Source: Candidatus Kuenenbacteria bacterium HGW-Kuenenbacteria-1 (GTDB lineage Bacteria; Patescibacteriota; Patescibacteriia; UBA2591; PGYQ01). From it: a stretch of DNA of 64,000 nucleotides. How positions within the stretch are numbered: the stretch's first letter is position 1; each line of letters opens with the position of its first letter. The notes below the pieces were generated by a model. That model saw only the letters and a list, made by a program, of their open reading frames with translations, had not been told where the DNA came from and ran no database searches. Made by a program: the position numbers and the translations under genes. This document shows positions 1 to 64,000 of this stretch, piece after piece. The DNA is taken from NCBI GenBank assembly GCA_002839745.1, contig PGYQ01000002.1, forward strand, positions 21,515 to 85,514, written 5' to 3'.

Positions 1-3
1 CCT

Positions 4-1116
4 TTGACTATTTTAGGATGTTCTTCTGCAGGAAAATCGCCATTAAAATGGTTTAATATTTTTATAAAAGGATTAAAATTAATTTTTTTTAAAGATGAGA
101 ATTACCCTCAAATTTTAATTTTAGAAATGGGCGCTAACAAACCAAACGACATTGGATATTTAATTAAAATTGCTCCTTGTAAAATTGGAATAATAACTGA
201 TATTGGATTAACTCATCTTGAAACTTTTGGTTCTTTAGAAAATATAATAAAAGAGAAACAAAGCATTATTAAACAACTTCCTCCTAATGGTTGGGCAATT
301 TTAAATGCGGATAGTAAAATAATTAAAAAAATAAAAAAGAAAACAGAAGCTCAAATTTTAAGTTTTGGATTTTCCGAAGAAGCTGATTTAAGATCGTCTG
401 AATTAATTTTAAATTATAAATTAGAAAATAATGAAAGCCTTAACTTAAAAGATCAAATAGCTAAAATTAAAGGAATTAATTTTAAAATAAATTATCAAGG
501 CAATGTAGTGCCTGTATTTTTAATGGATGTTATTGGCGAAGTAAGTGTTTATGCCGCTTTATCAGCAACAGCAGTAGGAATAATTTATAAAATGAATTTA
601 ATAGAAATTTCTGAGGCTTTAAGAGAATATAAATCACCACCCGGCCGAATGAATTTAATTAAAGGAATAAAAGAAACTTTATTAATTGATGGAACTTATA
701 ATGCCTCGCCTAAAACAATTGAAATAAGTTTAGAAATTTTGTCTCGACTTCCTTGTGTTGGGCAAAAATGGGCAATATTGGGCAATATGTTAGAATTGGG
801 AAAATTTAGTAAAGAAGAACATAAAAAAATTGGTAAAAAAATTATTGATAATAAAATTGATATTTTAATCACTTTGGGAGAACAAGCGCGAGAAATTGCA
901 ATTAGCGCTAAAGAAAATGGAATGTCAAATGATAAAATATTTTCTTTTGATTTTCCTGATGAAGCGGGAAAATTTATTCAAAATAGAATGGAGCAAGGAG
1001 ATATTCTTTTAATCAAAGGTTCACAAGGAATGAGAATGGAAAAAATAGTTAAAGAAATAATGGCCGAACCTTTACGCGCTAAAGAATTATTAGTAAGACA
1101 AGATTGGAATAATTAA
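4..1116 (+). CDS. murF: Mur ligase, UDP-MurNAc-tripeptide--D-Ala-D-Ala ligase (MurF-like); 5' end lies outside the window
   Basis: ORF has no start codon at the window edge. Mur ligase middle and C-terminal domains are present, with the C-terminal DGTYNASP motif. Confidence 0.6.
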   Translation: MTILGCSSAGKSPLKWFNIFIKGLKLIFFKDENYPQILILEMGANKPNDIGYLIKIAPCKIGIITDIGLTHLETFGSLENIIKEKQSIIKQLPPNGWAILNADSKIIKKIKKKTEAQILSFGFSEEADLRSSELILNYKLENNESLNLKDQIAKIKGINFKINYQGNVVPVFLMDVIGEVSVYAALSATAVGIIYKMNLIEISEALREYKSPPGRMNLIKGIKETLLIDGTYNASPKTIEISLEILSRLPCVGQKWAILGNMLELGKFSKEEHKKIGKKIIDNKIDILITLGEQAREIAISAKENGMSNDKIFSFDFPDEAGKFIQNRMEQGDILLIKGSQGMRMEKIVKEIMAEPLRAKELLVRQDWNN

Positions 1117-1310
1117 TTTTTTAAATTAAATTTGACATATTTTTTATATATGTTATATTGTGGATAACCGTAGATAATAGGTATCTTTTTAAAAAAAGAG
1201 AATAAAACCTATCGAGGCCAAAAATACAAAATTTAAAACGCAAAATAAAAGGCGGAAAATAAATTTTATATTTAATATCTACAAATGTAGATTTTTTTAT
1301 TTTCTAAAAA

Positions 1311-1844
1311 TTGTTTTATATGGCTAAAACTAAAGAACAAAAACAAGAAACAATTAAACAATTATCTGACAAACTTTCTCAAATGAAATCAATGGTTTTT
1401 ATAAATTATTATGGTTTAAAAGTTATTGAGCTTCAAAAATTAAGAAAACTTTGCAAAGAACAAAAAATTGATTTTTTGGTTACTAAAAAAAAGTTATTTA
1501 AATTGTGTTTAGAAAAAAATAACTTAAACAATATTGCTTCTAAAAAATTAGAAAAAGAATTGGGAATAATTTTTAGTTATGAAGATGAAATTGCACCAGC
1601 TAAAATTTTAAAAGATTTTCAAAAAGAACATAAAATTTTAAAAATAAGTGGTGGAATTTTAGAAAGAAATTTTATTGAACCAAATGAGATATTAAAATTA
1701 GCTCAATTACCATCTAAACAAGAATTAATAGCTATGGTAGTAAAAGGAATAAATGCGCCAATTTCTGGGTTTGTTAATGTTTTGGCTGGTAATTTACGAA
1801 ATTTTGTTTGTGTATTGCAAGCAATTAAAGAAAAAAATATTTAA
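1311..1844 (+). CDS. rplJ: 50S ribosomal protein L10
   Basis: 177 aa with L10-like N-terminus (MAKTKEQKQETIKQL); immediately upstream of L7/L12. Confidence 0.8.
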   Translation: MFYMAKTKEQKQETIKQLSDKLSQMKSMVFINYYGLKVIELQKLRKLCKEQKIDFLVTKKKLFKLCLEKNNLNNIASKKLEKELGIIFSYEDEIAPAKILKDFQKEHKILKISGGILERNFIEPNEILKLAQLPSKQELIAMVVKGINAPISGFVNVLAGNLRNFVCVLQAIKEKNI

Positions 1845-1901
1845 TTTTATTTATTAATAAATCCATAACATTTAAGCGTATGGATTATAAGGATTAATTT
1901 T

Positions 1902-2309
1902 ATGGAAGAAGAAATGCAAGTTGAAATTCCAGCTAAATTTAAAGATTTAGTGGAACAAATAGAAAAATTATCCGTTTTAGATTTAGCGGAATTGGTTAAA
2001 GTTTTAGAGAAAAAATTTGGAGTTTCTGCTACAGCAGCTCCAATAGTTATGGCAGCAATAGCCACAGGAGCGACTGAAGGAGAAAAAGCTGAAGAAAAAA
2101 CCAGTTTTAATATAGAATTAACAGCATCTGGAGATAATAAAATAGGAGTAATTAAGGTAATTAGAGAAATAACACAATTAGGATTAAAAGAATGTAAAGA
2201 TTTAGTAGATGCAGCTCCTAAAATGATAAAAGAAGGAGTATCTAAAGAAGAGGCCGAACAAATAAAGAAAAAAATAGAAGAAGCTGGTGGCAAAGCAGAA
2301 TTAAAATAA
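1902..2309 (+). CDS. rplL: 50S ribosomal protein L7/L12
   Basis: 135 aa. Ala-rich flexible hinge ([21 protein letters not shown]) and conserved C-terminal domain ([24 protein letters not shown]). Confidence 0.9.
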
Positions 2310-2422
2310 GTAAAAGAATAAAAAAATTTAAAAAATTTGTTCCTGAGGGGAAGGGGGCAAATTTTAAATGGGATGAAAAATTCCCCATTCCGATTATTTC
2401 GGAAATTCTCGTCCGAGTAAAG

Positions 2423-2905
2423 ATGAGAATTTTTTGGAATGAAATCGGAACGCGATTTCCAGGCGGAACCGTCTGGCCCCAAGCATGCTCGGGATTTTTA
2501 GAATTTTACCGAGCATTAAATAATCCCTTGGAATTTGGGATTATTTCTTCAGGACACGATTTATTTATTGAAAAGTGTTTTGAAGTATGGGGTATTGAAA
2601 TTCCAAAAATTGTGGTCACTGACGACTTGATGCGAAGTCGTCGATGCGACAATTTTTCCCAGGCGGAAAGAGTAAAGCCTGGGGTTGGTCCATTTAAAAT
2701 TTTTTGCGAAGAATATAAAAAACTTTATGCAAAAAATTTAAATAAGGACCAAGTGCTGTATATTGGGGACAGCGCAAAAATGGATGATGATTTTGCAAGA
2801 AATTGTAAAATCTCATTTATTTTGTTCAACCCCAATGAATCAGATTTTAAGGGAAAATCAATTTCTGATTGGCGAGAATTAAAGGAGGTGATTTTAAAAA
2901 AATAA
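2423..2905 (+). pseudogene. HAD-superfamily hydrolase fragment: motifs II-IV present, motif I (DxD) absent. Region is GC-rich relative to the host.
   Basis: IISSG (motif II) and YIGDSAKMDDD (motif IV) are present. The frame stays open upstream to 2306 with no start codon and no DxDGT motif. Local GC is clearly higher than the surroundings. Confidence 0.4.
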
Positions 2906-2906
2906 A

Positions 2907-2940
2907 ACCCGTAATCAATTTATTTGATTACGGGTTTTAA
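2907..2940 (+). terminator. rho-independent terminator hairpin
   Basis: Hairpin AAAACCCGTAATCAA-TTTATT-TGATTACGGGTTTT directly after the HAD ORF. Confidence 0.6.
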
Positions 2941-2980
2941 ATTAATTTGTCAAATTTAAATTTTTTGCTATAATAAAAAA

Positions 2981-3519
2981 ATGAATAAATCAAATAAATT
3001 AAACTGGTATGTTTTAACTGGCGGACCTTCTTCTGGTAAAACCACTTTAATTAAAGAATTAAAAAAATTGGGCTATATTGTTTTTCTAGAAGCAGCCCGA
3101 GTTTTTATTGACAAAGAAATAGCCAAGGGTAAAATATTAAAAGAAATCAGAAACAATGAGACTGAATTTCAAAAAAAAATTTTAAAAATAAAAATAAAAA
3201 CAGAAAAAATAGCTCCAAAAAATAAAATAGTTTTTTTTGATAGAGCAATTCCCGATAGCATTGCTTATTATCAAACCTGTGGATTAAATCCAAAAGAAGT
3301 TTTAAAATTTTATAAAAAAAAATTTACAGAAAGATATTTTTTTTAGAACAACTTCCATTTGAAAATGATTATGCCCGAATTGAAGATAGCAAAACTATTA
3401 AAAAATTAAATAACCTTTTAAAAAAAAGTTATAAAGATTTAGGATATGAAATTATAAATATCCCTATAATGTCTATAGAAAAAAGAGTTCAAAAAATTTT
3501 AAGTGAGATAAAAAATTAA
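2981..3519 (+). CDS. P-loop NTPase (AAA_28/NadR-like ATPase-kinase family), interrupted by an apparent frameshift in a T8 run at 3337-3344
   Basis: N-terminal Walker A (GGPSSGKTT). The ORF stops at 3346. The +2 frame continues (QLPFENDYARIEDSKTIKKL...SEIKN*) to 3519. Confidence 0.5.
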
Positions 3520-3524
3520 AATTT

Positions 3525-4541
3525 ATGCAAACTTATACTAAAGCAGGAGTAAATAGAAAATTAAGAGAAAAAGCAAAAAAATCTCTTAATGATTTTGAAG
3601 AAACTTTTAATTTAAGCAACCATGGCAAAATAATAAAAACTCCTTTTAATGTTCTTTATCCGATTAATAAAAATCTTTATCAAGTAAAAACCTGTGATGG
3701 CGTTGGAACAAAAGTTCTTTTGGCTGAATTGGCTCAAAAACACGATACTATTGGAATTGATGCTGTGGCAATGGTAGTTAATGATTGTATTCGTTGTGGT
3801 GCAAAACCAATTGCTATCACTGATATTATTGATATTAAAAAATCAGAACCAAAATTATTAAAGGAAATTGAAAAAGGATTAATTCAAGGGATAAAAGAAG
3901 CAGATTGCCCTTTAGTAGGAGGTGAAACAGCTGATGTGCCTGAACTTTTAAACACAACTTATCATATTAATTGCGATTGCGTTGGAGAAATAAAAAAGAA
4001 AAATATAATTACTGGCGAAAAAATAAAAGAAAACGACGTGATTATTGGCTTCCCTAGTTCAGGAATTCATTCTAATGGTTTAACTTTAGTTAGAAAAGTT
4101 CTTTTTAAAAAATGGGGCGGAAAATTTAATTTTTTTGAAAAGCCAGCTGAATTAAATAAATCATTAATTTATGAATGTTTAGAGCCAACAAAAATTTATG
4201 TTAAATTATTTTTTAAAATTGCCAAAAAATTTGAAATTTTAGGCGCGGTTCATATTACTGGCGATGCTTATTTAAAATTTAAAAAGTTAAATCTTGGTTT
4301 TGAATTTTTTAATTTTAAACCTCAACCAATTTTTAATTTAATTCAAAAAACAGGAAAAATTAATAATAAGGAAATGTTTCAAACTTTTAATATGGGTTGG
4401 GGATTTGCTATTATTGTTAAAGAAAAAGATGCGAACAATATTTTACATTTATACCAAAAAGAGAAAGTGGAAGTAATTGGCAAAGTAATTAATAAAAATA
4501 AAATTATTATTAATTATCAAAAAAAGATTTTTATTATTTAA
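3525..4541 (+). CDS. purM: phosphoribosylformylglycinamidine cyclo-ligase (AIR synthetase)
   Basis: PurM motifs including DGVGTK, in a purine gene cluster. Confidence 0.85.
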   Translation: MQTYTKAGVNRKLREKAKKSLNDFEETFNLSNHGKIIKTPFNVLYPINKNLYQVKTCDGVGTKVLLAELAQKHDTIGIDAVAMVVNDCIRCGAKPIAITDIIDIKKSEPKLLKEIEKGLIQGIKEADCPLVGGETADVPELLNTTYHINCDCVGEIKKKNIITGEKIKENDVIIGFPSSGIHSNGLTLVRKVLFKKWGGKFNFFEKPAELNKSLIYECLEPTKIYVKLFFKIAKKFEILGAVHITGDAYLKFKKLNLGFEFFNFKPQPIFNLIQKTGKINNKEMFQTFNMGWGFAIIVKEKDANNILHLYQKEKVEVIGKVINKNKIIINYQKKIFII

Positions 4542-4546
4542 AATAT

Positions 4547-5989
4547 ATGCCTGATTTAAATTTAATTATGCCGGGCAATCCTCGTTATCAACCTAAAGAA
4601 ATGGCGTCTGTTTTTGGGTATGATAATTTATATAAAAAAATTGCTGAAGTAGAATTAGCAACTTTGGATACACTTTATGATTTAGGAATTATTCCAAAAA
4701 CAGATTGGAAAAAATTAAATAAAAAAACAAGACAAGAAATTCTTTCAATTAGAACAACAGCTGTGGATAAAGTTGAACAAGAAATAACGCATCATGATAT
4801 CAGAGCATTTGTAAGATGCGCTCAGGAAATTTTAGATAAAAAAATCGCTCGCTGGGTGCACATTCCTTTAACAAGTTATGATGTAATTGATACTGCTAGA
4901 ATTTTACAATTTAAAGAAGCTTATCAAGTAGCTCTTAAGCCTGCTTTAATCAGCATCACACAAATTTTTATTAAATTAATTAAAAATAATTCTCAACAAA
5001 TTCAAATTGGAAGAACTCATGGTCAACATGCTTTACCAATCACTGTTGGTTTTTGGTTAGCAACTATTTTAAATCGCATTATTAATAATTGGGAAAAAAT
5101 GGATTATTTTTATAATAATTTATCTGGAAAAATTTCTGGAGCAGTTGGCGCGCATAACGGGCAAATTGGTTTAAAATTATCAAACTTAAAAAATAATGAA
5201 ACTTTTGAAGAAAAAGTACTTAAAAAATTAGATTTAAAACCAGCTCAAATTAGCACACAAATTTTACCACCCGAGCCTTTAGCATATTTTCTTTTTTCAA
5301 TAATAAATATGTCAGCAACTTTTGGACAATTTGGACGAGACTCAAGACAATTAATGAGAAGTGAAATAGCTGAAATAACAGAATCATTTGAAGCAGGTCA
5401 AGTTGGATCTTCAACAATGGCTCATAAAAGAAATCCAATTAATTTTGAAAATTTGGAAGGTATGTGGCTTCGAACAAAAAATGAATTTGGAAAAGTTTTA
5501 GATACTTTAATTAGCGAACATCAAAGAGATTTAGTTGGAAGTTCTGTAGCCAGAGATTATCCAATTATTCTTATAAATCTTCAACAACAATTAAATACTT
5601 TGCTTAAAAAAAATAAAAATAACGTGGCGTTTTTAGAAAGATTGTCTATAAATAAAAAAGCTTGCGAGATTAATTTTAAAAAAAATGCTAATATAATTTT
5701 AGCTGAACCAATGTATATTGCTTTACAAATGGCAGGCTATAAAGAAGACGCTCACGAATTAGTTAATAGAAAATTAGTTCCAATTTCTCAAGAAAAAAAT
5801 ATTTCTCTAATTGAAGCATTGGAAAAATTAATGATAAATGATAAAATATTAAAAAATGTTGTTAAAAATATTCCTATTGAAGTTTGGGAATTATTAAAAT
5901 CACCTGAAAAATATATTGGCGATGCCAAAGAAAAATCATTAGAAGTTGTAAAATATGCAAAAAGTTTTTTAGATAAAATAGAGAAATAA
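4547..5989 (+). CDS. purB: adenylosuccinate lyase
   Basis: Fumarate-lyase signature GSSTMAHKRNP; 480 aa. Confidence 0.85.
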   Translation: MPDLNLIMPGNPRYQPKEMASVFGYDNLYKKIAEVELATLDTLYDLGIIPKTDWKKLNKKTRQEILSIRTTAVDKVEQEITHHDIRAFVRCAQEILDKKIARWVHIPLTSYDVIDTARILQFKEAYQVALKPALISITQIFIKLIKNNSQQIQIGRTHGQHALPITVGFWLATILNRIINNWEKMDYFYNNLSGKISGAVGAHNGQIGLKLSNLKNNETFEEKVLKKLDLKPAQISTQILPPEPLAYFLFSIINMSATFGQFGRDSRQLMRSEIAEITESFEAGQVGSSTMAHKRNPINFENLEGMWLRTKNEFGKVLDTLISEHQRDLVGSSVARDYPIILINLQQQLNTLLKKNKNNVAFLERLSINKKACEINFKKNANIILAEPMYIALQMAGYKEDAHELVNRKLVPISQEKNISLIEALEKLMINDKILKNVVKNIPIEVWELLKSPEKYIGDAKEKSLEVVKYAKSFLDKIEK

Positions 5990-6035
5990 AAGAAATAAGA
6001 ATAAAAAAATAATTTATTTTTTAATTTAAAAAAAT

Positions 6036-7362
6036 ATGACTTACGAAAAAGGGCAAAAAATTATTGAAGGTAAAACTAAAATTATTTGGGAAATTAAAAA
6101 TGATTCTAAAAATGTGCTTATTGAAAACAAAAATGATATTACTGCTTTTGATGATCCATCTTTTACTAAACAATTTAAAACCAAAGCTGAAAATGCCACA
6201 ACAGTAACTTGCAAAATATTTGAATTATTAAAACAAGCAGGAATTCCTGTTGCCTACAATGAACAATGTTCTGCTAATGAATTTTCCTCACCAAAATGCG
6301 TAATGATTCCTTTGGAAGTTGTTGAAAGACGATTTGCTGTTGGAAGTTATTTAAAAAGACACCCAGAATTTATTAAAAATGATAATATTTTGCCACACAG
6401 ATTTCATAAATTGCTTATTGAATTTTTTCTAAAAACAACAAAAGGTGGTTTAATTAATTCTAAAGGAGAAAAAATATTAGAAGGATTAGATGCTTTAAAA
6501 GGAGAAGAAGATCCTTTTATTATTAATCCATTTGATGATGAATGGAAACTTTTTCATTCTAAAAAACCAAATTGGACAGAAGAAGCAGATTTTAAAAAAA
6601 TAATTAAAGCTAGTGATGCTTTTTCTGAATATTCTCAAGAAATTATAAAAAAAAATTGATGAGCTTTCAAGAAAAACTTTTTTAGTTTTAGAAGGTGCTT
6701 GGAATACTTTAGGTTTTAGATTGATTGATATGAAAATTGAATTTGGTTTAGATGTTGATGGAAATTTATTAGTATCTGATGTGATTGATAATGATAGTTG
6801 GAGACTTAGAGATGCTGATTGGAAAGAATTAAGCAAAGAAGCTTTTAGACAAGGCGAAACATTAGATGAAGTTGAAAAAAATTATAGTTATGTCGCAACT
6901 TTAACACAAAATTTTAGAATTCCTAAACAAGTTTTAGTTTTATGGCGCGGATCAGACAGTGATACTTTTCCAGAATTATCTATTTTAAAAAATATTGCTG
7001 GTTTAAATATTGAAGAAATAACTTTATCAGGACATAAATCTACACAAATGTGTCTTAATAAATTAAATGAAATTATTGGAAAATTTCCTGATGCAGGTGT
7101 AATTTTAGCTAAAGTTGGTAGAAGTAATGGGCTTGGTCCAATTATCGCATCACGAACTTCTTGGCCAGTAATTACTATTCCTGCAACATTAGAAACATTT
7201 CAAGAAGATATTTGGAGTAGTATTAGAATGCCATCAAATGTTCCTTTAGCTACTGTTTGGCCAGAATCAAACGGAATACTATTAGCATCAGAAATCTTAG
7301 CGCAAAAAAATCCAATAATTTATCAAAAAAGACAATTAACAATTGAAGAACAAGATGAATAA
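6036..7362 (+). CDS. purC-purE: bifunctional SAICAR synthetase (PurC) / AIR carboxylase (PurE) fusion, PAICS-like. Frame changes at the A9 run 6647-6655.
   Basis: 6036-6659 encodes the PurC N-terminal part. Frame +1 opens at 6649 (KKIDELSRKTFLVLEGAWNTLGFRLIDMKIEFG) and continues as the PurC C-terminus. It is followed in the same ORF by a PurE domain (VLVLWRGSDSD ... ILAKVGRSNGLGPIIASRTSWPVITIP). Confidence 0.7.
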
Positions 7363-7394
7363 AAATTTATATTTAAAAGATAAAATTTAAAATA

Positions 7395-9329
7395 ATGAAA
7401 AATATATTTGAACAACTTATAGATTTATTAAAAAAAGACGAGCGACTTGTTTCGCAAGACGGTATTCTTTTGAAAAATCAAACACAGGAATTGGCGCGCA
7501 AGAATGATCCGACGCTCTTAAAACTTTTGCTTTCCGATAAAACGATAAAACAACACTTCTTTTTTGAAATAGAAAAAACGCTGATTTTTGATAAAGAAAA
7601 ATTTATCCGTTTTGTTTCCAACAAACAATTTTTGCCGGATTCTTATACCGCTTTCAAAAACAAAATCGGTTTAACTGCTAACGATGAATATGTGAGTGAA
7701 AACAAAGAAGTGGTTTTGGCGTGGCCTTATAAAGATTGTGTTTTGGAAGGCGGAATGACTAAAGAAGACCAAAAGCGCGACGAGATTTTTTATAACGAAA
7801 CACTTGCGCCGGACGACATTAATCGCTTATTGGATGCCAAAGTTTTTACCAATTTCAAACGAATAGATAAAAAAGGCGAACACAAACTGAACGGCTTCAA
7901 TCGCGATGAAAAAGGCACAATTAAAGACAATTTAATTATCAAAGGCAATAACCTGCTCGCCCTTGCCTCGCTCAAAAAAGAATTCGCCGGAAAAGTGAAA
8001 CTTATTTACATTGATCCGCCATACAATACCGGCAATGATGGATTTAAATACAATGATTCATTCAATCATTCCTCGTGGCTTGTTTTTATAAAGAATAGAT
8101 TAGAGATAGCAAAAATATTGTTATCTAATGATGGTGTTATTTTTATACATTGCGATAATAACGAGCAGGCATACCTAAAAGTAATGATGGATGAAATTTT
8201 TGATAGGGATAATTTTATTGACATAATAACGGTTGTTAATAATCCAAGGGGACGAGATTATGGTGGCATTGCTAAAATGCACGAATTTATAAATGTATAT
8301 GCAAAATCATCTGATTATAAATTATATAGATTAGAAGAGCCAAATAAAGAATTTCCTTTTGCTGATAATATTAGCGGTTTTGAAATAAGGGAATTAAGAA
8401 ATAGAAATGTTAAATTTAACGATACAAATCGTCCAAACCTAGTTTATCCATTTTTTGTTAATTCTAAAAAAGAAGATAAAAATGGGTTTTTTGATATTGG
8501 TTTAGAACAAAAGACTGGGTGGGTAAAGGTTATGCCGGCTAAATCACAAGGTATTCAAACTGTTTGGCGGTGGGGCAGAGAAAAGTCAGCAAAAGAATTA
8601 AATATAAATATTTGTGGTAAACAAATGCAAAATGGTGGTTGGCAAATTGTTGAAAAATATCGCGAAAAAACAACAATGGCGAGGTCTGTTTGGTGGGATA
8701 AAAATGTAAATTCTGAAAGAGGAACGCTACATCTCAAAGAAATGTTTGGGAGTAAGTTATTTGATTATCCAAAACCAGAGGAAACACTACACAGAATTAT
8801 TGAGATGGCGACAAGACAGAATGATCTTGTTTTAGATTTTTTTGCTGGCTCGGGTACGACTTTAGCGGTGGCACACAAAACCGGACGACAATATATTGGT
8901 ATTGAGCAAATGGATTATATCCACGATTTGCCGGAAACGCGGCTCAAGAAAGTGATTGCCGGCGAGCAGGGTGGAATTTCCGAAGCCATCGGCTGGAAAG
9001 GCGGCGGGGATTTTGGCTATATGGAACTTGCTAAATGGAACGAAAAATGGATAGAAAAAATTGAAAAAGCAAAAACAGGCGAAGAGCTTTCCAAACTTTG
9101 GGGTGAGATGAAAGAAACCGCCTTTTTGAGCTACAAGGTAGATCCGAAAACGATTGACGCAAACGCCAAAGATTTTGCGGATTTGAGTGCCGCTGATCAA
9201 AAGAAGTTTTTAATTGAGTGCTTAGATAAAAACCAGCTCTATATCAATTTAAGCGAAATTGAGGATAAAGAGTACGAAGTGAGCAAGGAAGATAAAGCAC
9301 TCAATAAAAACTTCTATAACGGCAAATAA
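7395..9329 (+). CDS. mod: Type III restriction-modification DNA methyltransferase (Mod), beta-class N6-adenine methylase
   Basis: DPPY motif IV (IYIDPPYNTGNDG) precedes a central variable region, followed by motif I (DFFAGSGTT). Sits directly upstream of res. Confidence 0.8.
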   Translation: MKNIFEQLIDLLKKDERLVSQDGILLKNQTQELARKNDPTLLKLLLSDKTIKQHFFFEIEKTLIFDKEKFIRFVSNKQFLPDSYTAFKNKIGLTANDEYVSENKEVVLAWPYKDCVLEGGMTKEDQKRDEIFYNETLAPDDINRLLDAKVFTNFKRIDKKGEHKLNGFNRDEKGTIKDNLIIKGNNLLALASLKKEFAGKVKLIYIDPPYNTGNDGFKYNDSFNHSSWLVFIKNRLEIAKILLSNDGVIFIHCDNNEQAYLKVMMDEIFDRDNFIDIITVVNNPRGRDYGGIAKMHEFINVYAKSSDYKLYRLEEPNKEFPFADNISGFEIRELRNRNVKFNDTNRPNLVYPFFVNSKKEDKNGFFDIGLEQKTGWVKVMPAKSQGIQTVWRWGREKSAKELNINICGKQMQNGGWQIVEKYREKTTMARSVWWDKNVNSERGTLHLKEMFGSKLFDYPKPEETLHRIIEMATRQNDLVLDFFAGSGTTLAVAHKTGRQYIGIEQMDYIHDLPETRLKKVIAGEQGGISEAIGWKGGGDFGYMELAKWNEKWIEKIEKAKTGEELSKLWGEMKETAFLSYKVDPKTIDANAKDFADLSAADQKKFLIECLDKNQLYINLSEIEDKEYEVSKEDKALNKNFYNGK

Positions 9330-9331
9330 TT

Positions 9332-12001
9332 ATGTTATACGACGAATTTAACTCATATAAAAACTTTGCCGGCGCTGATGTTTTCAAAAACAAAGCGACT
9401 GAAAAAACGGATATTTTGAAAAATCTCAATCCGGCTTTTCCAGCGCGCGAATATCAAAAAGAAGCGTTGGGGCGATTTTATTATTATTGCGAAGAATATC
9501 ATCAAAAACTCAAACCAATTCACTTGATGTTTAATATGGCGACCGGCTCGGGCAAGACGCTCATAATGGCCGCTAATCTTTTGTATTTTTATCAAAAAGG
9601 TTATCGCAATTTTATTTTCTTTACTCGTCTTGGCAATATTATTCAAAAAACTAAAGCCAATTTTCTTGATCCAAATTCAAAAAAATATCTGTTTGCCGAC
9701 AAAATTATGCTAGGCGGACAGGAAATAAAAATCAAAGAATATAATAATTTTGAAGGAGTAAATGATGACGATATAAACATTATTTTTTCTACAACCGCTC
9801 TTTTGCATTCTCGCTTTAATTTCGCTCGCGAAAATGTTTTAACTTATGAAGATTTTACAGATAAAAAAATTGTTTTGATTGCGGATGAAGCGCACAACCT
9901 ATCTGCGGAAACAAATAATAAAATAAGTAAAACCGAAGAAGAAGACCGTCGAAACTGGGAGAATACAGTAGTGCGGATTTTGAACGCCAACAGCCAAAAA
10001 GAAAATGTCCTTTTGGAATTTACAGCAACGGCTCGTTTAGAACAGGAATATCCGGAAATTTTAGAAAAATATAAAGATAAAGCGATTTATCGTTATGATC
10101 TGAAAGAATATCGCTTGGACGGATTTTCAAAAGATGTACGAACTTTGCAAATCAACGCGCCAACTATTGAACGCGCTCTCTCGGCAGTGATAATTTCTCA
10201 ATATCGCCGAAAAGTAGCAGAAAAGTATAAAATCGCTTTGAAACCAGTGGTAATGTTTAAAGCAAATAGAGTCAGTATTCCAAAAGAAGGAATATCAAAA
10301 GAACACAATCCACAGATTGTCGTTTCAAACATTTTTAAAGAATCTTTTCATAAACTTATTTCTAAACTCGGCGAAAAACACCTAACACAACAAACAGCAA
10401 TTAAAGATGCGACATTACAAAAAGCATTTCAATTTTTCAATGAGCAAAAAATTTCTTTGGCAGATTTAGTGGCAGAAATTAAAAGCGATTTTGCGCCGGA
10501 AAAATGTTTGACAGTTGATGAATATAAAGATTTAGAGCAAAAACAAATTTTACTTAATTCGTTGGAAGATCAAAACAATGAAATCCGCGCTATTTTCGCA
10601 ACAGAAAAATTGAATGAGGGCTGGGATGTTTTAAATCTTTTTGATATTGTCAGGCTCTATAATAGCCGTGACGTCAAAAACAATAAACCGGGTAAAACAA
10701 CTGTGCAAGAGGCGCAACTTATCGGGCGAGGTGCAAGATATTATCCATTCACACTCGGCGACTTTACAGACGCATACAGGCGAAAATTTGATACCGACAC
10801 ACAAAACGAACTTCGGATTTTGGAACAGCTTTATTATCACAGCGTAACGAATCCCCGTTATATTCAAGAATTGGAAAGTGTTCTGGTTCGTGAAGGTATT
10901 ATGCCGTCACGCACAGTGCAAAAAGAGATTAAGATCAAAAGTGATTTTAAAAACAGCGATTTTTGGAATAAAGGTTTTATTTTCTTAAATGCTCGCAAAG
11001 AAAATTTAGGCAAGAATGTTTTCGCACTCTCGGACGCTAAAGCAGAATTTGACCACAACGCTGAAATAAACATCTTTCAACTATCAACGCGAGAAGCGAT
11101 AGAAAAAGATTTATTTGTTGCGGGTGCTGGCGCCGGAGTAAATGCAAAAATAGAAATTCTGGATTATAAAATCGCTGATTTGGGAACACATATTGTCCGC
11201 ACCGCTTTGGCGAAAATACCAGCCGGACGATTTGATAAATTAAAAAAAATATTTGGCAATATAGAATCCATAAAAGATTTTATTTTAAATGAAAAATATC
11301 TTGGAGGAATAAAAATTAAAGTGAGAGGTAAGAGCGAGCAAGTAGAAGATCTTTTGCAGATTGAAAAATTAAGTATTGCCGGATTTGTGATAGATAAAGT
11401 GTTAGAAATCGCCGGCAAAGAAAAAAAGGAATACTACGGAACAAAGGAATTTAAAGCTCATTTGATCCAAAAAATATTTGAAAATGACAAGGTATTGCAA
11501 TTGGATAGCGAAAGTTCACGAGCGCAAAATATGCGAGATTTTGATTTTTCTTCTCGGGATTGGTTTGCTCAAAACGAAATCTGGGGAACAAGCGAGGAAG
11601 AATCATTTTTGCGTTTTATTGATGAGTCAATAACAAAGTTAAAGAAAAAATATCAAGACATTGCATTACTTCGCAATGAACAATTTTTCAAAATTTATAA
11701 TTTTGATAATGGAGAGCCATTTTATCCAGATTTCGTTTTGTTTTTAACTGAAAAGGAAACAAAACAAGAAATTATATATCAAATTTTTGTTGAGCCAAAA
11801 GGAGATCATCTTGTATTATATGACGAATGGAAACAGGAATTTTTACTTAAGATAGAAAAAAATTACACTATTGATTTAAAACTAGAAAATAAAAATTTTC
11901 GCTTGATCGGATTGCCATTTTTTAATGAGGGTCAAGTAAATAGTGCTTTGCGTGAAAAATTTGAAGAAGTTTTTAAAAAACAATTTTTAGATATAAGCTA
12001 A
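9332..12001 (+). CDS. res: Type III restriction enzyme Res subunit (SF2 helicase-nuclease)
   Basis: Helicase motif I (MATGSGKT), motif II (IADEAHNL), 889 aa, start 3 nt after the mod stop. Confidence 0.8.
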   Translation: MLYDEFNSYKNFAGADVFKNKATEKTDILKNLNPAFPAREYQKEALGRFYYYCEEYHQKLKPIHLMFNMATGSGKTLIMAANLLYFYQKGYRNFIFFTRLGNIIQKTKANFLDPNSKKYLFADKIMLGGQEIKIKEYNNFEGVNDDDINIIFSTTALLHSRFNFARENVLTYEDFTDKKIVLIADEAHNLSAETNNKISKTEEEDRRNWENTVVRILNANSQKENVLLEFTATARLEQEYPEILEKYKDKAIYRYDLKEYRLDGFSKDVRTLQINAPTIERALSAVIISQYRRKVAEKYKIALKPVVMFKANRVSIPKEGISKEHNPQIVVSNIFKESFHKLISKLGEKHLTQQTAIKDATLQKAFQFFNEQKISLADLVAEIKSDFAPEKCLTVDEYKDLEQKQILLNSLEDQNNEIRAIFATEKLNEGWDVLNLFDIVRLYNSRDVKNNKPGKTTVQEAQLIGRGARYYPFTLGDFTDAYRRKFDTDTQNELRILEQLYYHSVTNPRYIQELESVLVREGIMPSRTVQKEIKIKSDFKNSDFWNKGFIFLNARKENLGKNVFALSDAKAEFDHNAEINIFQLSTREAIEKDLFVAGAGAGVNAKIEILDYKIADLGTHIVRTALAKIPAGRFDKLKKIFGNIESIKDFILNEKYLGGIKIKVRGKSEQVEDLLQIEKLSIAGFVIDKVLEIAGKEKKEYYGTKEFKAHLIQKIFENDKVLQLDSESSRAQNMRDFDFSSRDWFAQNEIWGTSEEESFLRFIDESITKLKKKYQDIALLRNEQFFKIYNFDNGEPFYPDFVLFLTEKETKQEIIYQIFVEPKGDHLVLYDEWKQEFLLKIEKNYTIDLKLENKNFRLIGLPFFNEGQVNSALREKFEEVFKKQFLDIS

Positions 12002-12125
12002 TTTTTTGTGTAATACATTATCGCTATACTATAAACCTAAAAAATAATATTTTATTTTACTAATTTTATATTTTCATTATAGATTTGTTGCCGAATGCCA
12101 TATTTATTCAATATTTTATAAAACT

Positions 12126-15100
12126 ATGTATCAATTTTACAGTTTAGTTGATGATAAACAAGAAAATTGTTATTACATTGACACAAATTCATCTTTGAAT
12201 AAAAAAGAAATTAAAATTTTGACCAAAATTTTGGCTAATGGTTTTATTGAAAAAAATATTAGTTTAGTTTCAAAATTAAATGATGAAAAAGTAATTGAAA
12301 TTGGACCTAGACTTAATTTTGCTACTGCTTTTTCTAGTAATGCTGTATCAGTTTGTCATAATTGCGGATTAAAAATAATTATACGAATTGAAAAAGCAAA
12401 AAGATATGATTTAAATAAAAATGATGATAGAAATAATTTCATTAAAACAAATCATGATAAAATGACTGAAATTGTTTATGAAAAAAAGTTAGAAAATTTT
12501 AAAACAAATTTAATTCCAAAACCAGTCTATGAAGTAAAAATTTTAGAACAAGGAATTGATGCTTTGAAAAAAATAAATAAAGAAATGGGCTTGGGAATGG
12601 ATGATTGGGACGAACAATTTTATTTCAATCTTTTTATTAATGACATAAAAAGAAATCCTACCAATGTTGAATGTTTTCAATTAGGTCAAGCTAATAGTGA
12701 ACATTCTAGACATTGGTTTTTTAAAGGCAGAATGATAATAGATGGAAAAGAAAAAGAAGAAACTTTGTTAGAAATAGTTCAATCAACTTTAAAAGCTAAT
12801 ATTGCAAATAGTTTAATTGCTTTTACTGATAATTCAAGCGCTATAAAAGGTTATGCTATTGAAACAATTATTCCAAAAACACCTGGAAAAGTTTCGTATT
12901 TTATAAAAACAAAGAAAAAATATAATTTTATTTTTACAGCTGAAACACATAATTTTCCAACAGGAATTGCTCCTTTTTCTGGTGCTGAAACAGGATCAGG
13001 AGGACGAATTAGAGATGTTCAAGCAACAGGAAAAGGATCTTTAGTTGTGGCAGGAACTGCTGGTTATGCAATTGGTAATCTTAATATTCCTAAATATAAT
13101 TTAGTTAATGAAAATAAAAATTTTAAATATCCAGATAATTTAGCAAGTGCTTTAAAAATTCAAATAGATGCTTCAAATGGAGTTTCTGATTATGGAAATA
13201 AATTTGGTGAACCATTAATTCAAGGATTTAATCGTTCTTTTGGTCAAATACTTCCTGATAAAACACGACAAGAATGGATAAAACCAATATTATTTTCTGG
13301 CGGTGTTGGACAAATTGATAATATTCATATTAAAAAATATAAAGTAGAAATTAAAATGTGTATAATTCAAATCGGCGGTCCAGCTTATCGTATTGGAATG
13401 GGTGGTGGAGCAGCTTCAAGTATGATTCAAGGTGAAAATAAAACAGAATTAGATTTTAATGCTGTTCAACGTGGTGATGCTGAAATTGAACAAAAAATAA
13501 ATCGAGTTATTCGCGCTTGTGTAGAAATGGGAAATAATAATCCAATTATTAGTATTCATGATCAAGGAGCTGGAGGACCTTGTAATGTTTTAACAGAATT
13601 AGTAGAACCAATCGGTGGCAAAATAGAAATTAGAAAAATTAATTTAGGTGATAAAACAATGTCAGTTTTAGAAATTTGGGGATGTGAATATCAAGAAAGA
13701 CAAGCTTTATTAATTAAACCAAATAAATTAAAATTATTTTTAAATATTTGTAAAAGAGAACATAGTGATTGTGAAATATTAGGAACAATTACTGGCGATG
13801 GAAAAATTATTGTTTATGATAATGAAAATAAATCAACACCAGTTAATTTAGAACTTTCTAAAATTCTTGGCAAAATGCCTAAAAAAATATTTAAAGACAC
13901 AAGTTTAAAAATGAAATTAACTCCATTAATATTTCCAAATAATTTATCTTTTGAAAAAGCTTTAGAAAATGTTTTACATTTGCCATCAGTTTGTTCAAAA
14001 AGATTTTTAACAACAAAAGTAGATCGCAGTGTAACAGGTTTAATTGCTCGTCAACAATGTGTTGGTCCTTTGCAACTTCCATTATCTGATGTTGCAGTAA
14101 TCGCACAAAGTCATTTTAATAAAACTGGCGCAGCTATTTCAATTGGGGAACAACCAATAAAAATTTTAGTTAACCCAGAAGCAGGCGCGCGGATGTCAGT
14201 TGGCGAAGCATTAACAAATATTGTTTGGGCAAAAATAAGTAAATTAGAAAATATTAAATGTTCTGGAAATTGGATGTGGCCAGCAAAATTACCAGGTGAA
14301 GCTTCAAGAATTTATCAATCAGCTTCAGCAATGCGTGATTTAATGATTAAATTAGGAATTGCAATTGATGGAGGAAAAGATAGTTTATCAATGGCAACAA
14401 AAATGAAAAATGAAATTATTAAATCACCAGAAGAATTAGTTATTTCAGCATATTCTTCAATGCCAGATATTAATAAAGTAATTACGCCAGATATTAAATA
14501 TGCTGGAGAAAGTGAGCTTTGGATTATTGATTTAGGAAAATCAAAATGTCGTTTAGGAGGATCAGCTTTAGCTCAAACTGTTAAACAAATTGGAAATCAA
14601 TCGCCAGATGTTGATGATGCAGAAATATTAAAACAATCTTTTTTAGCAATACAAGAATTAATTGAAAAAGATTTAATTATTTCAGGACACGATCGTTCAG
14701 ACGGCGGTTTAATAACAACATTACTTGAAATGGCTTTTGCTGGAAATTGTGGTTTAAAAATTAAAACAGAAAATAATGCTGATAAATTTGCTTATTATTT
14801 TAATGAAGAATTAGGTTATATAATTGAAGTAAAAAATAATCTAAAAAAAGAATTTTTAAAAATTATAAATAAATATAACTTAAATAATTTAACAGAATCT
14901 ATTGCAAAAACTATTATTGAAAAAGAAATTATTATTAACCATAATAATGAATTAATTTTAAAAAATTCAATGCAAAAATTAAGAGATATTTGGGAAGAAA
15001 CAAGTCATCAAATTAATTTACTTCAAACTGATCCAAAATGCGCTCAAGAAGAAAAAAATAATATTTTTAATCAACAAGTATTAGAATATAAAATTTCTTT

Positions 15101-15938
15101 TAAACCACAATTAACAACACAAAAAATATTAAACAGTATTAATAAACCTAAAATTGCAATTATTCGCGAAGAAGGAAGCAATGGAGATCGTGAAATGGCT
15201 AGTGCATTTTATTCTGCTGGTTTTGAAGTTTGGGATGTTACAATGTCTGATTTGCACACAGAAAAAATTAAATTAGATAAATTTAGAGGAATTGCTTTTG
15301 TTGGTGGATTTTCTTACGCAGATGTTTTTGCTTCAGCAAAAGGCTGGGCAAGTAATATAAAATTTAATCCAAAAATAAGTGAAATGTTTTCTAATTTTTA
15401 TAATCGTCCAGATACTTTTTCTTTAGGAGTTTGTAATGGTTGTCAATTAATGACTTCAATTGGCTGGGTTCCATTTAAAAATATTAAAGTTGAAAATCAG
15501 CCAATGCTTATTAAAAATAAATCAAAACGATTTGAATCACGTTGGAGTAATATAAAAATAAAAAAAAGTCCTTCAATAATGTTGAAAGGAATGGAAAATT
15601 CAATTCTCGGTGTTTGGGTCGCACATGGCGAAGGATGTTTTAATTTTCCAGATAAATTAATTTATCAAGAAATTATAAATAAAAATTTAGCGCCAATATT
15701 TTTTGTTGACGATAAAGGCGAAGCAACAGAAAAATATCCATTCAATCCAAACGGTTCTATCAATGGCATTACTTCTCTTTGTTCTGAAAATGGTCGTCAT
15801 TTAGCAATGATGCCTCATCCAGAAAGAGCATTTTTAAAATCACAATGGCCATGGATGTCAGAGAAAATGAAAAAAGAATTAAAAGCTTCGCCTTGGTTAA
15901 AAATGTTTCAAAATGCATATGAGTGGTGTAAAAAATAA
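12126..15938 (+). CDS. purL: phosphoribosylformylglycinamidine synthase, large single-chain form with C-terminal glutamine amidotransferase domain
   Basis: 1270 aa. FGAM synthetase domains plus the C-terminal type I glutamine amidotransferase (GATase) motif (GVCNGCQLM). Confidence 0.85.
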   Translation: MYQFYSLVDDKQENCYYIDTNSSLNKKEIKILTKILANGFIEKNISLVSKLNDEKVIEIGPRLNFATAFSSNAVSVCHNCGLKIIIRIEKAKRYDLNKNDDRNNFIKTNHDKMTEIVYEKKLENFKTNLIPKPVYEVKILEQGIDALKKINKEMGLGMDDWDEQFYFNLFINDIKRNPTNVECFQLGQANSEHSRHWFFKGRMIIDGKEKEETLLEIVQSTLKANIANSLIAFTDNSSAIKGYAIETIIPKTPGKVSYFIKTKKKYNFIFTAETHNFPTGIAPFSGAETGSGGRIRDVQATGKGSLVVAGTAGYAIGNLNIPKYNLVNENKNFKYPDNLASALKIQIDASNGVSDYGNKFGEPLIQGFNRSFGQILPDKTRQEWIKPILFSGGVGQIDNIHIKKYKVEIKMCIIQIGGPAYRIGMGGGAASSMIQGENKTELDFNAVQRGDAEIEQKINRVIRACVEMGNNNPIISIHDQGAGGPCNVLTELVEPIGGKIEIRKINLGDKTMSVLEIWGCEYQERQALLIKPNKLKLFLNICKREHSDCEILGTITGDGKIIVYDNENKSTPVNLELSKILGKMPKKIFKDTSLKMKLTPLIFPNNLSFEKALENVLHLPSVCSKRFLTTKVDRSVTGLIARQQCVGPLQLPLSDVAVIAQSHFNKTGAAISIGEQPIKILVNPEAGARMSVGEALTNIVWAKISKLENIKCSGNWMWPAKLPGEASRIYQSASAMRDLMIKLGIAIDGGKDSLSMATKMKNEIIKSPEELVISAYSSMPDINKVITPDIKYAGESELWIIDLGKSKCRLGGSALAQTVKQIGNQSPDVDDAEILKQSFLAIQELIEKDLIISGHDRSDGGLITTLLEMAFAGNCGLKIKTENNADKFAYYFNEELGYIIEVKNNLKKEFLKIINKYNLNNLTESIAKTIIEKEIIINHNNELILKNSMQKLRDIWEETSHQINLLQTDPKCAQEEKNNIFNQQVLEYKISFKPQLTTQKILNSINKPKIAIIREEGSNGDREMASAFYSAGFEVWDVTMSDLHTEKIKLDKFRGIAFVGGFSYADVFASAKGWASNIKFNPKISEMFSNFYNRPDTFSLGVCNGCQLMTSIGWVPFKNIKVENQPMLIKNKSKRFESRWSNIKIKKSPSIMLKGMENSILGVWVAHGEGCFNFPDKLIYQEIINKNLAPIFFVDDKGEATEKYPFNPNGSINGITSLCSENGRHLAMMPHPERAFLKSQWPWMSEKMKKELKASPWLKMFQNAYEWCKK

Positions 15939-16041
15939 TTAATTAAGTAAAAATATGCCAAATTTTTCTTTTCTTATTTTTCTTATTTTTTTCTTTCCTT
16001 CCACTGTGTTAACACAATGAAATTTAATAAACATTTTTCTC

Positions 16042-16653
16042 CTAATTTTTATTTTTACCATTAATTACAATCAAGGCATGGAAATCTTGATATAAACAAA
16101 AATCTTTTTTTAAATTTTCCTCAAATAATTTTTGTAAAAATTGATAATCTATTTTATCTGACAAATTACGTTTTTTAACCAATCTTTTTGTATACTCATC
16201 AATAACAAAAATTGGTTTATCTAAAGCATAAAGCAAAATACTATCTGCTGTCTCTGGCCCTATGCCTTTTACTTTTAATAATTTTTCTCTTAATTCTTTT
16301 AAGTCATATTTTTCTAATTTTTCCAAATTTCCATAATTCTCAATTATAAATTTAGATAAATTAAAAAGATATTGCGCTTTTATTTCATAAAATCCAACTG
16401 ATTTAATTAAATACGCTATTTTTTTTGAGCCTAAACAATAAATATCTTTTAAAGAAATAATTTTTTTATTCTTTAAATTTTCTAAAGCTAATTCTACATT
16501 TTTCCAACTTGTTCTTTGAGTTAAAATTGCGCTTATCATTACTTTTTCTTTCTCTTGTTCAGTTTTTGGTCTTTTTAACCAAAGATTCCATTGCTCATTG
16601 GGTGCTTTATATTTTTTTCTTAATTCTTGATATAATTTTTCAAAAATATTCAT
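16042..16653 (-). CDS. HhH-GPD superfamily DNA glycosylase (endonuclease III-like, no C-terminal FeS Cys cluster)
   Basis: HhH-GPD motif (GIGPETADSILLYAL), ILTQRTSW helix; 203 aa. Confidence 0.6.
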   Translation of the reverse strand: MNIFEKLYQELRKKYKAPNEQWNLWLKRPKTEQEKEKVMISAILTQRTSWKNVELALENLKNKKIISLKDIYCLGSKKIAYLIKSVGFYEIKAQYLFNLSKFIIENYGNLEKLEKYDLKELREKLLKVKGIGPETADSILLYALDKPIFVIDEYTKRLVKKRNLSDKIDYQFLQKLFEENLKKDFCLYQDFHALIVINGKNKN

Positions 16654-16682
16654 TTCTTTTATTTAAAAAAATTTTATTTTTC

Positions 16683-16758
16683 TGGAGCCGTCCATCGGAT
16701 TCGAACCGATGACCTACAGTTTACAAAACTGTTGCTCTACCAGCTGAGCTAGGACGGC
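16683..16758 (-). tRNA. tRNA-Thr (anticodon TGT), CCA encoded
   Basis: Cloverleaf read by hand. Acceptor GCCGTCC/GGACGGC, D-arm GCTC..GAGC, anticodon arm ACAGT-TTTGTAA-ACTGT, T-arm ATCGG-TTCGAAT-CCGAT. Confidence 0.8.
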
Positions 16759-16772
16759 ACAAAAATAAAATT

Positions 16773-16807
16773 TCTAATTTCTAATTTCTAATTTCTAATT
16801 TCTAATT
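16773..16807. repeat. heptamer tandem repeat (TCTAATT)x5 between two tRNA elements
   Basis: Five perfect tandem copies. Confidence 0.9.
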
Positions 16808-16810
16808 CCT

Positions 16811-16852
16811 ACTCCTTACCATGGAGTTGCTCTACCACTGAGCTACGTCGGC
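16811..16852 (-). pseudogene. 5' half of a tRNA-Thr(GGT): acceptor 5' strand, D-arm and complete anticodon arm. Variable loop, T-arm and acceptor 3' strand are missing.
   Basis: Minus strand reads GCCGACG-TA-GCTC-AGTGGTAGA-GAGC-A-ACTCC-ATGGTAA-GGAGT, then runs into the heptamer repeats. Confidence 0.6.
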
Positions 16853-16976
16853 AAAAAAGTTTAAAGTTCAAAGTATAAAGTTAAAAATTCAAAATTAATT
16901 TATAACTCAAAATTCAAAACTTGTGTAAAGCTTGCTACGCTGTGGCGAAGTAAAGCCGAACCATTTAAAATTTCTT

Positions 16977-17771
16977 TTACATTTTTTTAATTCTTTCTTC
17001 AAATTCTTTTATTTTTTGATTTTCTGGATTAACTTCTTTTAATTTTTTTAAAACTTTTTCTGCTAAGAATTGATTTTTTATAATTATATATTCTTCAATT
17101 AATAAATCAAGGTTTCTAGGATTATTAGGTGTTAAAAGTAATGCTTTCTTAAAATTATTTATTGCACTTTCATGTTCTCCTAATGTTTTATGAATAATCC
17201 CTAATTGAGCAGAAACCGTTTCATTGTTAATGTCTAATTTTTGGATAAAATACAAAATTTCTTTTGTATGATCATAATCATTTTGCTGAAAATAAATTTC
17301 AGCTAATTGCTTATATGCTTCAATATTTTTAGAATCAAAACTAATGATTTCAATAAAAAAACTTTCTGCTTTTTTAAACTCTTTCTTTTCTATTAATTCC
17401 TTTCCTTGAATAAATAAATTTTTAATTTTATCTTGAACTAATTCTGGTTCTTTTTTTATTAAATGTTTATATTTTAAAATATATTTTTGTTCTAAAATTA
17501 AAAATTTCTCTCTAAGTTTAGAAAAAAACTTTTTTATTTTTTCATTAAATGGTTTTAAAAAACGTAAAAAATGTAAAATTTTTTTATATTTTTCTTCTAA
17601 TTTTCTTTCTAATCTATTTTTAATAATTTCTTTTTTTGTTTCTACTTGCTGTTCTTTAGGTAAATTTTCTATTTCAATTAAAGAAAGTCTGGGAAATTTT
17701 GGAATTATAATTTTTAAAATAATCCCAAAACTAATTAAAATTATAAAAATAAAAAGAATATTTATAAACAT
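16977..17771 (-). CDS. TPR-repeat protein with N-terminal TM anchor
   Basis: N-terminal hydrophobic helix; TPR-like repeats (AYKQLAEIYFQQNDYDHTKEIL..). Confidence 0.5.
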   Translation of the reverse strand: MFINILFIFIILISFGIILKIIIPKFPRLSLIEIENLPKEQQVETKKEIIKNRLERKLEEKYKKILHFLRFLKPFNEKIKKFFSKLREKFLILEQKYILKYKHLIKKEPELVQDKIKNLFIQGKELIEKKEFKKAESFFIEIISFDSKNIEAYKQLAEIYFQQNDYDHTKEILYFIQKLDINNETVSAQLGIIHKTLGEHESAINNFKKALLLTPNNPRNLDLLIEEYIIIKNQFLAEKVLKKLKEVNPENQKIKEFEERIKKM

Positions 17772-17809
17772 AAAATTAAAATAAAATTTATAGAAAATTA
17801 TCCATTAAT

Positions 17810-18583
17810 TTATTCGATCATCTTTACAACTTCATCTATTTTTAAACTCGCTCCACCAACTAATACCCCATCTATTGTTGACTGATCTATAAATGATTTA
17901 ATATTAGTAGAATCGACGCTACCACCATAAATGATTTGAAAATTATTTTGTACTAAATTTAAAGAATATAAATTAATAATAGCATACTTAATTTTTTTAA
18001 TAGAATCTTCCGCTTCTTGTGAATTAATTGAATGTCCAGTCCCAATAGCCCAAATGGGCTCATAAGCAATAATAATTTTTTGATTTTTTTTAACACTTAC
18101 ACCTTCTAATGCTTTGTTTATTTGATTAAAAATAATAAAATCTCTTTTATTATTTTGTTTTTGTTTTAAGCTTTCACCTATACAAATAATTGGAATTAAG
18201 TTTTTTTTCAAAGTGGCTTTTACTTTTTTATTTACCATTTCGTCTGTTTCTTTTAAATATTGACGACGCTCAGAATGTCCAATAATTACATACTGACATC
18301 CTATTTCTTTCAACATAGTTACTGAAATTTCACCTGTAAAAGCTCCTTTTTCTTCCCAAAAAACATCTTGCGCCCCTAGTTTGGCTTGTGGTTTGTAACT
18401 TGTAACTTGTAGGAGTTTTGATAATGGTTCTAAATAAATAAATGGTGGACAAATTATTATTTCAGTATTTTTACTTTTTATTTTTTTTTCCATTAAATTA
18501 AAAAGCTGTTTAGCTTCTTGTAGAGTTACGGGATTCATTTTCCAATTGGCAATAAAAATAGACATAAAATAAACAAAATACAA
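17810..18583 (-). CDS. tpiA: triosephosphate isomerase
   Basis: IANWKMN, AYEPIWAIGTG and GGSV motifs. Confidence 0.9.
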   Translation of the reverse strand: MYFVYFMSIFIANWKMNPVTLQEAKQLFNLMEKKIKSKNTEIIICPPFIYLEPLSKLLQVTSYKPQAKLGAQDVFWEEKGAFTGEISVTMLKEIGCQYVIIGHSERRQYLKETDEMVNKKVKATLKKNLIPIICIGESLKQKQNNKRDFIIFNQINKALEGVSVKKNQKIIIAYEPIWAIGTGHSINSQEAEDSIKKIKYAIINLYSLNLVQNNFQIIYGGSVDSTNIKSFIDQSTIDGVLVGGASLKIDEVVKMIE

Positions 18584-18631
18584 AACTAGCTCTAAAAATT
18601 AATTTTAGACACTATTGTTTTTCTAATAAAT

Positions 18632-19219
18632 TTATTGCTTAATTTCACGCGGTTTATAGATTAAGGATATAATTATCCCAACAATTACACGTTCAATTAA
18701 TAAATTAACAATCCAATACATTATAACAATTTCCGCAATATTTATAAACATATAGGTAGTAAATAATCCTGGCAATATTCCCACCAACCAGATTAAAAAT
18801 CCATACCAAATCCCCTTCTCTATTTTTTCTCCAGGAATACCATGATAAAGTAAGGCAAAACCCCAAGTAAATAAAAAATTCAAAATAAAAATTCCTACAT
18901 AATATATACTCATAAATATTGGATCTTGAAAATTAACATTTCTCCAAGTTTGTGTTGGCTCTAATAAATATACCCAATTAAATAACCATCCGCAAGTTAA
19001 CATTCCCCAAGCACTACTAACAATGGCGACTACTAATCCAGCCAATAAAACTTTTCTCAAACTAATTTTTTTATCTTTTTCTATTAAGCTCCATTTTTTT
19101 AGTTTTGGCTCTTCAATCATTGCTATTTCTTTTGGTTGCTCAAGTATTGCTATTTTTTCTGGCTCTTCAATTATTGGAATCTCTGATTGAATTCCATTAA
19201 TTTTTGTTTCTTCTGTCAT
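18632..19219 (-). CDS. hypothetical integral membrane protein with N-terminal EEPxK repeats
   Basis: ORF with 4-5 predicted TM helices; no recognisable catalytic motif. Confidence 0.35.
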   Translation of the reverse strand: MTEETKINGIQSEIPIIEEPEKIAILEQPKEIAMIEEPKLKKWSLIEKDKKISLRKVLLAGLVVAIVSSAWGMLTCGWLFNWVYLLEPTQTWRNVNFQDPIFMSIYYVGIFILNFLFTWGFALLYHGIPGEKIEKGIWYGFLIWLVGILPGLFTTYMFINIAEIVIMYWIVNLLIERVIVGIIISLIYKPREIKQ

Positions 19220-19269
19220 AATTTATCCTTTCATTAAAACAGCGTTTAATATTGCTGTTTTATTATAAA

Positions 19270-20238
19270 TTAAAAATAATTTAAAAACATTTTTTCTTTA
19301 ACTTTCTTTAATGTTTCCATTGTCACTGCTCTTGCTTTTTTTGCGCCATTAAAAAGTATTTCTTCAACAAGTTTTGGATTTCGTTCATACTCTACTCTTC
19401 GTTCTTGAATTGGTTTTAGTTTTTTAATAATCGCCATTGCTAACAAAGGTTTTAATTCAGAATATTGAATTGAATCATTTTTAAATTGCTCATTAAATTT
19501 TTTAATCGCGTCTTGATCATCTGAAAATTGTTCTAATAAATTAATTAAATTTTTTCCGCCTATTTTATTAGTCAAAGCGCTTTTAATTTTAGATTTAATT
19601 TCGCCTTCTGAATCAGTAAGCATAATTACATTTCCAAGGCTTTTACTCATTTTTCGACCATCCATCCCCAAAACGCGTGGGAAATTACTTAATTTTGCTT
19701 TTGGTTCCTTGAGTGTTTCTCCATAAATACGATTAAACTTTCTAACAATTTCTCGCGCTTGTTCTATTACTGGAAGTTGATCTTCGCCAACCGGAACTAA
19801 ATCAGCTTGAAACGCAGTGATATCAGCCGCTTGACTAATTGGATATCCTAAAAATCCAAAAGTCACATCATCTTTGAATAAATCTTTTCGTTGTTGAATT
19901 TCTTCCTTAACGGTTGGATTGCGTTTAAGACGATTGACTGTCACAAGATTTGAATAAAAAATAGTTAATTCCGCAATTTCGGGAATCAATGATTGAATAA
20001 AAATAGTTGATTTTTTTGGATCAATGCCAACAGCAAGATTATCCATCGCAACTTCATAAACATTTTGTCTTACTTTTTGAGGATTATTAAAATTGTCAGT
20101 TAACGCTTGAACGTCCGCAATCATAATATATGTGTCATATTTATCTTGCAAAGCAACTCGATTTTTTAATGATCCGCAAAAATGACCAATATGAAGTTGC
20201 CCTGTTGGTCTATCGCCAGTAAGAATTATTTTTTTCAT
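19270..20238 (-). CDS. trpS: tryptophanyl-tRNA synthetase
   Basis: Class I HIGH (HIGHF) and KMSKS motifs; 322 aa. Confidence 0.85.
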   Translation of the reverse strand: MKKIILTGDRPTGQLHIGHFCGSLKNRVALQDKYDTYIMIADVQALTDNFNNPQKVRQNVYEVAMDNLAVGIDPKKSTIFIQSLIPEIAELTIFYSNLVTVNRLKRNPTVKEEIQQRKDLFKDDVTFGFLGYPISQAADITAFQADLVPVGEDQLPVIEQAREIVRKFNRIYGETLKEPKAKLSNFPRVLGMDGRKMSKSLGNVIMLTDSEGEIKSKIKSALTNKIGGKNLINLLEQFSDDQDAIKKFNEQFKNDSIQYSELKPLLAMAIIKKLKPIQERRVEYERNPKLVEEILFNGAKKARAVTMETLKKVKEKMFLNYF

Positions 20239-20245
20239 AATAGAT

Positions 20246-21454
20246 TTAAATTAAATTTTTTTTATTTAAAAAATCTCTTATATTAATATGTTTTATACCT
20301 TTATAATCACTTTTATCTATCATCTCATCAGATGAAATAACAATTTTTGGATAATTATCTTGAATCGCTAATAAATTACCGAACTCTCTCTTTTTATTTT
20401 CATCTGTAATTAAATAAGCCACTTGAATATAAATTTTTTTATTTTGTTTTTCACAAACAAAATCCACTTCCTTGTTTTTTAATTGCCCAATAGTCACTTT
20501 ATAACCCAATATCTGTAAATGCAAAAATACCAAATTTTCCATAATTTTATTTATATCTATTTGTTTATAACCAGTAATAGAATGCCTTAATCCCAAATCT
20601 TCAAAATAATATTTATCATTGATTTCAAAAATTTTTTTACCTTGAATATCTGTTCTTAAAACCTTAAACACAAAAAAGGCATTAATTAAAAATAATAAAT
20701 AATCCAAAACAATATTGGGCGAAATATTAATTTTTTGTGATTTTAAAAAATCGCTAATTTTTTTAGATGAAACCAAACTGCCAACATTATCTGCGAGATA
20801 ACTAATTAAACTTTCTAAAAAATAAATATTACGAATTTTATATCTTTCAACAACATCTTTTAAGAGAATAGTATTATAAATACTTTTTAAATAATCAAAA
20901 ACAATCTCATCGTTTAATTTTAAATTTATTAAATATGGCAAACCTCCATACTTAATAAATTTTAAAAAAGAATCTTGATTTTCTTCTAATTTATGAAATG
21001 TTAAAAATTCAAAATAAGATAATCCAAAAACCTTAATTTCTATATAACGACCACTTAAAAAAGTAGCTAATTCGCCAGACAATAATCTTGCGTTACTACC
21101 AGTGCAATATATATCATATCCTTTTTTAGCCTTTAAACTTCTTAATGCTTTTTCAAATTTTTCAATGTCCTGAATTTCATCAATAAAAACATAATTTTTT
21201 TTTGTTTTAGTTTTTTCTTTAATGTAATTTAAAAGATCTTGATAATTTTTTATATTATCAAACTCATTTAATTCTTTATTAATATAAATAATATTTGCTT
21301 TTTTATGTTTTTGCTTAATTAAATCCATTATTTGAAAAAGTAAATAACTCTTACCAACTCTACGTTGACCAATAATAACCTTAATAATATCCTTATCAAT
21401 AAATGGTTCAACTCTATCAAGATAAATTGGACGTTTAATATATGTTTTAATCAT
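20246..21454 (-). CDS. AAA+ ATPase with C-terminal DUF4143 (COG1373 family)
   Basis: Walker A GQRRVGKS and the typical COG1373 N-terminus. Confidence 0.6.
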   Translation of the reverse strand: MIKTYIKRPIYLDRVEPFIDKDIIKVIIGQRRVGKSYLLFQIMDLIKQKHKKANIIYINKELNEFDNIKNYQDLLNYIKEKTKTKKNYVFIDEIQDIEKFEKALRSLKAKKGYDIYCTGSNARLLSGELATFLSGRYIEIKVFGLSYFEFLTFHKLEENQDSFLKFIKYGGLPYLINLKLNDEIVFDYLKSIYNTILLKDVVERYKIRNIYFLESLISYLADNVGSLVSSKKISDFLKSQKINISPNIVLDYLLFLINAFFVFKVLRTDIQGKKIFEINDKYYFEDLGLRHSITGYKQIDINKIMENLVFLHLQILGYKVTIGQLKNKEVDFVCEKQNKKIYIQVAYLITDENKKREFGNLLAIQDNYPKIVISSDEMIDKSDYKGIKHINIRDFLNKKNLI

Positions 21455-21512
21455 ACTTAAAATTTTTTAAATTATTTCATAAGTTTTAAGTATACATAAA
21501 ACTTTTTTATTG

Positions 21513-23240
21513 TCAAATTCCTTTGTTGAAGTTGTTGAAGACTGTCTTCAATAAATCTTTTATTTTAATTAACTCAAATTTTTCTTGTCCTCGTCTTTTT
21601 AATTCCACACAGTTTTCTTTTAAAGTTTTTTCACTAATCACAATACGCAAAGGAATTCCAATTAAATCTGCATCAGCAAATTTTTCACCAGCACGCATAT
21701 TTTCCCGATCATCATAAAGAACCTCAATCCCCTTTTTAATCATCGCATCATATAATTTATCAGCTTCTTTTTCCGCGCCAACTAAAGCAATTAAATAAAC
21801 TTGAAATGGTGCAACTGCTTCTGGCCAAATTATTCCTTTTTCATCGTGAAATTTTTCCACAATTGTCGCCATTGTTCGTCCAATGCCAATGCCATAACAA
21901 CCCATATAAAATGGTTTTTCTTTACCATCAACATCCATATAAACCGCGCCTTTCATTAAATTTGTATAATGATAACCCAATTGAAAAATATTTCCTACTT
22001 CAATCCCACGTTTTTCAATTAATTTTCCATTTTCATTTAAACTTTCATATCCATTTTTAACCAAAGCAATATCGCCTTCAATGTCTGGCTGATAATCGCG
22101 ATCAATATTAATATTCATTAAATCTTTATTTTTTTTATTGCTTCCGCCATAAGCATTAGTAATTGTTCGCAAAGAATTATCAGCAATAATAATTAATTTT
22201 ACATTTTTTTCTAATAAATCTTTTATTTTAACCGGCGAAATAAAACCAGGTTCTGAATATAATTTTTCTCTAATTTCCTCGTCTGTAGCATGACGCAAAG
22301 TTACAATTTTTAAAATTTTTTTTAATTTAATTTCATTCACATCAAAATCACCTCTAATAATAGCTAAAATAAATTGGCCATTTTCATCCACAAAAACCAC
22401 ATCTTTGATTTGTTGCCAAAGCGGTAAATTATGGAATTTAACACCATGTTCCATTGTTAAACCTCGTTCAGCTCTAACTTCTATGAGCGCTAATAATTTT
22501 TCATTGCTATTCTTATCTTCTTTTTTAAAAAGAGCAGTGTCTTCTTGGCTAACATAATTTTTATTTTCAGAAATAAAATATTTATCCTCGCCAATTTCTG
22601 ATTCAACAACAAATTCATGACAATATTCTCCACCAATATAACCATTATCAGATTCTACAATTTCAGTTTTTAATCCCAAATGTTCAAAAATTCTAAAATA
22701 AACTTTTTTCATTTTTTCATATTCAATCTTAAAATCCTCTTCATCGCGATGAAAAGAATATCCATCTTTCATTATAAATTCACGAACGCGTAATAATCCT
22801 CCACGAGCTCGCAATTCATCACGAAATTTTGGAGAAAATTGGTAAAGACGAATTGGCAAATCACGATAACTTAATTTAAATTGACGAATTAAGTCCACAA
22901 ACATTTCCTCTGCTGTTCCGCCTAACGCAAATTCTGCGCCTCGACGATCTTTTACTTTCATTAATTCAAAACCAGCTGAGCTTGTTCGATTAGTTTCTTC
23001 CCATAATTCTAATGGATGTAAAATAGGTGTGATCATTTCTTGATAATCAGTATTATCCATTTCTTCTTTAATAATTTGCATTATTTTTTGTTGAACTAAA
23101 TGTCCAATTGGTAAAAAATAATAACGACCAGCAACGGATTCAGAAATAAACCCGCCTTGTTTGAGTAATTTTGATGAGATAATTTTATCATCATTAGATA
23201 CGGTTTTTGAAGTTTTTAAAAAATAACGAGAAAATCTCAT
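21513..23240 (-). CDS. proS: prolyl-tRNA synthetase (bacterial type)
   Basis: 575 aa with class II aaRS core, editing insertion and anticodon-binding domain. Confidence 0.85.
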   Translation of the reverse strand: MRFSRYFLKTSKTVSNDDKIISSKLLKQGGFISESVAGRYYFLPIGHLVQQKIMQIIKEEMDNTDYQEMITPILHPLELWEETNRTSSAGFELMKVKDRRGAEFALGGTAEEMFVDLIRQFKLSYRDLPIRLYQFSPKFRDELRARGGLLRVREFIMKDGYSFHRDEEDFKIEYEKMKKVYFRIFEHLGLKTEIVESDNGYIGGEYCHEFVVESEIGEDKYFISENKNYVSQEDTALFKKEDKNSNEKLLALIEVRAERGLTMEHGVKFHNLPLWQQIKDVVFVDENGQFILAIIRGDFDVNEIKLKKILKIVTLRHATDEEIREKLYSEPGFISPVKIKDLLEKNVKLIIIADNSLRTITNAYGGSNKKNKDLMNINIDRDYQPDIEGDIALVKNGYESLNENGKLIEKRGIEVGNIFQLGYHYTNLMKGAVYMDVDGKEKPFYMGCYGIGIGRTMATIVEKFHDEKGIIWPEAVAPFQVYLIALVGAEKEADKLYDAMIKKGIEVLYDDRENMRAGEKFADADLIGIPLRIVISEKTLKENCVELKRRGQEKFELIKIKDLLKTVFNNFNKGI

Positions 23241-23261
23241 AAAATTTTGATTTTAAATAAA

Positions 23262-24167
23262 CTATTTTATTTTATTACTCATTCTAATCCTTTCCCAAAC
23301 AACCAATGTCGGACAAGCGACAAAAATAGAAGAATAAGTCCCTGCAGTAATTCCAATAATCAAAGCCAAAATAAAATCTCTAACTGAAGCGCCACCAAAA
23401 AAGAAAACAGCAAATAATGATAATAAAACAGTTAAAGAAGTATTTATAGAGCGAACAATGGTTTCATTTATGCTAATATTTACTGTGTCTTCAAAATCCT
23501 TGCCTTTTGATTTTAAAAGATTTTCTCTTAAACGATCAAAAATAATAATTGTATCATGGTTTGAATATCCTAAAATAGTTAATAGCGCAATAATAAAAGT
23601 AGCTCCTATTTCAATCCCTAAAAAATGTCCCATTAATGAAAAAGCACCCAAAGTAATAATAATATCATGAACCAAAACAATAATGGCAATTAAACCATAT
23701 TTCCACGAACTAATTGGTTTGGAAATTTTTCTAAACGCCCAAGCAATATAAATAATAATAATAATAAGCGCTATTATTGTGGCATGTATCGCTTTTTCTT
23801 TTGTTTCTTTACCAATTGTCGGTCCAATTGATTCAAATTTTTTTTCTTCAATTTTATTTTCTGGCGAAATTTCTTGCAACTTTGTAATTATTTGTTGATG
23901 CATTTCCTCCTCAATGCTTTTTGTTTTAATAATTACACCTTTTGTGTTTGTTAGTTGAACACTTGCCTCTCCAAGATTTAAAGTATTAATTTTTTCTTTA
24001 ATTTGTTCTACGGTCGGTCTACTATTTTTAAATTCTATTTCCATTAAAGTTCCACCAGTAAAATCAATATTAGGCTTTAATTGCCAAAAAATTAAACTAG
24101 CAATACTAATAATTACCAACGCGCTTGAAATGAAAAAATAAATTTTTTGATGTTTTATTATATTCAT
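23262..24167 (-). CDS. secF: protein translocase subunit SecF
   Basis: SecF topology and motifs; directly downstream of secD. Confidence 0.85.
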   Translation of the reverse strand: MNIIKHQKIYFFISSALVIISIASLIFWQLKPNIDFTGGTLMEIEFKNSRPTVEQIKEKINTLNLGEASVQLTNTKGVIIKTKSIEEEMHQQIITKLQEISPENKIEEKKFESIGPTIGKETKEKAIHATIIALIIIIIYIAWAFRKISKPISSWKYGLIAIIVLVHDIIITLGAFSLMGHFLGIEIGATFIIALLTILGYSNHDTIIIFDRLRENLLKSKGKDFEDTVNISINETIVRSINTSLTVLLSLFAVFFFGGASVRDFILALIIGITAGTYSSIFVACPTLVVWERIRMSNKIK

Positions 24168-24328
24168 AAAAATAAATTTTTAGTTTATAGCTATTACACG
24201 GGTTCAACCTGTGTATTTTTTTAAAAAAAACGTCATCGCGCACTGAGTGTCAAGAGTTGAACTTCCGACATTAGCACATTGGATAATAATAAATAAAATT
24301 TAAAATTATTTTAGTTTGTCAAATGTTT

Positions 24329-25987
24329 CTATGTTTTTATTTTTTGCGGTTTTAATTTTATTAGGGTTGTTAATTTTAATAATGTTCTTGTGATTGTAAT
24401 AGCTGAAAACATACTCACTAAAACACCGATGCTTAAAGTAATTCCAAACCCTCGAATCATACTTGTTCCAAACCAAAAAAGAATAAAACAAGTAATTAAT
24501 GTTGAAACATTGCTATCGCGAATTGAAAGCCAGGCGCGTTTAAATCCTTCTTCAATTGCTAAATCGCGCGGTTTGCCCGCTTTTAATTCTTCTCTGATTC
24601 TTGAAAAAATTAAAATATTGGCATCCACCGCCATTCCAATAGATAAAATAAAACCAGCAATGCCAGCTAAAGTTAAAGTAACTGGAATTAATTTAAATAT
24701 CGCTAAAACAATTATCGTATAAATTCCTAATGCTAAAACGGCCAAAAATCCTTTGGAACGATAAAATAAAATCATATACAAAGCAACTAAAATTAATCCA
24801 ATTTTTCCGGCTTTGCAACTTTCATCAATAGAAATTTTTCCCAAACTAGGACCAATAGTTTGTTGACTAATTAATTTAATGGGTACAGGCAAAGCGCCTG
24901 CATTGAGACGTTTAATTAATTCTTGCGCTTCTGGTAAGGAAAAATTTCCTGAAATTATTGCTTGTCCTGAAGTAATTGCTTCATTAACAACCGGCGTACT
25001 AATAGGCACTCCATCTAAAAATATTGCCACTGGTTTTTTAATATTTCTTTTTGTAATTTCTCCAAATAATTTTTTCCCTTCATTATTAAATTCTATGCCC
25101 ACCTGAGGTTCATTAGTATTATTGTTAAATTCTAAATATGATTTTTTTAATTGTTTTCCAGTCAAGCCTGTATATTTCCAAGGATCTTTATAAGGAATAT
25201 AATCTCTTTCTGATTTAGTTTTAATTAAAATATGACTAGTTTTTATTTCTTGAATTTTTTCTTTATTTTTTATTGTTTCTCTTTCGTCAGTCTTTTTGAT
25301 AATATGATAACCAAAATCTGTTTTTACTAATTTTTGGGTTATCTCATCTTTTTTTAAAGCAAAAACTGCTTCTTCAAATTCAGGCACCATCATCCCTTTA
25401 CTAAACCATCCCAAGTCCCCTCCCTTTTCTTTGCTTGGACAATCAGAAAATTCTTTCGCTAAATTTGAAAAATCCTCATGCTTTAAAACTTTTTGCAAAA
25501 CATCTTCAGCTTTTTTTTGAGCAATCGCATTATATACTTCTATTTCTTTTTTTTGCTCTTCAGTTAATACAGGCGCTGGTGTATTGTCTTGTTCTTTAAA
25601 TTCTAAAATAGGAGTTTGACCAATCATTCCAATTGCCTGATTTACATCTTTAATTCCCGGCAATTCAACAATGATTCTTTTATTTTCTTTTACTTTGGTC
25701 ACCTGAACAATTGGTTCGGAAATTCCAAACACATTAATTCTTTTTTCAATTACATCACGAGCCGCCAAAACCGCTGCTTCTCGTTCTTGTAAAGGAATTT
25801 TCGAAACATCAGTTTCATAAACTAAATGAGCCCCGCCTTGTAAATCTAAGCCAAGGTGATATTTTAATTCTTTAAAATATTTTCCAATTTTAATATCTGG
25901 TCCTCCTGGCCAAACAACAACCCCAGCTAAACCAGTTAGAATTAAAATACCGCAAAATGTTAACCAAGTTTTTTTTCGTATAGACAC
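24329..25987 (-). CDS. secD: protein translocase subunit SecD carrying an inserted parvulin-type PPIase domain in the periplasmic P1 region
   Basis: SecD TM and P1 regions. A PpiC/parvulin signature (SKEKGGDLGWFSKGMMVPEFEEAVFAL ... TDFGYHIIK) sits at about aa 175-235, nt about 25270-25460. Confidence 0.8.
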   Translation of the reverse strand: MSIRKKTWLTFCGILILTGLAGVVVWPGGPDIKIGKYFKELKYHLGLDLQGGAHLVYETDVSKIPLQEREAAVLAARDVIEKRINVFGISEPIVQVTKVKENKRIIVELPGIKDVNQAIGMIGQTPILEFKEQDNTPAPVLTEEQKKEIEVYNAIAQKKAEDVLQKVLKHEDFSNLAKEFSDCPSKEKGGDLGWFSKGMMVPEFEEAVFALKKDEITQKLVKTDFGYHIIKKTDERETIKNKEKIQEIKTSHILIKTKSERDYIPYKDPWKYTGLTGKQLKKSYLEFNNNTNEPQVGIEFNNEGKKLFGEITKRNIKKPVAIFLDGVPISTPVVNEAITSGQAIISGNFSLPEAQELIKRLNAGALPVPIKLISQQTIGPSLGKISIDESCKAGKIGLILVALYMILFYRSKGFLAVLALGIYTIIVLAIFKLIPVTLTLAGIAGFILSIGMAVDANILIFSRIREELKAGKPRDLAIEEGFKRAWLSIRDSNVSTLITCFILFWFGTSMIRGFGITLSIGVLVSMFSAITITRTLLKLTTLIKLKPQKIKT

Positions 25988-26076
25988 AAAAAAAGAAATT
26001 TTGATTTATAAATTTTAAATTATAAATCAAAAGTAAAAAGTAAAAAGTAAAAAGTAAAAAGTAAAAATATTATAAA

Positions 26077-26646
26077 CTAATTTCCAAAAATTGTAAATTT
26101 ATTAAACGGCCAAGCCCTAATCCATGTTTTTCCTACAATAAATTTTCGTTCTAATGAGCCAAAACCTTCGGCGCTAGAATCAAAACTATGCCCTCGATTA
26201 TCGCCCATAACAAAATATTCATCTTTTCCTAAAGTAATATCAATACTTTTTTCAACCTTATATTTTTCAGGAAGAAATTTATTTTCATCAAAAATTTTTC
26301 CATTAGGATTTTCTTTATTATAAATAGTAATTTCTTTATTAATAATTTTTACTCTTTCTTCGGGTAAACCAATAACTCTTTTAATATAATAATCATTGAG
26401 ACTTTTTGGATATTTAAATACAATTACATCGCCTTTTTGCGGATTACCCAATCGGTAAATAATTTTATTCACAATTAAATATTCGTGATTGTGAAAATTT
26501 GGTTCCATTGAAGCGCCTTTAACATAAAATGGTTGAATCAAAAAATATCTAATAGGAATAACAATGGCTAAAGCAATCAAGGCCATTTGAATAAATTCTA
26601 TAAAAATAGATTTCCAATTTTTATTTTCTGAAATTTCTTTTTGCAT
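26077..26646 (-). CDS. lepB: signal peptidase I (S26)
   Basis: N-terminal TM, catalytic GASMEP box, KR box. Confidence 0.8.
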   Translation of the reverse strand: MQKEISENKNWKSIFIEFIQMALIALAIVIPIRYFLIQPFYVKGASMEPNFHNHEYLIVNKIIYRLGNPQKGDVIVFKYPKSLNDYYIKRVIGLPEERVKIINKEITIYNKENPNGKIFDENKFLPEKYKVEKSIDITLGKDEYFVMGDNRGHSFDSSAEGFGSLERKFIVGKTWIRAWPFNKFTIFGN

Positions 26647-26730
26647 AATTCAAAATTTATAATTCAAAATTTATAATTTCTTAATTAATTTAAAATTTAT
26701 AATTCAAAATTTATAATTTCTTAAGCCATT
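26647..26730. repeat. two direct copies of a roughly 38-bp AT-rich unit (AAAATTTATAATTCAAAATTTATAATTTCTTAA) upstream of lepB
   Basis: Direct repeat read from sequence. Its core AATTTATAATTTCTTAA recurs at about 56520-56550 and about 57060-57100. Confidence 0.7.
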
Positions 26731-27826
26731 TTCTTTTATTTTGATTGTGCTCTTTAAGCGTTTTACTAAAAACCGTCTCGCCTGTTGGTTTTGATAGAAA
26801 AAATAAATAATCTGTTTCTTGCGGATATATTGCCGCATTAATCGCTGATAGTCCCGGATTGCTAATAGGTCCTGAAGGTAAACCTTTATTAAGATAAGTA
26901 TTGTATGGAGATTCCACGCGTGTATCCTCAAAACTCAATTGTTTTTTATCATTGCCCAAAATATAATTTATTGTGGCGCAAGATTCTAAACGCATTCCTT
27001 CTTTTAGTCTTTTATAAAAAATTCCTGCGACAATTTTTCTGTCATTGTTATTGGGCACTTCTTTCTCAATAATACTGGCTAATGTAATAATTTCAAAAAT
27101 TGTTTTATTTTGTTTTTTAATATCTTCTCTCATTTGACTAGATAATTTTTTATCAAAATTATCCAACATTTTTTTTATAATATCATATTCAGAAGCGTCT
27201 TTATAAATTTGATACGTGTCAGGAAAAAGATAACCTTCTAATGGAATAACCGCAAAAGGATAATTTTTAAGCGTTCTTAATTCGATTAATTTAGAAAAAT
27301 TTCTATTATTTTCATTTAAAAAAGGATTATCAGCTAAAAACGAATATTTTTTTAGCCATGAAGAATCATATATTTCTGTAAAAAAAAATTCTTCCCAAAT
27401 TAATGAATCTGTATTTTTATCTGTAGAAAAAATATTTTTTAAATATTTTGCAATTTCTTTATAATTCCAGCCCTCGATAATTTTGATTGTTGTTTGATTA
27501 GGAATAATTTGTCCAGAAATTAAAATTTGAACAATTTTTTTTATGTTCATCTGAGAAGACAAAAGATAATTTCCAGCTTGAAATTTTTTTCCTAATTTTT
27601 TTTGCCAAATATAAACCTCAAAATCCCACATACTTCTAATTAATTTTTGATCTTTTAAATTTTGGCTAATTTCATTGACTCCTTCTCCTTTTTTAATAAC
27701 AAATTCTTTTGGAAGCGCTTTTATAGCTACTGATGTGGAAATTTGATAATAATAATTTCCTAATCCAATGCCTATTATCAATAAAATAACAATAATTAAA
27801 ATTATTAAAACTTTTACAAATTGCAT
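26711..27826 (-). CDS. mltG: endolytic murein transglycosylase MltG (YceG-like)
   Basis: N-terminal TM plus YceG domain. Confidence 0.7.
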   Translation of the reverse strand: MQFVKVLIILIIVILLIIGIGLGNYYYQISTSVAIKALPKEFVIKKGEGVNEISQNLKDQKLIRSMWDFEVYIWQKKLGKKFQAGNYLLSSQMNIKKIVQILISGQIIPNQTTIKIIEGWNYKEIAKYLKNIFSTDKNTDSLIWEEFFFTEIYDSSWLKKYSFLADNPFLNENNRNFSKLIELRTLKNYPFAVIPLEGYLFPDTYQIYKDASEYDIIKKMLDNFDKKLSSQMREDIKKQNKTIFEIITLASIIEKEVPNNNDRKIVAGIFYKRLKEGMRLESCATINYILGNDKKQLSFEDTRVESPYNTYLNKGLPSGPISNPGLSAINAAIYPQETDYLFFLSKPTGETVFSKTLKEHNQNKRKWLKKL

Positions 27827-27984
27827 AATAAACGAAAAATAAAAAAACTAAACTCCTTAATATATAGACTCTATTAAAACAATAATTAAATAAAAAAAAT
27901 AAAATGTCAAATTTTTTATCCCATAAAAGCAATAAAATAACCAATTAATTATCTCTTTTAATCCAATTTTATTCCTTTTTACTT

Positions 27985-28089
27985 TTTCCACAGCTTATTA
28001 TGTTGAACTATGGAAAAAAATGGAGTACAATGTATGTGTAATGGAATATTGTGGATAAAAGTGGGGATAACCCCAAAAACAGTGGATAA
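27985..28089. promoter_or_regulatory. cluster of four DnaA-box-like 9-mers upstream of mraZ
   Basis: TGTGGATAA perfect at 28050-28058; GTGGGGATAA at 28061-28070; AGTGGATAA at 28081-28089; TTTTCCACA at 27985-27993. Confidence 0.4.
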
Positions 28090-28148
28090 CTTTAATTAGT
28101 TTGTAAAAAATTCTGCAAAGTGCAACCTAAAAAACTAATTTCTATTTT

Positions 28149-28574
28149 ATGTTCATTGGAGAATATTTTCATACAATTGATGAAAAAGGACGAATGGCTA
28201 TTCCAACTAAATTTCGTTCTGAACTAACTGAAGGTATTGTAATTACTCGAGGGTTAGATGATTGTTTATTTTTATATACATTAGAAGAATGGAAAAGCTT
28301 GGCTCATAAACTTTCTAAACTTTCTATTTCTAAAGCAAACACTAGAGCTTTTTCAAGATTAATGTTAGCTGGAGCAATGGATGTTCAACTAGATAAACAA
28401 GGAAGAATAATCCTTCCTGATTATTTAAGAAAATATGCGGGAATTAAAAAGAAAGCGGTTATAGCTGGATTATTCAATCGTTTAGAAATTTGGGATGAAG
28501 AAAAATGGGAAAAATATAAAACCAATACAGAAAAAACTAGCGAAAGCATTGCCGAAGCTATGGAAGAACTTTAA
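28149..28574 (+). CDS. mraZ: transcriptional regulator MraZ
   Basis: Duplicated MraZ domain; first gene of the dcw cluster. Confidence 0.85.
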   Translation: MFIGEYFHTIDEKGRMAIPTKFRSELTEGIVITRGLDDCLFLYTLEEWKSLAHKLSKLSISKANTRAFSRLMLAGAMDVQLDKQGRIILPDYLRKYAGIKKKAVIAGLFNRLEIWDEEKWEKYKTNTEKTSESIAEAMEEL

Positions 28575-28678
28575 AAAAAGTAACCAGTAACAAGTACTCC
28601 ATAACGAGTAATCAGACAAAAAATTATTTTGAATTTACCCGTATTAATTTATAATTCTTTTTACTTATTACTTATTAC

Positions 28679-29662
28679 GTGTTGCTTATTACTTTTGTCT
28701 TTATGCATATTCCTGTTCTTTTAAATGAAGTTATAGAAAATCTAAATATTCAACCCAATCAAAATTTTATTGATTGCACTTTTGGTGATGGCGGACACAC
28801 AATGGCAATATTGAAAAAAAATAAACCAAATGGAATAGTTGTCGGAATTGATTTAAATATAAAAAAATTCGAAGCCAAGGAAAGATTAATTTTAATCAAT
28901 GATAATTTTGCTAATTTGGGAAAAATTATTGATCAATTACGTTCTGATGCTAAATTTCAATCCGCCTTCTGGCAAATAAAATTTCATGGAATTCTTTTAG
29001 ATCTTGGATTTTCAAGTCGTCAACTCGAAGAAGATGAACGTGGATTTAGTTTTCAAAAAGATGAATTTCTTGATATGCGATTTAATAAATTAGATACAGA
29101 TTTAACAGCAGAAAAAATTATTAATACTTATCCAGAAAAAGAATTGGCAAATATTTTTTGGAAATATGGGGAAGAAAAATATTCTCGTTACATTGCTAAA
29201 ATAATAATACAAGAAAGAAAAAAACAAAAAATCTACACAACAAAACAATTAGCAGATTTAATTTATAAAATTTCAAAACTAAAAACTAAAAATTCAAAAT
29301 TTAACGCTAAACATTATATTCATCCAGCAACAAAAGTTTTTCAAGCATTAAGAATTATCGTTAATAATGAACTAGAAAATTTAAAACAAGTTTTACCGCA
29401 AGCAATAAAAATTTTAGAACCAAAAGGAAAAATTTGCGTAATTTCATTTCATTCTTTAGAAGACAGAATTGTTAAACAATTCTTTAAACAAGAATCAAAA
29501 AATTGTATTTGTCCTTCTGAATTTCCTCAATGTATTTGTAATCACAAAACAACTTTAAAAATTATCACTAAGAAAATAATTGTCCCAACTTTTGAAGAAA
29601 TAAAAAAAAATCCGCGTAGCCGTAGCGCAAAAATGAGAGTAGCAGAAAAATTAGCTTTTTAA
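28679..29662 (+). CDS. rsmH: 16S rRNA m4C1402 methyltransferase RsmH (MraW)
   Basis: MHIPVLLNEV start, GDGGHT SAM motif. The real start is probably the internal Met at about 28703. Confidence 0.85.
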   Translation: MLLITFVFMHIPVLLNEVIENLNIQPNQNFIDCTFGDGGHTMAILKKNKPNGIVVGIDLNIKKFEAKERLILINDNFANLGKIIDQLRSDAKFQSAFWQIKFHGILLDLGFSSRQLEEDERGFSFQKDEFLDMRFNKLDTDLTAEKIINTYPEKELANIFWKYGEEKYSRYIAKIIIQERKKQKIYTTKQLADLIYKISKLKTKNSKFNAKHYIHPATKVFQALRIIVNNELENLKQVLPQAIKILEPKGKICVISFHSLEDRIVKQFFKQESKNCICPSEFPQCICNHKTTLKIITKKIIVPTFEEIKKNPRSRSAKMRVAEKLAF

Positions 29663-29749
29663 CTTTTAGTTTTTAGAAAATTTAAAACAAAATTAATAAA
29701 ATTAAGACATTAACTTTAAACTTTGCACTTTAAATTTTAAACTTCTTTT

Positions 29750-30070
29750 ATGTCTGTTTTAAAACCCACAAAACAAAAAACAATAAAATCTACATCTAAA
29801 ATAACAAGAAAAATTATTTTAGTTTCAATTATTTTTATGGGATTTTTTTATTTAATACAAACTAATAGCTTAGCTATAAGCGGATTAAAAATTACTGATT
29901 TTAAAAAACAAATAGAAGAATTAAAAAAAGATAATAAACAATTAGAAATAGAATTTTTGCAATTACAAGCTGTTTCAAAAATTGAACAAGCCAGCGAAGA
30001 ATTAAAAATGGTAAAAACTAATAATGCAAAATATTTAAAAGAAACTGGTGAAATAGCTGTAGCAAAATAG
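29750..30070 (+). CDS. ftsL: FtsL-like cell division protein (single TM plus coiled coil)
   Basis: Position between rsmH and ftsI, TM helix, leucine-zipper-like segment. Confidence 0.5.
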   Translation: MSVLKPTKQKTIKSTSKITRKIILVSIIFMGFFYLIQTNSLAISGLKITDFKKQIEELKKDNKQLEIEFLQLQAVSKIEQASEELKMVKTNNAKYLKETGEIAVAK

Positions 30071-30108
30071 CTTTTAGGAAATTCTAACGAACTTATTTTT
30101 TTTATGTT

Positions 30109-31836
30109 ATGAATTTACAAAGGAAAAATTTAAAAAAATTCAATAGAATTACCTTTTTAATGGTAATTTTTTTTATTTTTGCTGGATTAATTATTATTCG
30201 TTTATTTATTTTACAAATTTTACAACATAATTTTTATAAAGAACTCTCTGCAGATATTCACCAAATTTATCAAGAAACCTATCCAAAAAGAGGAGAAATA
30301 TTAATTCAAAAAAAAACAACAAATGAACTATATCCAATCGCAACTAATCGTGACCTATATTTAATTTACGCTATTCCTAAAAATATAGAAAACCCAGAAG
30401 AAACATTTGAAAAATTATCTTCAATAATTGAAATTAAAAAAGAAAAAGAAAAAATTCTTTTACGTCTTTCTAAAAAAAACGATTTATATGAACCCATTAA
30501 GCATTATTTAAGTGAAGAAGAAATGAAAAAAATTAAAGAATTTAATTTAAAAGGCATTAAATTTACCACCGAAACTGTTCGTTTTTATCCTCATAATAAT
30601 CTTTTTAGCCATATTTTGGGATTTGTGGGTTTTAAAAAAAATGAACAAATTGGACAATATGGAATTGAAGAATATTTTGAAAAACAATTAAAAGGAGAAA
30701 AGGGATTTTTAAAAGCAAAAAAAGGAGCTGAAGGTAGTCTTATTGCTACCTCAGAATCAATAACTCAAAAACCAAAAGACGGAGAATCAATTGTTTTAAC
30801 TTTAGATGAAGCGATTCAATTTACCACTTGCCAAGAATTAAAAAATGGCTTTGAAAAATATAAAGCCGAAAAAGGAACCGCCATTGTTATGGAACCACAA
30901 ACAGGAAAAATTTTAGCTCTATGTAATTTACCGGATTTTGATTCTAATAAATATAATGAAAATAAAGATGTTAATACTTTTAATAATTTAGCTGTTTTTG
31001 ATCAATATGAACCCGGTTCTGTTTTTAAAGCTATCACTATGGCAATTGGATTAGACACAAATAAAATTACACCTGAAACAACTTATATAGATACCGGACA
31101 AGTAAAAATTGGGGGGTACACTATTAAAAATTATAACGATAAAACATATGGAAAACAAACAATGACTGGAATTTTAGAAAAATCTCTTAATACAGGAGCT
31201 ATTTTTGTTGCTCATAAAATAGAAAATAATATATTTAAAAAATATATTGAAGATTTTGGTTTTGGAAAATTAACTGGAATTACTTTGCCCAGCGAAAATT
31301 CTGGAAATATTAATTCATTAAATAAAAAAGGTAAACTTTATACTGCCACGGCTTCTTTTGGACAAGGAATTTCTACTACTCCTATCCAATTAGTCACCGC
31401 TTTTTCAGCTATTGCCAATCAAGGACAATTAATGAAACCTTATCTCGTGGATAAAATTATAAAAAATGACAATGAAGAATTTAAAACAAATCCACAAATA
31501 ATAAAACAAGTTATTTCTCCAAAAACAGCTATACTTTTAAGTGGTATGTTAACTTCTGTGGTAAAAAAAGGATGCGGAAAAAACGCTGGAGTAAAAAATT
31601 ATTATTTAGCTGGCAAAACAGGCACGGCTCAAGTTTCAGCCAAAGACAAAAAAGGTTATTCTAATGAAACAATTCAAACTTTTATTGGCTTCGGGCCAGT
31701 AGATAATCCTCGTTTTGCTATTATAGTTAAATTAGACAAACCACATGCAGTAGATGCTTCGGTTTCTGTGGCTCCTATTTTTAGTAAAATAGCAGAATTT
31801 ATTTTAAATTATTATCAAATCCCACCAGAAAATTAA
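30109..31836 (+). CDS. ftsI: penicillin-binding protein 2/3 family transpeptidase (FtsI-like)
   Basis: SVFK (SxxK), SLN (SxN), KTGTA (KTG) motifs and N-terminal TM. Confidence 0.8.
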   Translation: MNLQRKNLKKFNRITFLMVIFFIFAGLIIIRLFILQILQHNFYKELSADIHQIYQETYPKRGEILIQKKTTNELYPIATNRDLYLIYAIPKNIENPEETFEKLSSIIEIKKEKEKILLRLSKKNDLYEPIKHYLSEEEMKKIKEFNLKGIKFTTETVRFYPHNNLFSHILGFVGFKKNEQIGQYGIEEYFEKQLKGEKGFLKAKKGAEGSLIATSESITQKPKDGESIVLTLDEAIQFTTCQELKNGFEKYKAEKGTAIVMEPQTGKILALCNLPDFDSNKYNENKDVNTFNNLAVFDQYEPGSVFKAITMAIGLDTNKITPETTYIDTGQVKIGGYTIKNYNDKTYGKQTMTGILEKSLNTGAIFVAHKIENNIFKKYIEDFGFGKLTGITLPSENSGNINSLNKKGKLYTATASFGQGISTTPIQLVTAFSAIANQGQLMKPYLVDKIIKNDNEEFKTNPQIIKQVISPKTAILLSGMLTSVVKKGCGKNAGVKNYYLAGKTGTAQVSAKDKKGYSNETIQTFIGFGPVDNPRFAIIVKLDKPHAVDASVSVAPIFSKIAEFILNYYQIPPEN

Positions 31837-31886
31837 CTTTTAGCTTTTAGAAAATTCTAAGAAACTAAAAGCTAGAAAGCTAATTT

Positions 31887-32312
31887 ATGATAGAAATTTA
31901 TAATCAAACCAAACAAAAAATAAATAAAAAAGCGATTGAAAAAATTGTTCAAAAAATTGTTCAAAAAATAAAGTTTAAAGAAAAAATAGAAGTCTCTATT
32001 ATTTTTGTTGGAGAAAAAAAAATTAAACAATTAAATAAACAATATCGAAAAATAAATAAAGCAACAGATGTTTTAAGTTTTGGATTTTGGAAATTAGAAA
32101 AAACACAAACTAATTTTGGAGAAATTTTTATTTATTATCAAAAAATAAAAAAACAAGCAAAAATATTTAAACATAGCATTTCTCAAGAATTGAAAATAAT
32201 TTTAATTCATAGTATATTACATCTATTAGGATATGATCATGAAACAGAAAAAGACTGGGGAAAAATGAGAAAAATGGAAAAGAAAATTTTAATAGTAACA
32301 AGTAATCCGTAA
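31887..32312 (+). CDS. ybeY: rRNA maturation endoribonuclease YbeY
   Basis: HSILHLLGYDH metal-binding motif. Confidence 0.8.
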   Translation: MIEIYNQTKQKINKKAIEKIVQKIVQKIKFKEKIEVSIIFVGEKKIKQLNKQYRKINKATDVLSFGFWKLEKTQTNFGEIFIYYQKIKKQAKIFKHSISQELKIILIHSILHLLGYDHETEKDWGKMRKMEKKILIVTSNP

Positions 32313-32368
32313 TCAGTAACAAGTAAAAATCAAAAAAAATATTTTTCATATTACTGATTACTCATCTT

Positions 32369-32734
32369 ATGGTTTTTTATTTTAAAAAATTTTTAAAAAG
32401 TTTTGAACATTCTTTTAGAGGATTAAAAAATGCATTGATTTGGGAACAAAATCTTAAAATTCAATTATGTGTTTCTTTTATTGTTATTTTTTTAATGTTT
32501 TATTTCCCAACTAGAAATTTAGAAAAAGTCGCTTTAATTTTAGTTATAGCCGCTGTTTTAATTTTAGAATTAATTAATACTATTTTTGAAAGACTTTCTG
32601 ATATTTTAAAACCGCGTATTCATGATTATATAAAAGACATCAAAGATATTATGGCTGCAACAGTTTTAATTGCTTCCATCTGTGCCATAATTATTGGATT
32701 ACTTATTTTAGGACCATACTTTATGAAATTATAA
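32369..32734 (+). CDS. dgkA: diacylglycerol/undecaprenol kinase (DgkA family)
   Basis: 121 aa, three TM helices, conserved ybeY-dgkA neighbourhood. Confidence 0.6.
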   Translation: MVFYFKKFLKSFEHSFRGLKNALIWEQNLKIQLCVSFIVIFLMFYFPTRNLEKVALILVIAAVLILELINTIFERLSDILKPRIHDYIKDIKDIMAATVLIASICAIIIGLLILGPYFMKL

Positions 32735-32856
32735 ATTATAAATTATAAATTAAAGATTTTAAATTAAAGATTTTAAATATTGTGTTTCTTTAAAACAAGA
32801 GTATAATAATTACAAAATCTAAAAATTAATTTTTAAAGCTAACAGCTATTAAATTT

Positions 32857-34095
32857 ATGCAACAAAAAATTATTACAGGAATTGATATTGGCTCATCTAG
32901 TATCCGCATAGTTATTGGACAATTTGATATTAATGAACAAATTCAAATTATCTGCGCTATTGAAGGCCCAAATAATGGAATGAACCGAGGGGTAATCACT
33001 AACATTGAGGATGCTGTTTCTAGTATTTCTTCTGTTTTAGAAAAAACAGAAAGAATAACAGGAACGCCTATTGAACATGCTTTTGTAGGAATTTCTGGCA
33101 GTCATATAATCTCTCAGCCTAGTCATGGAGTCGTGGCAATTGCTAAAGCCAATGGAGAAGTTGAGGAAAATGATATAGAAAGAGTAATTAATGCTGCTCA
33201 AACAGTAATTACTCCACCGAATTATGAAATTTTACATATTATCCCTCAAACTTTTACCATTGATCGCCAAACTGGAATTAAAGATCCTATTGGAATGAGT
33301 GGTATAAGATTAGAAGTTGACGCGCAAATTATTGAAGGACTTAGTTCACCAATTAAAAATTTAACCAAATGCATAAATAGAACTGGCATTAATGTTAATG
33401 ATTTGGTTTTTTCTATTTTAGCTACCAGCGAAGCCGTATTAAATAAAAGACAAAAAGAATTGGGTGTGGCTGTAATAAATTTAGGCGGAGCAACCACTAG
33501 TTTTATTATTTTTGAAGAAGGAGATTTAATTACTTGTGGAGTTTTACCAATAGGTAGCGATCATATTACCTCTGATATTGCTATTGGATTAAGAATATCA
33601 ATTGATCTTGCGGAAAAAATTAAATTAACTTATGGCACTGCCTTGCCAGATCAATTTAAAAAAGAAGAAAAAATTAATTTAAACGAATTTGATGATAATG
33701 AAAAAGAAGCAGTTTCAAAAAAATATATTGCCAATATTATTGAAGCAAGAGTAGAAGAAATTTTTAGAATGATTAATGCAGAATTTAAAAAAATTAATAG
33801 AGATGGAAAATTACCAGCAGGAGTTATTTTAACTGGAGGTGGAGCAAAATTACCAGGAATAGTTGAATTAGCAAAAAAAGAATTTCGTTTACCAGCATCT
33901 ATAGATACTTCACAAGAAAATATTTTTACTTCTGTAGATAAAATTAATGATCCAGAATTTTCTACTGCCTTGGGTTTGGTTTTATGGGGAAGCCAAGCCC
34001 AACAAAAACATAATAAATTTTCTTTTTCAAATCTTTTAAATATTAAACAAATGGTTTCTAGCATTAAAAAATGGATTAAATCTTTTGGAAATTAA
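32857..34095 (+). CDS. ftsA: cell division protein FtsA
   Basis: Actin-like ATPase motifs (GIDIGSSSIR ... GGGA); 412 aa. Confidence 0.85.
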   Translation: MQQKIITGIDIGSSSIRIVIGQFDINEQIQIICAIEGPNNGMNRGVITNIEDAVSSISSVLEKTERITGTPIEHAFVGISGSHIISQPSHGVVAIAKANGEVEENDIERVINAAQTVITPPNYEILHIIPQTFTIDRQTGIKDPIGMSGIRLEVDAQIIEGLSSPIKNLTKCINRTGINVNDLVFSILATSEAVLNKRQKELGVAVINLGGATTSFIIFEEGDLITCGVLPIGSDHITSDIAIGLRISIDLAEKIKLTYGTALPDQFKKEEKINLNEFDDNEKEAVSKKYIANIIEARVEEIFRMINAEFKKINRDGKLPAGVILTGGGAKLPGIVELAKKEFRLPASIDTSQENIFTSVDKINDPEFSTALGLVLWGSQAQQKHNKFSFSNLLNIKQMVSSIKKWIKSFGN

Positions 34096-34271
34096 TATTA
34101 TGACAAAACAAAATAAACACGAAAACACGAAAACATAAGAAATTTTAAATTATAAATTTTGGAAGATTGTTTAAATGCAGAAATCGAACCTTGGGAAATC
34201 CCGTAGGCCGATTCTATGTAATCGCCCACAGGGCGAAAACGTGGTTTCGCCCCTACGAAACGCAAATTGTT

Positions 34272-35149
34272 ATGCAATACAATTCCGAAATCCATCATCG
34301 TCGATCAATTAGATTAAAAGAATATGATTATTCGCAAAATGGCGTATATTTCATCACAATTTGTACGCAAAATCATGAATGTTTGTTTGGAAAAATTGAA
34401 AATGAAAAAATGATTTTAAATGAATACGGCAAAATTGTAAAAAAAGATTGGTTGGAAATCCCAAATCATTTTCCAAATATAATATTAGACAAATTTATTG
34501 TAATGCCCAACCATATTCACGGAATAATAATTATTGACGCATCCGTAGGGGCGTACCCTTGCGGTCGCCCTGTAATTAGGGCAGGGGCAAGCCCCACGGT
34601 TGGGCTGTTCTAAAATAATGACATCATAAAGTTTACATTATTTGTACATTTTTCAATTGTTTCTTGTATTTTGTTTAAATTATTTTTTCTGAAAATATTA
34701 ATTACTAAATTTCTGATTAAAGAATAATTTGCAGAAGCATTTCCTCACGGTTAGGGAAATTAATTAAGCCCCCTTGATAAAGGGGGTTGGGGGATTTCAT
34801 AAGAAAGAAACCCTCTAAATCCCCCTTATCAGGGGACAAAGAGAGAAGCAAACCTCTTAAAAGCCCCCTTGATAAAGGGGGTTGGGGGATTTCAGAAATT
34901 AAGAAACCCTCTAAATCTCCCTTATCAGGGAGACTTTATGGAAGAAGGATTTTCAAAATTATAAATCATTAGTTGCAAATAGGTGTTTAAATATTTATAA
35001 ATCAAAAAATAAATATATGGGGAAATTATAGCAACGGAATTATTTTGAACATATTATTCGTGATGAAAAATCATTAAATAAAATTCACGAATATATTTTT
35101 AACAATTTTTTGAAATGGGAATTTGACAGAAATAATCCAAAAAATTTAT
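34272..35149 (+). pseudogene. REP-associated tyrosine transposase (RAYT, IS200/Y1 family) split by a MITE insertion. N part is about 34272-34592, C part about 35028-35149.
   Basis: N part has HHRRSIRLKEYDYSQNGVYFITICT and the HuH motif (HIHGII). C part reads QRNYFEHIIRDEKSLNKIHEYIFNN, the catalytic-Tyr motif. The two parts are separated by a repeat element that has a near-identical second copy at 58479-58781. Confidence 0.65.
34593..35027. mobile_element. MITE-like element copy A (one clean terminal inverted repeat (TIR), internal 86-bp tandem duplication, degenerate distal end) inserted in the RAYT gene
   Basis: TIR CCACGGTTGGGCTGTTCTA lies at 34593-34611. The body is near-identical to the reverse complement of 58479-58781. 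Internal GC hairpin modules are CCCCCTTGATAAAGGGGG and CCCCTTATCAGGGG. The hairpin unit is duplicated at about 34768-34853 and 34863-34945. Confidence 0.65.
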
Positions 35150-35154
35150 AATTA

Positions 35155-35290
35155 AATTCCGTAGGGGCGTACCATGAATTAGGTTTTAGGTTTTAGAGGT
35201 TAGGGATTTGTAGGGGCGTACCCTTGCGTACGCCCAAGAAATAAAAAACAAATAAAATTATGTAGGGGGCGTATTACAATACGCCCATAC
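35155..35290. repeat. cluster of GTAG-initiated GC-rich REP-like palindromes
   Basis: CCGTAGGGGCGTACC; GTAGGGGCGTAC-CCTTGC-GTACGCCC (perfect hairpin); GGGCGTATT-ACA-ATACGCCC. Related hairpins occur at 34183-34240, 34536-34552 and 36047-36066. Confidence 0.7.
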
Positions 35291-35302
35291 GAAATACAAT
35301 TT

Positions 35303-35617
35303 ATGACAAAACAAAAACTTCAAAAAAATTTAAAACAAATTATCAAAGATCTCGAACCATATAAATCAGAAAAAATAATTCTTTATGGTTCTTGTGCTAA
35401 AGGTGATTTTAAAAAAAATAGTGATATTGATTTATTTATTATCAAAAAAACAAAAAAAAATTTTTTCGACAGACTTGACGATGTAAATAAATTAATTAAT
35501 CATAAAACGCCAATAGATATTCTTGTTTTTACTCCTAAAGAAATAAAAAAACGCCTTGCTTTAGAAGATTTCTTTTTTAAAGAAATAATTCAAAAAGGAA
35601 AAATTATTTATGAATAA
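35303..35617 (+). CDS. minimal nucleotidyltransferase (MNT), antitoxin of an MNT/HEPN pair
   Basis: GSCAKGDFKKNSDIDLFII nucleotidyltransferase motif; 104 aa; overlaps the downstream HEPN gene by 8 nt. Confidence 0.75.
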   Translation: MTKQKLQKNLKQIIKDLEPYKSEKIILYGSCAKGDFKKNSDIDLFIIKKTKKNFFDRLDDVNKLINHKTPIDILVFTPKEIKKRLALEDFFFKEIIQKGKIIYE

Positions 35618-36005
35618 TAAAAATTTAATTAAGGCAAAAGAATGGTTTAAAATTGCTGATAATGATTTTGGGTTTGCTAAATCCAGCTTTGAAGATAAGG
35701 ATGAATATTATGCTCAAATATGTTTTTTGTTTCATCAAGCTATTGAGAAATATTTAAAAGGCTACTTAATTGCTAAAGGAAAAATTCCTCAAAAAACTCA
35801 TGATTTAGCTTTTTTAATAGAAGAATGTAAAAAAATTAATTTAAAATTTAAAGAATTTGAATTAGAATGTAAAGAAATAAATAAATATTATATACCAAGT
35901 CGTTACCCAGTTCATTGGATAGAAGTAAAAAAAGAAAACACCAAAAAAGCTTTTGAAGCAGCAGAAAATATTACAAAATTCATCAAAGAAAACATTTTAT
36001 ATTAA
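35610..36005 (+). CDS. HEPN-domain protein (toxin of the MNT/HEPN pair)
   Basis: 131 aa, predicted helical, translationally coupled to the MNT gene. Confidence 0.65.
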   Translation: MNNKNLIKAKEWFKIADNDFGFAKSSFEDKDEYYAQICFLFHQAIEKYLKGYLIAKGKIPQKTHDLAFLIEECKKINLKFKEFELECKEINKYYIPSRYPVHWIEVKKENTKKAFEAAENITKFIKENILY

Positions 36006-36070
36006 AACTTTTTATGACAAAACAAAATAAAAAAATAAAATTATGCAAAGGCGTATTGCAATACGCCCCT

Positions 36071-37630
36071 ATGGTAATAATTTTCTGCCAAATATTCGTA
36101 ATGGTTTTTTTATTTTCTTCTTTTTCTGTTTTATCTGTTAAAGCAGAAGGAGGTAATTGTCAATGTAATGGAAATATAACTACTACTATTTTTGCGAAAG
36201 GTACTATGGGATTATTTTTTACAACAGAACAAAAAACAAATTTTGAAAATTTATGTGAAAATTACAAAGGAAATTTCCAAAATTATGATTGTCTTGGAAT
36301 AATAAATGTTCCAATATCCACGATAAAGACTGAAAATAATTGTACTAAAGACTACATTCAAAAAAATGCTACGGAAGACATAAAAGCTAAATTAGGTCTT
36401 AGTGGTAAAGGTAGTACTGCTACTATTACATCATGTCAATGGACTGATAATGTTTCTTCATCGCCTTTACCAACATTTAAGACAACAAATCCAGAAAATG
36501 GTTGTTGTGTAAAAACCTTGTCTAATGGAAGTTTTCAATGTGAATTAGTTAATGCATTAAATTTGTGTCCAAACATTGAAAATCAATCTTTTGAAAAAGG
36601 AAAAATTTGTATAGGAGTTCCTGATTGTTTCAATATCTCAATGATGGAAAAAATAAATACTCAACCAGTAACACCAAGCCCACAATCAGAAGCTCGAATA
36701 GAACAAGAAAAAATTAGAAAAGAAACAATGATAAAAGCAGAAGCAAAAAAATTAGCTAAAATTCCTACTATTTGTTGGCAAAAAAGTGAGTGTATTTCAC
36801 CTAATGTTTTTAAAGAAAATTCATCACCATGCCAGTCTCCATATGGAAAATGTTATATGACTCCAAAAGGATCTACTTTACAAGTAGAAATTCCCGGTTA
36901 TGATGAAAAAGGGCAAACAAATATTTCACAATATATTTCTGCAATTTATAAATTTATTATTATTTTAGCGACGATATTGGCGGTAATAATGATTATGATT
37001 GCCGGAGTCAGATGGATGACTGCCATGGGTAATCAAGGTCAATTAGATTCCGCAAAAACAATGATTACAAATTCTTTAATCGGTTTAGTTTTAGCTCTTG
37101 GTTCTTGGTTTATCCTTAATTCAATCAACCCCGCTCTTGTAAAAAATGAAATGAAAGGAATTGCAATGATCCGAACGGAACCGTTGAAGATGCAACAAAG
37201 GGAAGTACCTGATTGGGGAGATATTACTTTTTGTAGAAGAGATTGTGGAAATTATGGAGGACCTCTCGCAACTATTTATTGTGCATGTGGTGAACCTTAT
37301 AAAAATTGTACCGGAGTAACAATAAGAGCAGAAGAATTAAGTGAAAAAATTTGTATTGCTAAGGACAAAAAAGTAATTGGTGTAAAAGAAGTTTCTCTGA
37401 TTAAGATAAGTAATCCTCAAAAATATACAGGGGAAAAAACAATAAAAGCAGTTTCTAAAGATTATAATTGTGGATGGGTGTATATGAAAAATAACGAACT
37501 TTTTTTAGGTAGAAACTGTCATAATGAAAATAAAGATTGCGTAATTTTTTGGGAAGAAGGATTTATAAAAGATGAAGTTCCAATTCGCGACAGCATTATT
37601 GGTAATTACAAGAAATCAGAATGTTATTAA
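36071..37630 (+). CDS. Cys-rich secreted protein with a C-proximal two-TM VirB2/TrbC-like pilin segment. Likely start at 36071, inside the listed ORF 36014-37630.
   Basis: Signal peptide (MVIIFCQIFVMVFLFSSFSVLSVKA). More than 30 Cys. Hydrophobic hairpin ILATILAVIMIMIAGVRWMTAMGNQG...NSLIGLVLALGSWFILNSINPAL. The REP hairpin GGCGTATTGCAATACGCC sits in the 5' part of the longer ORF. Confidence 0.4.
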   Translation: MVIIFCQIFVMVFLFSSFSVLSVKAEGGNCQCNGNITTTIFAKGTMGLFFTTEQKTNFENLCENYKGNFQNYDCLGIINVPISTIKTENNCTKDYIQKNATEDIKAKLGLSGKGSTATITSCQWTDNVSSSPLPTFKTTNPENGCCVKTLSNGSFQCELVNALNLCPNIENQSFEKGKICIGVPDCFNISMMEKINTQPVTPSPQSEARIEQEKIRKETMIKAEAKKLAKIPTICWQKSECISPNVFKENSSPCQSPYGKCYMTPKGSTLQVEIPGYDEKGQTNISQYISAIYKFIIILATILAVIMIMIAGVRWMTAMGNQGQLDSAKTMITNSLIGLVLALGSWFILNSINPALVKNEMKGIAMIRTEPLKMQQREVPDWGDITFCRRDCGNYGGPLATIYCACGEPYKNCTGVTIRAEELSEKICIAKDKKVIGVKEVSLIKISNPQKYTGEKTIKAVSKDYNCGWVYMKNNELFLGRNCHNENKDCVIFWEEGFIKDEVPIRDSIIGNYKKSECY

Positions 37631-37798
37631 AAAACAAATACTTGTTCTCTTCCTATTATCTCATCTTTATTCTCTCTTTCACTCCACTGTGTTAACACAA
37701 TATAAATTATAAATTTTAAATTATAACTTTAAACCTTTAAAATGATCAGGTTTTTAAAAATACCAAAATTAATAAAATAAAATAGAATTTTTATACTC

Positions 37799-38860
37799 TT
37801 AATTAATAATCTGCTGTTTTTTATCCTCTTCTTTTTTTAATTCAAAAAAATCTTTTATCAAAATAAATAAAGTGGTAGCAATAGGAATGGCTAATAACAT
37901 TCCAATAGGACCATATAATTTCCCGCCAATTAAAACAACAATAATAACCAATACTGGGTTTAATCCCACAATTTTACCCATTATTTTAGGAACCAGGATA
38001 TGATTTTCTAATTGTTGAATAATAAAATACAAAGCAATTACCAATAAAGCTGTAACAGGAGATTGAGTAAAAGCTAAAAATATAGCAGGAATAGCTCCTA
38101 TGATAGGACCGAAATATGGGATACATTCACTAATTCCAGCAATTAAAGCTAATAATAAGGCATATTTAACACCCAAAATTAAAAGCCCAATATAGCTAAA
38201 AAGACCTATTGATAAACATAAAATTAATTGCCCGCGCGACCAAAGACTTATTTTATTTTGCACTTGAGAAAAAAGCTGCAAAGTATAAGATTGAAATTTG
38301 TCAGGCACAATGGATTGAATAATTTTTTTCATTGCTTTTACTTCAAGCAATAAATAAAAAATCATAATTAAAACAAAAATAAAAGTAACTAAACCTCCAA
38401 AAATATCTATAACTCTGAAAAATATATTTTGTCCTATTTGAACTATGTTTTTATTTAAATCCTGAGATAAAAATTCTTTAGAAGTTGAAGTAAAGTTATC
38501 TATATTAGAATATTGTTGAACAATAGCAAACATTTCTGCTACTTTCCCTTTCCATTGAGGAAAATTTTCTACTGCTTGATTAATTTGATCAAATATTACT
38601 GGAACAATTAAAACAATAATAAAAAATATAACACAAAATATTACAAGATAAATAACAGAAATTGATATAATTCGCGGAATTTTTTTTCTTTGAAAATAAT
38701 TAACTAACGGATTAAGAGCTGCTGCCAAAATAATAGAAACAACGACAACAAGTATTACATCGCGAATTAAATACAAAAATCCAAAAATTAAAAAAATTCC
38801 AATTACCTTAATAATTGTCAAAGAGGAAATATTAATTGTAAGCTGATTTTTTTCTTGCAT
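37799..38860 (-). CDS. AI-2E family transporter (PerM/TqsA-like)
   Basis: 353 aa with about 8 TM helices and an AI-2E-like profile. Confidence 0.65.
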   Translation of the reverse strand: MQEKNQLTINISSLTIIKVIGIFLIFGFLYLIRDVILVVVVSIILAAALNPLVNYFQRKKIPRIISISVIYLVIFCVIFFIIVLIVPVIFDQINQAVENFPQWKGKVAEMFAIVQQYSNIDNFTSTSKEFLSQDLNKNIVQIGQNIFFRVIDIFGGLVTFIFVLIMIFYLLLEVKAMKKIIQSIVPDKFQSYTLQLFSQVQNKISLWSRGQLILCLSIGLFSYIGLLILGVKYALLLALIAGISECIPYFGPIIGAIPAIFLAFTQSPVTALLVIALYFIIQQLENHILVPKIMGKIVGLNPVLVIIVVLIGGKLYGPIGMLLAIPIATTLFILIKDFFELKKEEDKKQQIIN

Positions 38861-38875
38861 AAATATAAATAAAAA

Positions 38876-41206
38876 TTATAAATTAGATGAATAAGATAAA
38901 GATTTTATATAATTTTCCATAAATTCCCAATCAGGTTTTTCATTTTTTGATGGGAGTTTTATAATCCTTTCTTTTAATCTTGTTTGACTAGCTTTTATTC
39001 CATAATTATATCGATATTGTTCCATATTTAAAATTGTTGTTAAAAATAAACCAATATATTTATTCAACTCAAATTTTGGTATTAATTTTTCTACATGATC
39101 ACTTGCTGAAAATCTTTTTTCTTGAAATGAACAATATCCTATAACAGCACTATCAATAGTTAAAATGTTCCCTTCTTCTGTAAAAAAATCATAAAAACCT
39201 CTCACTCCATTATTAGTTGCTTGTGTAGTAATAAAAGGATATTCTCCTTTTCCATATTCTTCTAAATCTAAAATGGAAGTTGTTTTACTTCCAGTAATTT
39301 CAAACAAATCTATTAAATTAAAATTTTTCCAATTTTTTATATTTAATTTAATATTTTCATTTTTTGAAATACTAGATTTTAAAATATTTTTATTAATAAA
39401 AATATTATTTGCTATTTCAAAGGCTAAATAATTACGAACATCTTTCTCAAAATCCTCTTTTGAAATATTTGAATAATCCGTCTCCATATAAGCTTCGGCA
39501 CACCATTCGTCGTTTGCTTTTACGACTTTATTTACACTAAGCCCTGCAATATTTTCGTGATTTTGAAAATTTACTATCCATTCTTTTTTTATTTTATTTT
39601 TAAAATTTTCAAATAAATCAATTCTTCCTTTATTTTTTCTTTTTACAAAACCATCGTTTTTATAATATCCAAAATAAGTTTTCTTTTCTGCAGGATGAGG
39701 TCTCTTTGCTGTAAAAACCATAATACAAGAAACAACATTTACTTTTGAATTAAAAAATAATTCATCTGGCATTGAAAAAACTGCTTCCAGAGTATGCTTC
39801 TCTAAAACTTTTTCTTTCCATTCATAAACTTTTCCTGTTTGAGCTAATGCACTTTGCATCGGAACAATTGCAACACATTTTCCTCCTTGTTCTAAACAAT
39901 CCAAATTATTTAAAATAAATTCAAATTCATCTATATCATTTTTTTTATCTGATTTATAAGGAGGATTGAGCAAGCCGACTGTTGGTTTAGAATTTTTAAC
40001 TTGTTTAATAATTTTTTCATCAAAACAACTTCCGTGAAAAATATTTGTTTTTCCATCTTGATGTATAAACATATTTGAACAAGCAAGAGCAAAAATATCT
40101 GCTTGATATTCAACACCAATTAATTGTTTTGTTTTTATTTCTTTTTCTTTTTCTTTATCACCTTTTGCATCTTTAATCATTAAATTCATAGATGACACAA
40201 GAAAACCACCAGTTCCAGTGCAATTATCATAAACAATACTATCTTTATTTACTTCAACAATTTCTGTCATAAATTCTGTGATATGCGGTGGAGTCAAAAC
40301 TATTCCTAAACCTTTATCACTATTTGCATATCGTAAAAATTCTACATAAAGTTGCCCAAGCACATCAAGATATTTATGATTTTTTATAAAATCTTTTATA
40401 TTTTCATTTATGTCTGTAATTATTTCAAGCAAAACATTGTGCTTATTTGAAAGACTTGTATCTGTTTTTATAAAAGAAAATTTTTGATCTAAAATAGCAA
40501 GTTTTTTTTCTCCAATTTTTCCGTTTTCAAATTCATTTCTAACAGTGGTTAATAAAAATTCTGATAATTGTTTTGGGTTAGTATAAGTTTTATATCCATC
40601 TTCAAAAGATTTATTTTCCAGAGCAATTAAAACACAAGAAAGTAATAATGCTCGATCGCTTTCTTTAACTTTATGCAAATGTAAATTATCATTAAGTTTT
40701 TTTGAAAAATCTAAAAGATTATTAAAATCTTGCCGAAACTTTTCAGGACTTTTTATATAACCTTCTAAATAATCTTTCGCTAATAATAATTTATTTGAAA
40801 AAATTTCAACAGAATTTTTTTCTCCTTTCATTTGTAAAAAATGTGAGACTTTTAATTCTTTAATATCAGCACCACTAACCGCAATTGAAATCACATCATA
40901 ATCTTTTGCTAAATAAGATGAATATAACAAAACTCCATCAACAGCATAATCTTTTGCTTCTTTTTTTGTTTCACTTTGATGTTTTAAAATATCAAATTTA
41001 CATTCAACAACAATTAAAAGATCTGAATTATTTTTGTACTGAATAATAAATTCCGGAAAACCTTTTCCGTTTCCACTTTTAGAGGCAGTATTTAATAATT
41101 TTTGAATTTTCAAATTTTTAGAAGATTGTTCTTCCAAAATAATATCATCCGAATATTTTTTAAAATGGTCTCTAACAATATTTTCTGTATCTCTTTCGTT
41201 TTTCAT
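38876..41206 (-). CDS. single-chain Type IIG-like restriction-modification enzyme: N-terminal PD-(D/E)xK nuclease, gamma-class N6-adenine methyltransferase, C-terminal HsdS-like target recognition domain
   Basis: DLLIVVECKFD nuclease-like motif near the N-terminus. NPPY methylase motif (LLNPPYKSD). The C-terminal about 190 aa resembles a Type I S-subunit target recognition domain (TRD). Confidence 0.6.
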   Translation of the reverse strand: MKNERDTENIVRDHFKKYSDDIILEEQSSKNLKIQKLLNTASKSGNGKGFPEFIIQYKNNSDLLIVVECKFDILKHQSETKKEAKDYAVDGVLLYSSYLAKDYDVISIAVSGADIKELKVSHFLQMKGEKNSVEIFSNKLLLAKDYLEGYIKSPEKFRQDFNNLLDFSKKLNDNLHLHKVKESDRALLLSCVLIALENKSFEDGYKTYTNPKQLSEFLLTTVRNEFENGKIGEKKLAILDQKFSFIKTDTSLSNKHNVLLEIITDINENIKDFIKNHKYLDVLGQLYVEFLRYANSDKGLGIVLTPPHITEFMTEIVEVNKDSIVYDNCTGTGGFLVSSMNLMIKDAKGDKEKEKEIKTKQLIGVEYQADIFALACSNMFIHQDGKTNIFHGSCFDEKIIKQVKNSKPTVGLLNPPYKSDKKNDIDEFEFILNNLDCLEQGGKCVAIVPMQSALAQTGKVYEWKEKVLEKHTLEAVFSMPDELFFNSKVNVVSCIMVFTAKRPHPAEKKTYFGYYKNDGFVKRKNKGRIDLFENFKNKIKKEWIVNFQNHENIAGLSVNKVVKANDEWCAEAYMETDYSNISKEDFEKDVRNYLAFEIANNIFINKNILKSSISKNENIKLNIKNWKNFNLIDLFEITGSKTTSILDLEEYGKGEYPFITTQATNNGVRGFYDFFTEEGNILTIDSAVIGYCSFQEKRFSASDHVEKLIPKFELNKYIGLFLTTILNMEQYRYNYGIKASQTRLKERIIKLPSKNEKPDWEFMENYIKSLSYSSNL

Positions 41207-41240
41207 ATGATTGTTTTTTATAGTTAAAAACTTCTATATT

Positions 41241-41431
41241 GATTATTTTACATCAAATTTTTAATAAAGGCAAAAAGAGTTTTGTGTTTTCAAAGGGGCT
41301 TATTATGGCTAAATTTAATTTATTGGTTTGAAAAATTTCTTTTGCCAAATAAAATCCGTATCATCTGTTTCTAAAAGTAAATTTCCTTTTAAGTATTCTT
41401 TAATTTTATTTAATTCTACTTTTGACACTTT
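41241..41431. repeat. about 190-bp duplicate of the 3' end of the M16 peptidase gene (copy of 43919-44110)
   Basis: Near-identical apart from one 4-bp indel (TTAC). Confidence 0.8.
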
Positions 41432-41445
41432 AATGTTTATTGTGA

Positions 41446-42188
41446 CTAACGATATGTTATGGTGTATAATCCTAATATATATTCTATATGATCATCTATT
41501 AAATTAAAAAAAACAATTAATATATCTGTAGTTGTTGTTTTATATTCATCTCGATTATTTTTTAAACGCACTATATCGCTAAATCTAGTCACAACATCAT
41601 TAGGCATTCTATTTTTAATCTCATCCAAAATATCTTGACCTGTCACACAAGTTTTATAGAGAGCTTGAACAGTTAGCTTTGTAATAATAATTGCGAGATG
41701 TAAAACTCTTTCCAAAACATCAGCGTTTAAATTTTCTCTTGTCATTATTCTCATATATATATTGTAAAGATTTCCTACCTCTTTAAGGCTAAATTCCTTG
41801 ATTTGCGATTCTGAAAATTTTGGCAAGAGATTATTGTGATCGTCACATCCAAAAATTTGCTGATATCCCAAATTTACCTCTATAATTGACTGAATAATTT
41901 TGCCATCAATGGTTAATAAATTAGGATTTTCTGCATTCAAAAAATTTTTACTAATAACGACGCCACTAATCTTCAAGGCGTAATTATTTATAAGCTCATT
42001 AAAACAGCTGTTTATTTTATGTTTCTCGCCATAATTAATATTGTAAACAACAAGCACGAAGTCTATATCACTATCAATAGAAATATCTTTTCCGACACCA
42101 TAACTGCCAGCACCTATAGTATACGCAAAATTTTCACCTAATTTTTTTTAATGCGAGCAGATAGCTCCGCAAAATTTCCATCAAACAT
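41446..42188 (-). CDS. Pol-beta superfamily nucleotidyltransferase (KNTase/ANT(4')-like size and layout). Frame changes in a homopolymer run at 42142-42149.
   Basis: ATG at 42188 gives MFDGNFAELSARIKKN*. The other frame continues KKLGENFAYTIGAGSYGVGKDISIDSDIDFVLVV (GS..G...DxD NTase motif) into the listed ORF 41446-42057. Confidence 0.5.
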
Positions 42189-42195
42189 AATTTAT

Positions 42196-43545
42196 TTACT
42201 TAAAAATTTTGGCAATCATTTTTTTCTCATCTTCAAATGAACACAGTTTTATTGCTTCATTTGGAGAGACAAGAAAAGCATCGATAAAGCCTTCGGCTAT
42301 CAGCGCCTTAAGTTTAATTTTCTTACCTTCTATAAGATATGTGCTAACCGTTTTGTTGTGAGTTGCAAAACCATATTCGGGAGTAAAGGTGTAAGAATAT
42401 TCACCGATTTTTCCTTTTACAATTCCACTTTTAAGTCCTGCTTCCTCTTTAACTTCTCGCAAAGCAGCGTCGCTAGATTTTTCTCCATAATTAACATGAC
42501 CTTTGGGTAAAAAAATACGTCCATTAGTTTTTTTAATTAAAAGAATTTTTGCACCCTCTTTATTTTTAAAATAAACAACAGCACTAGCTGATAAATGGTT
42601 AATAACCCTCTTTTGTTCCACCGCAACAGCATGTTTAACTAACTCAACTATTTGCGAGGGAGTTTGAAATGTAATGAAGTAAGATGATACCTTTTGCAAA
42701 ATTTGGTCTGTACAGGCTCTCCTGCTCAAAGCCAATCGCTTACAATCCTTCTCTATATTAAAAATTTCCGTACTATCTGTTCTTTTGATCCAACTAGCAC
42801 GATCATATTTAGGATAAAGAAATTTTGCCATATGTGAAAAGGCCAAAATATCAAGATTTGCTCTTGCCTTATTTTCTGATAAACGAACTACTTTTGGTTC
42901 TGCCTTTAGGCTGAATCTGGGATAAACAATCATTGAAAGTTGTGCCTCTAAACTTGATTTTATACCAAAATCACCCAAAGAATAAAGTCCGCGACATTTA
43001 GGATTACTATTAATTAAAATCCCACGGTTGTTAAGATCTACTAAATATTCATCACGTATATGTATCGAAAGAGTCGAGAAATCAAGTATGGCATTACTGG
43101 CAACATCATATACACTAAACTCATCACTTACATACTCATTACTTTTTAAACCCAGTTCTATAGAGGCCGTTGTCTTGCCAACATTTGTTCCATCATCACC
43201 AAATAATATAGCTTTACTCTCACACCATATGGCCGTTGAGGCATGCAAAAGAAGTTGAGGTTTATCAACAGATAAGAAATCTGCAAATCTAAATATGATT
43301 TGCATTATCATAATAGGCAAAAGATGGTCGGAACAATTATCGAGTGCTGGTCCAGCCACCACAACAGATCGACTTTTTACATTAATTATTATGGACTTTT
43401 CTTTTGCCCTCTTAAAAATAATTACTCCATCACTTTTTTCAACTGGCACAATTTTAAAAGACTTCAATATATTATTAATGACTTTTGATTCTTTTTTAAT
43501 ATCAATCTTTAAAATCACCAAACCGATTTGTATATATTTAATCAT
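42196..43545 (-). CDS. two-domain protein: HprK-like P-loop kinase/phosphorylase domain plus C-terminal NUDIX hydrolase
   Basis: LLLHASTAIWCESKAILFGDDGTNVGKTTASIELG resembles the HprK C-domain P-loop (GDSGVGKSETALEL). Nudix box GHVNYGEKSSDAALREVKEEAGL. Confidence 0.55.
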   Translation of the reverse strand: MIKYIQIGLVILKIDIKKESKVINNILKSFKIVPVEKSDGVIIFKRAKEKSIIINVKSRSVVVAGPALDNCSDHLLPIMIMQIIFRFADFLSVDKPQLLLHASTAIWCESKAILFGDDGTNVGKTTASIELGLKSNEYVSDEFSVYDVASNAILDFSTLSIHIRDEYLVDLNNRGILINSNPKCRGLYSLGDFGIKSSLEAQLSMIVYPRFSLKAEPKVVRLSENKARANLDILAFSHMAKFLYPKYDRASWIKRTDSTEIFNIEKDCKRLALSRRACTDQILQKVSSYFITFQTPSQIVELVKHAVAVEQKRVINHLSASAVVYFKNKEGAKILLIKKTNGRIFLPKGHVNYGEKSSDAALREVKEEAGLKSGIVKGKIGEYSYTFTPEYGFATHNKTVSTYLIEGKKIKLKALIAEGFIDAFLVSPNEAIKLCSFEDEKKMIAKIFK

Positions 43546-43666
43546 ATAAATTGTAGAAGTTTTTAATGTTTTAAGGCTAAAAAAATTTTACAAATATATT
43601 TTCTTTTTATAAAATTATTCGAATAGTTGATATTAATTTTAAGTTATCAAAAAAAAGTTAGGGGGC

Positions 43667-43745
43667 GGTGCAGGTCGATGATTAGTCGACCTGCACCGTT
43701 AAAACAAGAGGGATTCGAACCTGCCAAGGTTTTCGCACAGACTTT
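43667..43745. other. perfect 12-bp-stem GC-rich hairpin followed by a degenerate tRNA T-arm-like fragment
   Basis: GGTGCAGGTCGA-tgattag-TCGACCTGCACC, then GAGGGATTCGAACCTGCC. Confidence 0.4.
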
Positions 43746-43860
43746 CAGACGAGTTATTAAAAATCGGTTTAATAATAAAATTTGCTATGTCGTGGCTAAC
43801 ATATATCTCTTCACACAAAGGAATAAGCGCGATTTCTATTTTTATTTTTTGCATATTATT

Positions 43861-43915
43861 TTAATAATTGTCAAAGAGGAAATATTAATTGTAAGCTGAT
43901 TTTTTTCTTGCATAA
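43861..43915. repeat. 55-bp duplicate of the 5' end (first 17 codons plus start) of the AI-2E transporter gene (copy of 38810-38864)
   Basis: Exact 55-bp identity; directly abuts the intact 3' end of the peptidase gene. Confidence 0.85.
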
Positions 43916-43929
43916 TATTTATTATTACA

Positions 43930-45102
43930 TCAAATTTTTAATAAAGGCAAAAAGAGTTTTGTGTTTTCAAAGGGGCTTATTATGGCTAAATTTAATTTAT
44001 TGGTTTGAAAAATTTCTTTTGCCTTACAAATAAAATCCGTATCATCTGTTTCTAAAAGTAAATTTCCTTTTAAGTATTCTTTAATTTTATTTAATTCTAC
44101 TTTTGACACTTTAATATTTTTTAATTTCTTAAATTCACGCAAAATTATTTTTATTGCTTGATTAATTTTATTAATATTTAATCCAGCACTCACAACCAAA
44201 GCTCCTGTTTCATTATAATAATCAATGGAAGAATAAATATAATAAGCCAATCCCCTTTTTTCTCTAATTTCCATAAAAAGCCTTGAACTCATTGTCCCAC
44301 CTAAAATAACGCTTAAAACTTGATAGACTGTCTTTTGTGGATTATTATATGAAAGATAATCTGATTTTAAACTTAAACATAAATGCGCTTGATCAGTTTC
44401 TTTTTTATATAATAAAATCTGCGGTTTTTTTTGTTGATCTTCTACTTTTTTAAATTTTTTTATAGATTTATTTTTAATTTTATTAAATATTTTCTCTACT
44501 TCTATAATTACTTGTTCATGTTTTATATCCCCTGCCACACTAATTACCATATTTGAAGGTTGATATAAATCCTTTATATAATTTATAAAATCTTCTCTTT
44601 TAATTTTTTCTATAATCTTTTTTTCTCCTAAAGGATCAAACCCTAAATTCTGTTCTTTCCACATTAATTGTTGAATCAAAGTGGAAATATAAGACTGAGG
44701 ATTATCTAAATACATATTAATTTCCTCAAGAATTACTCCTTTTTCTTTTTCAATTTCTTCTGATTTAATCAGAGAATTTAAAACTAAATCTGAAAGAAAT
44801 TCAATACCTAATTTGAAATGCTTTTTTGGCACTTTGGTCCAAAAACCCGTGTGATCAATAGAAGTAAAAGCGTTAATTTGTCCACCAACTTTTTCAATTG
44901 TTTCTGAAATTTGTTTTGCATTTGGCCTTTTTTTTGTTCCCTTAAAAAACATATGCTCTAAAAAATGTGAAATGCCATTATTATTTTTATTTTCATATCT
45001 TGATCCAGCGCCAATTAAAATAATAGAAGCGACAGATTTCATTTCTGGCATTTCACTAGTAATAATTCTCAAACCATTTTTTAAAATTGTTTTTTTAAAC
45101 AT
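43930..45102 (-). CDS. M16-family zinc metallopeptidase (insulinase-like)
   Basis: Inverted zinc motif HFLEHMFFKGT (HxxEH). Confidence 0.75.
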   Translation of the reverse strand: MFKKTILKNGLRIITSEMPEMKSVASIILIGAGSRYENKNNNGISHFLEHMFFKGTKKRPNAKQISETIEKVGGQINAFTSIDHTGFWTKVPKKHFKLGIEFLSDLVLNSLIKSEEIEKEKGVILEEINMYLDNPQSYISTLIQQLMWKEQNLGFDPLGEKKIIEKIKREDFINYIKDLYQPSNMVISVAGDIKHEQVIIEVEKIFNKIKNKSIKKFKKVEDQQKKPQILLYKKETDQAHLCLSLKSDYLSYNNPQKTVYQVLSVILGGTMSSRLFMEIREKRGLAYYIYSSIDYYNETGALVVSAGLNINKINQAIKIILREFKKLKNIKVSKVELNKIKEYLKGNLLLETDDTDFICKAKEIFQTNKLNLAIISPFENTKLFLPLLKI

Positions 45103-45137
45103 ATTCTAATTATTAACCTAGTTTTAATCTATTCTTT

Positions 45138-46028
45138 CTAATGATTTAATAATATTGGTGCGACAACATCATTATTTTCCACTGGTTTTTTGATGCATTG
45201 ATAACCTGCATCATGAAACCATTGATCATTTGGATAATTATAATGTTCATCATGATTATTTTTATTTGAAGTTTTAAAATTAGCGCATAATTCATATGTA
45301 TCTTCTGAAATTATTTTATATTCAACTTTTTCTTTTGTTTTTGGATTTCGTATTTCATTCTCGCTTTGAATAAATCCACCTAATAATAATTCTTCAAAAT
45401 TTTCTGGCAATTTCTTTTTAGAAAAATAATAAGAATTTATCGCTCTTTTAATATTAAAAATTTTTTCTGCAACCATATAATCTTGTTTTTTATTTCTAGT
45501 TTCTTGTGGCGATTCAACAAAAAAAATGCTACTAATTAGCGTTGCTATAATAATTAACAATGCGCCATAAAAATAAATTTGAGAAATTTTACTTTTCGTT
45601 TTTTCAACGATTTTCCGTTTAATATCATAAAAATAATAAGAAAAAACAATTCCTGAAATAATAATGGCTGTTATGGTTTTCAAAATAAATTTAATAGATA
45701 ATTCACCATTTAAAAAATTAAAAATCAATGAAATTAAATAACCAATTATTACCACCGAAGAAGCAAACAAAATAAAATAGGTTAACCATTTTCTAATGCC
45801 AGAATTTTTATCTAACAAACCTAAAAATAAATTTTTATTAATTTGCCAAGTCATAATAAAAAAAATTGGCACGCAGACAATAATTGCTGAAATGGCAAGT
45901 TTAAGAGCATCTATATCGTATTCGCTATTAAAACTTTCAGTTATATCAACAATATTTTTATTAATAATTTGAAAAATAATTATTCCGATTGATGTAGCCG
46001 TAAAACCTAAAGCCACTAAAGACAACAT
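45138..46028 (-). CDS. hypothetical polytopic membrane protein with Cys-containing C-terminal soluble domain
   Basis: ORF with multiple TM helices. Confidence 0.3.
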   Translation of the reverse strand: MLSLVALGFTATSIGIIIFQIINKNIVDITESFNSEYDIDALKLAISAIIVCVPIFFIMTWQINKNLFLGLLDKNSGIRKWLTYFILFASSVVIIGYLISLIFNFLNGELSIKFILKTITAIIISGIVFSYYFYDIKRKIVEKTKSKISQIYFYGALLIIIATLISSIFFVESPQETRNKKQDYMVAEKIFNIKRAINSYYFSKKKLPENFEELLLGGFIQSENEIRNPKTKEKVEYKIISEDTYELCANFKTSNKNNHDEHYNYPNDQWFHDAGYQCIKKPVENNDVVAPILLNH

Positions 46029-46155
46029 ATAAAAAAAGTAAATTTTGCTGAATTGCTTTCTTTTTTTATTAAATCATTTTTTTCTTCCATAAAATTTTAT
46101 AAATTTCTATGAGTACTATATTGACCTATAGTAAATTAAAAATTAAAACTTAAAA

Positions 46156-49100
46156 TTATTTTATTTTATATTCTTTTCTATCATAAAATTCTTCTTGTTT
46201 ACCTTCATGCCATTGTTGTATTGGTCTAATATAACCAGTAACTCGGGAATATACTTCACAATTTTTATTACATTGCGGACACTTAAAATGTTCTCCTGCA
46301 ATATAACCATGGTCAGGACAAACACTGAAAGTTGGAGTAATGGTAAAATATGGCAAATGATAATTTTCAGCAATTCGTTTAACTAATTGCTTAGTTGCTT
46401 CAACTGATGGCATTTTTTCTCCAATAAATCCATGAAAAACCGTTCCTCCTGAATATTTACATTGTAATTCATCTTGAAAATCTAAAGCTTCAAAAATATC
46501 ATCTGTATAATTTACTGGCAAATGGCTAGAATTGGTATAATAAAAAGCTTTTTCTCCTGCAGTAATTATTTTTGGATATTTTTTTTTGTCAATTTTAGCC
46601 AAACGATAAGAAGTTCCTTCAGCAGGGACTGCTTCTAAATTGTAAATATTTCCTGTTTCATTTTGAATTTCTTTCAATTTTTCTCGCATAAAATCTAAAA
46701 TTTCTAAAGCAAATTCTCTCCCCTCTTTACTGGCTATGTCTTTATTTTTGCCTAAAAAATTTAAACAAGCCTCATTAATTCCCAAAGGTCCAATGGTAGA
46801 AAAATGATGATCTAAATTTCCTAAATATCTTTTAGTATAAGGAAATAATCCATTATTTAAATTATGAGTAACTACTTTTCTTTTAATTTCTAAAGATTCT
46901 TTTGCTAAATCCATTTGTTTGGCTAATCGATCAAAAAAATCTTTTTTATCTTTTGCTAAATAACCAATGCGAGGCATATTAATAGTCACAACTCCCACCG
47001 AACCAGTTGATTCGCCAGAACCAAAAAGTCCACCTGTCTTTGCTCTTAATTGATTAAGATTCATTTGTAATCTACAACACATTGATCGAACATCGGTTGG
47101 TTTTAATTCACTATTTATAAAATTTTGGAAATATGGTATTCCATATTTGGCTGTCATTTCAAAAAGTAAATTTGTATTTGAAGTATCCCAATTAAAATCT
47201 TTAGTAATATTATATGTAGGAATTGGAAATGTAAAAACCCTCCCTTTATTATCCCCTTCTGTGGCTACTTCTATAAAAGCCCTATTTATCATATCCATTT
47301 CTTTTTGATAATCCTCATAAGTAGTTTCTTGTAATTTGCCACCAATAATTACTGGATCGTTTTTTAAATCTTCCGGCACAGTCCAATCAAAGGTTAAATT
47401 AGTAAATGGCGTATTCCCTGTTATAAAAGTTTTTCCATTTCTTCTTGCAATAAAAGTGCCATTTAAAGTAGTTGGACACCAAACTTTTCCTTTGTATTTT
47501 TTCTTTGAAATTTGAGTTATTGAAGTTATATTATTTCTAATAATATTTATAACGTAAACGCCATTTTCTCTTTGTTTAATGGTTGTTCCATAATTAGACA
47601 AAACGCATAATTCTTGTAAATCATTTTTATTTTTTTCATCTTTTGTAAATATTCTTATCCTACCTTTAAACTCTCGATGACCATCACCTTTAATATAAGT
47701 ATGAATAAAAAGTTGGATTTGATCAGCGGAAAGTGTTTTAATTAAAGAAGGTATTTCTTTTTTATTTATTATTTTTCGAATTTTTTTTGAAGATTCTTGA
47801 TTTAATCTAAATCTTAAAATTATTCCACTATTTAAAAATCCACCATTTTTTTTCATTTCATCCCATTTAAAATTCAATTTTTTTAAACAGGTTCTTATTT
47901 CATTACAATTAGCTATATTTTTTTCTGATTGAAATATATAAACTCGATCTCTATCACCATCTGAAAAACTTCCTTCAGAAACAAACCAAGCAATTATTTT
48001 TAATAAATTTTCGTCTATTTCTTTTTTTGAAACAGTTATAGATGAATTGGGTATTAAAATTGGCGTTTTAAATTTTAAAGCTTTTTCAATTTCTAATAAT
48101 TCAAACTCGCCATTATTAAATATTTTTCTGACAATTTTGTGACCAGGTGTTATTAATTGATCTTGTGTTCTATTTTTTAAATTAAATAAATAACCATTAT
48201 AATCATAAGAACAAACTCTTTCTGGTTTTAAATATTCAATTATTTTTTTTTCTAAATTAAAAGTTGCTATCTTATCTTCTTTTTTAATCTCTAAATATTT
48301 TTTCCATCCATTATCTGTTAATGCTTCTGTGTCTTCACTAACACATTGAGTCCCCCATCTAGAAGGTGCGGCAATATTAAACATAAATTTTTGAATATTT
48401 TGTTTTACTTCTTTATAAGTTAAATGATCCGCTCGCACAAATGGAGCTAAATAAGTATCAAAAGAACTAAAGGCTTGAGCCCCAGCCCATTCATTTTGTA
48501 AAATTCCCCAAAAATTTACCATTTGTCCCAAAACTGTTTCTAAATGTTTGGGTGGCGCGCATTCAATTCGATTTTCAACACCTCCCAATCCTTGCAAAAG
48601 TAATTGTCGTAAACTCCAACCAGCACAATAAGCATTTAAACCCATTGATAAATCATGAAGATGTATATCTCCCTCTTTATGAGCTTGAGCAATTTTTGCT
48701 GGATAAACATTTTCTAAAAGATAATTAGCAATAACGGACCCAGAAATATGAAGCATCAATCCTCCAAACGAATAACCAATATTGGCATTTTCTTTTACTC
48801 TCCAATCTTCTTGTTTTAAATAACCATCCATAATTTTTTCAATATCCATCATTACTCCGCCCATTTCACGCACTTTTTCTTGCTGTTTTCTATATAAAAT
48901 ATAAGCCTTTGCCACTTCAACCAAACCAGCTTTAATTAAAACCTTTTCAACAATGTCTTGGATTTCTTCAACAGTGGGAATATTTTTTGAATCAAATTGA
49001 TATTCAAGAATGGTTAATACCTTATCAGATAATTTTTTTGACTTTTTTCCATCTTTTCCTTCAATAGCAACAATGGCCTTATAAATGGCTTGAGTAATTT

Positions 49101-49176
49101 TTTCTTGATCAAATTCAACCATTCTTCCATTCCGCTTCCGAATTTTTTGTATTTTAAATTTTTTTATTTGTTTCAT
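46156..49176 (-). CDS. nrdD: anaerobic ribonucleoside-triphosphate reductase (class III, NrdD) interrupted by an intein
   Basis: N-terminal ATP-cone. C-terminal Zn ribbon (CPDHG...CPQCNKNC) and glycyl-radical motif (SRVTGYIRP). Extein junctions are RWGTQ|C and N|TPFTN. Confidence 0.8.
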   Translation of the reverse strand: MKQIKKFKIQKIRKRNGRMVEFDQEKITQAIYKAIVAIEGKDGKKSKKLSDKVLTILEYQFDSKNIPTVEEIQDIVEKVLIKAGLVEVAKAYILYRKQQEKVREMGGVMMDIEKIMDGYLKQEDWRVKENANIGYSFGGLMLHISGSVIANYLLENVYPAKIAQAHKEGDIHLHDLSMGLNAYCAGWSLRQLLLQGLGGVENRIECAPPKHLETVLGQMVNFWGILQNEWAGAQAFSSFDTYLAPFVRADHLTYKEVKQNIQKFMFNIAAPSRWGTQCVSEDTEALTDNGWKKYLEIKKEDKIATFNLEKKIIEYLKPERVCSYDYNGYLFNLKNRTQDQLITPGHKIVRKIFNNGEFELLEIEKALKFKTPILIPNSSITVSKKEIDENLLKIIAWFVSEGSFSDGDRDRVYIFQSEKNIANCNEIRTCLKKLNFKWDEMKKNGGFLNSGIILRFRLNQESSKKIRKIINKKEIPSLIKTLSADQIQLFIHTYIKGDGHREFKGRIRIFTKDEKNKNDLQELCVLSNYGTTIKQRENGVYVINIIRNNITSITQISKKKYKGKVWCPTTLNGTFIARRNGKTFITGNTPFTNLTFDWTVPEDLKNDPVIIGGKLQETTYEDYQKEMDMINRAFIEVATEGDNKGRVFTFPIPTYNITKDFNWDTSNTNLLFEMTAKYGIPYFQNFINSELKPTDVRSMCCRLQMNLNQLRAKTGGLFGSGESTGSVGVVTINMPRIGYLAKDKKDFFDRLAKQMDLAKESLEIKRKVVTHNLNNGLFPYTKRYLGNLDHHFSTIGPLGINEACLNFLGKNKDIASKEGREFALEILDFMREKLKEIQNETGNIYNLEAVPAEGTSYRLAKIDKKKYPKIITAGEKAFYYTNSSHLPVNYTDDIFEALDFQDELQCKYSGGTVFHGFIGEKMPSVEATKQLVKRIAENYHLPYFTITPTFSVCPDHGYIAGEHFKCPQCNKNCEVYSRVTGYIRPIQQWHEGKQEEFYDRKEYKIK
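47413..48345 (-). mobile_element. intein (311 aa) with a LAGLIDADG-type homing endonuclease domain inside nrdD
   Basis: Starts with Cys (CVSEDTEALTDNG) and ends ...ITGN, followed by extein Thr. Internal KIIAWFVSEGSFSDGD is a LAGLIDADG-like motif. Confidence 0.65.
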
Positions 49177-49442
49177 AAAAAATCAACTTATAAAATTACA
49201 TTATTTTTTTATTTTAATAAATACTTTTTAATATATTTAATAAAAATTATTTTAACATATTCTAAAATTTAAGCAAATTTTAAAATTTTAGCTTATTTTA
49301 GCTAAAAATATTTATAATCATTTTTATTAATTTTAATTCTTTTAAATAATTTTTTTAAAAAATTTGCTTAAAAAAATTTGCTTAAATTAATATAATATAT
49401 ATATAATAATAATTATTATTTTTTACAAACTGTGGAAAAAAA

Positions 49443-49471
49443 TTGACAAATTTTAAAAAATTGTTTACTAT
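49443..49471 (+). promoter_or_regulatory. candidate sigma70-type rRNA promoter
   Basis: TTGACA (49443-49448), 17-nt spacer, TACTAT (49466-49471). A second TTGACA lies at 49498-49503. Confidence 0.4.
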
Positions 49472-49556
49472 ACAAACTAGTTAAATAATAACGTTCTTTG
49501 ACATTTGAAATGTGATAGGAATTTACTATTTGTTTCATGTTTGAAAAAACATTGAA

Positions 49557-51373
<1,817 letters not shown>

Positions 51374-51921
51374 CAAGGAGAAAATTTCACTAATTAATTT
51401 ATTAATTAGTGATACAGTCGATTATTTCTTTAATTAGAAATAAAAAAGAAAATCAAAAAATTCCTATCACTTTTTAAATGTCAAAAATAAAAACGTAACA
51501 AGTAACATATAATCAGTAACGAGTAATAAAAATTCAAAAATAAAAAATAATCAGTGAATTATAAAAAAAACTTGGTCTAGTTTTACTCACTTATCTTTTA
51601 TTTTCTTACCATAGAAAATAAGTTTTAACATTCAAAATAAAAAACCTGTCCTTCTTGGGACGGGTTTTTTATTTTTTGTAAATTTATTTTTTTTCTATTT
51701 TTTATTTCTTAGTCGAGACCCTACATAAAAGGGACCGTTCCGTTCGGGACCGTTCATAAAGGAACCGTGCACAAAAGGGTAACTCTTTTTTTTATTGCCC
51801 TTACTTCTTTTTATATGTTATAAAAATTTGCATTATTTTTTCTTTTTTTTTATAATATCAAAACTGATTGTTTTTTAATTTTCTTGTTTTTTTATTTTTG
51901 TGTTTCTTGTTTTTTTATTCC

Positions 51922-51997
51922 GGGCGCATAGCTCAGCTGGTAGAGCATTTCTCTGATAAGGAAAAGGTCCATGGTTCGAGTCCATGTGCGCCCACCA
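51922..51997 (+). tRNA. tRNA-Ile (anticodon GAT) in the spacer after 16S, CCA encoded
   Basis: GGGCGCA acceptor, D-arm TAGCTCAGCTGGTAGAGCA, anticodon loop CTGATAA, T-arm CATGG-TTCGAGT-CCATG. Confidence 0.8.
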
Positions 51998-52050
51998 AGA
52001 AAGTTTAAAGTGTAAAATTAAGATTAAAATTTTTAATTTTATAATTTTTT

Positions 52051-53516
52051 ATGCAAGAAACTAGGGTTAATCTTAAACATTTATTAGAAGATATTAGGGA
52101 TGGTTATTCTCTTACAGTTGAAGAAATTATTTTAACTGAATTAATAGCTAATAGTCTTGATTCAAAAGCTTCTAGAATTGAACTTTTTACAGAACCAGAA
52201 AAAATAGTTTTACTATTTGCGACAATGGTAACGGAATGAAACGACAAGCTTTAAAAAATTATCATAATATTGCAGCTACAACTAAAATTCGTGGAAAAGG
52301 AATTGGTTTTGCTGGCATTGGCGCTAAATTATCTCTCTTAATTGCTAAATCGGTAATCACTGAAACTAAAGGCGGTTATGGTTCTCATTGTGCTACAACA
52401 TGGCATTTAATGAATGCTGATAGAGCTCCTTGGAAATTTATTCCTTCTCAAGGAAAAGTAAAAACTTCACGAGGGACTGCAATTACTATTGAATTTTCTG
52501 ACTTTCAATCCTTTCTTTTAAATTCTGATTTTATTTATAAAAATATTAAAAAACATTTTTATCCTTTATTGCATTCCGTATTTTTTGATTCTATCTTGAA
52601 ATATGTTTATAAAAAAGAAATAGAATTTTTTATAAATAATGAAAAAATTGAAATAAAAAACTCTAATTTAAAAGAAGCTTTAAAAACTTTCAAAGTTACT
52701 CTTGGCAAAGAAGAAAAAAAATTAGCTGGTTTTGGTTTTTTAATTAAATCAAATGAAAATTTTTCTTTAAAAAATTTTGGAATCAGTATTTCCACTTACG
52801 GCAAAGTAATTAAACAAGGTTGGGATTGGTTAGGAATTTTCCCAAGGCTTGCTTTTCAAATTTATGGATTAATAGAAATTCCAGCTCTTTCTGAAATTTT
52901 AACAACAAACAAAAATGATTTTTTAAAAGATGCCACAAGTTTAAAAAAATATTATTGTTATCGCAAAGCAATTCAAGAAGCAATTTTACCAATTCTTTCT
53001 GAATTTGGAGAAGAAATAATTTCCTTTGAAAAAAATTTCAAAAAACTAAAACCTTTAGAAAAAGAAATTGAGAAAATGTTGGAAGATGTTTTAGAAAATT
53101 TTCCGGAATTAACACCTCTTGTTGGAATTAAAAAAAATAAAAAAGGAACCCATTTAAAATTAGAAGGTCCTTTAGTAGGTTTTATTGAAAAAGAAACAGA
53201 AGAAACAAAAAATACAGAAACAAAAAAACAAAAAAACACTAAAACATTGAAACAAGAAAATAAAGATAAAAAGAAAAAAGCGCCAACATTAACAATTGGT
53301 TTTGAAGAAAATCCTTCAAAAATTAGTTTAGCTCGAATGATTGAAAATACTATTTGGATTAATACTAATCATCCAGCTTATCAAAAAGCCAAACAAGAAA
53401 ATTTAGAACCATATCATATTTTTCTTTCTATTGCTTGGACTTTGTCGCATTTTATTGAAGAAAATCATTCGCCACAAGAATTTATTAGCCAATTTCTTAT
53501 TTCATGGAGTAAATAG
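52051..53516 (+). CDS. GHKL-superfamily ATPase (HATPase_c-type, MORC/Hsp90-like); frame changes at about 52199-52211
   Basis: N-box ELIANSLDS in the first ORF. In a different frame the G1 box ICDNGNGM continues into ORF 52236-53516, with G2-like GKGIGFAGIGAKLSL. Confidence 0.55.
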
Positions 53517-53540
53517 GAGAAAAAAATTAAAAAATCATTT

Positions 53541-55034
53541 ATGAAAAACTTACTTAAAATAGCCGTGGTTTCTTCAGAAACAGATCCTTTTTCTAAAACA
53601 GGAGGAATGGCTGATGTGACTCGTTCTCTTTCAAAGGCTTTATTTCGTTTAGGTCATTCTGTAATTATTATTACGCCTTTTTATGAAAAATTAATAGATG
53701 AAAAAAAATTCAAACTTAAATGTTTTCAAAAAAATATTCCCTTAAAAATAGACGAACAAAATACTTTAAATATTGATCTATGGAAAGGAGAATTAATGAA
53801 AGGATTGACTGTTTATTTTATAGGAAATAAACAGTTTTTTTATTGGAAACATCAAGAAAAAAAATCAATTCAACAGCTTTATGGTTCAAAACGCGAGAAT
53901 GCTCGTTTTGCACTTTTTGATTTGGCAGCGCTTCAATTATTAAAATTAATTAATTTTAAACCAGATATTGTTCAATGCAATGATTGGCAAACCGGATTAA
54001 TTCCATATTTTTTAAAGAAAAAATTAAGATTTAAAAGTGATCCATTTTTTAAAAACACAAATACTGTTTATACAATTCACAATCTTGCATTTCAAATGGG
54101 ACAAAATTGGTGGGAAATTCCTTTAAAAGAAAAAGATAATGGCAAAAATAATTTGCCATTTTTCAATGAACCTAAATTTGAAAATATTAATTTTGCTAAA
54201 AGAGGAATTTTACATTCTAATATTATTAATACGGTTAGCGAGCGTTATGCAGAAGAAATTTTAACCCCTCAATTTGGACAAGGAATGCAAAAAATTTTAA
54301 ATTCAAGAAAAAAAGATTTATATGGCATTGTTAATGGAATTGATTCTATAATTTTCAATCCAGCTGTTGATAAAAATATTTATTTTAATTATGACTGGAA
54401 AACTTTTAAAGAAGGAAAAAAACGAAATAAATTAGCTTTACAAAAAGAAACTGGTTTAGAAAAAAATATAGCCATTCCGTTAATTGGAATGGCTAGTCGA
54501 GTAACTGAACAAAAAGGATTTAATTTAATCAAAGAAAATTTAATTCATTTGCTTCATTTAAATGCGCAATTTATAATATTAGGAGAAGGAGATAAAAATT
54601 ATCGTAAATTTTTAGAAAAAACTGCAAAAAAATATCCGCATAAATTTGTTTATTATTCAAAATTTTCTGAAAAAATGGAAAGTAAAATTCATGCTGGTTC
54701 AGATGTACATTTAATGCCATCAAAATTTGAACCCTGTGGCACGACTCAATTAAAAAGCCTGCGCTATGGCTCTATTCCAATTGTTCATAAAATAGGAGGC
54801 CTTTCAGATACTGTTTTAGATTTTAATCCTCAAACCAAAGAAGGAAATGGTTTTGTTTTTAAAAGACACTGGAAAGAAGATTTATTGATTGCTATCACTA
54901 GAGCTTTAGAAAATTATAAACATCAAAAAACATGGGAATATTTAATAGAAAAAGGAATGCGACAATCTTATTCATGGGAATTGCCGGCAAAAAAATATGT
55001 AGCATTATTTAAAAAAGCAATGGAGAATAAGTAA
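53541..55034 (+). CDS. glgA: glycogen (starch) synthase
   Basis: N-terminal KTGGMADV motif; GT-B glycosyltransferase, 497 aa. Confidence 0.8.
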   Translation: MKNLLKIAVVSSETDPFSKTGGMADVTRSLSKALFRLGHSVIIITPFYEKLIDEKKFKLKCFQKNIPLKIDEQNTLNIDLWKGELMKGLTVYFIGNKQFFYWKHQEKKSIQQLYGSKRENARFALFDLAALQLLKLINFKPDIVQCNDWQTGLIPYFLKKKLRFKSDPFFKNTNTVYTIHNLAFQMGQNWWEIPLKEKDNGKNNLPFFNEPKFENINFAKRGILHSNIINTVSERYAEEILTPQFGQGMQKILNSRKKDLYGIVNGIDSIIFNPAVDKNIYFNYDWKTFKEGKKRNKLALQKETGLEKNIAIPLIGMASRVTEQKGFNLIKENLIHLLHLNAQFIILGEGDKNYRKFLEKTAKKYPHKFVYYSKFSEKMESKIHAGSDVHLMPSKFEPCGTTQLKSLRYGSIPIVHKIGGLSDTVLDFNPQTKEGNGFVFKRHWKEDLLIAITRALENYKHQKTWEYLIEKGMRQSYSWELPAKKYVALFKKAMENK

Positions 55035-55179
55035 CCAATAACTCATAACAAGTAACAAGTACAATCCGCAGATGCGGGATAATAAATTACTCGTTACTGA
55101 TTACTTGTTCCTCTTTATATAGTGCGACTAACATAATCTTTTTAAAATTTTTAAAGAAGAAAAATTTAAAATTTAAATT

Positions 55180-56352
55180 TTATTTCCTTGTCGCTCGTAA
55201 AACTTCTTCAGGAGTGGTAACACCTTCAATAATTTTTTCTATTCCATGTTGCCTCAAAGAAACCATTCCTTTTTCTCTGGCTTTTTTTTGAATTTCAATT
55301 GCTGAAGTACGAGAAAGAATAAGCGATCTAATATCATCATTAATAACCAAAATTTCAAAAATTCCCATTTGCCCTTTATATCCAGTAAAATTACAATGAA
55401 CACATTTTTTCCCTCTTTTAAATTTAATTTCTTTTTGATTTTCTAATTCAAGAGTTTCAATAATTTCTTTGGAAGGTTGATATTCTTCTGTGCAATGCGA
55501 ACAATTTTTTCGAATTAATTCTTGAGCGATGATTATTAAAACAGATGAAGAAATTAAAAAAGGCTCTACCTTCATATCTACTAAACGAACCAAGGCGCTT
55601 GCCGTATCATTTGTATGAATAGTGCTTAAAACCAAATGTCCTGTTATGGCGGTATGCACAGCCATTTCAGCTGTTTCTAAATCACGAATTTCTCCCACCA
55701 TAATAATATCCGGATCTTGACGCAATAAAAATTTCAATCCTTTAACAAAGGTTAAATTTTCAGTAATTTGAGTTTGTCTAATTAAAGGCAAATGATATTC
55801 AATCGGATCTTCTAAAGTAACAATATTTTTTTCTACTGTATTCAAAACATTAAGGATTGAGTATAAGGTAGTTGTTTTCCCGCTACCAGTTGGTCCTGTG
55901 ACTAAAATTAATCCATTGGGTTTTTTAATCATTGCCTCTACTTGTTTTAATTGAGTAAAATTCATTCCCAATTCTTCTAAATTTAGAAAAATCTTATTAA
56001 CATTTAATACTCTAATTACCGAACATTCTCCATAAAGAGTGGGAAATATTGAAACTCGTAAATCCAAATCTTGATCTTTTATTCTAATTTGAAAACGTCC
56101 ATCTTGAGGCATTCTCGTTTCAGTAATATCTAATTGAGATAAAATTTTTATTCGAGCAATTAAAGCAGAAAGTAAATGTGTGGGTTCTTTGGCAATTTCT
56201 TTTAAAATCCCGTCAATTCTAAAACGAAAACGAACAAAATCTTTTTCCGGTTCAATATGAATATCGCTCGCTCCCATTTCAATAGCCTTAATAAGATAAT
56301 CATTAACTAAATTAATAATTATATCTTTTCCTTCAAAATTTTGAGTAATCAT
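55180..56352 (-). CDS. type II/IV secretion system ATPase (PilB/GspE family, short N-terminus)
   Basis: Walker A GPTGSGKTT, Asp box, His box, and a tetracysteine motif (CSHC...CVHC). Confidence 0.75.
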   Translation of the reverse strand: MITQNFEGKDIIINLVNDYLIKAIEMGASDIHIEPEKDFVRFRFRIDGILKEIAKEPTHLLSALIARIKILSQLDITETRMPQDGRFQIRIKDQDLDLRVSIFPTLYGECSVIRVLNVNKIFLNLEELGMNFTQLKQVEAMIKKPNGLILVTGPTGSGKTTTLYSILNVLNTVEKNIVTLEDPIEYHLPLIRQTQITENLTFVKGLKFLLRQDPDIIMVGEIRDLETAEMAVHTAITGHLVLSTIHTNDTASALVRLVDMKVEPFLISSSVLIIIAQELIRKNCSHCTEEYQPSKEIIETLELENQKEIKFKRGKKCVHCNFTGYKGQMGIFEILVINDDIRSLILSRTSAIEIQKKAREKGMVSLRQHGIEKIIEGVTTPEEVLRATRK

Positions 56353-56422
56353 AAAAATACCTTTTAGGCGCTAGGTGTTAGGCACTAGATCCTTTAATTT
56401 AAAATTTAAAATTTCTTTTTTA

Positions 56423-56494
56423 TGTCCTCAGGAGGAATCGAACCTCCATCTTAAGCTCCGCAAGCTCACGCTCTATCCGTTGAGCTATGAAGAC
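56423..56494 (-). tRNA. tRNA-Arg (anticodon GCG), no encoded CCA
   Basis: Acceptor GTCTTCA/TGAGGAC, D-arm GCTC..GAGC, anticodon arm TGAGC-TTGCGGA-GCTTA, T-arm GGAGG-TTCGATT-CCTCC. Confidence 0.6.
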
Positions 56495-56543
56495 AAAATT
56501 AGGTTTTAGATTTTTTGGGTTAGAATTTAAAATTTATAATTTC

Positions 56544-57029
56544 TTAAATTTTTATTATCCTCCCAAATTGATCAGAAAATGATTCTTCTTCTTGTTCTAA
56601 ATCTTCTTTTAAATATTTTAATAAAATTTCTCTAATTTTAAGTGGATTTTGATCCTCCAAAGAAATTATAAAATTGGGTTTAATAAAATTTTTAAAGCTA
56701 AAATAAAGATTTTTTACTTCTGGAAGTTGATAAATAATCCAAAAATTTTCCAATTCTCTCCAATAATAAAAATTTTCTGATGCTTGGATTCCTTTTTCAG
56801 TAATCTGAAATTTTATTAGAATTGGTTTTTTAAAATCAAATAAAATTAAAATTATACTAAATAAAATAATGATAATAGCAAAAAGAAAATTTTTGGTAAA
56901 AATTGAAAAAAGTAATAATCCTAATACTGTTGCAAACATTAAAAAATACCATTCTTGAGTTCTTTTGTGTTTTATAAATTCAGGGAAACTCCAAACAATC
57001 AAAGCTTTCCCTTTATTTTCTTGAATCAT
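56544..57029 (-). CDS. hypothetical membrane protein (two TM helices)
   Basis: ORF only. Confidence 0.3.
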   Translation of the reverse strand: MIQENKGKALIVWSFPEFIKHKRTQEWYFLMFATVLGLLLFSIFTKNFLFAIIIILFSIILILFDFKKPILIKFQITEKGIQASENFYYWRELENFWIIYQLPEVKNLYFSFKNFIKPNFIISLEDQNPLKIREILLKYLKEDLEQEEESFSDQFGRIIKI

Positions 57030-57081
57030 AAAAATAACTTTTAAACACTAAAACCTTTAATTTAAATTTATAATTTATAAT

Positions 57082-58308
57082 TTATAATTTCTTAATTATT
57101 TTTACAAACTGCCTTTTGCCCTTTTGCAATAATACGCCATTTTCAGTAATCTCAATTATTTTATTTATATCTTTTATTACGGTGTTGTCCACTTTAATCC
57201 CATTTTGTTTAATTAATCTTTTTGCCTCATTTTTACTGCCTGCCATTTTTACCTTAACTAACAAATCTATTATTTTCCAATTCGTTCCGTCGGCTGACGG
57301 ACGTAATTCGTAATTCGTAATTTCATCAGGTATTTCTTTTTGTTGGATTACTTTTATAAAATGTTTTTCTGCCTTTTTTGCTTCATTTTCATTGTGATAA
57401 ATTTTTGTAATTTCAAAAGCCAAACGCATTTTTAAATCGCGCGGATTAATTTTATCAATATCAATTTCTTGCTTGATTTCGGCTATTTTATTTAATGATA
57501 TATCAGTACAAAGTGTAAAATATTTTATAATTAAATTATCAGTCAAAGACATAATTTTGCCATACATCTCTTCGCTTTTTTCCATAAGAGCAATATAATT
57601 ATTAAGACTTTTACTCATTTTATCTCCACCAGATAGTCCTTCTAATAATGGACAAGTAATAATATCCTGCAACTCTTGATTGTATCTTTTTTGCAACTGC
57701 CTACCCATCAACAGGTTAAATTTTTGATCGGTTCCGCCAATTTCTACATCTGCTTTAAGAATAACAGAATCATAACTCTGCAACACAGGATACATAAATT
57801 CCTGCAAACTTAAATCAATATCATTTTTTATTCTTTCTTTAAAATCAGCCCTTTGCGCTACCTGCGCATAGGTGACTTTTGACATTAGCGCTACTAAATC
57901 ATCAAGACTTAATTTAGACAGCCATTTTGAATTATATTTTACCTCTACTTTAGACATATCCAATAACAAACCGGCTTGTTTAACATAACTTTTCATATTA
58001 ACAACTATTTCTTTATTAGCTAAGGCTTTTCTGGTTATGGAACGACCTGTTGGATCTCCAATGCGAGCGGTAAAATCGCCAATTAAAAAAATTACTTGAT
58101 GACCCAAATTTTGAAATTCTCTTAATTTCCGCAAAATTACAGCATGACCTAAATGCAAAACCGAACCTGTTGGATCAATGCCAAACTTAATTCTTAATTT
58201 TTTACCAGACATTAACTTTTTTTTCAAACTATCCTTTATTAAAACTTCCTCCACGCCTTTGGTTAAAACTTCGTCAATTTTTTTTTCATCAATTATAATT
58301 TTTGACAT
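57082..58308 (-). CDS. tyrS: tyrosyl-tRNA synthetase with C-terminal S4 domain
   Basis: HLGH and KMSKS motifs, 408 aa, S4-like C-terminus. Confidence 0.85.
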   Translation of the reverse strand: MSKIIIDEKKIDEVLTKGVEEVLIKDSLKKKLMSGKKLRIKFGIDPTGSVLHLGHAVILRKLREFQNLGHQVIFLIGDFTARIGDPTGRSITRKALANKEIVVNMKSYVKQAGLLLDMSKVEVKYNSKWLSKLSLDDLVALMSKVTYAQVAQRADFKERIKNDIDLSLQEFMYPVLQSYDSVILKADVEIGGTDQKFNLLMGRQLQKRYNQELQDIITCPLLEGLSGGDKMSKSLNNYIALMEKSEEMYGKIMSLTDNLIIKYFTLCTDISLNKIAEIKQEIDIDKINPRDLKMRLAFEITKIYHNENEAKKAEKHFIKVIQQKEIPDEITNYELRPSADGTNWKIIDLLVKVKMAGSKNEAKRLIKQNGIKVDNTVIKDINKIIEITENGVLLQKGKRQFVKIIKKL

Positions 58309-58478
58309 AATTTTATATTTAAAGATTATATTTATATAATAGCAAAATTTTTTATTTTTCCCAAAACAACTAACAATGTGCGTTCGAAAAAATTCGAACA
58401 GATTTCGCCCAAAATTTGTAAGGCGGGCGGAATTTTTACCTCATAGCAAACTTGCTTTGCTTCGGGGCACCTTAAACC

Positions 58479-58781
58479 CCACGGTTGGGCTGTTCTACAA
58501 AAAATAAAAATAATTTTGAAAATCCTTCTTTCATAAAGTCTCCCTGATAAGGGAGATTTAGAGGGTTTCTTAATTTCTGAAATCCCCCAACCCCCTTTAT
58601 CAAGGGGGCTAATTAATTTCCCTAACCATAAGGAAATGCTCCTGCAAATTATTCTTTAATTAGAAATTTGGTAATTAATATTTTTCTAAAAAATAATTTA
58701 AACAAAATACAAGAAACAATTGAAAAATATACAAATAATGTAAAATTTATGATGCCATTATTTTAGAACATCCCAACCGTA
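58479..58781. mobile_element. MITE-like element copy B (303 bp) with 18-19 bp terminal inverted repeats and a 9-bp target-site duplication
   Basis: Left TIR CCACGGTTGGGCTGTTCTA at 58479-58497. Right TIR TAGAACATCCCAACCGTA at 58764-58781. Flanking direct repeat CCTTAAACC at 58470-58478 and 58782-58790. No ORF inside. Confidence 0.75.
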
Positions 58782-58997
58782 CCTTAAACCCAAAAAGATA
58801 AAAAAAGCTAGACACACTTTTATGAACGGTCCCGTAAATTGGTCATGCCGAAAATCTTTTAGCCCCATCATTGCCGAACCTTCTATAACAAGATCAAGCA
58901 TTTTCATTTCCAATTTCGAAAATTTTTCGTTAGGTGCAAGAGTGTATTCAAAAAGAGCAATTTTACCACCGGGCTTCAAAATTCTAAAAAATTCCAA
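58758..58997 (-). pseudogene. C-terminal fragment of a SAM-dependent methyltransferase, truncated, with MITE B overlapping its 3' end
   Basis: ILKPGGKIALFEY motif typical of class I methyltransferases downstream of motif I. No N-terminal SAM-binding GxGxG region. Adjacent to tRNA-Ser. Confidence 0.45.
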
Positions 58998-59060
58998 TTT
59001 GCGATTAAAATCGGCTGGCGAACCCTTGCAAAGGCCGAGCCAAACTCTTCTTTTACCAAC

Positions 59061-59150
59061 TGGCGGAGAGATAGGGATTCGAACCCTAGAGACCCGTTAA
59101 GGCCTAACAGTTTTCAAGACTGTCCCATTCAACCACTCTGGCATCTCTCC
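59061..59150 (-). tRNA. tRNA-Ser (anticodon TGA), long variable arm, CCA encoded
   Basis: GGAGAGA acceptor, anticodon loop CTTGAAA, long extra arm, T-arm CTAGG-GTTCGAAT-CCCTA. Confidence 0.75.
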
Positions 59151-59204
59151 TAAAAAGTTAAAAGTGTAAAGTTAAAAGTTATTGTATTCGTTTCGCTCAT
59201 AAAA

Positions 59205-60041
59205 TTAACTTTTAGCTTTTAAAGTATAGTGGATTTTTTTATAAAGTTCAACCCAATCCTTTACTGAAAGTTCTTGAGCACGAATCATTGGATTAAAATT
59301 CAATTCTTCAAAAATTTTTTCCATTGTTTTTTTGCTACGAATTTTTATTTTTTTTAAATTATTTTTTAATTGTTTTCTGCGACTAGAAAATCCAGCTCGA
59401 ACTAAATCAAAAAAATCTTTTTCTATTTCTATATTAAATTGTTTATTAAGATTTAATTTTATTATCGCCGAATTTACCTTTGGCGCAGGCCAAAAACTAT
59501 TTTTAGAAACAACGCTAATGATTTTAGGCTGACTGTAAAATTGAACAGAAATTGACAATAAACTCATTTGTCCCGGTTTAGCAATAATTCTTTCAGCTAC
59601 TTCTTTTTGAATTAATAAAATCATTTCACTGGGTCTTATTAATTCTTCGCTTAAAAATTTTCGCAAAATCGCAGAAGTAATATTATAAGGAACATTTGCC
59701 ACAATTTTATATTTATTATTTATAATTTTTAATTCTAAATTTTGAATTTTTAAAATGTCTTTATTAATAAGGACTATATTTTTAAAATTTTTTAATTCTT
59801 CTTTTAAAGCTACAACCAATCTTTTATCTAATTCCACAGCAATGACTTTTTTAACTCGTCCAGCTAATTCTCGAGTAAGCACTCCAAAACCAGCGCCAAT
59901 TTCCAAAATTACATCGTCTTTTTTTAATTCAGCCACTTGAATAATTTTATTTAAAATATTCTTGTCAATTAAAAAATTTTGTCCAGCTTGTCGTTGCGGA
60001 TGAAGCCCATATTTTTCACAAAGCAATTTAACATTTTCCAT
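59205..60041 (-). CDS. rsmA: 16S rRNA (adenine1518/1519-N6)-dimethyltransferase
   Basis: KsgA-type N-terminus (QNFLID, LEIGAGFGVLT). Confidence 0.85.
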   Translation of the reverse strand: MENVKLLCEKYGLHPQRQAGQNFLIDKNILNKIIQVAELKKDDVILEIGAGFGVLTRELAGRVKKVIAVELDKRLVVALKEELKNFKNIVLINKDILKIQNLELKIINNKYKIVANVPYNITSAILRKFLSEELIRPSEMILLIQKEVAERIIAKPGQMSLLSISVQFYSQPKIISVVSKNSFWPAPKVNSAIIKLNLNKQFNIEIEKDFFDLVRAGFSSRRKQLKNNLKKIKIRSKKTMEKIFEELNFNPMIRAQELSVKDWVELYKKIHYTLKAKS

Positions 60042-60046
60042 AATTA

Positions 60047-60997
60047 TTAAAGATTTTGAATAAACAAATTGAGTAAAATTTTTGAATTGATTTGACTCGT
60101 TTTTAATTGTATATCTATTTCTAATAATTGCTGATAAATATTTTTTAATTGATCAAAAGAATATTTATTCGCTTGAATAGACGCTTTTTGAATAACAAAA
60201 GGATGTAATTTAAGTTGCGTCCGCCAGTTGGCGGATTCATTTTTTAAAGATAAATCCTTAATCTGTAATAAAATTCTAAACTGTCTAATAATCATCGCTA
60301 ATAAATAATACACTGAATTATTTGTTTTTAATTGATCATTAATCAATTTTAAAGCTAATATTTTATTTTTATTTCCTAGCGCATCAACTAAATTAAAAAT
60401 ATTTTCATTTATTTTTTTTGCAACCAATAAATCTACATCTTCTTTATAAATAACTTCCCCTAATTTATAAGTACAAAGTTTATTAATTTCATTTGACATT
60501 CGCCATAAATCGCTACTTACCATAATAATTAAATTTTCTAAGGCTTGATTTTCAATTTTAGCTCCTTGATTTTCTATTCTTTTTTTTACCCAATCTTTTA
60601 ATTTTATTCCAATTAATATAGAAAATTCCCATGTGAATTTTTCTTTTTTTAATTTTTCAAATATTTTTTTCTTAATATTATTTTTTATATCTATTTTTTC
60701 TTTTTCCCAAAAAATTAAAATATTTTCATTTTCTTGATTTAATATATTTAAAATTTTTTCTAAAAATTTATCATTTTGACATTGGCTAAATAAATTTTTT
60801 ATAATAATCATTCTTTTTTTAGCCAAAAACCCATCTGTTAAAATGGCTTGCTCTAATTTATTTATATCTATTTTTTCTCCTTCAAAAATTAAAATATTTG
60901 AATTAGAAAAATCAATTTCTTTTTGAAATTTTTTTATCAATTCTTTTAATTTTTCCTTTGATCGAAAAGAATCTTCTCCATATAAAAAAATAAACAT
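60047..60997 (-). CDS. holA: DNA polymerase III delta subunit
   Basis: N-terminal MFIFLYGEDSF, 316 aa, clamp-loader delta architecture. Confidence 0.7.
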   Translation of the reverse strand: MFIFLYGEDSFRSKEKLKELIKKFQKEIDFSNSNILIFEGEKIDINKLEQAILTDGFLAKKRMIIIKNLFSQCQNDKFLEKILNILNQENENILIFWEKEKIDIKNNIKKKIFEKLKKEKFTWEFSILIGIKLKDWVKKRIENQGAKIENQALENLIIMVSSDLWRMSNEINKLCTYKLGEVIYKEDVDLLVAKKINENIFNLVDALGNKNKILALKLINDQLKTNNSVYYLLAMIIRQFRILLQIKDLSLKNESANWRTQLKLHPFVIQKASIQANKYSFDQLKNIYQQLLEIDIQLKTSQINSKILLNLFIQNL

Positions 60998-61029
60998 AGT
61001 TTTAATAATTTTAAATTTTAAATAAATAT

Positions 61030-61692
61030 TTAAATTTTAATTGTTTTTTTCTCTTGCCATTCCTGAATTTTCTTGTGATTTCCAGATAAAAGAATTTTAG
61101 GAACACGCGCTTTTTTACCATTTATTTCAAATATTTCTGGCCGTGTATATTGAGGATATTCCAAAAATCCTTCCTTTGAAAAAGTTTCAACTTTGCTTGA
61201 TTCATCCTTCCCTAAAACTCCCGGCAATAAACGAGTAATCGCATCAACAATAGCCATTGCAGGAATTTCTCCACCAGTTAATATATAATCGCCAATAGAA
61301 ATTTTTTCATCAATTAATTTATTTACTCTTTCATCAATTCCTTCATATCGACCACAAATAAAAGTTATTTGATTTAATTGTGATAATCGTTCAGCCATTC
61401 TTTGATTAAATTTTTTCCCTTTTGGAGTTAATAAAATAATTTTTTGTTTTGGTGTTTTATGTTTTAATTTAAAATTTTTTAATGTTTGATAAATCGGTTC
61501 TATTTTCATCAACATTCCTATTCCACCGCCATAAGGAGTGTCATCAACTGTTTTGTGTTTATCAATAGTGCAATCACGAATATTTAAAAAATTAATTTCT
61601 ATTATTTTTTCTTTTTGAGCGCGTTTAATAATACTTTCATTAAAATAAGAATTAAATATTTGAGGAAAAATTGTAAGAATGTTGAAAATCAT
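61030..61692 (-). CDS. trmD: tRNA (guanine37-N1)-methyltransferase
   Basis: SPOUT-class TrmD motifs. Confidence 0.85.
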   Translation of the reverse strand: MIFNILTIFPQIFNSYFNESIIKRAQKEKIIEINFLNIRDCTIDKHKTVDDTPYGGGIGMLMKIEPIYQTLKNFKLKHKTPKQKIILLTPKGKKFNQRMAERLSQLNQITFICGRYEGIDERVNKLIDEKISIGDYILTGGEIPAMAIVDAITRLLPGVLGKDESSKVETFSKEGFLEYPQYTRPEIFEINGKKARVPKILLSGNHKKIQEWQEKKTIKI

Positions 61693-61745
61693 AAAAAATA
61701 GTTTTTATCCGACAGCTGACGGATGTTAGCTTTTAGGAAAATCAT

Positions 61746-61786
61746 AAAACAAAAGTCGCGATTAATTATATCGCGACTTTTGTTTT
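61746..61786 (-). terminator. 17-bp-stem hairpin terminator downstream of the KH-protein gene
   Basis: AAAACAAAAGTCGCGAT-taattat-ATCGCGACTTTTGTTTT. Confidence 0.6.
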
Positions 61787-61846
61787 ATGTAAACCATGTT
61801 AAATGCAAATATTTAACAAAATAAACAATAGAATAATAAATGATTT

Positions 61847-62179
61847 TTATATTTTAAAATCATCTATTGCATCAGCAGTAGTTACTTTTGCATCGCTTCT
61901 TGTGTCTCTTCTAAAAGGACGTTCTGTACCTTCTGGTTGATAAAGTTTTAAATTAACACGGGCATTATTTTTAGCTCCAACAATTCTTAATAAAGTACGA
62001 ATAGCTTGAATTGTTTGACCAGAGCGTCCAATAATTTGTCCGGTATCTTCAACATCAACTTTTAAGGTAAGTAAAACACCCATTTCATCAACTGTTCTTT
62101 CTACTGTGACCGCTTCCGGCTTATTTACTAAAGACTTAACAATCATTTCTATAAATGCTTGGTCTGCTTGTGTTGTCAT
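61847..62179 (-). CDS. KH-domain RNA-binding protein (KhpA/YlqC-like) with C-terminal extension
   Basis: GxxG KH motif (IIGRSGQTI); upstream of trmD. Confidence 0.7.
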   Translation of the reverse strand: MTTQADQAFIEMIVKSLVNKPEAVTVERTVDEMGVLLTLKVDVEDTGQIIGRSGQTIQAIRTLLRIVGAKNNARVNLKLYQPEGTERPFRRDTRSDAKVTTADAIDDFKI

Positions 62180-62386
62180 ATTTTTCCTTAAAAATCTAAA
62201 CTTATTTAATAAGTTTAGATAATTTTACATTTAATCAATAAACAGCTACGCTAACTGTCGACCTTTGTTAAAATAAACCAGTTTCGCCATTTATTTTTTT
62301 CTTAATTTAATTTTATTTTCTATAATTTTTATTATAGAGAATTTAAAAAATTTGTCAAAATTAAATATCAAATGTGGAAAAAAAAT

Positions 62387-62415
62387 TGCTTTAAATATTT
62401 ATTATTGTTATAATA
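62387..62415 (+). promoter_or_regulatory. candidate sigma70 promoter for rpsB-tsf
   Basis: TTGCTT (62387-62392), 17-nt spacer, extended -10 TGtTATAAT (62407-62415); about 30 nt before the rpsB start. Confidence 0.5.
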
Positions 62416-62445
62416 ATTTTACTTAATTTATTTGTTTATTTTTTT

Positions 62446-63192
62446 ATGCTTAAATTACCAACTTTATTGGAATTATTAGAAGCAGGAGTTCATTTTGGAC
62501 ATCAAACTTCTAAAAGATATCCTAAAACAAAGCCTTATATTTTTGGAATCCGTAGCGGAATACATATTATTAATTTGGAAAAAACTGTTGAAAAATTAAA
62601 AGAAGCTTTAGATTTTATAAAAGAAATTTCTGCAAAAAACGGAACAATTCTTTTTTTAGGAACCAAAAAACAAGCTAAAGATATTGTTAAAAAAGCAGCG
62701 TTAGAAGTTAATATGCCATATATAACAGAAAGATGGTTAGGTGGAACTTTTACTAATTTAGATACTATTATAAAAAATATAAAAAAAATGAAAAAAATGG
62801 AAGAAGAAAAAGAAAAAGGAGAATTTAAAAAATATACAAAAAAAGAACAATTAAAATTTGAAAAAGAAATTGAAAAATTAAAAAGATTATTTGATGGATT
62901 AAGAGAATTAAATAAATTGCCAGAAGCAATTTTTATTATTGGAATTAATGAAGAAGAAACAGCGGAAAAAGAAGCTAAAAAGAAAAATGTTCCTATTGTT
63001 GCCATTATAGACACTAATACTAAACCTCAAAATGTGGCTTATCCAATCCCAGCCAATGACGATGGAATTAAATCAATTAAAATGATGGTTAATTTAGTCG
63101 TTGAAGCGATTAAAGAGGGAAAAAGCGTGACTAAAAATGAACAATCAACAAATAGCAGTGAAAATTTAAAAGCAAACAATGAAAAAGTGTAA
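62446..63192 (+). CDS. rpsB: 30S ribosomal protein S2
   Basis: N-terminal LLEAGVHFGHQT motif, 248 aa. Confidence 0.9.
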   Translation: MLKLPTLLELLEAGVHFGHQTSKRYPKTKPYIFGIRSGIHIINLEKTVEKLKEALDFIKEISAKNGTILFLGTKKQAKDIVKKAALEVNMPYITERWLGGTFTNLDTIIKNIKKMKKMEEEKEKGEFKKYTKKEQLKFEKEIEKLKRLFDGLRELNKLPEAIFIIGINEEETAEKEAKKKNVPIVAIIDTNTKPQNVAYPIPANDDGIKSIKMMVNLVVEAIKEGKSVTKNEQSTNSSENLKANNEKV

Positions 63193-63227
63193 AATAGGTT
63201 TTAATTTAAAATTTTTTATTTATTTTT

Positions 63228-63806
63228 ATGTTAAATTTAATTAAACAATTAAGAGAGCGGACTGGGCTGGGAATAATGGATTGTAAAAAAGCCATTGAAG
63301 AAAGTAAAGGAGCTATAGAAAAAGCCATTGAATTTTTAAGAAAAGCCGGAACAATAAAAGCGGCCAAAAAAGCAGAAAGAGAAACAAAAGAAGGTTTAAT
63401 TGATTCTTACATTCATCCAGGTGGAAGAATTGGCGTTTTGGTTAAAGTAAATTGCGAGACAGATTTTGTCGCGCGTAATGAAGAATTTAAAACTTTGGTT
63501 CATGATATTGCTATTCAAATAGCAGCCAACGATCCTCAATATTTAAAACCTGAAGATGTATCTGAAGAAATAAAAGAAAAAGAAAAAGAAATTTATAAAG
63601 AACAATTAAAAAAAGAAGGGAAGCCAGAAGCGATTATAGAAAAAATTTTGCAAGGAAAATTACAAAAAATGTATAAAGAAATTTGTTTGACAAAACAATC
63701 TTTTTTTAAAGAAGAAAAAATAACAGTTGAGGAATTAATTAATCAAACCATTTCTAAATTAGGTGAAAATATTCAAATAGCAGAATTTGTGAGATACAAA
63801 TTATAA
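63228..63806 (+). CDS. tsf: elongation factor Ts (short form)
   Basis: N-terminal UBA-like IKQLRERTGLGIMDCKKAIEE; 192 aa. Confidence 0.85.
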   Translation: MLNLIKQLRERTGLGIMDCKKAIEESKGAIEKAIEFLRKAGTIKAAKKAERETKEGLIDSYIHPGGRIGVLVKVNCETDFVARNEEFKTLVHDIAIQIAANDPQYLKPEDVSEEIKEKEKEIYKEQLKKEGKPEAIIEKILQGKLQKMYKEICLTKQSFFKEEKITVEELINQTISKLGENIQIAEFVRYKL

Positions 63807-63825
63807 ACTCAAAACGCAAAACTCA

Positions 63826-63862
63826 AAATAAAAAAATACGAAATTACATTTTCGTATTTTTT
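63826..63862 (+). terminator. rho-independent terminator after tsf
   Basis: AAATACGAAA-ttacatt-TTCGTATTT followed by a T run. Confidence 0.55.
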
Positions 63863-63892
63863 TATTTAATTAAAAGTGATATAATTAAATAT

Positions 63893-64000
63893 TATGAGAA
63901 ATATTTTAATCATTATTATTTTTGGTTTTTTGGTTTATGGTTTTTCATTATCAAATAATTTTGTTTGGGACGATGAAGAACAAGTGGTTAATAATCAAGT
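63893..64000 (+). CDS. 5' end of a membrane-anchored protein; continues beyond the window
   Basis: ATG at 63893, hydrophobic N-terminus (MRNILIIIIFGFLVYGF), no stop before the window end. Confidence 0.3.

Follow-up and report, generated by a model that had tools for sequence, protein, structure and literature searches.

The window analysed here is a 64-kb stretch of DNA from the uncultured groundwater bacterium Candidatus Kuenenbacteria HGW-Kuenenbacteria-1, a member of the Patescibacteria (CPR). At the locus described below, an M16 peptidase gene (43930–45102, minus strand; Pfam PF00675 and PF05193) and an intact AI-2E family transporter gene (37799–38860, minus strand; Pfam PF01594, E = 2.8e-69) are separated by two blocks of other DNA, which we call cargo A and cargo B. 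On the minus strand the order is peptidase-Y, X', A, Y', B, X-transporter, with two pairs of direct repeats interleaved with the two cargo blocks. An IS200/RAYT-like ORF lies 3 kb away, at 34167–34613.

The shorter repeat covers the opening 53 nt of the transporter gene together with 2 nt before its ATG. Its right copy, X (38808–38862, minus strand), is the start of the functional transporter gene, and its left copy, X' (43861–43915, minus strand), leads into a dead-end ORF of 23 codons; the two are 55/55 identical. A preliminary description of this DNA had recognized the exact 55-nt repeat but had placed the right copy 2 nt off, at 38810–38864. The longer repeat consists of Y (43925–44115, minus strand), which contains the peptidase gene's end and 5 nt past its TGA, and Y' (41248–41434, minus strand), which repeats the 3' end of that gene. 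Between Y and X' lie 9 nt (43916–43924, TAATAAATA on the minus strand) that represent the ancestral spacer, and the ancestral junction still persists intact at Y|X', as had been proposed. With Y and Y' at their true length of 293 nt (see below), the duplicated target amounts to 357 nt: 293 nt around the peptidase stop, the 9-nt spacer and 55 nt of the transporter start region. A self-BLAST of the entire window recovered both repeat pairs together with one REP-like family and nothing else. Both pairs are confirmed as real, and chance is ruled out as their source.

The proposal that accessory DNA entered an ancestral peptidase/transporter junction at this locus was borne out by comparison with related genomes. 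The peptidase gene is followed directly by the transporter gene in 53 of 75 related species, with gaps ranging from −21 to +171 nt (7 nt in the nearest relative, L004, which shows 81% amino acid identity), and the same adjacency is found in all eight metagenome contigs with a transporter at least 37% identical. None of these 53 species has cargo at the junction, and the R-M, kinase-Nudix and NTase genes described below are absent within 10 kb of the site in 80 of 80 relatives. From this we conclude that the empty site is ancestral. The possibility that this junction is a recurrent hotspot was rejected, as no insert above 435 nt occurs in any of the 53 other species.

Assembly of the repeats

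In the window, Y measures 191 nt and Y' 187 nt, and the two show ~96% identity with gaps; the preliminary description accordingly reported about 190 bp with a single 4-bp indel. Four further assemblies of the same genome exist (GCA_017973855.1, JGI 3300029891, ENA ERZ27239245 and Logan SRR3546457), all 100% identical to the window outside the collapsed positions. Two of the four, GCA_017973855.1 (NCBI) and JGI 3300029891, span the locus, and in both of them Y and Y' are each 293 nt long and mutually identical (293/293). Relative to these, the window carries mid-repeat deletions of 102 nt in Y (leaving 92 + 99 nt) and 106 nt in Y' (leaving 89 + 100 nt), and the public contig behind it contains three repeat-associated collapses of ~100 nt each. 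The short, gapped Y and Y' of the window are therefore an assembly collapse and not biology: the second copy of the peptidase end is real, but its reported length and indel are an assembly scar. Since 102 nt are missing at 44023/44024, the peptidase has 390 aa in the window versus 424 aa in the other assemblies, a difference seen on comparison with L002, L003 and L165. Relatives align over residues 1–424, and the region is full-length in L004, as it is in the uncollapsed assemblies. That a repeat-associated collapse in a public contig can cut 34 residues from a conserved peptidase is a caution for annotation.

The order peptidase-Y-X'-A-Y'-B-X is found in the JGI and NCBI assemblies and in the window's own scaffold. 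MEGAHIT at k=141 split the locus at Y into three contigs (L177, L166 and L001). One contig of this assembly, 2772 nt long, has a Y suffix at one end and a Y prefix at the other, with contig ends that fall exactly 141 nt inside Y. This assembly graph is compatible with a Campbell-type circle without being diagnostic of one. An origin of the 55-nt exact repeat as a k=55 de Bruijn artefact was rejected, since the k=141 assembly contains the X'|A junction as well. No haplotype of the same species lacking A or B was found in a metagenome scan with the transporter (top match ≤50% identity), in 90% protein clusters (members from the HGW-Kuenenbacteria-1 genome alone) or in exact-protein look-ups (same arrangement in every match), and all assemblies may come from a single site or population.

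Contents of cargo A and cargo B

Cargo A spans ~2.4 kb between X' and Y' and is the decaying remnant of an operon of six genes, of the nucleotide or cyclitol type, with DHQ-synthase-like, Nudix, double kinase, kinase-Nudix and NTase genes. In relatives, homologues of the A genes sit in a larger operon, in unrelated contexts, with DHQ-synthase-like, NDK, methyltransferase, glycosyltransferase and aminotransferase genes as neighbours. Cargo A begins 10 nt upstream of the operon's first start codon and ends ~20–45 nt downstream of its last stop. Its GC content is 31%, compared with 27.8% for the window and 33–44% for the operon-bearing relatives. No second copy of A that might have served as a source was found in the window, and a plasmid or phage origin was rejected, as matches were confined to the Nudix domain.

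At the left end of A, a 51-codon ORF (43699–43854, minus strand) fuses, in frame, ~29 codons from the start of the DHQ-synthase-like gene with the final ~22 codons of the double P-loop kinase gene. We identified the two parts by BLASTN against L175 (positions 170–266 at 87% and 2882–3045 at 81%) and by tblastn with the upstream proteins of L168 and L170, and the fusion is the scar of an internal deletion of ~2.6 kb. The stop codon of the kinase-gene remnant is followed immediately by a GC-rich hairpin (43666–43698, minus strand) with a folded stem of 13 bp. The same hairpin occupies the equivalent position in L168, L170 and L175, and it is a conserved intergenic feature native to the operon; its stem is invariant among the relatives. 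The hairpin had been described with a 12-bp stem and taken as part of the signature of insertion; it is indeed present, but it does not mark the event. Between X' and the kinase-Nudix gene, Rfam gave matches to known structured RNAs at chance level only.

The kinase-Nudix gene (42196–43545, minus strand; 449 aa) is the only intact gene of cargo A. Its product combines a PEPCK/HprK-like P-loop kinase with an Ap4A-hydrolase-like Nudix domain (Pfam NUDIX) and, besides the window's own protein, has 11 homologues at 42–89% identity. An AlphaFold model (pLDDT 91.5) gave Foldseek matches to PEPCK (TMq about 0.4) and to 3i7u. The kinase domain is thus predicted to adopt a PEPCK/HprK-like P-loop fold, short of a demonstrated membership of the HprK/P family, whose threshold was not reached (TIGR04352, E = 0.015, 14.5 bits against a cut-off of 200). 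Downstream lies a Pol-beta-type nucleotidyltransferase pseudogene (41446–42188, minus strand), an assignment for which NTase matches are weak. Aligned with relatives of 244 aa, its tblastn match falls in two frames owing to a 1-nt deletion in an A8 run (42142–42149), and the 203-aa ORF in the window begins past the catalytic motif, which in relatives reads G[AS]GSYG..SDIDF. Of the pair that had been proposed, the kinase-Nudix gene is therefore intact but the NTase is a frameshifted pseudogene. PADLOC matched neither protein to a known anti-phage system.

Cargo B is a single intact gene (38876–41206, minus strand) that encodes a Type IIG R-M polypeptide of 776 aa and is placed between Y' and X, with 41 nt on its upstream side and 13 nt on its downstream side. 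The Type IIG label was upheld by PADLOC (REase_MTase_IIG, E = 1.3e-162; PDLC03608 over residues 8–601), and Pfam places N6_Mtase at residues 281–596 and Methylase_S at 624–768, a predicted architecture of nuclease region, gamma-class N6-adenine methyltransferase and target recognition domain that fits Type IIG. More than 6000 homologues occur across phyla, the best at 72% identity, with 60–72% identical ones in many phyla, which points to horizontal spread of the gene. The term "defence cargo" thus applies to the R-M gene but not to cargo A, a decayed operon piece with a ~2.6-kb deletion, a frameshift and no PADLOC match.

Origin of the arrangement

We regard it as probable that the locus combines an insertion with long target duplication (A) with a second, simple insertion (B). 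The site is a conserved two-gene unit of M16 peptidase and AI-2E transporter that now holds two unrelated acquired DNAs, and the agent would be general recombination or repair by the host instead of a recombinase encoded by an element. Cargo A would have been joined to a Y-spacer-X' fragment to form a circle. Both joins of A would be illegitimate, with microhomology of 2–4 nt: only TTAA is shared at X'|A and only AA(A) at A|Y'. A single crossover of this circle with the homologous chromosomal site would then produce the insertion-duplication. Cargo B, under this explanation, probably entered separately and by a simple insertion, which fell within the 9-nt spacer in the right-hand copy of the target. 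The gene might already have been present, with the crossover falling within Y, or it might have arrived later by homologous exchange via Y' and the transporter gene. A circular intermediate with a single crossover would be the simplest, though unproven, route. The Campbell-type integration envisaged in the preliminary description therefore fits the topology exactly, but other routes fit it too. We infer the order of the A and B insertions as well as the recency of the event. Recency, which had also been proposed, agrees with the perfect repeats (293/293 and 55/55); the deletion and frameshift in A fit less easily with a very recent entry, unless A was already defective when it came in.

The same final topology would arise if slipped or illegitimate recombination had first duplicated the 357-nt segment in tandem, with A and B then entering independently, the former at the X'|Y' join and the latter in the spacer on the right. 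Both types of junction are microhomology joins and B resembles an independent simple insertion, as this would predict; yet three events are required, compared with one insertion-duplication step for A, and one of the insertions must strike the sole novel join exactly, leaving no remnant of the X'|Y' join and no filler. We consider this course of events unlikely. Alternatively, the chromosome could read peptidase-Y-B-X-transporter, with Y-spacer-X'-A on its own, as a circle of 2.7 kb or an amplified array that assemblers merged with the chromosome through the 293-nt repeat. Taken alone, the k=141 graph would fit this as well, with its 2772-nt contig and its breaks 141 nt into Y, and the repeats are 100% identical and both copies are collapsed in the window. 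However, the JGI and NCBI assemblies and the window scaffold all set A between the peptidase and R-M genes, and A carries no replication gene; a non-replicating circle would fall short of assembly-level coverage. Even a real circle would be the excision or integration intermediate expected under the insertion-duplication explanation, and we judge a separate molecule to be improbable.

Direct repeats around cargo could also be the att sites or target-site duplications left by a site-specific recombinase or a transposase that moved the block as a genomic island, and a T-loop-like string (GGTTCGAATCC at ~43712) and the IS200/RAYT-like ORF would be in keeping with such an island. Between 38.8 and 44.1 kb, however, neither an integrase nor a transposase was found with Pfam, NCBIfam or PADLOC, the only domain matches being R-M and Nudix. 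ARAGORN and Rfam detected no tRNA or tRNA fragment, and no att site was found in the block. The T-loop-like string, rejected as a tRNA T-loop or att site, codes for the C-terminus of the kinase-gene remnant and is conserved at the protein level in L168 and L170. Both repeat pairs consist of ordinary coding sequence from the neighbouring genes and are interleaved rather than nested; no multicopy repeats are present at the insert, and X/X' and Y/Y' are confined to the locus within the window. The locus thus has neither the recombinase nor the att sites, often at a tRNA 3' end, of integrase-mediated integrative elements, and we consider a recombinase-driven island highly improbable. A promoter scan gave 41 matches against 33.9 ± 5.5 in shuffled sequence, no excess.

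It is also conceivable, but quite doubtful, that Y-spacer-X'-A is a live, reversible cassette that leaves as a 2.7-kb circle, re-enters or is amplified by homologous recombination and possibly spreads by DNA uptake, in which case the A8 tract might be a slippage switch and not a dead mutation. If true, a CPR bacterium would have a mobility cycle that works without a recombinase; such a cycle was reportedly proposed by Kobayashi for R-M genes.

Returning to the insertion with long target duplication, we view the locus as a clear though unremarkable instance of an insertion type already described, and nothing in it indicates a new biological system. CPR bacteria have tiny, streamlined genomes with few classical mobile elements. 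The locus documents recombination alone bringing foreign DNA into a tightly conserved operon junction of such a genome, through a target duplication that left both neighbour genes intact, the peptidase upstream and the transporter downstream, with all genes co-oriented. It supports the idea of gene movement in CPR by illegitimate and homologous recombination with host machinery, possibly after DNA uptake.

Comparison with known insertions

Like defence islands and R-M genes, which occupy conserved hotspots as mobile cargo that varies from strain to strain, the locus has a horizontally spread Type IIG R-M gene amid conserved core genes. Unlike them, it holds a single defence gene, the adjoining cargo matches no known defence system and the site is not recurrent (0 of 53). 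In Campbell-type insertion-duplication, a segment contiguous in the ancestor is duplicated to give target-cargo-target, which Y-spacer-X' ... Y'-(B)-X matches exactly. In contrast to that case, no vector, replicon or circular form was observed here, and for a circle to form, foreign DNA and a chromosomal fragment of 357 nt would have to be joined illegitimately.

Insertion with long target duplication was reportedly treated by Nobusato et al. in 2000. The closest likeness is to this class, as defined on R-M cargo by Furuta, Abe and Kobayashi (2010, PMC2853133): direct repeats >30 bp, a target that is single-copy elsewhere, an insert <20 kb with R and M functions, and no mobility genes or multicopy repeats. 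Inserts without mobility genes that lie between direct repeats of target sequence, 46 to about 420 bp long, provide the precedent (PMC2853133). Our locus differs in having two interleaved repeat pairs instead of one. Its full 357-nt target brackets a partly degraded non-R-M operon piece, and the R-M gene lies within the second copy of that target. The R and M functions are present in the 5-kb insert between X' and X, which includes the fused R-M gene, but not in the insert between Y and Y', which is the operon fragment. The organism, moreover, is a CPR bacterium, and empty sites are documented in other species but in no other strain of its own. As in the published class, foreign genes including R-M lie without a mobility gene between direct repeats whose length is in the range of tens to hundreds of bp (55 and 293 nt, each 100% identical). 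The repeats overlap gene ends and are single-copy in insert-free genomes, here by between-species comparison with L004 and 52 other species.

A duplicated junction between peptidase and transporter genes

The genes of the locus all lie on the minus strand. Along the coding strand, with falling coordinates, nrdD (46156-49176) is followed by genes for a DUF5671 protein (45138-46028) and an M16 peptidase (43930-45102) and then, after a short non-coding stretch, by those for a 449-aa Nudix fusion protein (kinase-Nudix, 42196-43545), a 203-aa ORF belonging to a nucleotidyltransferase gene (41446-42057), a 776-aa N6_Mtase plus Methylase_S protein (38876-41206) and an AI-2E transporter (37799-38860). 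A repeat search and self-BLAST both recovered two pairs of direct repeats. The transporter start at 38808-38862 (X) recurs exactly over 55 nt at 43861-43915 (X'), and the peptidase 3' end at 43925-44115 (Y) matches 41248-41434 (Y'). Apart from one REP-like family, self-BLAST detected no further repeats of comparable size in the 64 kb. The order is peptidase-Y, a 9-nt spacer, X', cargo A (an operon fragment), Y', cargo B (a Type IIG restriction-modification gene) and X-transporter. Both the duplicated neighbor-gene fragments and the layout given in the preliminary description are borne out, with its X coordinates 2 nt off, and the duplicated junction is real and non-random.

The same region was located through exact-protein look-ups in four other assemblies (GCA_017973855.1, JGI 3300029891, ENA ERZ27239245 produced by MEGAHIT k141, and Logan SRR3546457), which are 100% identical to the window save in three places, each inside repeated sequence. 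Compared with their contigs (L001-L003, L164, L165), the window lacks 102 nt at 44023/44024, 106 nt at 41346/41347 and 106 nt at 34960/34963. In GCA_017973855.1 and JGI 3300029891, which span the locus, Y and Y' are 293 nt each and mutually identical, while the window retains 92+99 nt and 89+100 nt of the two copies. The peptidase is 424 aa in the longer form versus 390 aa in the window; the 424-aa protein aligns end to end with its relatives, and the segment missing from the window is conserved in the closest relative (L004). The repeat earlier described as 190 bp with a 4-bp indel is thus a perfect repeat of 293 nt. Since the longer peptidase fits the relatives and the Y copies are identical elsewhere, the indel is best read as the scar of two scaffold joins and not as copy divergence. 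The three ~100-nt losses look like joins that dropped the middle of a repeat and the ~99-nt kept ends look like k-mer overlaps. All of the assemblies may come from one site.

We scanned for the empty site using the peptidase as query and one genome per species. Among the 75 relatives whose downstream sequence is long enough, 53 have a co-oriented AI-2E gene next, separated from the peptidase gene by -21 to +171 nt, and in one further species the gap is 435 nt. The gap is 7 nt in the closest relative, whose peptidase and transporter show 81% and 73% aa identity, and the two genes adjoin in 8 of 8 metagenome contigs with closer transporter homologues. No homologue of the restriction-modification, kinase-Nudix or 203-aa genes was found within 10 kb at any of the loci of 80 relatives. 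This adjacency, together with absence of the cargo from the relatives, indicates that the peptidase and transporter genes form a conserved unit and that the 5-kb block is lineage-specific. At the between-species level, the comparison suggested in the preliminary description therefore supports its claim that the insertion was acquired and that the junction it entered is ancestral.

Several features of the surroundings were also noted. The 16S rRNA gene (49558-51373) is 1816 nt long against a 1533-nt Rfam model, leaving ~280 nt of insertion; such insertions are common in CPR bacteria. The 1006-aa NrdD, an anaerobic ribonucleotide reductase, matches its Pfam model in two stretches with LAGLIDADG-like sequence between them (E 4e-4 at residues ~486-548), and probably contains an intein. 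Just downstream of the transporter, a minimal, toxin-antitoxin-like nucleotidyltransferase/HEPN pair (104 aa and 131 aa, 35303-36005) adjoins a T4SS-pilin-like 538-aa protein.

Two cargoes of different character

Cargo B (38863-41247) stands in place of the 9-nt spacer between the Y' end and the transporter 'TT ATG', lacks any duplication of its own and has a host-like GC content of 24.5%. Residues 8-601 of its 776-aa product fit the PADLOC model for Type IIG REase-MTase proteins (E 1.3e-162), and a target recognition domain lies at the C-terminus. More than 6000 homologues at E < 1e-50 are spread over many phyla, the best being 72% identical, a distribution typical of a horizontally moved single-gene restriction-modification system.

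For the kinase-Nudix protein of cargo A, just 11 homologues exist besides the window's own (42-89% identity). Their contigs share a recurring operon encoding a DHQ-synthase-like protein, a 137-aa Nudix protein, a 366-390-aa double P-loop kinase, the kinase-Nudix fusion and a 224-245-aa protein; some copies have a methyltransferase gene between the double kinase and the fusion, and genes for NDK, a DegT-type aminotransferase and a glycosyltransferase lie near more distant versions. These operons sit in genomic contexts unrelated to peptidase or transporter. Directly after X', cargo A opens with 97 nt that correspond to the DHQ-synthase-like gene of one relative's contig, L175, from position -10 to codon 29 (170-266, 87%). 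The following stretch matches the end of the double kinase gene, its last ~26 codons, together with sequence downstream of it (L175 2882-3045, 81%). Joining of these two matches implies that ~2.6 kb of operon has been deleted, which leaves an in-frame 51-codon fusion ORF. From its sequence, then, cargo A is a half-dead operon fragment. It has a GC content of 31% versus 27.8% for the window and 33-44% for the relatives' contigs, and this contrast, with the operon homology elsewhere, makes it look like foreign DNA. PADLOC models matched neither the kinase-Nudix nor the 203-aa protein and no evidence points to a defense system, so that the earlier label of defense cargo holds for the restriction-modification gene but not for this operon fragment.

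Within cargo A the kinase-Nudix gene is intact with a complete Nudix box. In its AlphaFold model (pLDDT 91.5) the N-terminal 300 residues resemble ATP-dependent PEPCK, a fold class that also includes HprK, and the C-terminus an Ap4A hydrolase. The last operon gene in the relatives is predicted to encode a Pol-beta-type nucleotidyltransferase on the basis of the motif G[AS]GSYG...SDIDF and weak matches to NTP_transf_2 and ANT(3''). Here, in all assemblies, this gene has lost 1 nt in an A8 run (42142-42149, minus strand), which splits its opening 15 codons from the catalytic motif, and the 203-aa ORF begins after the motif. With a -1 slip on A AAA AAA, the protein would be exactly as long as those of the relatives, and the gene could be a plain pseudogene, phase-variable or slippage-dependent. 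A GC-rich hairpin with a 13-bp stem (43666-43698, z = -3.8) was previously counted as part of the insertion signature. It is instead an intergenic element native to the operon, as L168, L170 and L175 all have it directly 3' of the double-kinase stop codon, the stem being invariant among them and the loop variable, and it may act as an intra-operon terminator or attenuator. As a side observation, the operon in L168-L175 is small and CPR-restricted (DHQ-synthase-like protein, two Nudix proteins, double P-loop kinase, PEPCK/HprK-like kinase-Nudix fusion and ANT-like nucleotidyltransferase), and may represent an uncharacterized cyclitol or nucleotide-sugar pathway.

Junctions, topology and possible routes of insertion

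The X'/A junction has just TTAA in common with the operon upstream sequence in L175, and the A/Y' junction AA(A). No integrase, transposase, relaxase or replication gene was detected between 38.8 and 44.1 kb with Pfam, NCBIfam and PADLOC, nor any tRNA or tRNA fragment; a T-loop-like GGTTCGAATCC was rejected as a tRNA trace, being coding sequence of the kinase remnant. Plasmid and phage collections gave matches for the Nudix domain alone. An IS200/RAYT-like ORF (34167-34613, motif HIHGII) 3 kb from the block adjoins REP-like repeats (34596-34962), copies of which recur inverted 24 kb away (58510-58780); no link between this ORF and the junctions is apparent.

The 357 nt made up of Y, spacer and X were contiguous in the ancestor and now occur in two copies with cargo A exactly between them, which is the product expected of insertion-duplication. 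In the simplest route, a circle of cargo A joined to a Y-spacer-X' fragment would have entered by one homologous crossover with the chromosome. The Campbell-type integration proposed earlier is thus plausible, the topology being as expected, but unproven. Cargo B lies within the right-hand target copy and the left-hand one is uninterrupted, an arrangement that fits two histories. Cargo B may already have been chromosomal when a crossover took place inside the 293 nt of Y, in which case the circle's target fragment would derive from a sibling lacking cargo B, or it may have entered the right-hand spacer later. A double-crossover exchange via Y' and the transporter gene could also have joined an allele with cargo A to one with cargo B. 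Both repeat pairs are perfect, compared with ~80% nt identity between this genome and the nearest species, which indicates that the event was recent or that gene conversion is ongoing.

The MEGAHIT assembly gives the locus in three contigs (L177, L166, L001) that end exactly 141 nt into Y, and X' and Y' likewise delimit the Logan contig for cargo A. A chromosome reading peptidase-Y-B-X accompanied by a 2.7-kb circle or array of Y-X'-A would produce the same de Bruijn graph as the integrated form. We consider this less likely, as two other locus-spanning assemblies and the window's own scaffold thread the integrated path and cargo A has no replication function; chromosomal integration of cargo A is much the more likely.

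The direct target repeats and the lack of mobility genes liken this locus to insertion with long target duplication, which is known for restriction-modification genes of all types (PMC2853133). The published cases have target repeats of 46 to ~420 bp and no mobility genes, their hosts are mostly naturally competent, and how such insertions arise has yet to be established there (PMC2853133). The locus described here is a new example of this known type of rearrangement, from a lineage with few documented events of the sort.

Follow-up and report, generated by a model that had tools for sequence, protein, structure and literature searches.

A candidate remnant of a horizontally acquired kinase, nucleotidyltransferase and Nudix gene cassette in a Kuenenbacteria genome

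The 64-kb window of Candidatus Kuenenbacteria HGW-1 DNA analyzed here (the whole stretch, not the locus within it) contains at 41446-43545 two minus-strand genes in the same orientation, as a first-pass annotation had described. Our best explanation, to which we give an even chance of being right, is that what survives at this locus is the eroded 3' end of a cassette acquired by horizontal transfer, itself a compact form of a Patescibacteria (CPR) gene cluster in which a kinase, a nucleotidyltransferase (NTase) and a Nudix protein form a pathway that activates a cyclitol or sugar phosphate. Functional coupling of the genes is strongly supported by comparative sequence data, because the same neighbors recur throughout a survey of related loci and because a Nudix domain has the kinase, the NTase or a family 2 glycosyltransferase (GT2) as its fusion partner in different loci; the cluster looks metabolic rather than anti-phage. 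The first-pass annotation had presented the two genes as a self-contained module and a candidate defense system, but what the window holds is the part of a five-gene cassette left by an internal deletion. Since the NTase gene is frameshifted and three cassette genes have been deleted, the locus is not a working two-gene system of the kind first described.

The gene nearer the cassette's 5' end (42196..43545, minus strand) is an intact open reading frame encoding an HprK/PEPCK-fold P-loop kinase-like::Nudix protein, and its reported length of 449 aa is correct. The protein is 100% identical to PKL72580.1 (Candidatus Kuenenbacteria HGW-1), its AF2 model has a pLDDT of 94.5, and the dN/dS of the gene against its relatives is 0.16-0.23. 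The kinase-like domain (aa 1-312; 42610..43545, minus strand) adopts the PEPCK-like fold of the HprK/PEPCK group and carries the motif LLLHAS...ILFGDDGTNVGKTTASIEL...SDEF, in which H101 precedes a Walker-A-like GDDGTNVGKT (G116 to K124 and T125) and an acidic pair, D141-E142, follows some 17 residues later, just as in the P-loop arrangement of HPr kinase. Profile alignment to 1ko7 and 1jb1 places H101...GDDGTNVGKT...D141-E142 on LHG...GDSGIGKS...ADD, and H101, D117, K124, T125, D141 and E142 are invariant throughout the kinase family, confirming the HprK-like P-loop noted at the outset. The window protein matches neither PF07475 nor TIGR00679 in Pfam or NCBIfam, and 1 of 54 distant kinase relatives does so; against the 200-bit cutoff of TIGR04352 (HprK-related kinase A) it scores 14.5 bits and P0010 scores 25.2 bits, and the isolated kinase domain has no Pfam match even at E<=5. 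The remainder of the protein (aa 313-449 plus the stop codon; 42196..42609, minus strand) is an Ap4A/Ap6A-hydrolase-like Nudix domain of alpha/beta/alpha Nudix fold. The canonical Nudix C-terminus called previously is evident in a Pfam NUDIX (PF00293) match over residues 321-444 (47.6 bits, cutoff 21.1) and in a complete Nudix box, G349-HVNYG-E355-KSSDAAL-R363-E364-V-K-E367-E368-A-G370-L, which fits GX5EX7REUXEEXGU and whose residues are invariant in 12 homologues.

Seven nucleotides, rather than the nine given in the first-pass annotation, separate this gene from the downstream NTase gene (41446..42188, minus strand), which by sequence and homologues encodes an ANT/AadA-like protein with a Pol-beta-fold NTase domain and a HEPN-like helical domain. 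The earlier description of a Pol-beta NTase of about 245 aa was right as to motif and domain, but no intact reading frame of that length exists. ATG 42188 opens a frame of 16 codons ending at TAG 42138-42140, the remainder of the gene lies in the -1 frame, and the longest intact ORF, 203 aa from GTG 42057, lacks the GS...DxD motif; the motif itself, GSYGVGKDISIDSDIDF, is still encoded in the window DNA. The shift occurs at a poly-A tract, A8 (42142..42149, minus strand), which separates the start codon from GS...DxD, such that no intact frame passes through the catalytic motif. Homologues of 244-245 aa, and the corresponding tract in the relative L014, which is A9 and in frame, show that the window has lost one A. 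An independent JGI assembly (L020) has the same frameshift and the same locus architecture; the shortened 203-aa ORF is called in both Logan and JGI assemblies, and GenBank and ENA gene calls give 164- and 176-aa versions. An alternative genetic code was considered as a reason for the 5' stops and was ruled out, as comparison with eight homologous loci shows the window's A-tract to be simply 1 nt shorter. The A8 tract sits within A_AAA_AAU, and -1 slippage there by RNA polymerase or the ribosome could restore the frame in part. The dN/dS of the window NTase (0.19-0.21) is not raised and equals that of comparisons between intact copies, and the frameshift is therefore either recent or functionally tolerated.

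Read with the frame repaired, the NTase has the sequence G28-S29-x11-D41-I-D43-F, which fits hG[GS]-x9-13-Dh[DE]h, and G28, S40, D41 and D43 are invariant in a seven-member alignment that includes homologues of 27-29% identity. The window NTase does not match PF01909 (NTP_transf_2, threshold 21 bits), and the repaired NTase has no Pfam match even at E<=5; P0018 falls below the PF01909 threshold at 14.1 bits and the L018 homologue exceeds it at 22.9 bits. A model of the homologue P0013 (pLDDT 83.5) has as its best structural matches AadA, AAD(9) and ANT(3'')(9), with E values of 1.5e-5 to 1e-4, a TM-score of about 0.6 and 11-14% identity. These are aminocyclitol adenylyltransferases and not cGAS/DncV-type enzymes, which argues against the proposal that the NTase synthesizes a signal. 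They also raise the question of antibiotic resistance, with an ordinary ANT and a kinase inactivating an aminocyclitol or aminoglycoside, and an ordinary resistance transferase was the alternative that the first-pass annotation had itself named; the fold agrees with it, and the profiles do not, as neither Pfam nor NCBIfam returns an ANT(3'')/ANT(9) or other ANT-family match. With identity and TM-score this low, a kinase that is not APH-type, and an NTase gene situated in a conserved multi-enzyme cluster that is vertically widespread in its organisms, we find a resistance function hardly credible.

The locus and its surroundings differ in G+C content from the host DNA around them (0.31-0.335 against about 0.25 in the flanks), and a repeat search finds duplicated host sequence on both sides; for these two reasons the region is taken to be an insertion, and it includes a Type IIG restriction-modification (R-M) enzyme at 38876-41206 (PADLOC 1.3e-162), in agreement with the first-pass annotation on both points. 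On the cassette's 5' side is a 61-nt duplicate of the 5' end of an AI-2E permease gene (43855..43915, minus strand; repeat family D4), 97% identical to its partner at 38802-38862, the intact permease gene occupying 37799-38860. Next to it, the 3' end of an intact M16 peptidase gene (43930-45102) forms repeat copy A (43925..44122, minus strand; families D1 and D2, 97-98% identity). Copy B (41248..41441, minus strand; families D1 and D2) is an orphan duplicate of this peptidase 3' end, annotated in L020 as a 93-aa ORF; it lies upstream of the R-M gene and abuts the NTase stop codon, and at this junction with host DNA the last five or so NTase codons have been replaced. The toxin-antitoxin pair mentioned in the first-pass annotation is present as an MNT/HEPN pair at 35303-36005, but its RAYT at 34167-34613 has no Pfam match at E<=0.001.

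Evidence of the internal deletion is provided by a chimeric remnant ORF of 51 codons upstream of the kinase::Nudix gene (43699..43854, minus strand). Comparison of its translation with L014, L001 and L009, together with blastn and tblastn, shows that the first 30 or so codons of an AroB-like cyclase gene are joined in frame to the last 21 or so of a gene for a 385-aa P-loop protein, yielding MQKIKIEIALIPLCEEIYVSHDIANFIIKP followed by IFNNSSESLCENLGRFESLLF. As judged from these alignments the ORF marks where a deletion took out a 137-aa Nudix gene along with the greater part of both the cyclase gene and the gene for the 385-aa protein; in relatives of about 87% nucleotide identity the five-gene cassette is intact. 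A tRNA-like string, GGTTCGAATCC (about 43715-43725), was considered as a tRNA or att remnant and rejected, as neither ARAGORN nor Rfam reports anything at this position; the string belongs to the coding 3' end (…GRFESLLF and the stop) of the deleted 385-aa gene. Just past the remnant ORF stop, a 13-bp perfect hairpin with a T-run after it, CGGTGCAGGTCGA-ctaatca-TCGACCTGCACCG (43666..43698, minus strand), was read by eye; it was missed by a consensus terminator scan because the T-run begins more than 2 nt beyond the stem. Transcription of the upstream cassette genes probably terminates here, and the kinase-Nudix and NTase genes would therefore constitute a separate transcription unit. A search of the rest of the 64-kb window for cyclase, NDK, GT2, small Nudix and methyltransferase genes found none. 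The kinase::Nudix gene alone is intact and, to judge from the frameshift and the deletion, function has probably been lost and the pathway would not run here; at most the kinase::Nudix protein would remain, plus whatever NTase arises through slippage at the A-tract. What the window offers is a recently broken fragment, with a single intact gene, another that is frameshifted, and the scar left by a deletion.

In close relatives the cassette order is AroB-like cyclase, 137-aa Nudix, 385-aa double P-loop (NMP-kinase-like) protein, kinase::Nudix and ANT-like NTase, sometimes with a methyltransferase gene between those of the 385-aa protein and the kinase::Nudix. The window cassette shares about 87% nucleotide identity (dS 0.43-0.49) with related loci, one of them in a Magasanikbacteria MAG, and the similarity ends at the cassette edges; these features and the raised G+C content indicate horizontal acquisition. 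More distant lineages have a standalone HprK-like kinase together with the cyclase, NTase, GT2, a Nudix domain joined to the NTase or to GT2, an NDK::NMP-kinase fusion and the methyltransferase.

The neighborhood was surveyed in 68 loci, which reduce to 33 non-redundant lineages at <=80% identity, 26 of them with at least 3 kb of flank; in these 26, neighbors were counted within 6.5 kb of the HprK-like gene. A genome-contig scan contributed 4 loci and a narrower alignment 45 metagenome loci, a broad alignment being too diverse for the design of a search pattern. HprK-like genes served as the seeds of the survey and its exemplars came from the same clusters, so that it is not reciprocal. Nudix domains accompany the kinase in all 26 lineages, the NTase in 23, NDK in 21, the AroB-like cyclase in 20, an NMP-kinase-like protein in 19, and GT2 and methyltransferase in 15 each. 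Wherever the kinase is fused to Nudix, the NTase gene comes next downstream or follows after a single GT2 gene (38-89% protein identity), so that the co-occurrence anticipated in the first-pass annotation is real and the pair is conserved and linked. In the window's clade it is the kinase that carries the Nudix domain, in L021 and L023 the NTase (hhalign probability 99.3-99.5), and in L015 GT2; the Nudix domains of the L023 fusion and of the window share 36% identity. Against the aroB model, whose cutoff is 305 bits, the cyclase reaches 237-253 bits; the AroB-related cyclising phospholyase TIGR04425 is its second match, and it could be a true, divergent AroB. The long form of NDK carries an additional cytidylate-kinase/CoaE-like P-loop domain, and this non-NDK half of the 325-aa fusion proteins is homologous to the C-terminal half of the 385-aa cassette protein, for which Pfam and NCBIfam give weak dTMP-kinase/AAA_18 P-loop matches only and PDB sequences no meaningful match.

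This pattern of neighbors bears directly on whether the genes constitute a two-gene anti-phage or nucleotide-signaling system, in which the NTase would produce a signal upon infection with the kinase::Nudix protein as effector or regulator. The cassette is mobile and lies between core genes beside a Type IIG R-M gene; other loci have a DDE transposase (L009), a serine recombinase (L021) or Fic (L008) nearby; and both Nudix and NTase domains are present in known defense systems. PADLOC also gives two marginal, partial matches, one of the NTase N-terminus to PDC-S09 (85 residues, E=1.2e-4) and one to PDC-S07 (30 residues, E=0.022), and HalB, the NTase of the Hailong defense system, is among the lower-ranked structural matches of the NTase (E~1e-2). 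We nevertheless consider a defensive role very unlikely. PADLOC-DB v2 yields no match to a CD-NTase or any named defense system, the R-M gene adjoins the pair in the window's lineage only, and the window's own copy has suffered a frameshift and truncation. Effectors or sensors are not among the constant partners, which are a cyclase, NDK, NMP kinase, GT2 and methyltransferase. Where the wider context is readable it is of a housekeeping nature, with ribosomal protein genes and RF-1 (L003/L004), greA (L015) or, in L018, an hrcA-grpE...hsp20-dnaK heat-shock operon. By its neighbor counts in 26 lineages the survey shows no defense enrichment, the conserved neighbors being metabolic, contrary to the defense and signal-synthesis reading.

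The metabolic pathway that we favor would run as follows, with each role predicted from fold and neighborhood. The cyclase would yield a carbocyclic or modified sugar phosphate, and the HprK-fold kinase would phosphorylate a hydroxyl group. At this same hydroxyl or phosphate the ANT-like NTase would attach an NMP, and the NMP- or NDP-activated group so formed would be handed by GT2 to an acceptor, with decoration by the methyltransferase. The ApnA-hydrolase-like Nudix may cut the pyrophosphate bond of an intermediate or by-product in a processing or proofreading step, and the released NMP would be returned to NTP by the NMP-kinase and NDK. Cyclitol/NDP-X chemistry suggested in this way must be set beside two aspects of the known enzymes: ANT-type enzymes O-adenylylate hydroxyls and do not form NDP-sugars, and all characterized HprK-family kinases known to us phosphorylate serine residues of proteins or peptides, not small molecules. 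Against this pathway there also count the 6 of 26 lineages that have no AroB-like gene, L018 among them, and the chance that the AroB-like protein is a genuine AroB.

Two other functions are each conceivable but unlikely. In the first, a housekeeping alarmone or dinucleotide-polyphosphate metabolism, the NTase would make and the Nudix degrade an ApnA-like or other nucleotide stress signal, NDK and NMP-kinase would supply nucleotides, and the HprK-like kinase would be a metabolite-sensing regulator, much as HprK/P is a regulatory kinase/phosphorylase under metabolite control. The likeness of the Nudix domain to Ap4A/Ap6A/ApnA hydrolases and the near-constant NDK and NMP-kinase partners fit such a role, as does the NDK-kinase::Nudix-NTase trio within the L018 heat-shock operon, although that context occurs in one lineage only. 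It leaves unexplained the cyclase (20/26), GT2 (15/26), methyltransferase (15/26) and Nudix::GT2 fusion, and ANT-like two-domain NTases are known for O-adenylylation of small molecules. The second, to which we assign the same low likelihood, is modification of a protein or peptide as in phosphorylated and glycosylated lasso peptides: the kinase would act on serine, the NTase build on the phosphate, and the Nudix trim polyphosphate or nucleotide adducts. Characterized HprK relatives do act on serines of HPr or lasso precursors, and distant members of the kinase family match HprK_rel_A/B (TIGR04352/TIGR04355), one of them carrying PqqD. Lasso kinases can polyphosphorylate, and an NTase of the lasso cluster then adds hexoses to the phosphate (PMC8498205). 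Among the annotated genes of the Patescibacteria clusters, however, neither PqqD nor a lasso cyclase or protease was seen, nor any conserved small ORF that might encode a precursor, and no HPr or PTS genes were seen in any surveyed locus; small-molecule chemistry also suits the cyclase and GT2 partners better.

A more specific form of the cyclitol or sugar-phosphate pathway can be proposed tentatively, as possible rather than probable. The seven functions (HprK-fold kinase, ANT-like NTase, ApnA-hydrolase-like Nudix, AroB-like cyclase, NDK::NMP-kinase, GT2 and methyltransferase) may form an undescribed route to a cyclitol or pseudosugar activated by a nucleotide, or to some other small molecule that is phospho-nucleotidylated, destined for the cell surface or host interaction, with an HprK-fold small-molecule kinase, a biosynthetic ANT-fold enzyme, and a cassette form that moves horizontally between CPR lineages. 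Literature searches on the gene combination and on 'HprK-related kinase' returned no description, and the statement that the combination is not a named system holds, in that no named family or paper was found to describe the pair. This tightly conserved and unannotated cluster is compact, about 6-7 kb, and has so far been seen in Patescibacteria-named sources only. Its kinase domain has no Pfam family, and its NTase is recognized by Pfam marginally. The CPR/Patescibacteria are ultra-small bacteria known for minimal biosynthetic capacity; should the product of the cluster be an activated cyclitol or sugar, the chemistry of the HprK family would reach beyond the phosphorylation of protein serines, these organisms' AroB homologues would gain a role within the cluster, and a surface or host-interaction molecule of episymbiotic bacteria would be indicated.

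The PEPCK-like P-loop fold of the window kinase is shared with HprK/P, HprK-related kinases A and B (TIGR04352/TIGR04355) and lasso kinases, and with HprK/P it also shares the constellation and spacing of His...G-D-x-G-x-x-G-K-[ST]...D-[DE]. In lasso-peptide clusters an HPr-kinase homologue and an NTase act in sequence on one hydroxyl, and the kinase is partnered with a Pol-beta-type NTase, as in the window's family (PMC8498205). Yet the window protein is far under the HprK-family cutoffs (14.5 against 200 bits) and without a PF07475 match; it lacks the HprK N-terminal domain, PqqD/RiPP machinery and PTS context, and it has instead its own N-terminal beta domain of about 70 residues and the C-terminal Nudix fusion.

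The NTase has the two-domain build of AadA/AAD(9)/ANT(3'')(9) and of KNTase-type MNT plus HEPN-like proteins, with an N-terminal Pol-beta NTase (G-S...D-x-D) and a C-terminal helical domain, but it differs from the former in sequence (11-14% identity, no profile match) and in belonging to a conserved cluster rather than a resistance cassette. MNT-HEPN toxin-antitoxin systems and Hailong HalB likewise combine a Pol-beta NTase core with a HEPN-like helical partner domain; matches to them are lower-ranked and much weaker than those to ANT enzymes (E 1e-2 to 1e-1), and unlike these systems the cluster has neither a HEPN RxxxxH toxin partner nor a HalA-like effector, its conserved neighbors being metabolic. 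The Nudix domain has predicted relatives in the asymmetric Ap4A/Ap6A (ApnA) hydrolases Aquifex aq_158, T. thermophilus Ndx1 and M. tuberculosis Rv2985, and unlike them it exchanges partners (kinase, NTase and GT2) within one cluster.

The acarbose/validamycin C7-cyclitol pathways comprise the AcbC cyclase, AcbM and AcbU kinases, AcbJ phosphatase, AcbR cyclitol NTase and glycosyltransferases (PMC9200736), and the cluster has the same roles: a DHQS-family cyclase, kinase, phosphate-removing hydrolase, NTase and glycosyltransferase, with or without a methyltransferase (PMC9200736). The folds that fill these roles are different, an HprK-like rather than a sugar kinase, an MNT/ANT-like rather than a glucose-1-P adenylyltransferase-like NTase, and a Nudix rather than a HAD hydrolase, and the hosts are Patescibacteria rather than actinomycetes. 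The likeness of the cluster to C7-cyclitol biosynthesis would accordingly be one of analogy only, and not of membership.

The 449-residue kinase::Nudix protein matches PKL72580.1, from the CPR/Patescibacteria MAG Candidatus Kuenenbacteria bacterium HGW-Kuenenbacteria-1, at 100% identity and carries the Nudix box and HprK-like P-loop described in the first-pass annotation. Every relevant gene at this locus lies on the minus strand, in the 5' to 3' order M16 peptidase gene (45102 to 43930), 61 nt copied from the 5' end of an AI-2E permease gene (43915 to 43855), a 51-codon ORF (43854 to 43699), a 13-bp hairpin (43698 to 43666), the kinase::Nudix gene (43545 to 42196), the NTase reading frames (42188 to 41446), an orphan M16 3'-end duplicate of ~195 nt (41441 to 41248), a Type IIG R-M gene (41206 to 38876), and an intact permease gene (38860 to 37799). 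G+C content is 0.31–0.335 over 41.5–43.5 kb, compared with ~0.25 on both sides. The motif-level description of the pair was largely right, but the NTase gene is frameshifted and the supposed module is a deletion remnant.

The NTase ATG at 42188 is 7 nt, rather than 9 nt, past the stop codon of the kinase::Nudix gene, and the frame that it opens ends after 16 codons (TAG, 42138–42140). The GS...DxD motif and the remainder of the protein are encoded in the -1 frame relative to this ATG, such that the ~245-aa NTase previously reported is not intact; the longest uninterrupted ORF, of 203 aa from GTG 42057, does not contain the catalytic motif. Five full-length close homologues (237–245 aa) start MFDGNF.EL...[IF]KE[KR]L and continue in frame through the motif, and an A-tract that reads ATT-A8-TTAGGT in the window is ATT-A9-TTAGTT at the homologous locus L014 and AAAGAAAGA/AAAGAAAAA at others; the lesion is therefore a 1-nt homopolymer contraction. 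An identical frameshift is present in L020, an independently assembled JGI contig that is 100% identical across the region, and a truncated ORF is called in GenBank, Logan, JGI and ENA alike. When repaired, the window NTase gives dN/dS values of 0.19–0.21 against intact relatives, not different from the 0.17–0.22 seen between intact pairs, and so the frameshift either arose recently or is tolerated. Because the A-tract lies within A_AAA_AAU, slippage during transcription, or -1 slippage of the ribosome, could bring back the NTase and yield a protein of exactly homologous length.

Comparison with relatives shows that the pair is not self-contained, as had been proposed, but the remnant of a larger cassette after internal deletion. 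When positions 41200–44200 were searched by blastn against the loci retrieved via homologues, a match of 80–87% nucleotide identity extended from the NTase 3' end (41459) through 43763, continuous in L009–L013 and ending there within the 3' end of a gene for a 385-aa P-loop protein; a separate 97-nt match (43768–43864) corresponds to the start of the AroB-like gene in L014. The 51-codon ORF translates to MQKIKIEIALIPLCEEIYVSHDIANFIIKP|IFNNSSESLCENLGRFESLLF*, an AroB-like N-terminus that runs in frame into the C-terminal end of the 385-aa protein. In close relatives the intact order is AroB-like (361–370 aa), Nudix (137 aa), 385-aa protein, kinase::Nudix (449–454 aa) and NTase (224–245 aa), with L014 additionally having a fragmented methyltransferase gene between the 385-aa protein and kinase::Nudix genes. 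The window has thus lost most of both the AroB-like and 385-aa genes along with all of the gene for the 137-aa Nudix protein, and no second copy of these, nor any NDK, GT2 or methyltransferase gene, was found within its 64 kb.

Decay of the opposite kind is seen in L008 (1747–2809), from a MAG labelled Magasanikbacteria, where the kinase::Nudix gene is broken into two ORFs of 149 and 211 aa and the NTase is intact; different hosts are thus losing parts of the cassette independently. A DDE transposase adjoins the cassette in L009, and erosion and mobility are therefore recurrent in this clade. Synonymous divergence (dS 0.43–0.49) between the Kuenenbacteria copy and others, including one from a Magasanikbacteria-labelled MAG, together with the raised G+C and a similarity to relatives that ends sharply at the cassette edges, suggests horizontal transfer. 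One named source, L016 (contig CAYHHR010000022.1), carries the cassette and is labelled 'uncultured Gammaproteobacteria bacterium'; all others are Patescibacteria, so this label is possibly a binning error.

Two repeats of the M16 3' end bracket the inserted region. At the copy-A junction M16 and permease were formerly directly adjacent, and the copy-B side represents an allele in which the R-M gene separates M16 from permease, joined to the copy-A junction via the cassette; this arrangement would fit a Campbell-type or strain-recombination event. The otherwise identical L020 has ~102–104 extra nt in both repeat copies (2933–3034 and 5713–5816, corresponding to window 44023–44027 and 41346–41350), its M16 peptidase is 424 aa rather than 390 aa, and the deletion endpoints differ slightly between the two window copies, reflecting either partial repeat collapse in the window assembly or a population variant.

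The kinase::Nudix protein (AF2 model pLDDT 94.5, 49-sequence alignment) has only 104 relatives among the 1.84 billion representatives covered by an exhaustive profile search, nearly all of them standalone (~310–325 aa); the full-length window-type Nudix fusion occurs in only two clusters. Thirteen of 54 standalone relatives match TIGR04352 (HprK-related kinase A; best 4.6e-36), four match HprK_rel_B and one Hpr_kinase_C. The top PDB sequence match of the family profile is HPr kinase 1ko7 (E=0.0016), on which H101, the GDxGxxGK[ST] loop and D141-E142 align with the HprK LHG, GDSGIGKS and ADD; the domain is thus classed, on profile and alignment grounds, as a remote HprK-superfamily member, but its scores stay under the threshold of each curated HprK family. 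The NTase family is very small: 5.8 billion proteins yielded eight clusters at 90% identity, and one of these is the window's own truncated form. A model of the homologue P0013 (pLDDT 83.5) has a Pol-beta NTase domain and a helical HEPN-like domain, and in the PDB it is most similar to the aminocyclitol adenylyltransferases AadA, AAD(9) and ANT(3'')(9) (E 1.5e-5 to 1e-4; TM ~0.6, identity 11–14%), with HalB and MNT/HEPN proteins ranking far below.

Throughout the Nudix-fused clade, down to 38–47% identity, the NTase is next downstream or one GT2 gene further, with an AroB-like gene and NDK adjacent (L018 lacks the former), and standalone HprK-like genes adjoin the identical gene set. The Nudix domain is instead fused to the NTase in L021 and L023 (hhalign probability 99.3–99.5 to the NTase profile) and to GT2 in L015, where the NTase is a separate gene. 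A 325-aa 'NDK' combines NDK with a cytidylate-kinase/CoaE-like P-loop domain that shares homology with the 385-aa protein's C-terminal half. The AroB-like proteins score 237–253 bits on TIGR01357 (cutoff 305), followed by TIGR04425 (AroB-related putative cyclising sugar-phosphate phospholyase), and in sequence they come closest to DHQS, with 2-deoxy-scyllo-inosose synthase next. With 45 further loci from a metagenome scan, the tblastn survey covered 68, which collapse to 33 lineages at ≤80% identity, 26 of them with ≥3 kb of flank. All 26 have a Nudix gene no more than 6.5 kb from the HprK-like gene, and over the same distance 23 have an NTase, 21 NDK, 20 an AroB-like cyclase, 19 an NMP-kinase-like gene, and 15 each a GT2 and a methyltransferase. 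Spacing is near-constant in many lineages (cyclase +1 kb, NTase +1.9, GT2 +2.7, Nudix +3.4, NMP-kinase/NDK +4 to +4.5, methyltransferase +5.2). In the annotated wider flanks lie genes for ribosomal proteins and release factors (L003/L004) and greA (L015). In L021 a large serine recombinase (2–1063; Resolvase, Recombinase, Zn_ribbon_recom) lies directly upstream of the standalone HprK-like gene and cluster, which hints that this distant form is also potentially mobile.

Elsewhere in the window, overlapping MNT (PF01909, 2.8e-12) and HEPN (PF05168, 3.2e-28) genes at 35303–36005 (+), a typical type II/VII toxin-antitoxin module, bear out the reported nearby TA pair; a T4SS-pilin-like gene and the permease gene separate them from the kinase::Nudix/NTase locus. 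The candidate RAYT, a 148-aa ORF (34167–34613, +) with an HUH-like 'HIHGII' motif, has no Pfam match at E≤0.001. NrdD (anaerobic ribonucleotide reductase; 46156–49176, -; 1006 aa) has its NRDD domain in two stretches around a ~330-aa insert, which begins with Cys (…WGTQ|CVSEDTEAL…), ends …FITGN|T, weakly matches LAGLIDADG_3 (E=4e-4), and resembles an intein carrying a homing endonuclease. The 16S rRNA match (49558–51373, +) is full length (1352.9 bits) and spans 1816 nt against a 1533-position model, implying ~280 nt of insertion or intervening sequence.

Conserved association across deeply diverged lineages, together with shuffled gene order and three different fusion partners for the Nudix domain, provides strong evidence that kinase, NTase and Nudix, usually with cyclase, NDK/NMP-kinase, GT2 and methyltransferase, form a single functional unit. 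The proposed anti-phage or CBASS-like role is not supported: the pair matches no known model in a defence-model search, the surveyed neighbourhoods contain no effector-like partner or defence-island pattern, and the R-M neighbour is unique to the window's lineage. An alternative is an alarmone role, and the only context hinting at this or at stress is L018 (8115–14991), where an NDK–kinase::Nudix–NTase trio without an AroB-like gene lies between grpE and hsp20/dnaK of an hrcA-grpE-...-hsp20-dnaK heat-shock operon; protein modification is another. Gene composition points to small-molecule chemistry, in which a sugar phosphate would be cyclised, with phosphorylation, nucleotidyl transfer, pyrophosphate-bond hydrolysis, and glycosyl-type transfer and methylation, and NMP to NDP to NTP recycling in parallel. 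The underlying conserved cluster is real, unannotated and apparently undescribed in the literature, and it is a moderately interesting lead for CPR biology even though the window holds a decaying copy. By analogy only, such small-molecule chemistry has a division of labour like that of the C7-cyclitol pathways of acarbose and validamycin, with cyclase AcbC, kinases AcbM/AcbU, phosphatase AcbJ, cyclitol NTase AcbR and glycosyltransferases (PMC9200736), and the kinase and NTase likewise resemble the relay of phosphoglycosylated lasso-peptide clusters, in which an HPr-kinase homologue and then the cluster NTase act on one hydroxyl (PMC8498205).

Follow-up and report, generated by a model that had tools for sequence, protein, structure and literature searches.

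Is the 311-residue block that interrupts a class III ribonucleotide reductase gene of Candidatus Kuenenbacteria a genuine intein and, if so, should it still be able to splice and to home? Ribonucleotide reductases are classic intein hosts, and the anaerobic ribonucleotide reductase of M. jannaschii holds two inteins. A putative intein has also been described in nrdD of Clostridium phage c-st and phage D-1873 (PMC3653736). The gene considered here, located in the 64-kb stretch of DNA that we analysed (the window), is an nrdD precursor reading frame for a class III ribonucleoside-triphosphate reductase with one intein (46156..49176, on the minus strand, as are all features named below; 1006 amino acids plus stop codon); it exists, insert included, as the initial annotation had described it. 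Its product is 100% identical to an NCBI Candidatus Kuenenbacteria protein that was deposited with only the name 'ribonucleoside triphosphate reductase'. Since the identical 1006-aa protein is present on four independently assembled contigs, an assembly artefact is excluded.

The host protein, an oxygen-sensitive enzyme that supplies precursors for DNA synthesis, carries all the hallmarks of an NrdD enzyme, namely the catalytic domain, the active-site Cys, the C-terminal Zn ribbon and the glycyl-radical motif. When the whole ORF product was searched, Pfam NRDD matched with 635 bits in two stretches, together with an ATP-cone, and the NCBIfam model NF006126 scored 1093 bits against a cut-off of 548. 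The N-extein (aa 1-277; 48346..49176), delineated from the ORF translation, Pfam and an alignment to the T. maritima enzyme (tmNrdD), contains the ATP-cone (aa 11-100; 48877-49146; Pfam), the conserved active-site Cys184 within the sequence NAYCAGW (48616-48636), which aligns opposite Cys125 of tmNrdD, and the first half of loop 2, SRWGTQ (48346-48363). The C-extein (aa 589-1006 plus the stop codon; 46156..47412; ORF translation and alignment to tmNrdD) starts with the second half of loop 2, TPFTN (47398-47412), whose first residue, Thr589, is the candidate +1 nucleophile. It continues with an MCCR motif (47071-47085) that agrees with the motif described for the NrdDh4 subgroup (PMC4493059), a Zn ribbon of the type CPDH...CPQC (46270-46320) and the glycyl-radical motif RVTGY (46231-46245). 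The absence of an adjacent nrdG activase gene, noted in the initial annotation, is borne out and extends to the whole window: our attempt to locate nrdG through a scan of ORFs for the radical-SAM motif CxxxCxxC yielded no match in any ORF of at least 90 aa in the 64 kb, and no radical-SAM Pfam match lies within 10 kb of nrdD on this contig or on three related contigs. No second ribonucleotide reductase was found within the window either, and it is plausible that nrdD is an essential gene.

Where the insert begins and ends can be stated to the residue. In MAFFT alignments with 16 and then with 119 NrdD homologues, the gap corresponds to exactly residues 278-588 wherever the insert is absent, and close intein-free homologues (89-90% identical) read through a SRWGTQ/TPFTN-type junction (the slash marks the insertion point) without these residues (nt 47413-48345). 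Such uninterrupted junctions are SRWGTQ/TPFTN in homologue P0032, SRWGAQ/TPFTN in P0033 and SRWGTQ/SPFTN in P0034. The comparison of the exteins with intein-free NrdD proteins thus places the borders precisely where they had been drawn from the sequence, with a Cys following RWGTQ, an Asn preceding TPFTN and 311 aa in between (47413-48345). When the insert was deleted in silico, the alignment to T. maritima NrdD became one continuous domain; with the insert kept, it fell into two pieces. The flanking motif SRWGxQ/[TS]PFxN is invariant in 120 of 120 NrdD homologues, with S, R, W, G and Q each present in all 120, and 114 of the 120 aligned sequences (the window protein and its 119 best homologues) have no insert of at least 60 residues at any site. 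The exactness of the boundaries is far above chance. Among the aligned homologues, two further nrdD sites are occupied by inteins; these come from other families and have the canonical His-Asn at their C terminus.

Relative to tmNrdD, R273 lies opposite R221, Q277 opposite Q224, T589 opposite S225 and F591 opposite Y227. The intein consequently splits loop 2, the substrate and specificity loop in which the functions of Tyr227 and of the corresponding Phe have been described (PMC4493059), and separates the Gln that contacts the substrate from the Phe that stacks on the base. An intein inside this invariant motif means that NrdD must be spliced to function.

The fold of the insert is that of an endonuclease-bearing intein. 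Its AF2 model (pLDDT 95.3, pTM 0.92) consists of a HINT domain enclosing a two-motif LAGLIDADG endonuclease, and the extent of the intein (Cys1 to Asn311; 47413..48345) is supported alike by the exact alignment gap, AF2, Foldseek and the family HMM. The best Foldseek matches are inteins that carry endonucleases: TliVMA and PhoVMA (E 6e-16 to 2e-14), followed by PI-PkoII (E 1e-12) and PI-SceI (8e-12). Below these inteins comes I-DmoI (E about 1e-6; target TM 0.65). A profile restricted to the HINT part matches inteins in the PDB (6zgq, E 2.8e-11; 2jmz, E 1.5e-8; 7cfv and others). Based on family conservation and this HINT-only profile, the N-terminal HINT lobe comprises intein residues 1-105 (48031..48345) with block A (CVSEDTEALTDNG; 48307-48345) and block B (LITPGHKIV; 48130-48156), in which Thr66, His69, Lys70 and Ile71 occupy positions B:7, B:10, B:11 and B:12, respectively. 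The C-terminal HINT lobe (residues 272-311; 47413..47532) was delineated through an alignment with the KlbA intein and through family counts. It contains block F (KGKVWCPTTLNGTFIARRNG; 47434-47493), with Trp289-Cys290 at F:3-F:4 and Gly296 at the F:13 position, and block G (KTFITGN, with Thr309, Gly310 and Asn311); the KlbA alignment sets Cys290 opposite the Asp of block F:4.

Between the two lobes, at about residues 106-271 (47533..48030), Pfam, AF2 and Foldseek place the LAGLIDADG homing-endonuclease domain. Model residues 112-269 form a doubled alpha-beta-beta-alpha-beta-beta unit, the double LAGLIDADG fold, and PI-PkoII and the window intein align LAGLIDADG motif to motif. The LAGLIDADG-like block recognized from the sequence alone, KIIAWFVSEGSFSDGD, is found at intein residues 116-131 (47953-48000) and overlaps the first motif (LLKIIAWFVSEGS; 47968-48006; catalytic Glu124); a second motif (IQLFIHTYIKGDG; 47680-47718; catalytic Asp221) had been missed. 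Both LAGLIDADG helices end in an acidic residue followed by Gly (LLKIIAWFVSE124-G and IQLFIHTYIKGD221-G). Pfam LAGLIDADG_3 scores 24.9 bits with the insert alone (cut-off 22.5) and 21.0 bits, below the cut-off, with the whole protein; the NCBIfam model intein_Nterm stays below its cut-off with the nrdD product (14 versus 24.5 bits). The AF2 model, the Foldseek matches to inteins and the LAGLIDADG_3 score of the isolated insert all uphold the proposal that the insert is a homing-endonuclease intein. We consider it quite likely that this CPR bacterium carries in nrdD a bona fide, bifunctional intein that is probably still active.

The window intein is by no means alone. A search with the insert uncovered relatives in unrelated hosts (DNA methylase, ribosomal protein S12, integrase, ThyX), so that it does not represent a lineage-specific NrdD domain. 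Altogether, relatives occur in at least eight unrelated host protein families and in 176 phage records, and the family profile retrieves about 12,600 50%-identity clusters at E 1e-30 or better, many of them phage or giant multi-intein proteins. The closest relatives (60-80% identity) all reside at the same nrdD site, in Nanoarchaeota- and Lamprocystis-annotated organisms and in CPR bacteria; at about 40% identity, a Methanophagales archaeon harbours a more distant one. With respect to the endonuclease activity and target that we infer, the substrate of the LAGLIDADG domain (Glu124, Asp221) would be an intein-free nrdD allele, cut at the sequence coding for SRWGxQ/[TS]PFxN, and the intein would then be copied into the cut allele by repair. 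Homing of this type would account for the occupation of one and the same site in bacteria and in archaea and for its polymorphism among close relatives. Such a pair is provided by two loci from the same sample, the intein-free L004 and the intein-containing L005, which have a common FtsZ-NrdD synteny and whose extein DNA is 89.0% identical; the intein-free site of L004 reads AGATGGGGAACACAG/AGCCCATTTACCAAC.

Comparison of the window with L005 gave dN/dS values of 0.14 for the N-terminal HINT lobe, 0.28 for the endonuclease, 0.18 for the C-terminal HINT lobe and 0.09-0.11 for the exteins, and hence points to purifying selection throughout the intein; the value for the endonuclease shows constraint, not activity. 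At synonymous sites, intein and exteins have diverged to about the same degree (dS 0.61 versus 0.53-0.62), and this fits vertical co-inheritance better than a recent invasion. One might thus be dealing with a resident, decaying intein that splices, as NrdD needs it to, while its endonuclease no longer cuts and vertical inheritance is all that is left to it. Evolution is faster in the endonuclease than in the splicing lobes, the intein has drifted in base composition below the exteins (GC 0.235, GC3 0.10), and some members of the family are mini-inteins without an endonuclease. We nevertheless judge such decay to be unlikely: the catalytic acidic residues and both LAGLIDADG Gly residues are intact, a dN/dS of 0.28 is well under 1, the endonuclease is modelled with confidence (10-residue block means of pLDDT from 82 to 98), and the presence and absence of the intein among alleles that are about 89% identical and stem from one sample is what one expects of an active homing cycle.

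For a bifunctional intein, the residues at the splice junctions should be in place as well, and in the window they are: Cys1, Thr66-x-x-His69, Asn311 and Thr589. Among the 228 copies of the family that we compared, Cys1 and His69 (B:10) are found in all 228, T66 in 212 and the Asn at G:7 in 224; the +1 residue is Ser, Thr or Cys in 227 copies, and Ser or Thr in 209. Position B:11 is Arg or Lys in 185 copies, F:4 is Cys in 214, G:5 is Thr or Ser in 160, and Arg301 and Arg302 are present in 205 and 204, respectively, while B:12 varies (Met 79, Trp 33, Phe 30, Val 30). The two LAGLIDADG acidic residues are each retained in 217 of the 228 copies. The frequent, if not obligatory, penultimate His (G:6) is absent from the window intein, which has Gly310 instead, and the helper histidine position F:13 is likewise taken by Gly. 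The penultimate Gly had been singled out in the initial annotation as a departure from the usual His; the residue is indeed Gly, but there is nothing odd about it, as Gly is the norm in this family (216 of 228 copies) and is no defect: two inteins with a penultimate Gly, those of Bethlehem gp51 and AceL NrdHF, have been shown to splice.

These residues allow us to infer how the individual splicing steps might proceed. The nrdD gene would be translated as a 1006-aa precursor, with 311 residues splitting loop 2. Along the canonical class 1 route, block B (Thr66 and His69) would activate Cys1 to form a thioester with Gln277, the N-extein would then be transferred to the +1 residue Thr589, cyclisation of Asn311 would release the intein, and an O-to-N shift would re-form the native SRWGTQ-TPFTN loop. 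With the helper histidines absent, Asn cyclisation may be assisted by the basic B:11 residue Lys70, by analogy with the AceL NrdHF intein, and the largely family-invariant Arg301 and Arg302 may also aid it. Cys290 occupies the central F:4 position, normally held by an Asp that coordinates the two splice junctions. The invariance of Cys1 (228/228) implies that this residue is needed, as the class 1 route has it, and the natural occurrence of Asp (7 copies), Ser (6) or Ala (1) at F:4 in 14 otherwise normal copies of the 228 argues against an obligate role of the F:4 Cys.

The F:4 Cys nevertheless brings into play a class-3-like or relay route, as proven for the related AceL NrdHF intein, a class 3 intein with an M-C-T triplet (PMC7891396). 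AceL NrdHF, the best PDB match of the HINT profile by sequence, is also the one mini-intein that ranks within the top 50 fold matches, and it has in common with the family a PNHRM-like block B, the F:4 Cys, a basic B:11 residue, the Thr-Gly-Asn end and the lack of helper histidines. Since this closest solved relative by sequence is class 3 and also ends in TGN, the family has a class-3-like Cys/His/Thr triad besides Cys1: the conserved Cys290, His69 and Thr309 match the Cys-His-Thr triad that class 3 inteins use (PMC7664689), in line with the family frequencies at F:4, G:5 and +1, and 31 of the 228 copies even possess the full W-C-T triplet. Inteins of the type Cys1...W/Y-Cys(F:4)...Thr-Gly-Asn might then be a contiguous, endonuclease-bearing sister group of AceL NrdHF whose members pass the N-extein thioester from Cys1 via Cys290 to the +1 Thr, a scheme to which we assign a low probability. 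Class 3 inteins are defined by a position-1 nucleophile that is dispensable and mostly missing (PMC2807308, PMC5222942), whereas Cys1 is invariant here across many hosts; the class-3-like route as a whole is improbable on this ground, and eight otherwise normal copies have an Asp or Ala at F:4, neither of which is able to form a (thio)ester. Moreover, the window intein has Ile, not Trp, at B:12, so that Ile71, Cys290 and Thr309 make up two of the three W-C-T residues, and the structures of the canonical class 3 inteins Msm and Mch DnaB1 are undetected by the family profile. If a relay did operate, such inteins would stand, as a living intermediate, between the chemistries of class 1 and class 3, and the class 3 mechanism would have arisen more than once. 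As a corollary, Cys1 and Cys290, flanking one active site, could form a disulfide under oxidising conditions, and the maturation of the oxygen-sensitive NrdD might thereby be delayed until anoxia, in analogy to the redox trap that M. smegmatis DnaBi1 has at its F:4 Cys (PMC6195587).

The alternative of a lineage-specific NrdD domain or an assembly chimera in place of a splicing element can be dismissed as having next to no probability, even though the curated intein HMMs score under their thresholds, since this reading is refuted by the exact Cys...Asn/Thr boundaries within an invariant motif, the HINT plus LAGLIDADG fold, the homologues in unrelated proteins and phages, the homologue alignment with its 114 sequences free of a long insert, and the identical protein in four independent assemblies.

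With splicing as the preferred reading, the mature NrdD protein is 695 aa in length, not 1006, and the insert should carry an intein label in the annotation. A CPR bacterium is added to the hosts of a very large, mostly unannotated intein family, and this family is shown to occupy the NrdD substrate and specificity loop in both bacteria and archaea. Of value for intein chemistry and engineering is a family in which Cys1 is invariant and the Cys-His-Thr triad and T-G-N terminus are those of a fast class 3 intein; the variants at F:4 (Cys, Asp, Ser) and B:12 (Trp, Met, Phe, Val, Ile) offer a natural series for relating class 1 and class 3 inteins. Current understanding is not overturned: the intein looks real and intact, an ordinary member of a large and already studied family.

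One member of this family that has been studied is the intein in gp51 (an RDF/metallophosphoesterase) of mycobacteriophage Bethlehem, which matches the family HMM over nearly its full length (154 bits, E 2e-49). It resembles the window intein in Cys1, in block B (TxxH, with B:11 being Arg in gp51), in the F:4 Cys (part of EVWC in gp51) and in the presence of a LAGLIDADG endonuclease; the gp51 intein measures about 317 aa and ends LTGN/S, again with a penultimate Gly. This intein splices completely, and its G316H mutant is slowed and accumulates precursor (Kelley et al., 2016; PMC5050341); its endonuclease is toxic in E. coli (PMC5050341). The two inteins differ in that they are only about 20-25% identical and in that the gp51 intein resides in another host protein, in an actinobacteriophage and at another insertion site.

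Among solved structures, the best match by sequence is AceL NrdHF-1-1 (PDB 6ZGQ), whose block B reads VSPNHRMIY, compared with VTPNHRML in relatives of the window intein. In AceL NrdHF, the B:11 residue Arg69 hydrogen-bonds the C-scissile carbonyl, and splicing takes place within minutes (Hoffmann et al., 2020; PMC7891396). Both inteins have a ribonucleotide reductase as host, the class Ib beta subunit (NrdHF fusion) in the case of AceL and NrdD in the window. AceL NrdHF has Ala1, is proven class 3 and is a natural split intein whose halves are separated by a free-standing GIY-YIG endonuclease, whereas the window intein is contiguous and has the invariant Cys1 and an internal LAGLIDADG domain. 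The second-best PDB match, aligned from block B through block F, is the class 2 KlbA intein of M. jannaschii (2JMZ), which lacks a penultimate His and has Ser at G:6 (PMC4031507); it carries Ala1, Asp at F:4 and a Cys+1 that attacks the N-terminal junction directly, in contrast to Cys1, the F:4 Cys and Thr+1 of the window intein. TliVMA and PhoVMA (7QSU, 7QST), PI-PkoII (2CW7) and PI-SceI (1VDE) display the same HINT plus LAGLIDADG architecture (Foldseek E 6e-16 to 8e-12; query TM 0.6-0.68) at a sequence identity of only 9-16%. Unlike the window intein, they possess the canonical penultimate His, and PI-SceI and PI-PkoII are far bigger (454 and 537 aa) and equipped with additional DNA-recognition regions.

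The open reading frame at 46156-49176 on the minus strand encodes a protein of 1006 amino acids, in which 311 residues, starting with Cys and ending with Gly-Asn, separate RWGTQ from TPFTN (nucleotides 47413-48345, minus strand); the position, length and ends of the insert proposed in the initial annotation agree exactly with this translation. The precursor matches, at 100% identity, the protein deposited as 'ribonucleoside triphosphate reductase [Candidatus Kuenenbacteria bacterium HGW-Kuenenbacteria-1]' and scores 1093 bits against NCBIfam NF006126 (cut-off 548). Pfam places an ATP-cone at its N-terminus and splits the NrdD catalytic domain in two, with the second stretch beginning at residue 588. 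Since four independently assembled contigs bear the identical precursor sequence, the insert is no assembly artefact. Alignment of the exteins to intein-free NrdD proteins with MAFFT, a check advised at the outset, fixed the boundaries to the residue, the gap in the insert-free homologues spanning exactly residues 278-588. The nearest of these (P0032-P0035; 693-704 amino acids, 89-90% identity) read SRWGTQ|TPFTN in P0032 and SRWGAQ|TPFTN or SRWGTQ|SPFTN in the others, and thus differ only at position -2 or +1, both of which are variable. In an alignment of the window protein with its 119 best homologues, this site holds an insert in only three of the 120 NrdD sequences (the window protein, P0036 and P0146). 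S, R, W, G and Q on one side of the site and P, F and N on the other are unchanged in 119-120 sequences, and 116 have Thr or Ser at +1. When the insert is deleted, the protein aligns to Thermotoga maritima NrdD as one continuous domain (148 bits), whereas it aligns in two pieces when the insert is kept.

An AlphaFold2 model of the insert, built with 32 family sequences as input (pLDDT 95.3; pTM 0.92), displays a helix-and-strand domain flanked by beta-rich lobes formed by intein residues 1-105 and 272-311. Foldseek searches of the PDB with this model returned the endonuclease-bearing inteins TliVMA and PhoVMA (E 6e-16 to 2e-14), PI-PkoII (E 1e-12) and PI-SceI (E 8e-12), along with the monomeric LAGLIDADG enzyme I-DmoI (E about 1e-6; target TM 0.65). 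The Pfam model LAGLIDADG_3 scores above its cut-off on the insert alone (24.9 vs 22.5 bits). PI-PkoII can be aligned motif to motif, with LLKIIAWFVSEG opposite LLGYYVSEG and FIHTYIKGDG opposite FLEGYFIGDG; hence, two LAGLIDADG motifs are present, and the catalytic residues Glu124 and Asp221 are intact. A family profile was needed for sequence-based recognition, as a PDB search with the single insert sequence gave just a weak match to PI-PkoII (E 3.4e-4). NCBIfam intein_Nterm stays below its threshold (14 vs 24.5 bits), so that curated intein models are unusable as evidence here.

The family profile, searched against 1.84 billion cluster representatives, yielded 33,150 matches at E <= 1e-3 and 12,642 at E <= 1e-30, many of them proteins of 2,000-3,700 amino acids that hold several intein copies. 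P0151-P0295 include such multi-copy giants, for example P0152 (2602 amino acids, 11 matched stretches), P0162 (3308 amino acids) and P0282 (3718 amino acids). We counted residues at the intein motif positions in 228 complete copies taken from 145 top representatives of this search. Position 1 is Cys and B:10 is His in all 228 copies; Thr occupies B:7 in 212 and Asn occupies G:7 in 224. More variation is found at B:11 (Arg 117, Lys 68), B:12 (Met 79, Trp 33, Phe 30, Val 30, Leu 25, Ile 14), F:4 (Cys 214, Asp 7, Ser 6, Ala 1), F:13 (Gly 140, His 39), G:5 (Thr 104, Ser 56) and the +1 position (Ser 140, Thr 69, Cys 18). In the window intein, B:11 is Lys70, F:13 is Gly296 and G:6 is Gly310. The penultimate Gly had been remarked upon as a departure from the usual His; the residue is indeed present, but it is no oddity, because Gly at G:6 in 216 of the 228 copies (His in 4) makes it the family norm. 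Cys1, the full class 3 W-C-T triplet and the penultimate Gly occur together in 31 of the 228 copies.

From these residue patterns, we favour a class 1 splicing route for the window intein, given the invariant Cys1, the Ile at B:12 and the natural occurrence of Asp or Ala at F:4. Cys290 might then take the coordinating role held by Asp in other inteins, and Lys70, perhaps together with Arg301 and Arg302, might substitute for the missing histidines. A relay or class-3-like route is an improbable alternative. It draws on the presence of the class 3 catalytic triad Cys-His-Thr (PMC7664689) as Cys290, His69 and Thr309, and on the sequence kinship of the insert to the proven class 3 intein AceL NrdHF. 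However, the window intein departs from two class 3 hallmarks, since it begins with the Cys that is invariant in its family and carries Ile, not Trp, at B:12; furthermore, eight family copies of otherwise normal appearance have Asp or Ala at F:4, neither of which can carry a thioester.

In the continuous alignment, R273, Q277, T589 (+1) and F591 of the window precursor are equivalent to R221, Q224, S225 and Y227 of T. maritima NrdD. It is through loop 2 of the latter enzyme (residues 217-228) that the specificity effector is relayed to the substrate; within this loop, Arg221 and Gln224 are directed at the substrate, and Tyr227, a Phe in other NrdD proteins, stacks on the base (PMC4493059). The intein therefore divides the substrate-recognition loop, and the unspliced precursor would, by inference from this alignment, be incapable of reductase activity. 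C-terminal to the intein, the host protein contains an S-M-C-C-R motif (47071-47085, minus strand). The literature describes MCCR, a variant of the SCCR motif, in the NrdDh4 subgroup of T. maritima-like NrdD proteins, a subclass for which it is debated where the radical cysteine lies (PMC4493059). Inteins in ribonucleotide reductase genes, nrdD among them, have long been known (PMC3653736). The 120-sequence alignment contains inteins, unrelated to that of the window, at two more conserved sites: after GSGES (window residue 723, nucleotide about 47008) in the two carriers P0130 and P0144 (508 amino acids, Ser1 ... His-Asn|Thr), and after YSGG (window residue 911, nucleotide about 46444) in the single carrier P0039 (408 amino acids, Cys1 ... 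His-Asn|Thr). Intein insertion points in this NrdD clade therefore number at least three.

The nearest relatives of the insert all occupy the same nrdD site, the pattern expected of site-specific homing. They comprise P0036 (80% identity), P0007 from a Nanoarchaeota MAG (71% across the portion present), P0001 (65%), P0146 (63%), on whose contig a family B DNA polymerase of archaeal type is encoded as well, P0012, annotated as Lamprocystis (60%), and P0002 from a Methanophagales MAG (43%), while whole-intein identity to relatives in other host proteins is <= 34%. We calculated dN/dS and dS between the window and the metagenomic contig L005, which encodes P0036. Values of dN/dS were 0.09-0.11 for the exteins (dS 0.53-0.62), 0.14 for the HINT N-lobe, 0.28 for the endonuclease, 0.18 for the HINT C-lobe and 0.215 for the whole intein (dS 0.61). 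These values point to purifying selection on every part of the intein, and intein and host gene have diverged in step across the two lineages. The metagenome sample ERZ1292638 furnished both an intein-containing nrdD (L005, 5167-8181) and an intein-free one (L004, 7436-9520; junction ...AGATGGGGAACACAG|AGCCCATTTACCAAC...), each with FtsZ upstream; extein DNA identity is 89.0% between the two and 87.3-87.4% between either and the window. The two contigs represent a presence/absence polymorphism, through either precise loss or reinvasion, and form a natural pair suited to the study of homing.

With a GC content of 0.235, the intein lies below the exteins (0.30-0.32), a difference consistent with weaker constraint in an AT-rich genome. 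Recent foreign arrival was rejected as the cause of the low GC, because intein dS equals extein dS, and weakly constrained genes of the same genome are similar in GC. Relatives of the insert reside in unrelated hosts (DNA methylase, ribosomal protein S12, integrase, peptidase, AAA ATPase and ThyX) and in 176 phage records, and some are mini-inteins of 143-162 amino acids that lack the endonuclease. Together with the exact boundaries and the intein fold matches, this distribution excludes a lineage-specific NrdD domain. Fold matches, the LAGLIDADG_3 score and the relatives in unrelated hosts thus bear out the proposal of a LAGLIDADG intein in nrdD, and a bona fide, probably still active intein is the explanation in which we place considerable confidence.

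The absence of an adjacent nrdG, likewise noted initially, was confirmed: no ORF >= 90 amino acids with CxxxCxxC exists anywhere in the 64-kb window, and gene annotation shows no radical-SAM domain within 10 kb of nrdD on this contig or on three related contigs. An nrdG gene unlinked to nrdD seems normal in this clade. None of the larger window ORFs is a reductase; they represent restriction-modification, purine-synthesis and other genes, among them a Type III restriction-modification pair (mod 7395-9329, res 9332-12001, plus strand) and a 776-residue fusion of N6_Mtase and Methylase_S domains (38876-41206, minus strand). DNA methylases are frequent hosts of insert relatives; the window's own methylase genes lack an intein. 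A bacterial 16S rRNA gene (49558-51373, plus strand; 1816 nucleotides vs a 1533-position model) adjoins nrdD, and tRNA-Ile(GAT) lies 3' of it (51922-51997). This region is flanked by a DUF5671 membrane protein (45138-46028, minus strand) and a 426-residue protein without a Pfam match (52236-53516, plus strand). Two insertions without ORFs, of about 98 and about 174 nucleotides, interrupt the 16S rRNA gene near model positions 80 and 458, respectively; rRNA insertions are reported as a trait of CPR bacteria (PMC11270868). The 12 kb of the window that follow contain no 23S rRNA gene, and the rRNA genes therefore appear unlinked.

The element thus belongs to a known intein family in a new host lineage and is well preserved within a functionally critical loop. 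Splicing of LAGLIDADG inteins with a penultimate Gly has been demonstrated (PMC5050341). The family HMM detects the intein of Mycobacteriophage Bethlehem gp51 (154 bits, E 2e-49), which ends EVWC...LTGN|S; it splices completely, its G316H variant accumulates precursor, and its endonuclease is toxic to Escherichia coli (Kelley et al.; PMC5050341). Among solved structures, a HINT-only profile matches the AceL NrdHF split intein best (6ZGQ; E 2.8e-11). For this intein, which begins with Ala1 and uses Cys124 at F:4 as its first nucleophile, class 3 chemistry is proven, and splicing takes place within minutes (PMC7891396). It terminates in Thr144-Gly145-Asn146, both helper histidines are absent, Arg69 at B:11 touches the C-scissile carbonyl, and the G145H substitution abolishes splicing (PMC7891396). 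A profile limited to blocks F and G (the last 37 residues) gave no meaningful match in the PDB, so that the C-terminal likeness to AceL NrdHF is drawn from the published residue numbers and the KlbA alignment and not from direct alignment. In that alignment to the class 2 KlbA intein, the second-best sequence match, Cys290 of the window intein lies opposite the F:4 Asp of KlbA. Of interest to the specialist is the combination of a family-wide invariant Cys1 with a class-3-type triad, a T-G-N end and kinship to AceL NrdHF.

Follow-up and report, generated by a model that had tools for sequence, protein, structure and literature searches.

Bacterial MITEs are exemplified by the Correia elements (CREE) of Neisseria, RUP of Streptococcus pneumoniae and Nezha of cyanobacteria. 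Staggered target cuts, once repaired, yield target-site duplications. In Y1/HUH transposition (IS200/IS605, RAYT), the target is not duplicated and terminal inverted repeats (TIRs) are not needed. The segment that we describe here lies in a 64-kb stretch of DNA, with 27.8% G+C, from Candidatus Kuenenbacteria, a tiny bacterium of groundwater, and "the window" hereafter refers to this whole stretch. Like the bacterial MITEs, it is about 300 bp long and non-coding, is bounded by TIRs and target-site duplications, occurs more than once per genome, adopts a long hairpin fold and inserts in or beside genes. Unlike them, it resides in a streamlined CPR/Patescibacteria genome, has no known parent insertion sequence, makes an unusually long duplication of 11-12 bp and carries in its interior units of a separate REP-like family; sequence similarity to any other element could not be demonstrated. 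We read the segment as a MITE, a non-autonomous DNA transposon of about 300 bp of Candidatus Kuenenbacteria (CPR/Patescibacteria), with a probability of roughly 85%.

The IS4 family provides a second point of comparison. Its members duplicate about one helical turn of target DNA (IS231, 10-12 bp; ISH8, 10 bp; IS4Sa, 8-10 bp; IS4, 10-13 bp; PMC2266710), and their ends start with 5'-CA or 5'-NA (PMC2266710, Table 1). An 11-bp duplication at the site GGGNNNNNCCC has been recorded for IS231A (PMC2577343, Table 1), and IS231-type inverted repeats are known to flank unrelated passenger DNA that is moved in trans (PMC6199540).

The first copy of the element in the window (copy 1) occupies positions 58480/81-58780, and the interval 58469-58791 reads, in order, ACCTTAAACCC, C, ACGGTTGGGCTGTTCTA, about 265 nt of interior, TAGAACATCCCAACCGT and ACCTTAAACCC. 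Its parts are as follows.

58469-58479, unstranded: upstream target-site duplication of copy 1, ACCTTAAACCC (repeat D8)
58480, unstranded: lone unmatched C that separates the duplication from the TIR of copy 1, with a counterpart in copy 2 at 34595
58481-58497, plus strand: TIR of copy 1 on the REPIN side, ACGGTTGGGCTGTTCTA (repeat I1)
58538-58610, unstranded: REPIN-like inverted doublet of two REP-like hairpin units (inverted repeat I5)
58538-58569, plus strand: hairpin unit A, GTC-TCCCTGATAAGGGA-GATTTAGAGGGTTTC
58579-58610, minus strand: hairpin unit B, AG-CCCCCTTGATAAAGGGGG-TTGGGGGATTTC
58611-58763, unstranded: AT-rich non-coding body of copy 1 (longest ORF 32 aa; no Rfam match; 93% identical to copy 2)
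58764-58780, minus strand: TIR of copy 1 on the body side, reverse complement ACGGTTGGGATGTTCTA (repeat I1)
58781-58791, unstranded: downstream target-site duplication of copy 1, ACCTTAAACCC (repeat D8)

The earlier note on this DNA, made from the sequence alone, had given the element a length of 303 bp, TIRs of 18-19 bp and a 9-bp target-site duplication, and all three figures change on measurement. The element is 300-301 nt long. Its strict TIR arms are 17 nt with 16/17 positions complementary and reach 23 nt at 87% in the repeat finder (I1). The direct repeat at copy 1 is a perfect 11-mer, ACCTTAAACCC, on both flanks (D8), which occurs at these two places only in the window; at copy 2 the duplication is 12 nt. 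The claim that the element has no coding capacity holds, as the longest ORFs inside copy 1 are 43 and 32 aa. No Rfam family matches the element, and its translated frames match none of the predicted proteins. Single-strand folding of copy 1 is far stronger than that of shuffled sequences (z = -6.1). A weak promoter-like site is also seen within copy 1, at 58668-58697.

A tRNA-Ser gene and tyrS enclose the decayed DNA in which copy 1 is inserted, some 170 nt ahead of the tyrS start. On the minus strand the order is ksgA, tRNA-Ser, an ORF fragment, the MITE and tyrS, with these features next to the insertion.

58758-59040, minus strand: decayed ORF fragment ('EFFRILKPGGK...'), possibly a remnant of a SAM-dependent methyltransferase
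59061-59150, minus strand: tRNA-Ser(TGA), neighbour of the insertion site

The adjoining tRNA-Ser had thus been placed correctly. An overlap of the element with a truncated methyltransferase gene had been proposed as well, and here the overlap stands, with the ORF at 58758-58997 (minus strand) extending 23 nt into copy 1. The methyltransferase label itself is weak, since the fragment has no match in Pfam or NCBIfam and its best match in the PDB, to the 'FRILKPGG' stretch of a SAM-methyltransferase, has E = 0.16; a truncated methyltransferase is plausible but unproven for this fragment.

A second copy of the element (copy 2), inverted relative to copy 1, lies within a RAYT-like gene of the same window. 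The two copies are 92.5% identical across a 240-nt stretch and 99% across one of 101 nt, and copy 2 contains the hairpin doublet a second time, as a 96-nt tandem duplication. Between the copies, the doublet region has been kept far better than the AT-rich body, with 2/126 against 11/153 mismatches.

34272-35151, plus strand: RAYT-like / IS200-type Y1 transposase gene, split by copy 2
34583-34594, unstranded: upstream target-site duplication of copy 2, AGGGGCAAGCCC, containing GGGGCAAGCCC (a GGGN5CCC site)
34595-34962, minus strand: copy 2, shortened in the window by a 106-nt deletion

Through the deletion, the window form of copy 2 has lost the far TIR and the downstream duplication, and the host gene has lost 15 codons. 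These are retained in L115 (ENA ERZ27239245), a further assembly of this organism, in which both flanks of copy 2 are 100% identical to the window and 106 additional bases supply the missing TIR and the second 12-nt repeat AGGGGCAAGCCC (L115 10744-10755). Complete copy 2 is 420 nt long (L115 10324-10743), and a 23-nt partial duplication breaks up its recovered TIR. The same filled junction of copy 2 is encoded in a third assembly, on a JGI contig (P0122). In L116 (GCA_017973855.1), also from the same organism, the contig stops inside copy 2 after switching, past the first ~100 nt of the copy, to a third sequence variant, a behaviour typical of multi-copy repeats. Direct observation covers two copies, both within the 64-kb window. 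Target-site duplications thus flank two independent insertions, with 11 nt ACCTTAAACCC at copy 1 and 12 nt AGGGGCAAGCCC at copy 2 in L115. The unmatched flanking C abuts different element ends in copy 1 and copy 2, which leaves the exact termini ambiguous and the duplication length within 10-13 bp.

The gene that receives copy 2 gives a direct view of the site before insertion. Its N-terminal part (34272-34594) contains the HUH motif 'NHIHGII' (in 'MPNHIHGII'), the N-terminal ORF matches a protein of Candidatus Kuenenbacteria bacterium HGW-Kuenenbacteria-1 at 100% identity, and in its C-terminal part (34963-35151) a TAG replaces the Trp of 'WQRNY'. The gene matches the Pfam family Y1_Tnp, with a further match to NCBIfam REP_Tyr_transpos below the cut-off, and is the only gene of its kind in the window; copy 2 has inactivated it. 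In-silico excision of the element together with one repeat (L115 10324-10755) gives the reading '...VIRAGASPAPTNTVTIGAIIGAYKSLVAN...', which restores the open reading frame. The excised product, '...VIRAGASPAPTNTVTIGAIIGAYKSLVANRCLNIYKSKNKYMGKL*QRNYFEH...', is colinear with seven intact homologues and gap-free at the junction (homologue consensus, n=7: '...RAGASPAPT...TVGxIIGAYKSLVANxCLxIYKSKN..MGKLWQRNYYEH'). An uninterrupted orthologue of the RAYT gene is present in a related Kuenenbacteria genome, L123 (GCA_043822485.1), which has ~85% nucleotide identity to the window and the syntenic order mraZ-rsmH-ftsI-ybeY-dgkA-ftsA-RAYT.

Read in frame, the end of copy 2 in the window encodes 'P-T-V-G', which matches 'APTVG' of the homologues and could be taken for native RAYT coding sequence. 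This reading is ruled out as a coincidence by the complete copy in L115, where the second duplication separates the element from the genuine 'GASPAPT' codons further downstream, by the excision alignment and by the uninterrupted L123 orthologue. The search for empty sites that the earlier note had proposed was answered by the in-silico excision and by the L123 orthologue; a same-species empty allele of either site was not recovered among the contigs obtained from neighbour-gene look-ups. For copy 1, these look-ups returned only short contigs from Logan, which end 15 nt outside copy 1 (L117), end before tyrS (L118) or extend the sequence by 1.3 kb on the left; for TyrRS and EF-Ts there was no record.

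Two independent insertions with shared TIRs, each with its own duplication, a non-coding interior and a frame that is restored on excision together form the signature of a MITE. The earlier proposal of a transposase-mediated insertion is thus borne out by the second copy, the duplications, the excision and the uninterrupted L123 orthologue.

The interior of the element raises the question of a different mode of movement. GC-rich hairpins had been described within its AT-rich body and are indeed present in copy 1, TCTCCCTGATAAGGGAGA at 58540-58557 and CCCCCTTTATCAAGGGGG at 58591-58608; they are not specific to the element but belong to an independent REP/REPIN-like repeat family that also occurs free in L123. 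Units A and B are related, are ~32 nt each and form an inverted doublet (I5); the single unit has the pattern CCCCC-TTGATAAA-GGGGG-N2-5-GGGGGATTT, a hairpin with the loop TGATAA and the tail GGGGGATTT. In the window, such units are found inside the two MITE copies only. In L123, about ten free units, without TIRs and without the AT-rich body, form three intergenic clusters that are partly arranged as 46-nt tandem arrays. Near-identical units also occur in three unrelated viral contigs of 48-53% G+C, and no Rfam family was found in the viral loci that carry them. None was found in 712 kb of random loci, and a HMMER search of representative proteins matched only hairpin-repeat ORFs with 'NPLNPPYQGDF'. 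The hairpins were not called in a terminator scan. A literature search on the loop of the hairpin brought up only the anticodon arm of tRNA-Ile, which we set aside as a coincidence.

The inverted doublet of ~32-nt units resembles REPs and REPINs, as do the intergenic clusters and tandem arrays of units near a RAYT-like gene in L123. One could therefore regard the whole element as a REPIN-like, palindrome-associated sequence that is moved as single-stranded DNA by an HUH/Y1 (RAYT-like) transposase acting at the hairpins. The doublet itself, the presence of a RAYT-like gene in the window and the location of the L123 units, whose clusters lie no further than 1-2 kb from the RAYT-like gene, one of them directly 3' of a 13-codon RAYT N-terminal remnant, would all agree with such an origin. 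This origin is nonetheless highly improbable, as perfect 11-12-bp duplications abut the TIRs at both insertions, while REPINs have neither TIRs nor target duplications. The units are preceded by AAGTC or AAAGC and do not carry the 5' GTAG that marks classical REPs, and they are missing from the RAYT-like loci of other genomes (L124 and L129-L135), so that their link to the RAYT-like family is drawn from L123. Moreover, the sole RAYT-like gene seen is the one inactivated by the element. Palindromes of the GTAG type do adjoin and lie within this gene, and their sequence differs from that of the hairpin units. We therefore apply the REP/REPIN-like label to the units on account of the missing GTAG without claiming a dependence on RAYT, and treat the doublet as cargo of the MITE.

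A second alternative holds that the TIRs bracket an invertible DNA switch (inverton) that is turned by a site-specific recombinase. Inverted repeats of 17-23 nt around ~265 nt would suit such a switch, as would the weak promoter-like site in the body and the observation that, taken from the unmatched flanking C, the body runs in opposite directions at the two loci. An inverton leaves unexplained both a second copy with a different flanking duplication and the frame that is restored on excision. In addition, copy 2 keeps one orientation in all three assemblies, and the gene tables show no recombinase gene nearby. We consider an inverton very unlikely for these reasons.

It has also to be considered that each copy arose as a separate internal deletion of a full-length insertion sequence, and that the short form never transposed. 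TIRs and target duplications are predicted equally well by such deletions. The two copies, however, share their internal junctions and the position of the doublet over ~300 nt, and identical interiors are not what two separate deletions would produce; this origin is scarcely credible. Lastly, coincidence in AT-rich intergenic DNA, where short repeats are common (at spacings of 200-500 nt, the window holds 196 pairs of exact direct 11-mer repeats), can be dismissed, since the repeats at 58469-58791 contain GC and are position-specific, the composition-based chance of the 11-mer recurring at the single position that abuts the other end is ~1e-7, the TIR 17-mer has 4 window matches with up to 3 mismatches against 0.05 expected (two of its exact matches being the ends of copy 1 and the third, at 34596, belonging to copy 2), and a second copy exists with a complete L115 form that has its own duplication. 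The earlier note had itself named a lack of further copies and a chance flanking repeat as evidence against a MITE, and the copy at 34595-34962 and the 11-mer probability contradict both.

On established transposition mechanisms, the MITE would be mobilised by a DDE transposase acting in trans. Such an enzyme, encoded elsewhere, would bind the 17-18-bp TIRs, (C)ACGGTTGGGCTGTTCTA, and cut the element out; the 3' ends of the element would be joined to target strands cut with an offset of about one helical turn, and gap repair would yield the duplications of 11-12 bp. The hairpin doublet has been tandemly duplicated within copy 2. The earlier suggestion to look for an autonomous partner led to no candidate in the window or in the genome, metagenome, viral, plasmid and phage collections scanned. 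Within the 64-kb window, Pfam searches of unannotated ORFs and the gene tables revealed no DDE transposase or autonomous element. Scans for the exact TIR 17-mer across 185,579 species genomes, JGI metagenome contigs and IMG/VR returned 54 genome, 60 metagenome and 2 viral loci; all of these are chance or coding matches ('GWDVL'), and the element body is present in none. A blastn search of the element against plasmid and phage collections gave no match.

The character of the duplications and ends tentatively points to a transposase of the IS4 family, similar to that of IS231, an assignment that we hold at slightly less than even odds. It is suggested by the 11-12-bp duplications, which compare with the 10-12 bp of IS231 (PMC2266710), by the 5'-CA at one end of the element, as in IS231, and by the insertion of copy 2 into a GGGN5CCC site. 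The copy 2 duplication contains GGGGCAAGCCC, which fits GGGN5CCC exactly and corresponds to GGGNNNNNCCC, the 11-bp duplication site of IS231A (PMC2577343); the motif occurs at only 4 loci in the 64 kb. The copy 1 duplication fits the CCC half of the motif only (n=2 insertions), and the CACGG... end is found at one terminus only, counting the unmatched C. Agreement of the TIR with the IS4-family consensus CAT-------AA--TAA (PMC2266710, Table 1) ends after CA, and the IS231 ends given by this consensus differ from CACGGTTGGGCTGTTCTA of the present element. Further differences are that IS231 is almost confined to the Bacillus cereus group and that an IS4-family transposase was not found here. In principle, passenger DNA held between inverted repeats and moved in trans is shared with MIC231 (PMC6199540), although MIC231 elements carry coding sequences and measure 0.7-3 kb.

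These features can be combined into a broader proposal, which we put forward as speculative and on balance doubtful. A DDE-type (IS4-like) MITE, perhaps the first described MITE family of CPR/Patescibacteria, might serve as a vehicle for the REPIN-like hairpin doublet, whose ~32-nt unit would be conserved from a 28%-GC CPR genome to viral contigs of 48-53% GC. If the proposal were true, the hairpin would be a widely shared protein- or RNA-recognition module and not an oddity of one lineage, for example a bidirectional terminator or insulator or a substrate of a Y1 transposase. Because the units recur in unrelated genomes, they merit separate attention.

CPR bacteria have very small, streamlined genomes whose mobile-element content is poorly described, and our literature search on MITEs in CPR/Patescibacteria/Kuenenbacteria found no paper on the subject among those listed. 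The element is a further example of a well-known MITE type and leaves our knowledge of how MITEs work unchanged. An IS231-like choice of target, if true, would extend this behaviour far outside the Bacillus cereus group. For Kuenenbacteria, the events tied to this MITE comprise two insertions, a gene knock-out, rearrangements at strain level (a 106-nt deletion, variable hairpin duplications) and assembly breaks, and the element can serve in practice to type strains and to account for contig ends in Kuenenbacteria MAGs. A documented MITE in this lineage means that cut-and-paste transposition has operated in a streamlined CPR genome.

Two further assemblies of this organism contain 106 nt that the window lacks across one end of copy 2, the copy of the element that lies inside the RAYT-like gene. 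The deletion falls at window 34962/34963, corresponds to positions 10693-10798 of the ENA contig (L115) and is bounded by TAT/TTAT microhomology. It takes out the far inverted repeat of the element together with one of the target duplications, and shortens the host gene by 15 codons. In both insertions, one unmatched C also separates the inverted repeat from the upstream duplication (window 58480 and 34595), and this C is present at both loci despite the body of the element being inverted between them. This nucleotide might stem from imprecise donor cleavage beside a ...CCC flank, or from the body having flipped between its inverted repeats.

The hairpin units of the element are also found outside it. 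In the related Kuenenbacteria genome L123, units A and B form free clusters and 46-nt tandem arrays that flank a DUF559 gene on both sides, and immediately ahead of one of the clusters is what is left of a second RAYT-like gene, a 13-codon remnant ('MEYNPKTHHRQSI*'; L123 11558-11599). The same hairpin unit occurs in unrelated viral contigs of 48-53% G+C, as AAATCCCCC-N2-4-CCCCCTTTATCAAGGGGG or as AAACCCCCTAAATCCCCCTTATCAGGGGGAC, and in the predicted proteins P0123-P0128 it shows up as the repeated peptide 'NPLNPPYQGDF'. No Rfam family covers it. These occurrences are as follows:
L123 2554-2645, free unit A/B cluster
L123 11616-11793, free unit A/B cluster
L123 12181-12425, free unit A/B cluster
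L120 1556-1600, hairpin unit, viral contig
L121 5868-5989, hairpin unit, viral contig
L122 4367-4398, hairpin unit, viral contig

Repeats and hairpins of other kinds are found in the window. Its intergenic DNA has recurrent short repeats made of A and T only, of the type AATTTATAATTT, and the start of one Logan contig falls within such a repeat. Three strong hairpins look like terminators:
26653-26724, AT-only repeat
32721-32775, AT-only repeat
57049-57102, AT-only repeat
2903-2939, strong hairpin
61743-61789, strong hairpin
63826-63867, strong hairpin

A longer sequence of 268 nt, contiguous at window 43855-44122, is duplicated at ~96% identity in 38802-38862 and 41236-41441. This second locus is split by 2373 nt containing an N6_Mtase/Methylase_S restriction-modification gene (38876-41206), which therefore looks inserted into, or bracketed by, the duplicated segment. 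The repeat is also where the ENA contig stops. The gene table further lists a type III restriction-modification pair (TypeIII_RM_meth/N6_N4_Mtase and a ResIII helicase) at 7395-12001, with purine-biosynthesis genes on either side.

The 16S rRNA gene (window 49558-51373) is 1816 nt long, compared with 1533 positions in the model, and thus holds about 280 nt of inserted DNA, a common feature of CPR rRNA genes. The anaerobic ribonucleotide reductase NrdD (46156-49176, minus strand; 1006 aa) may contain an intein; its residues 486-548 match LAGLIDADG_3 weakly. Left of the window, lepA is truncated or split: the gene called at 294-962 of the contig sequence extending in that direction (L126/L119), about 360-1030 nt from the window start, encodes a 222-aa LepA C-terminal fragment with EFG_C and LepA_C domains only, and murC starts 170 nt from it.

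Returning to the RAYT-like gene, 5' GTAG REP-like palindromes (GTAGGGGCGTACCCTTGCGTACGCCC) lie just downstream of it, and another is part of its reading frame, where it codes for 'SVGAYPCGRP', the variable loop that follows the HUH motif. Palindromes of this type in the region are:
34545-34570, GTAG REP-like palindrome
35161-35173, GTAG REP-like palindrome
35210-35235, GTAG REP-like palindrome
35262-35286, GTAG REP-like palindrome

The same loop in the L123 orthologue (about 10276-10303) is encoded by a different, perfect palindrome, GTAGGGGTAATTCATGAATTACCCCTAC. Several homologues carry 'VGATLAV' at that position; judged by back-translation from protein, a similar palindrome could encode this stretch. 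In this protein family the loop appears to be an embedded REP.
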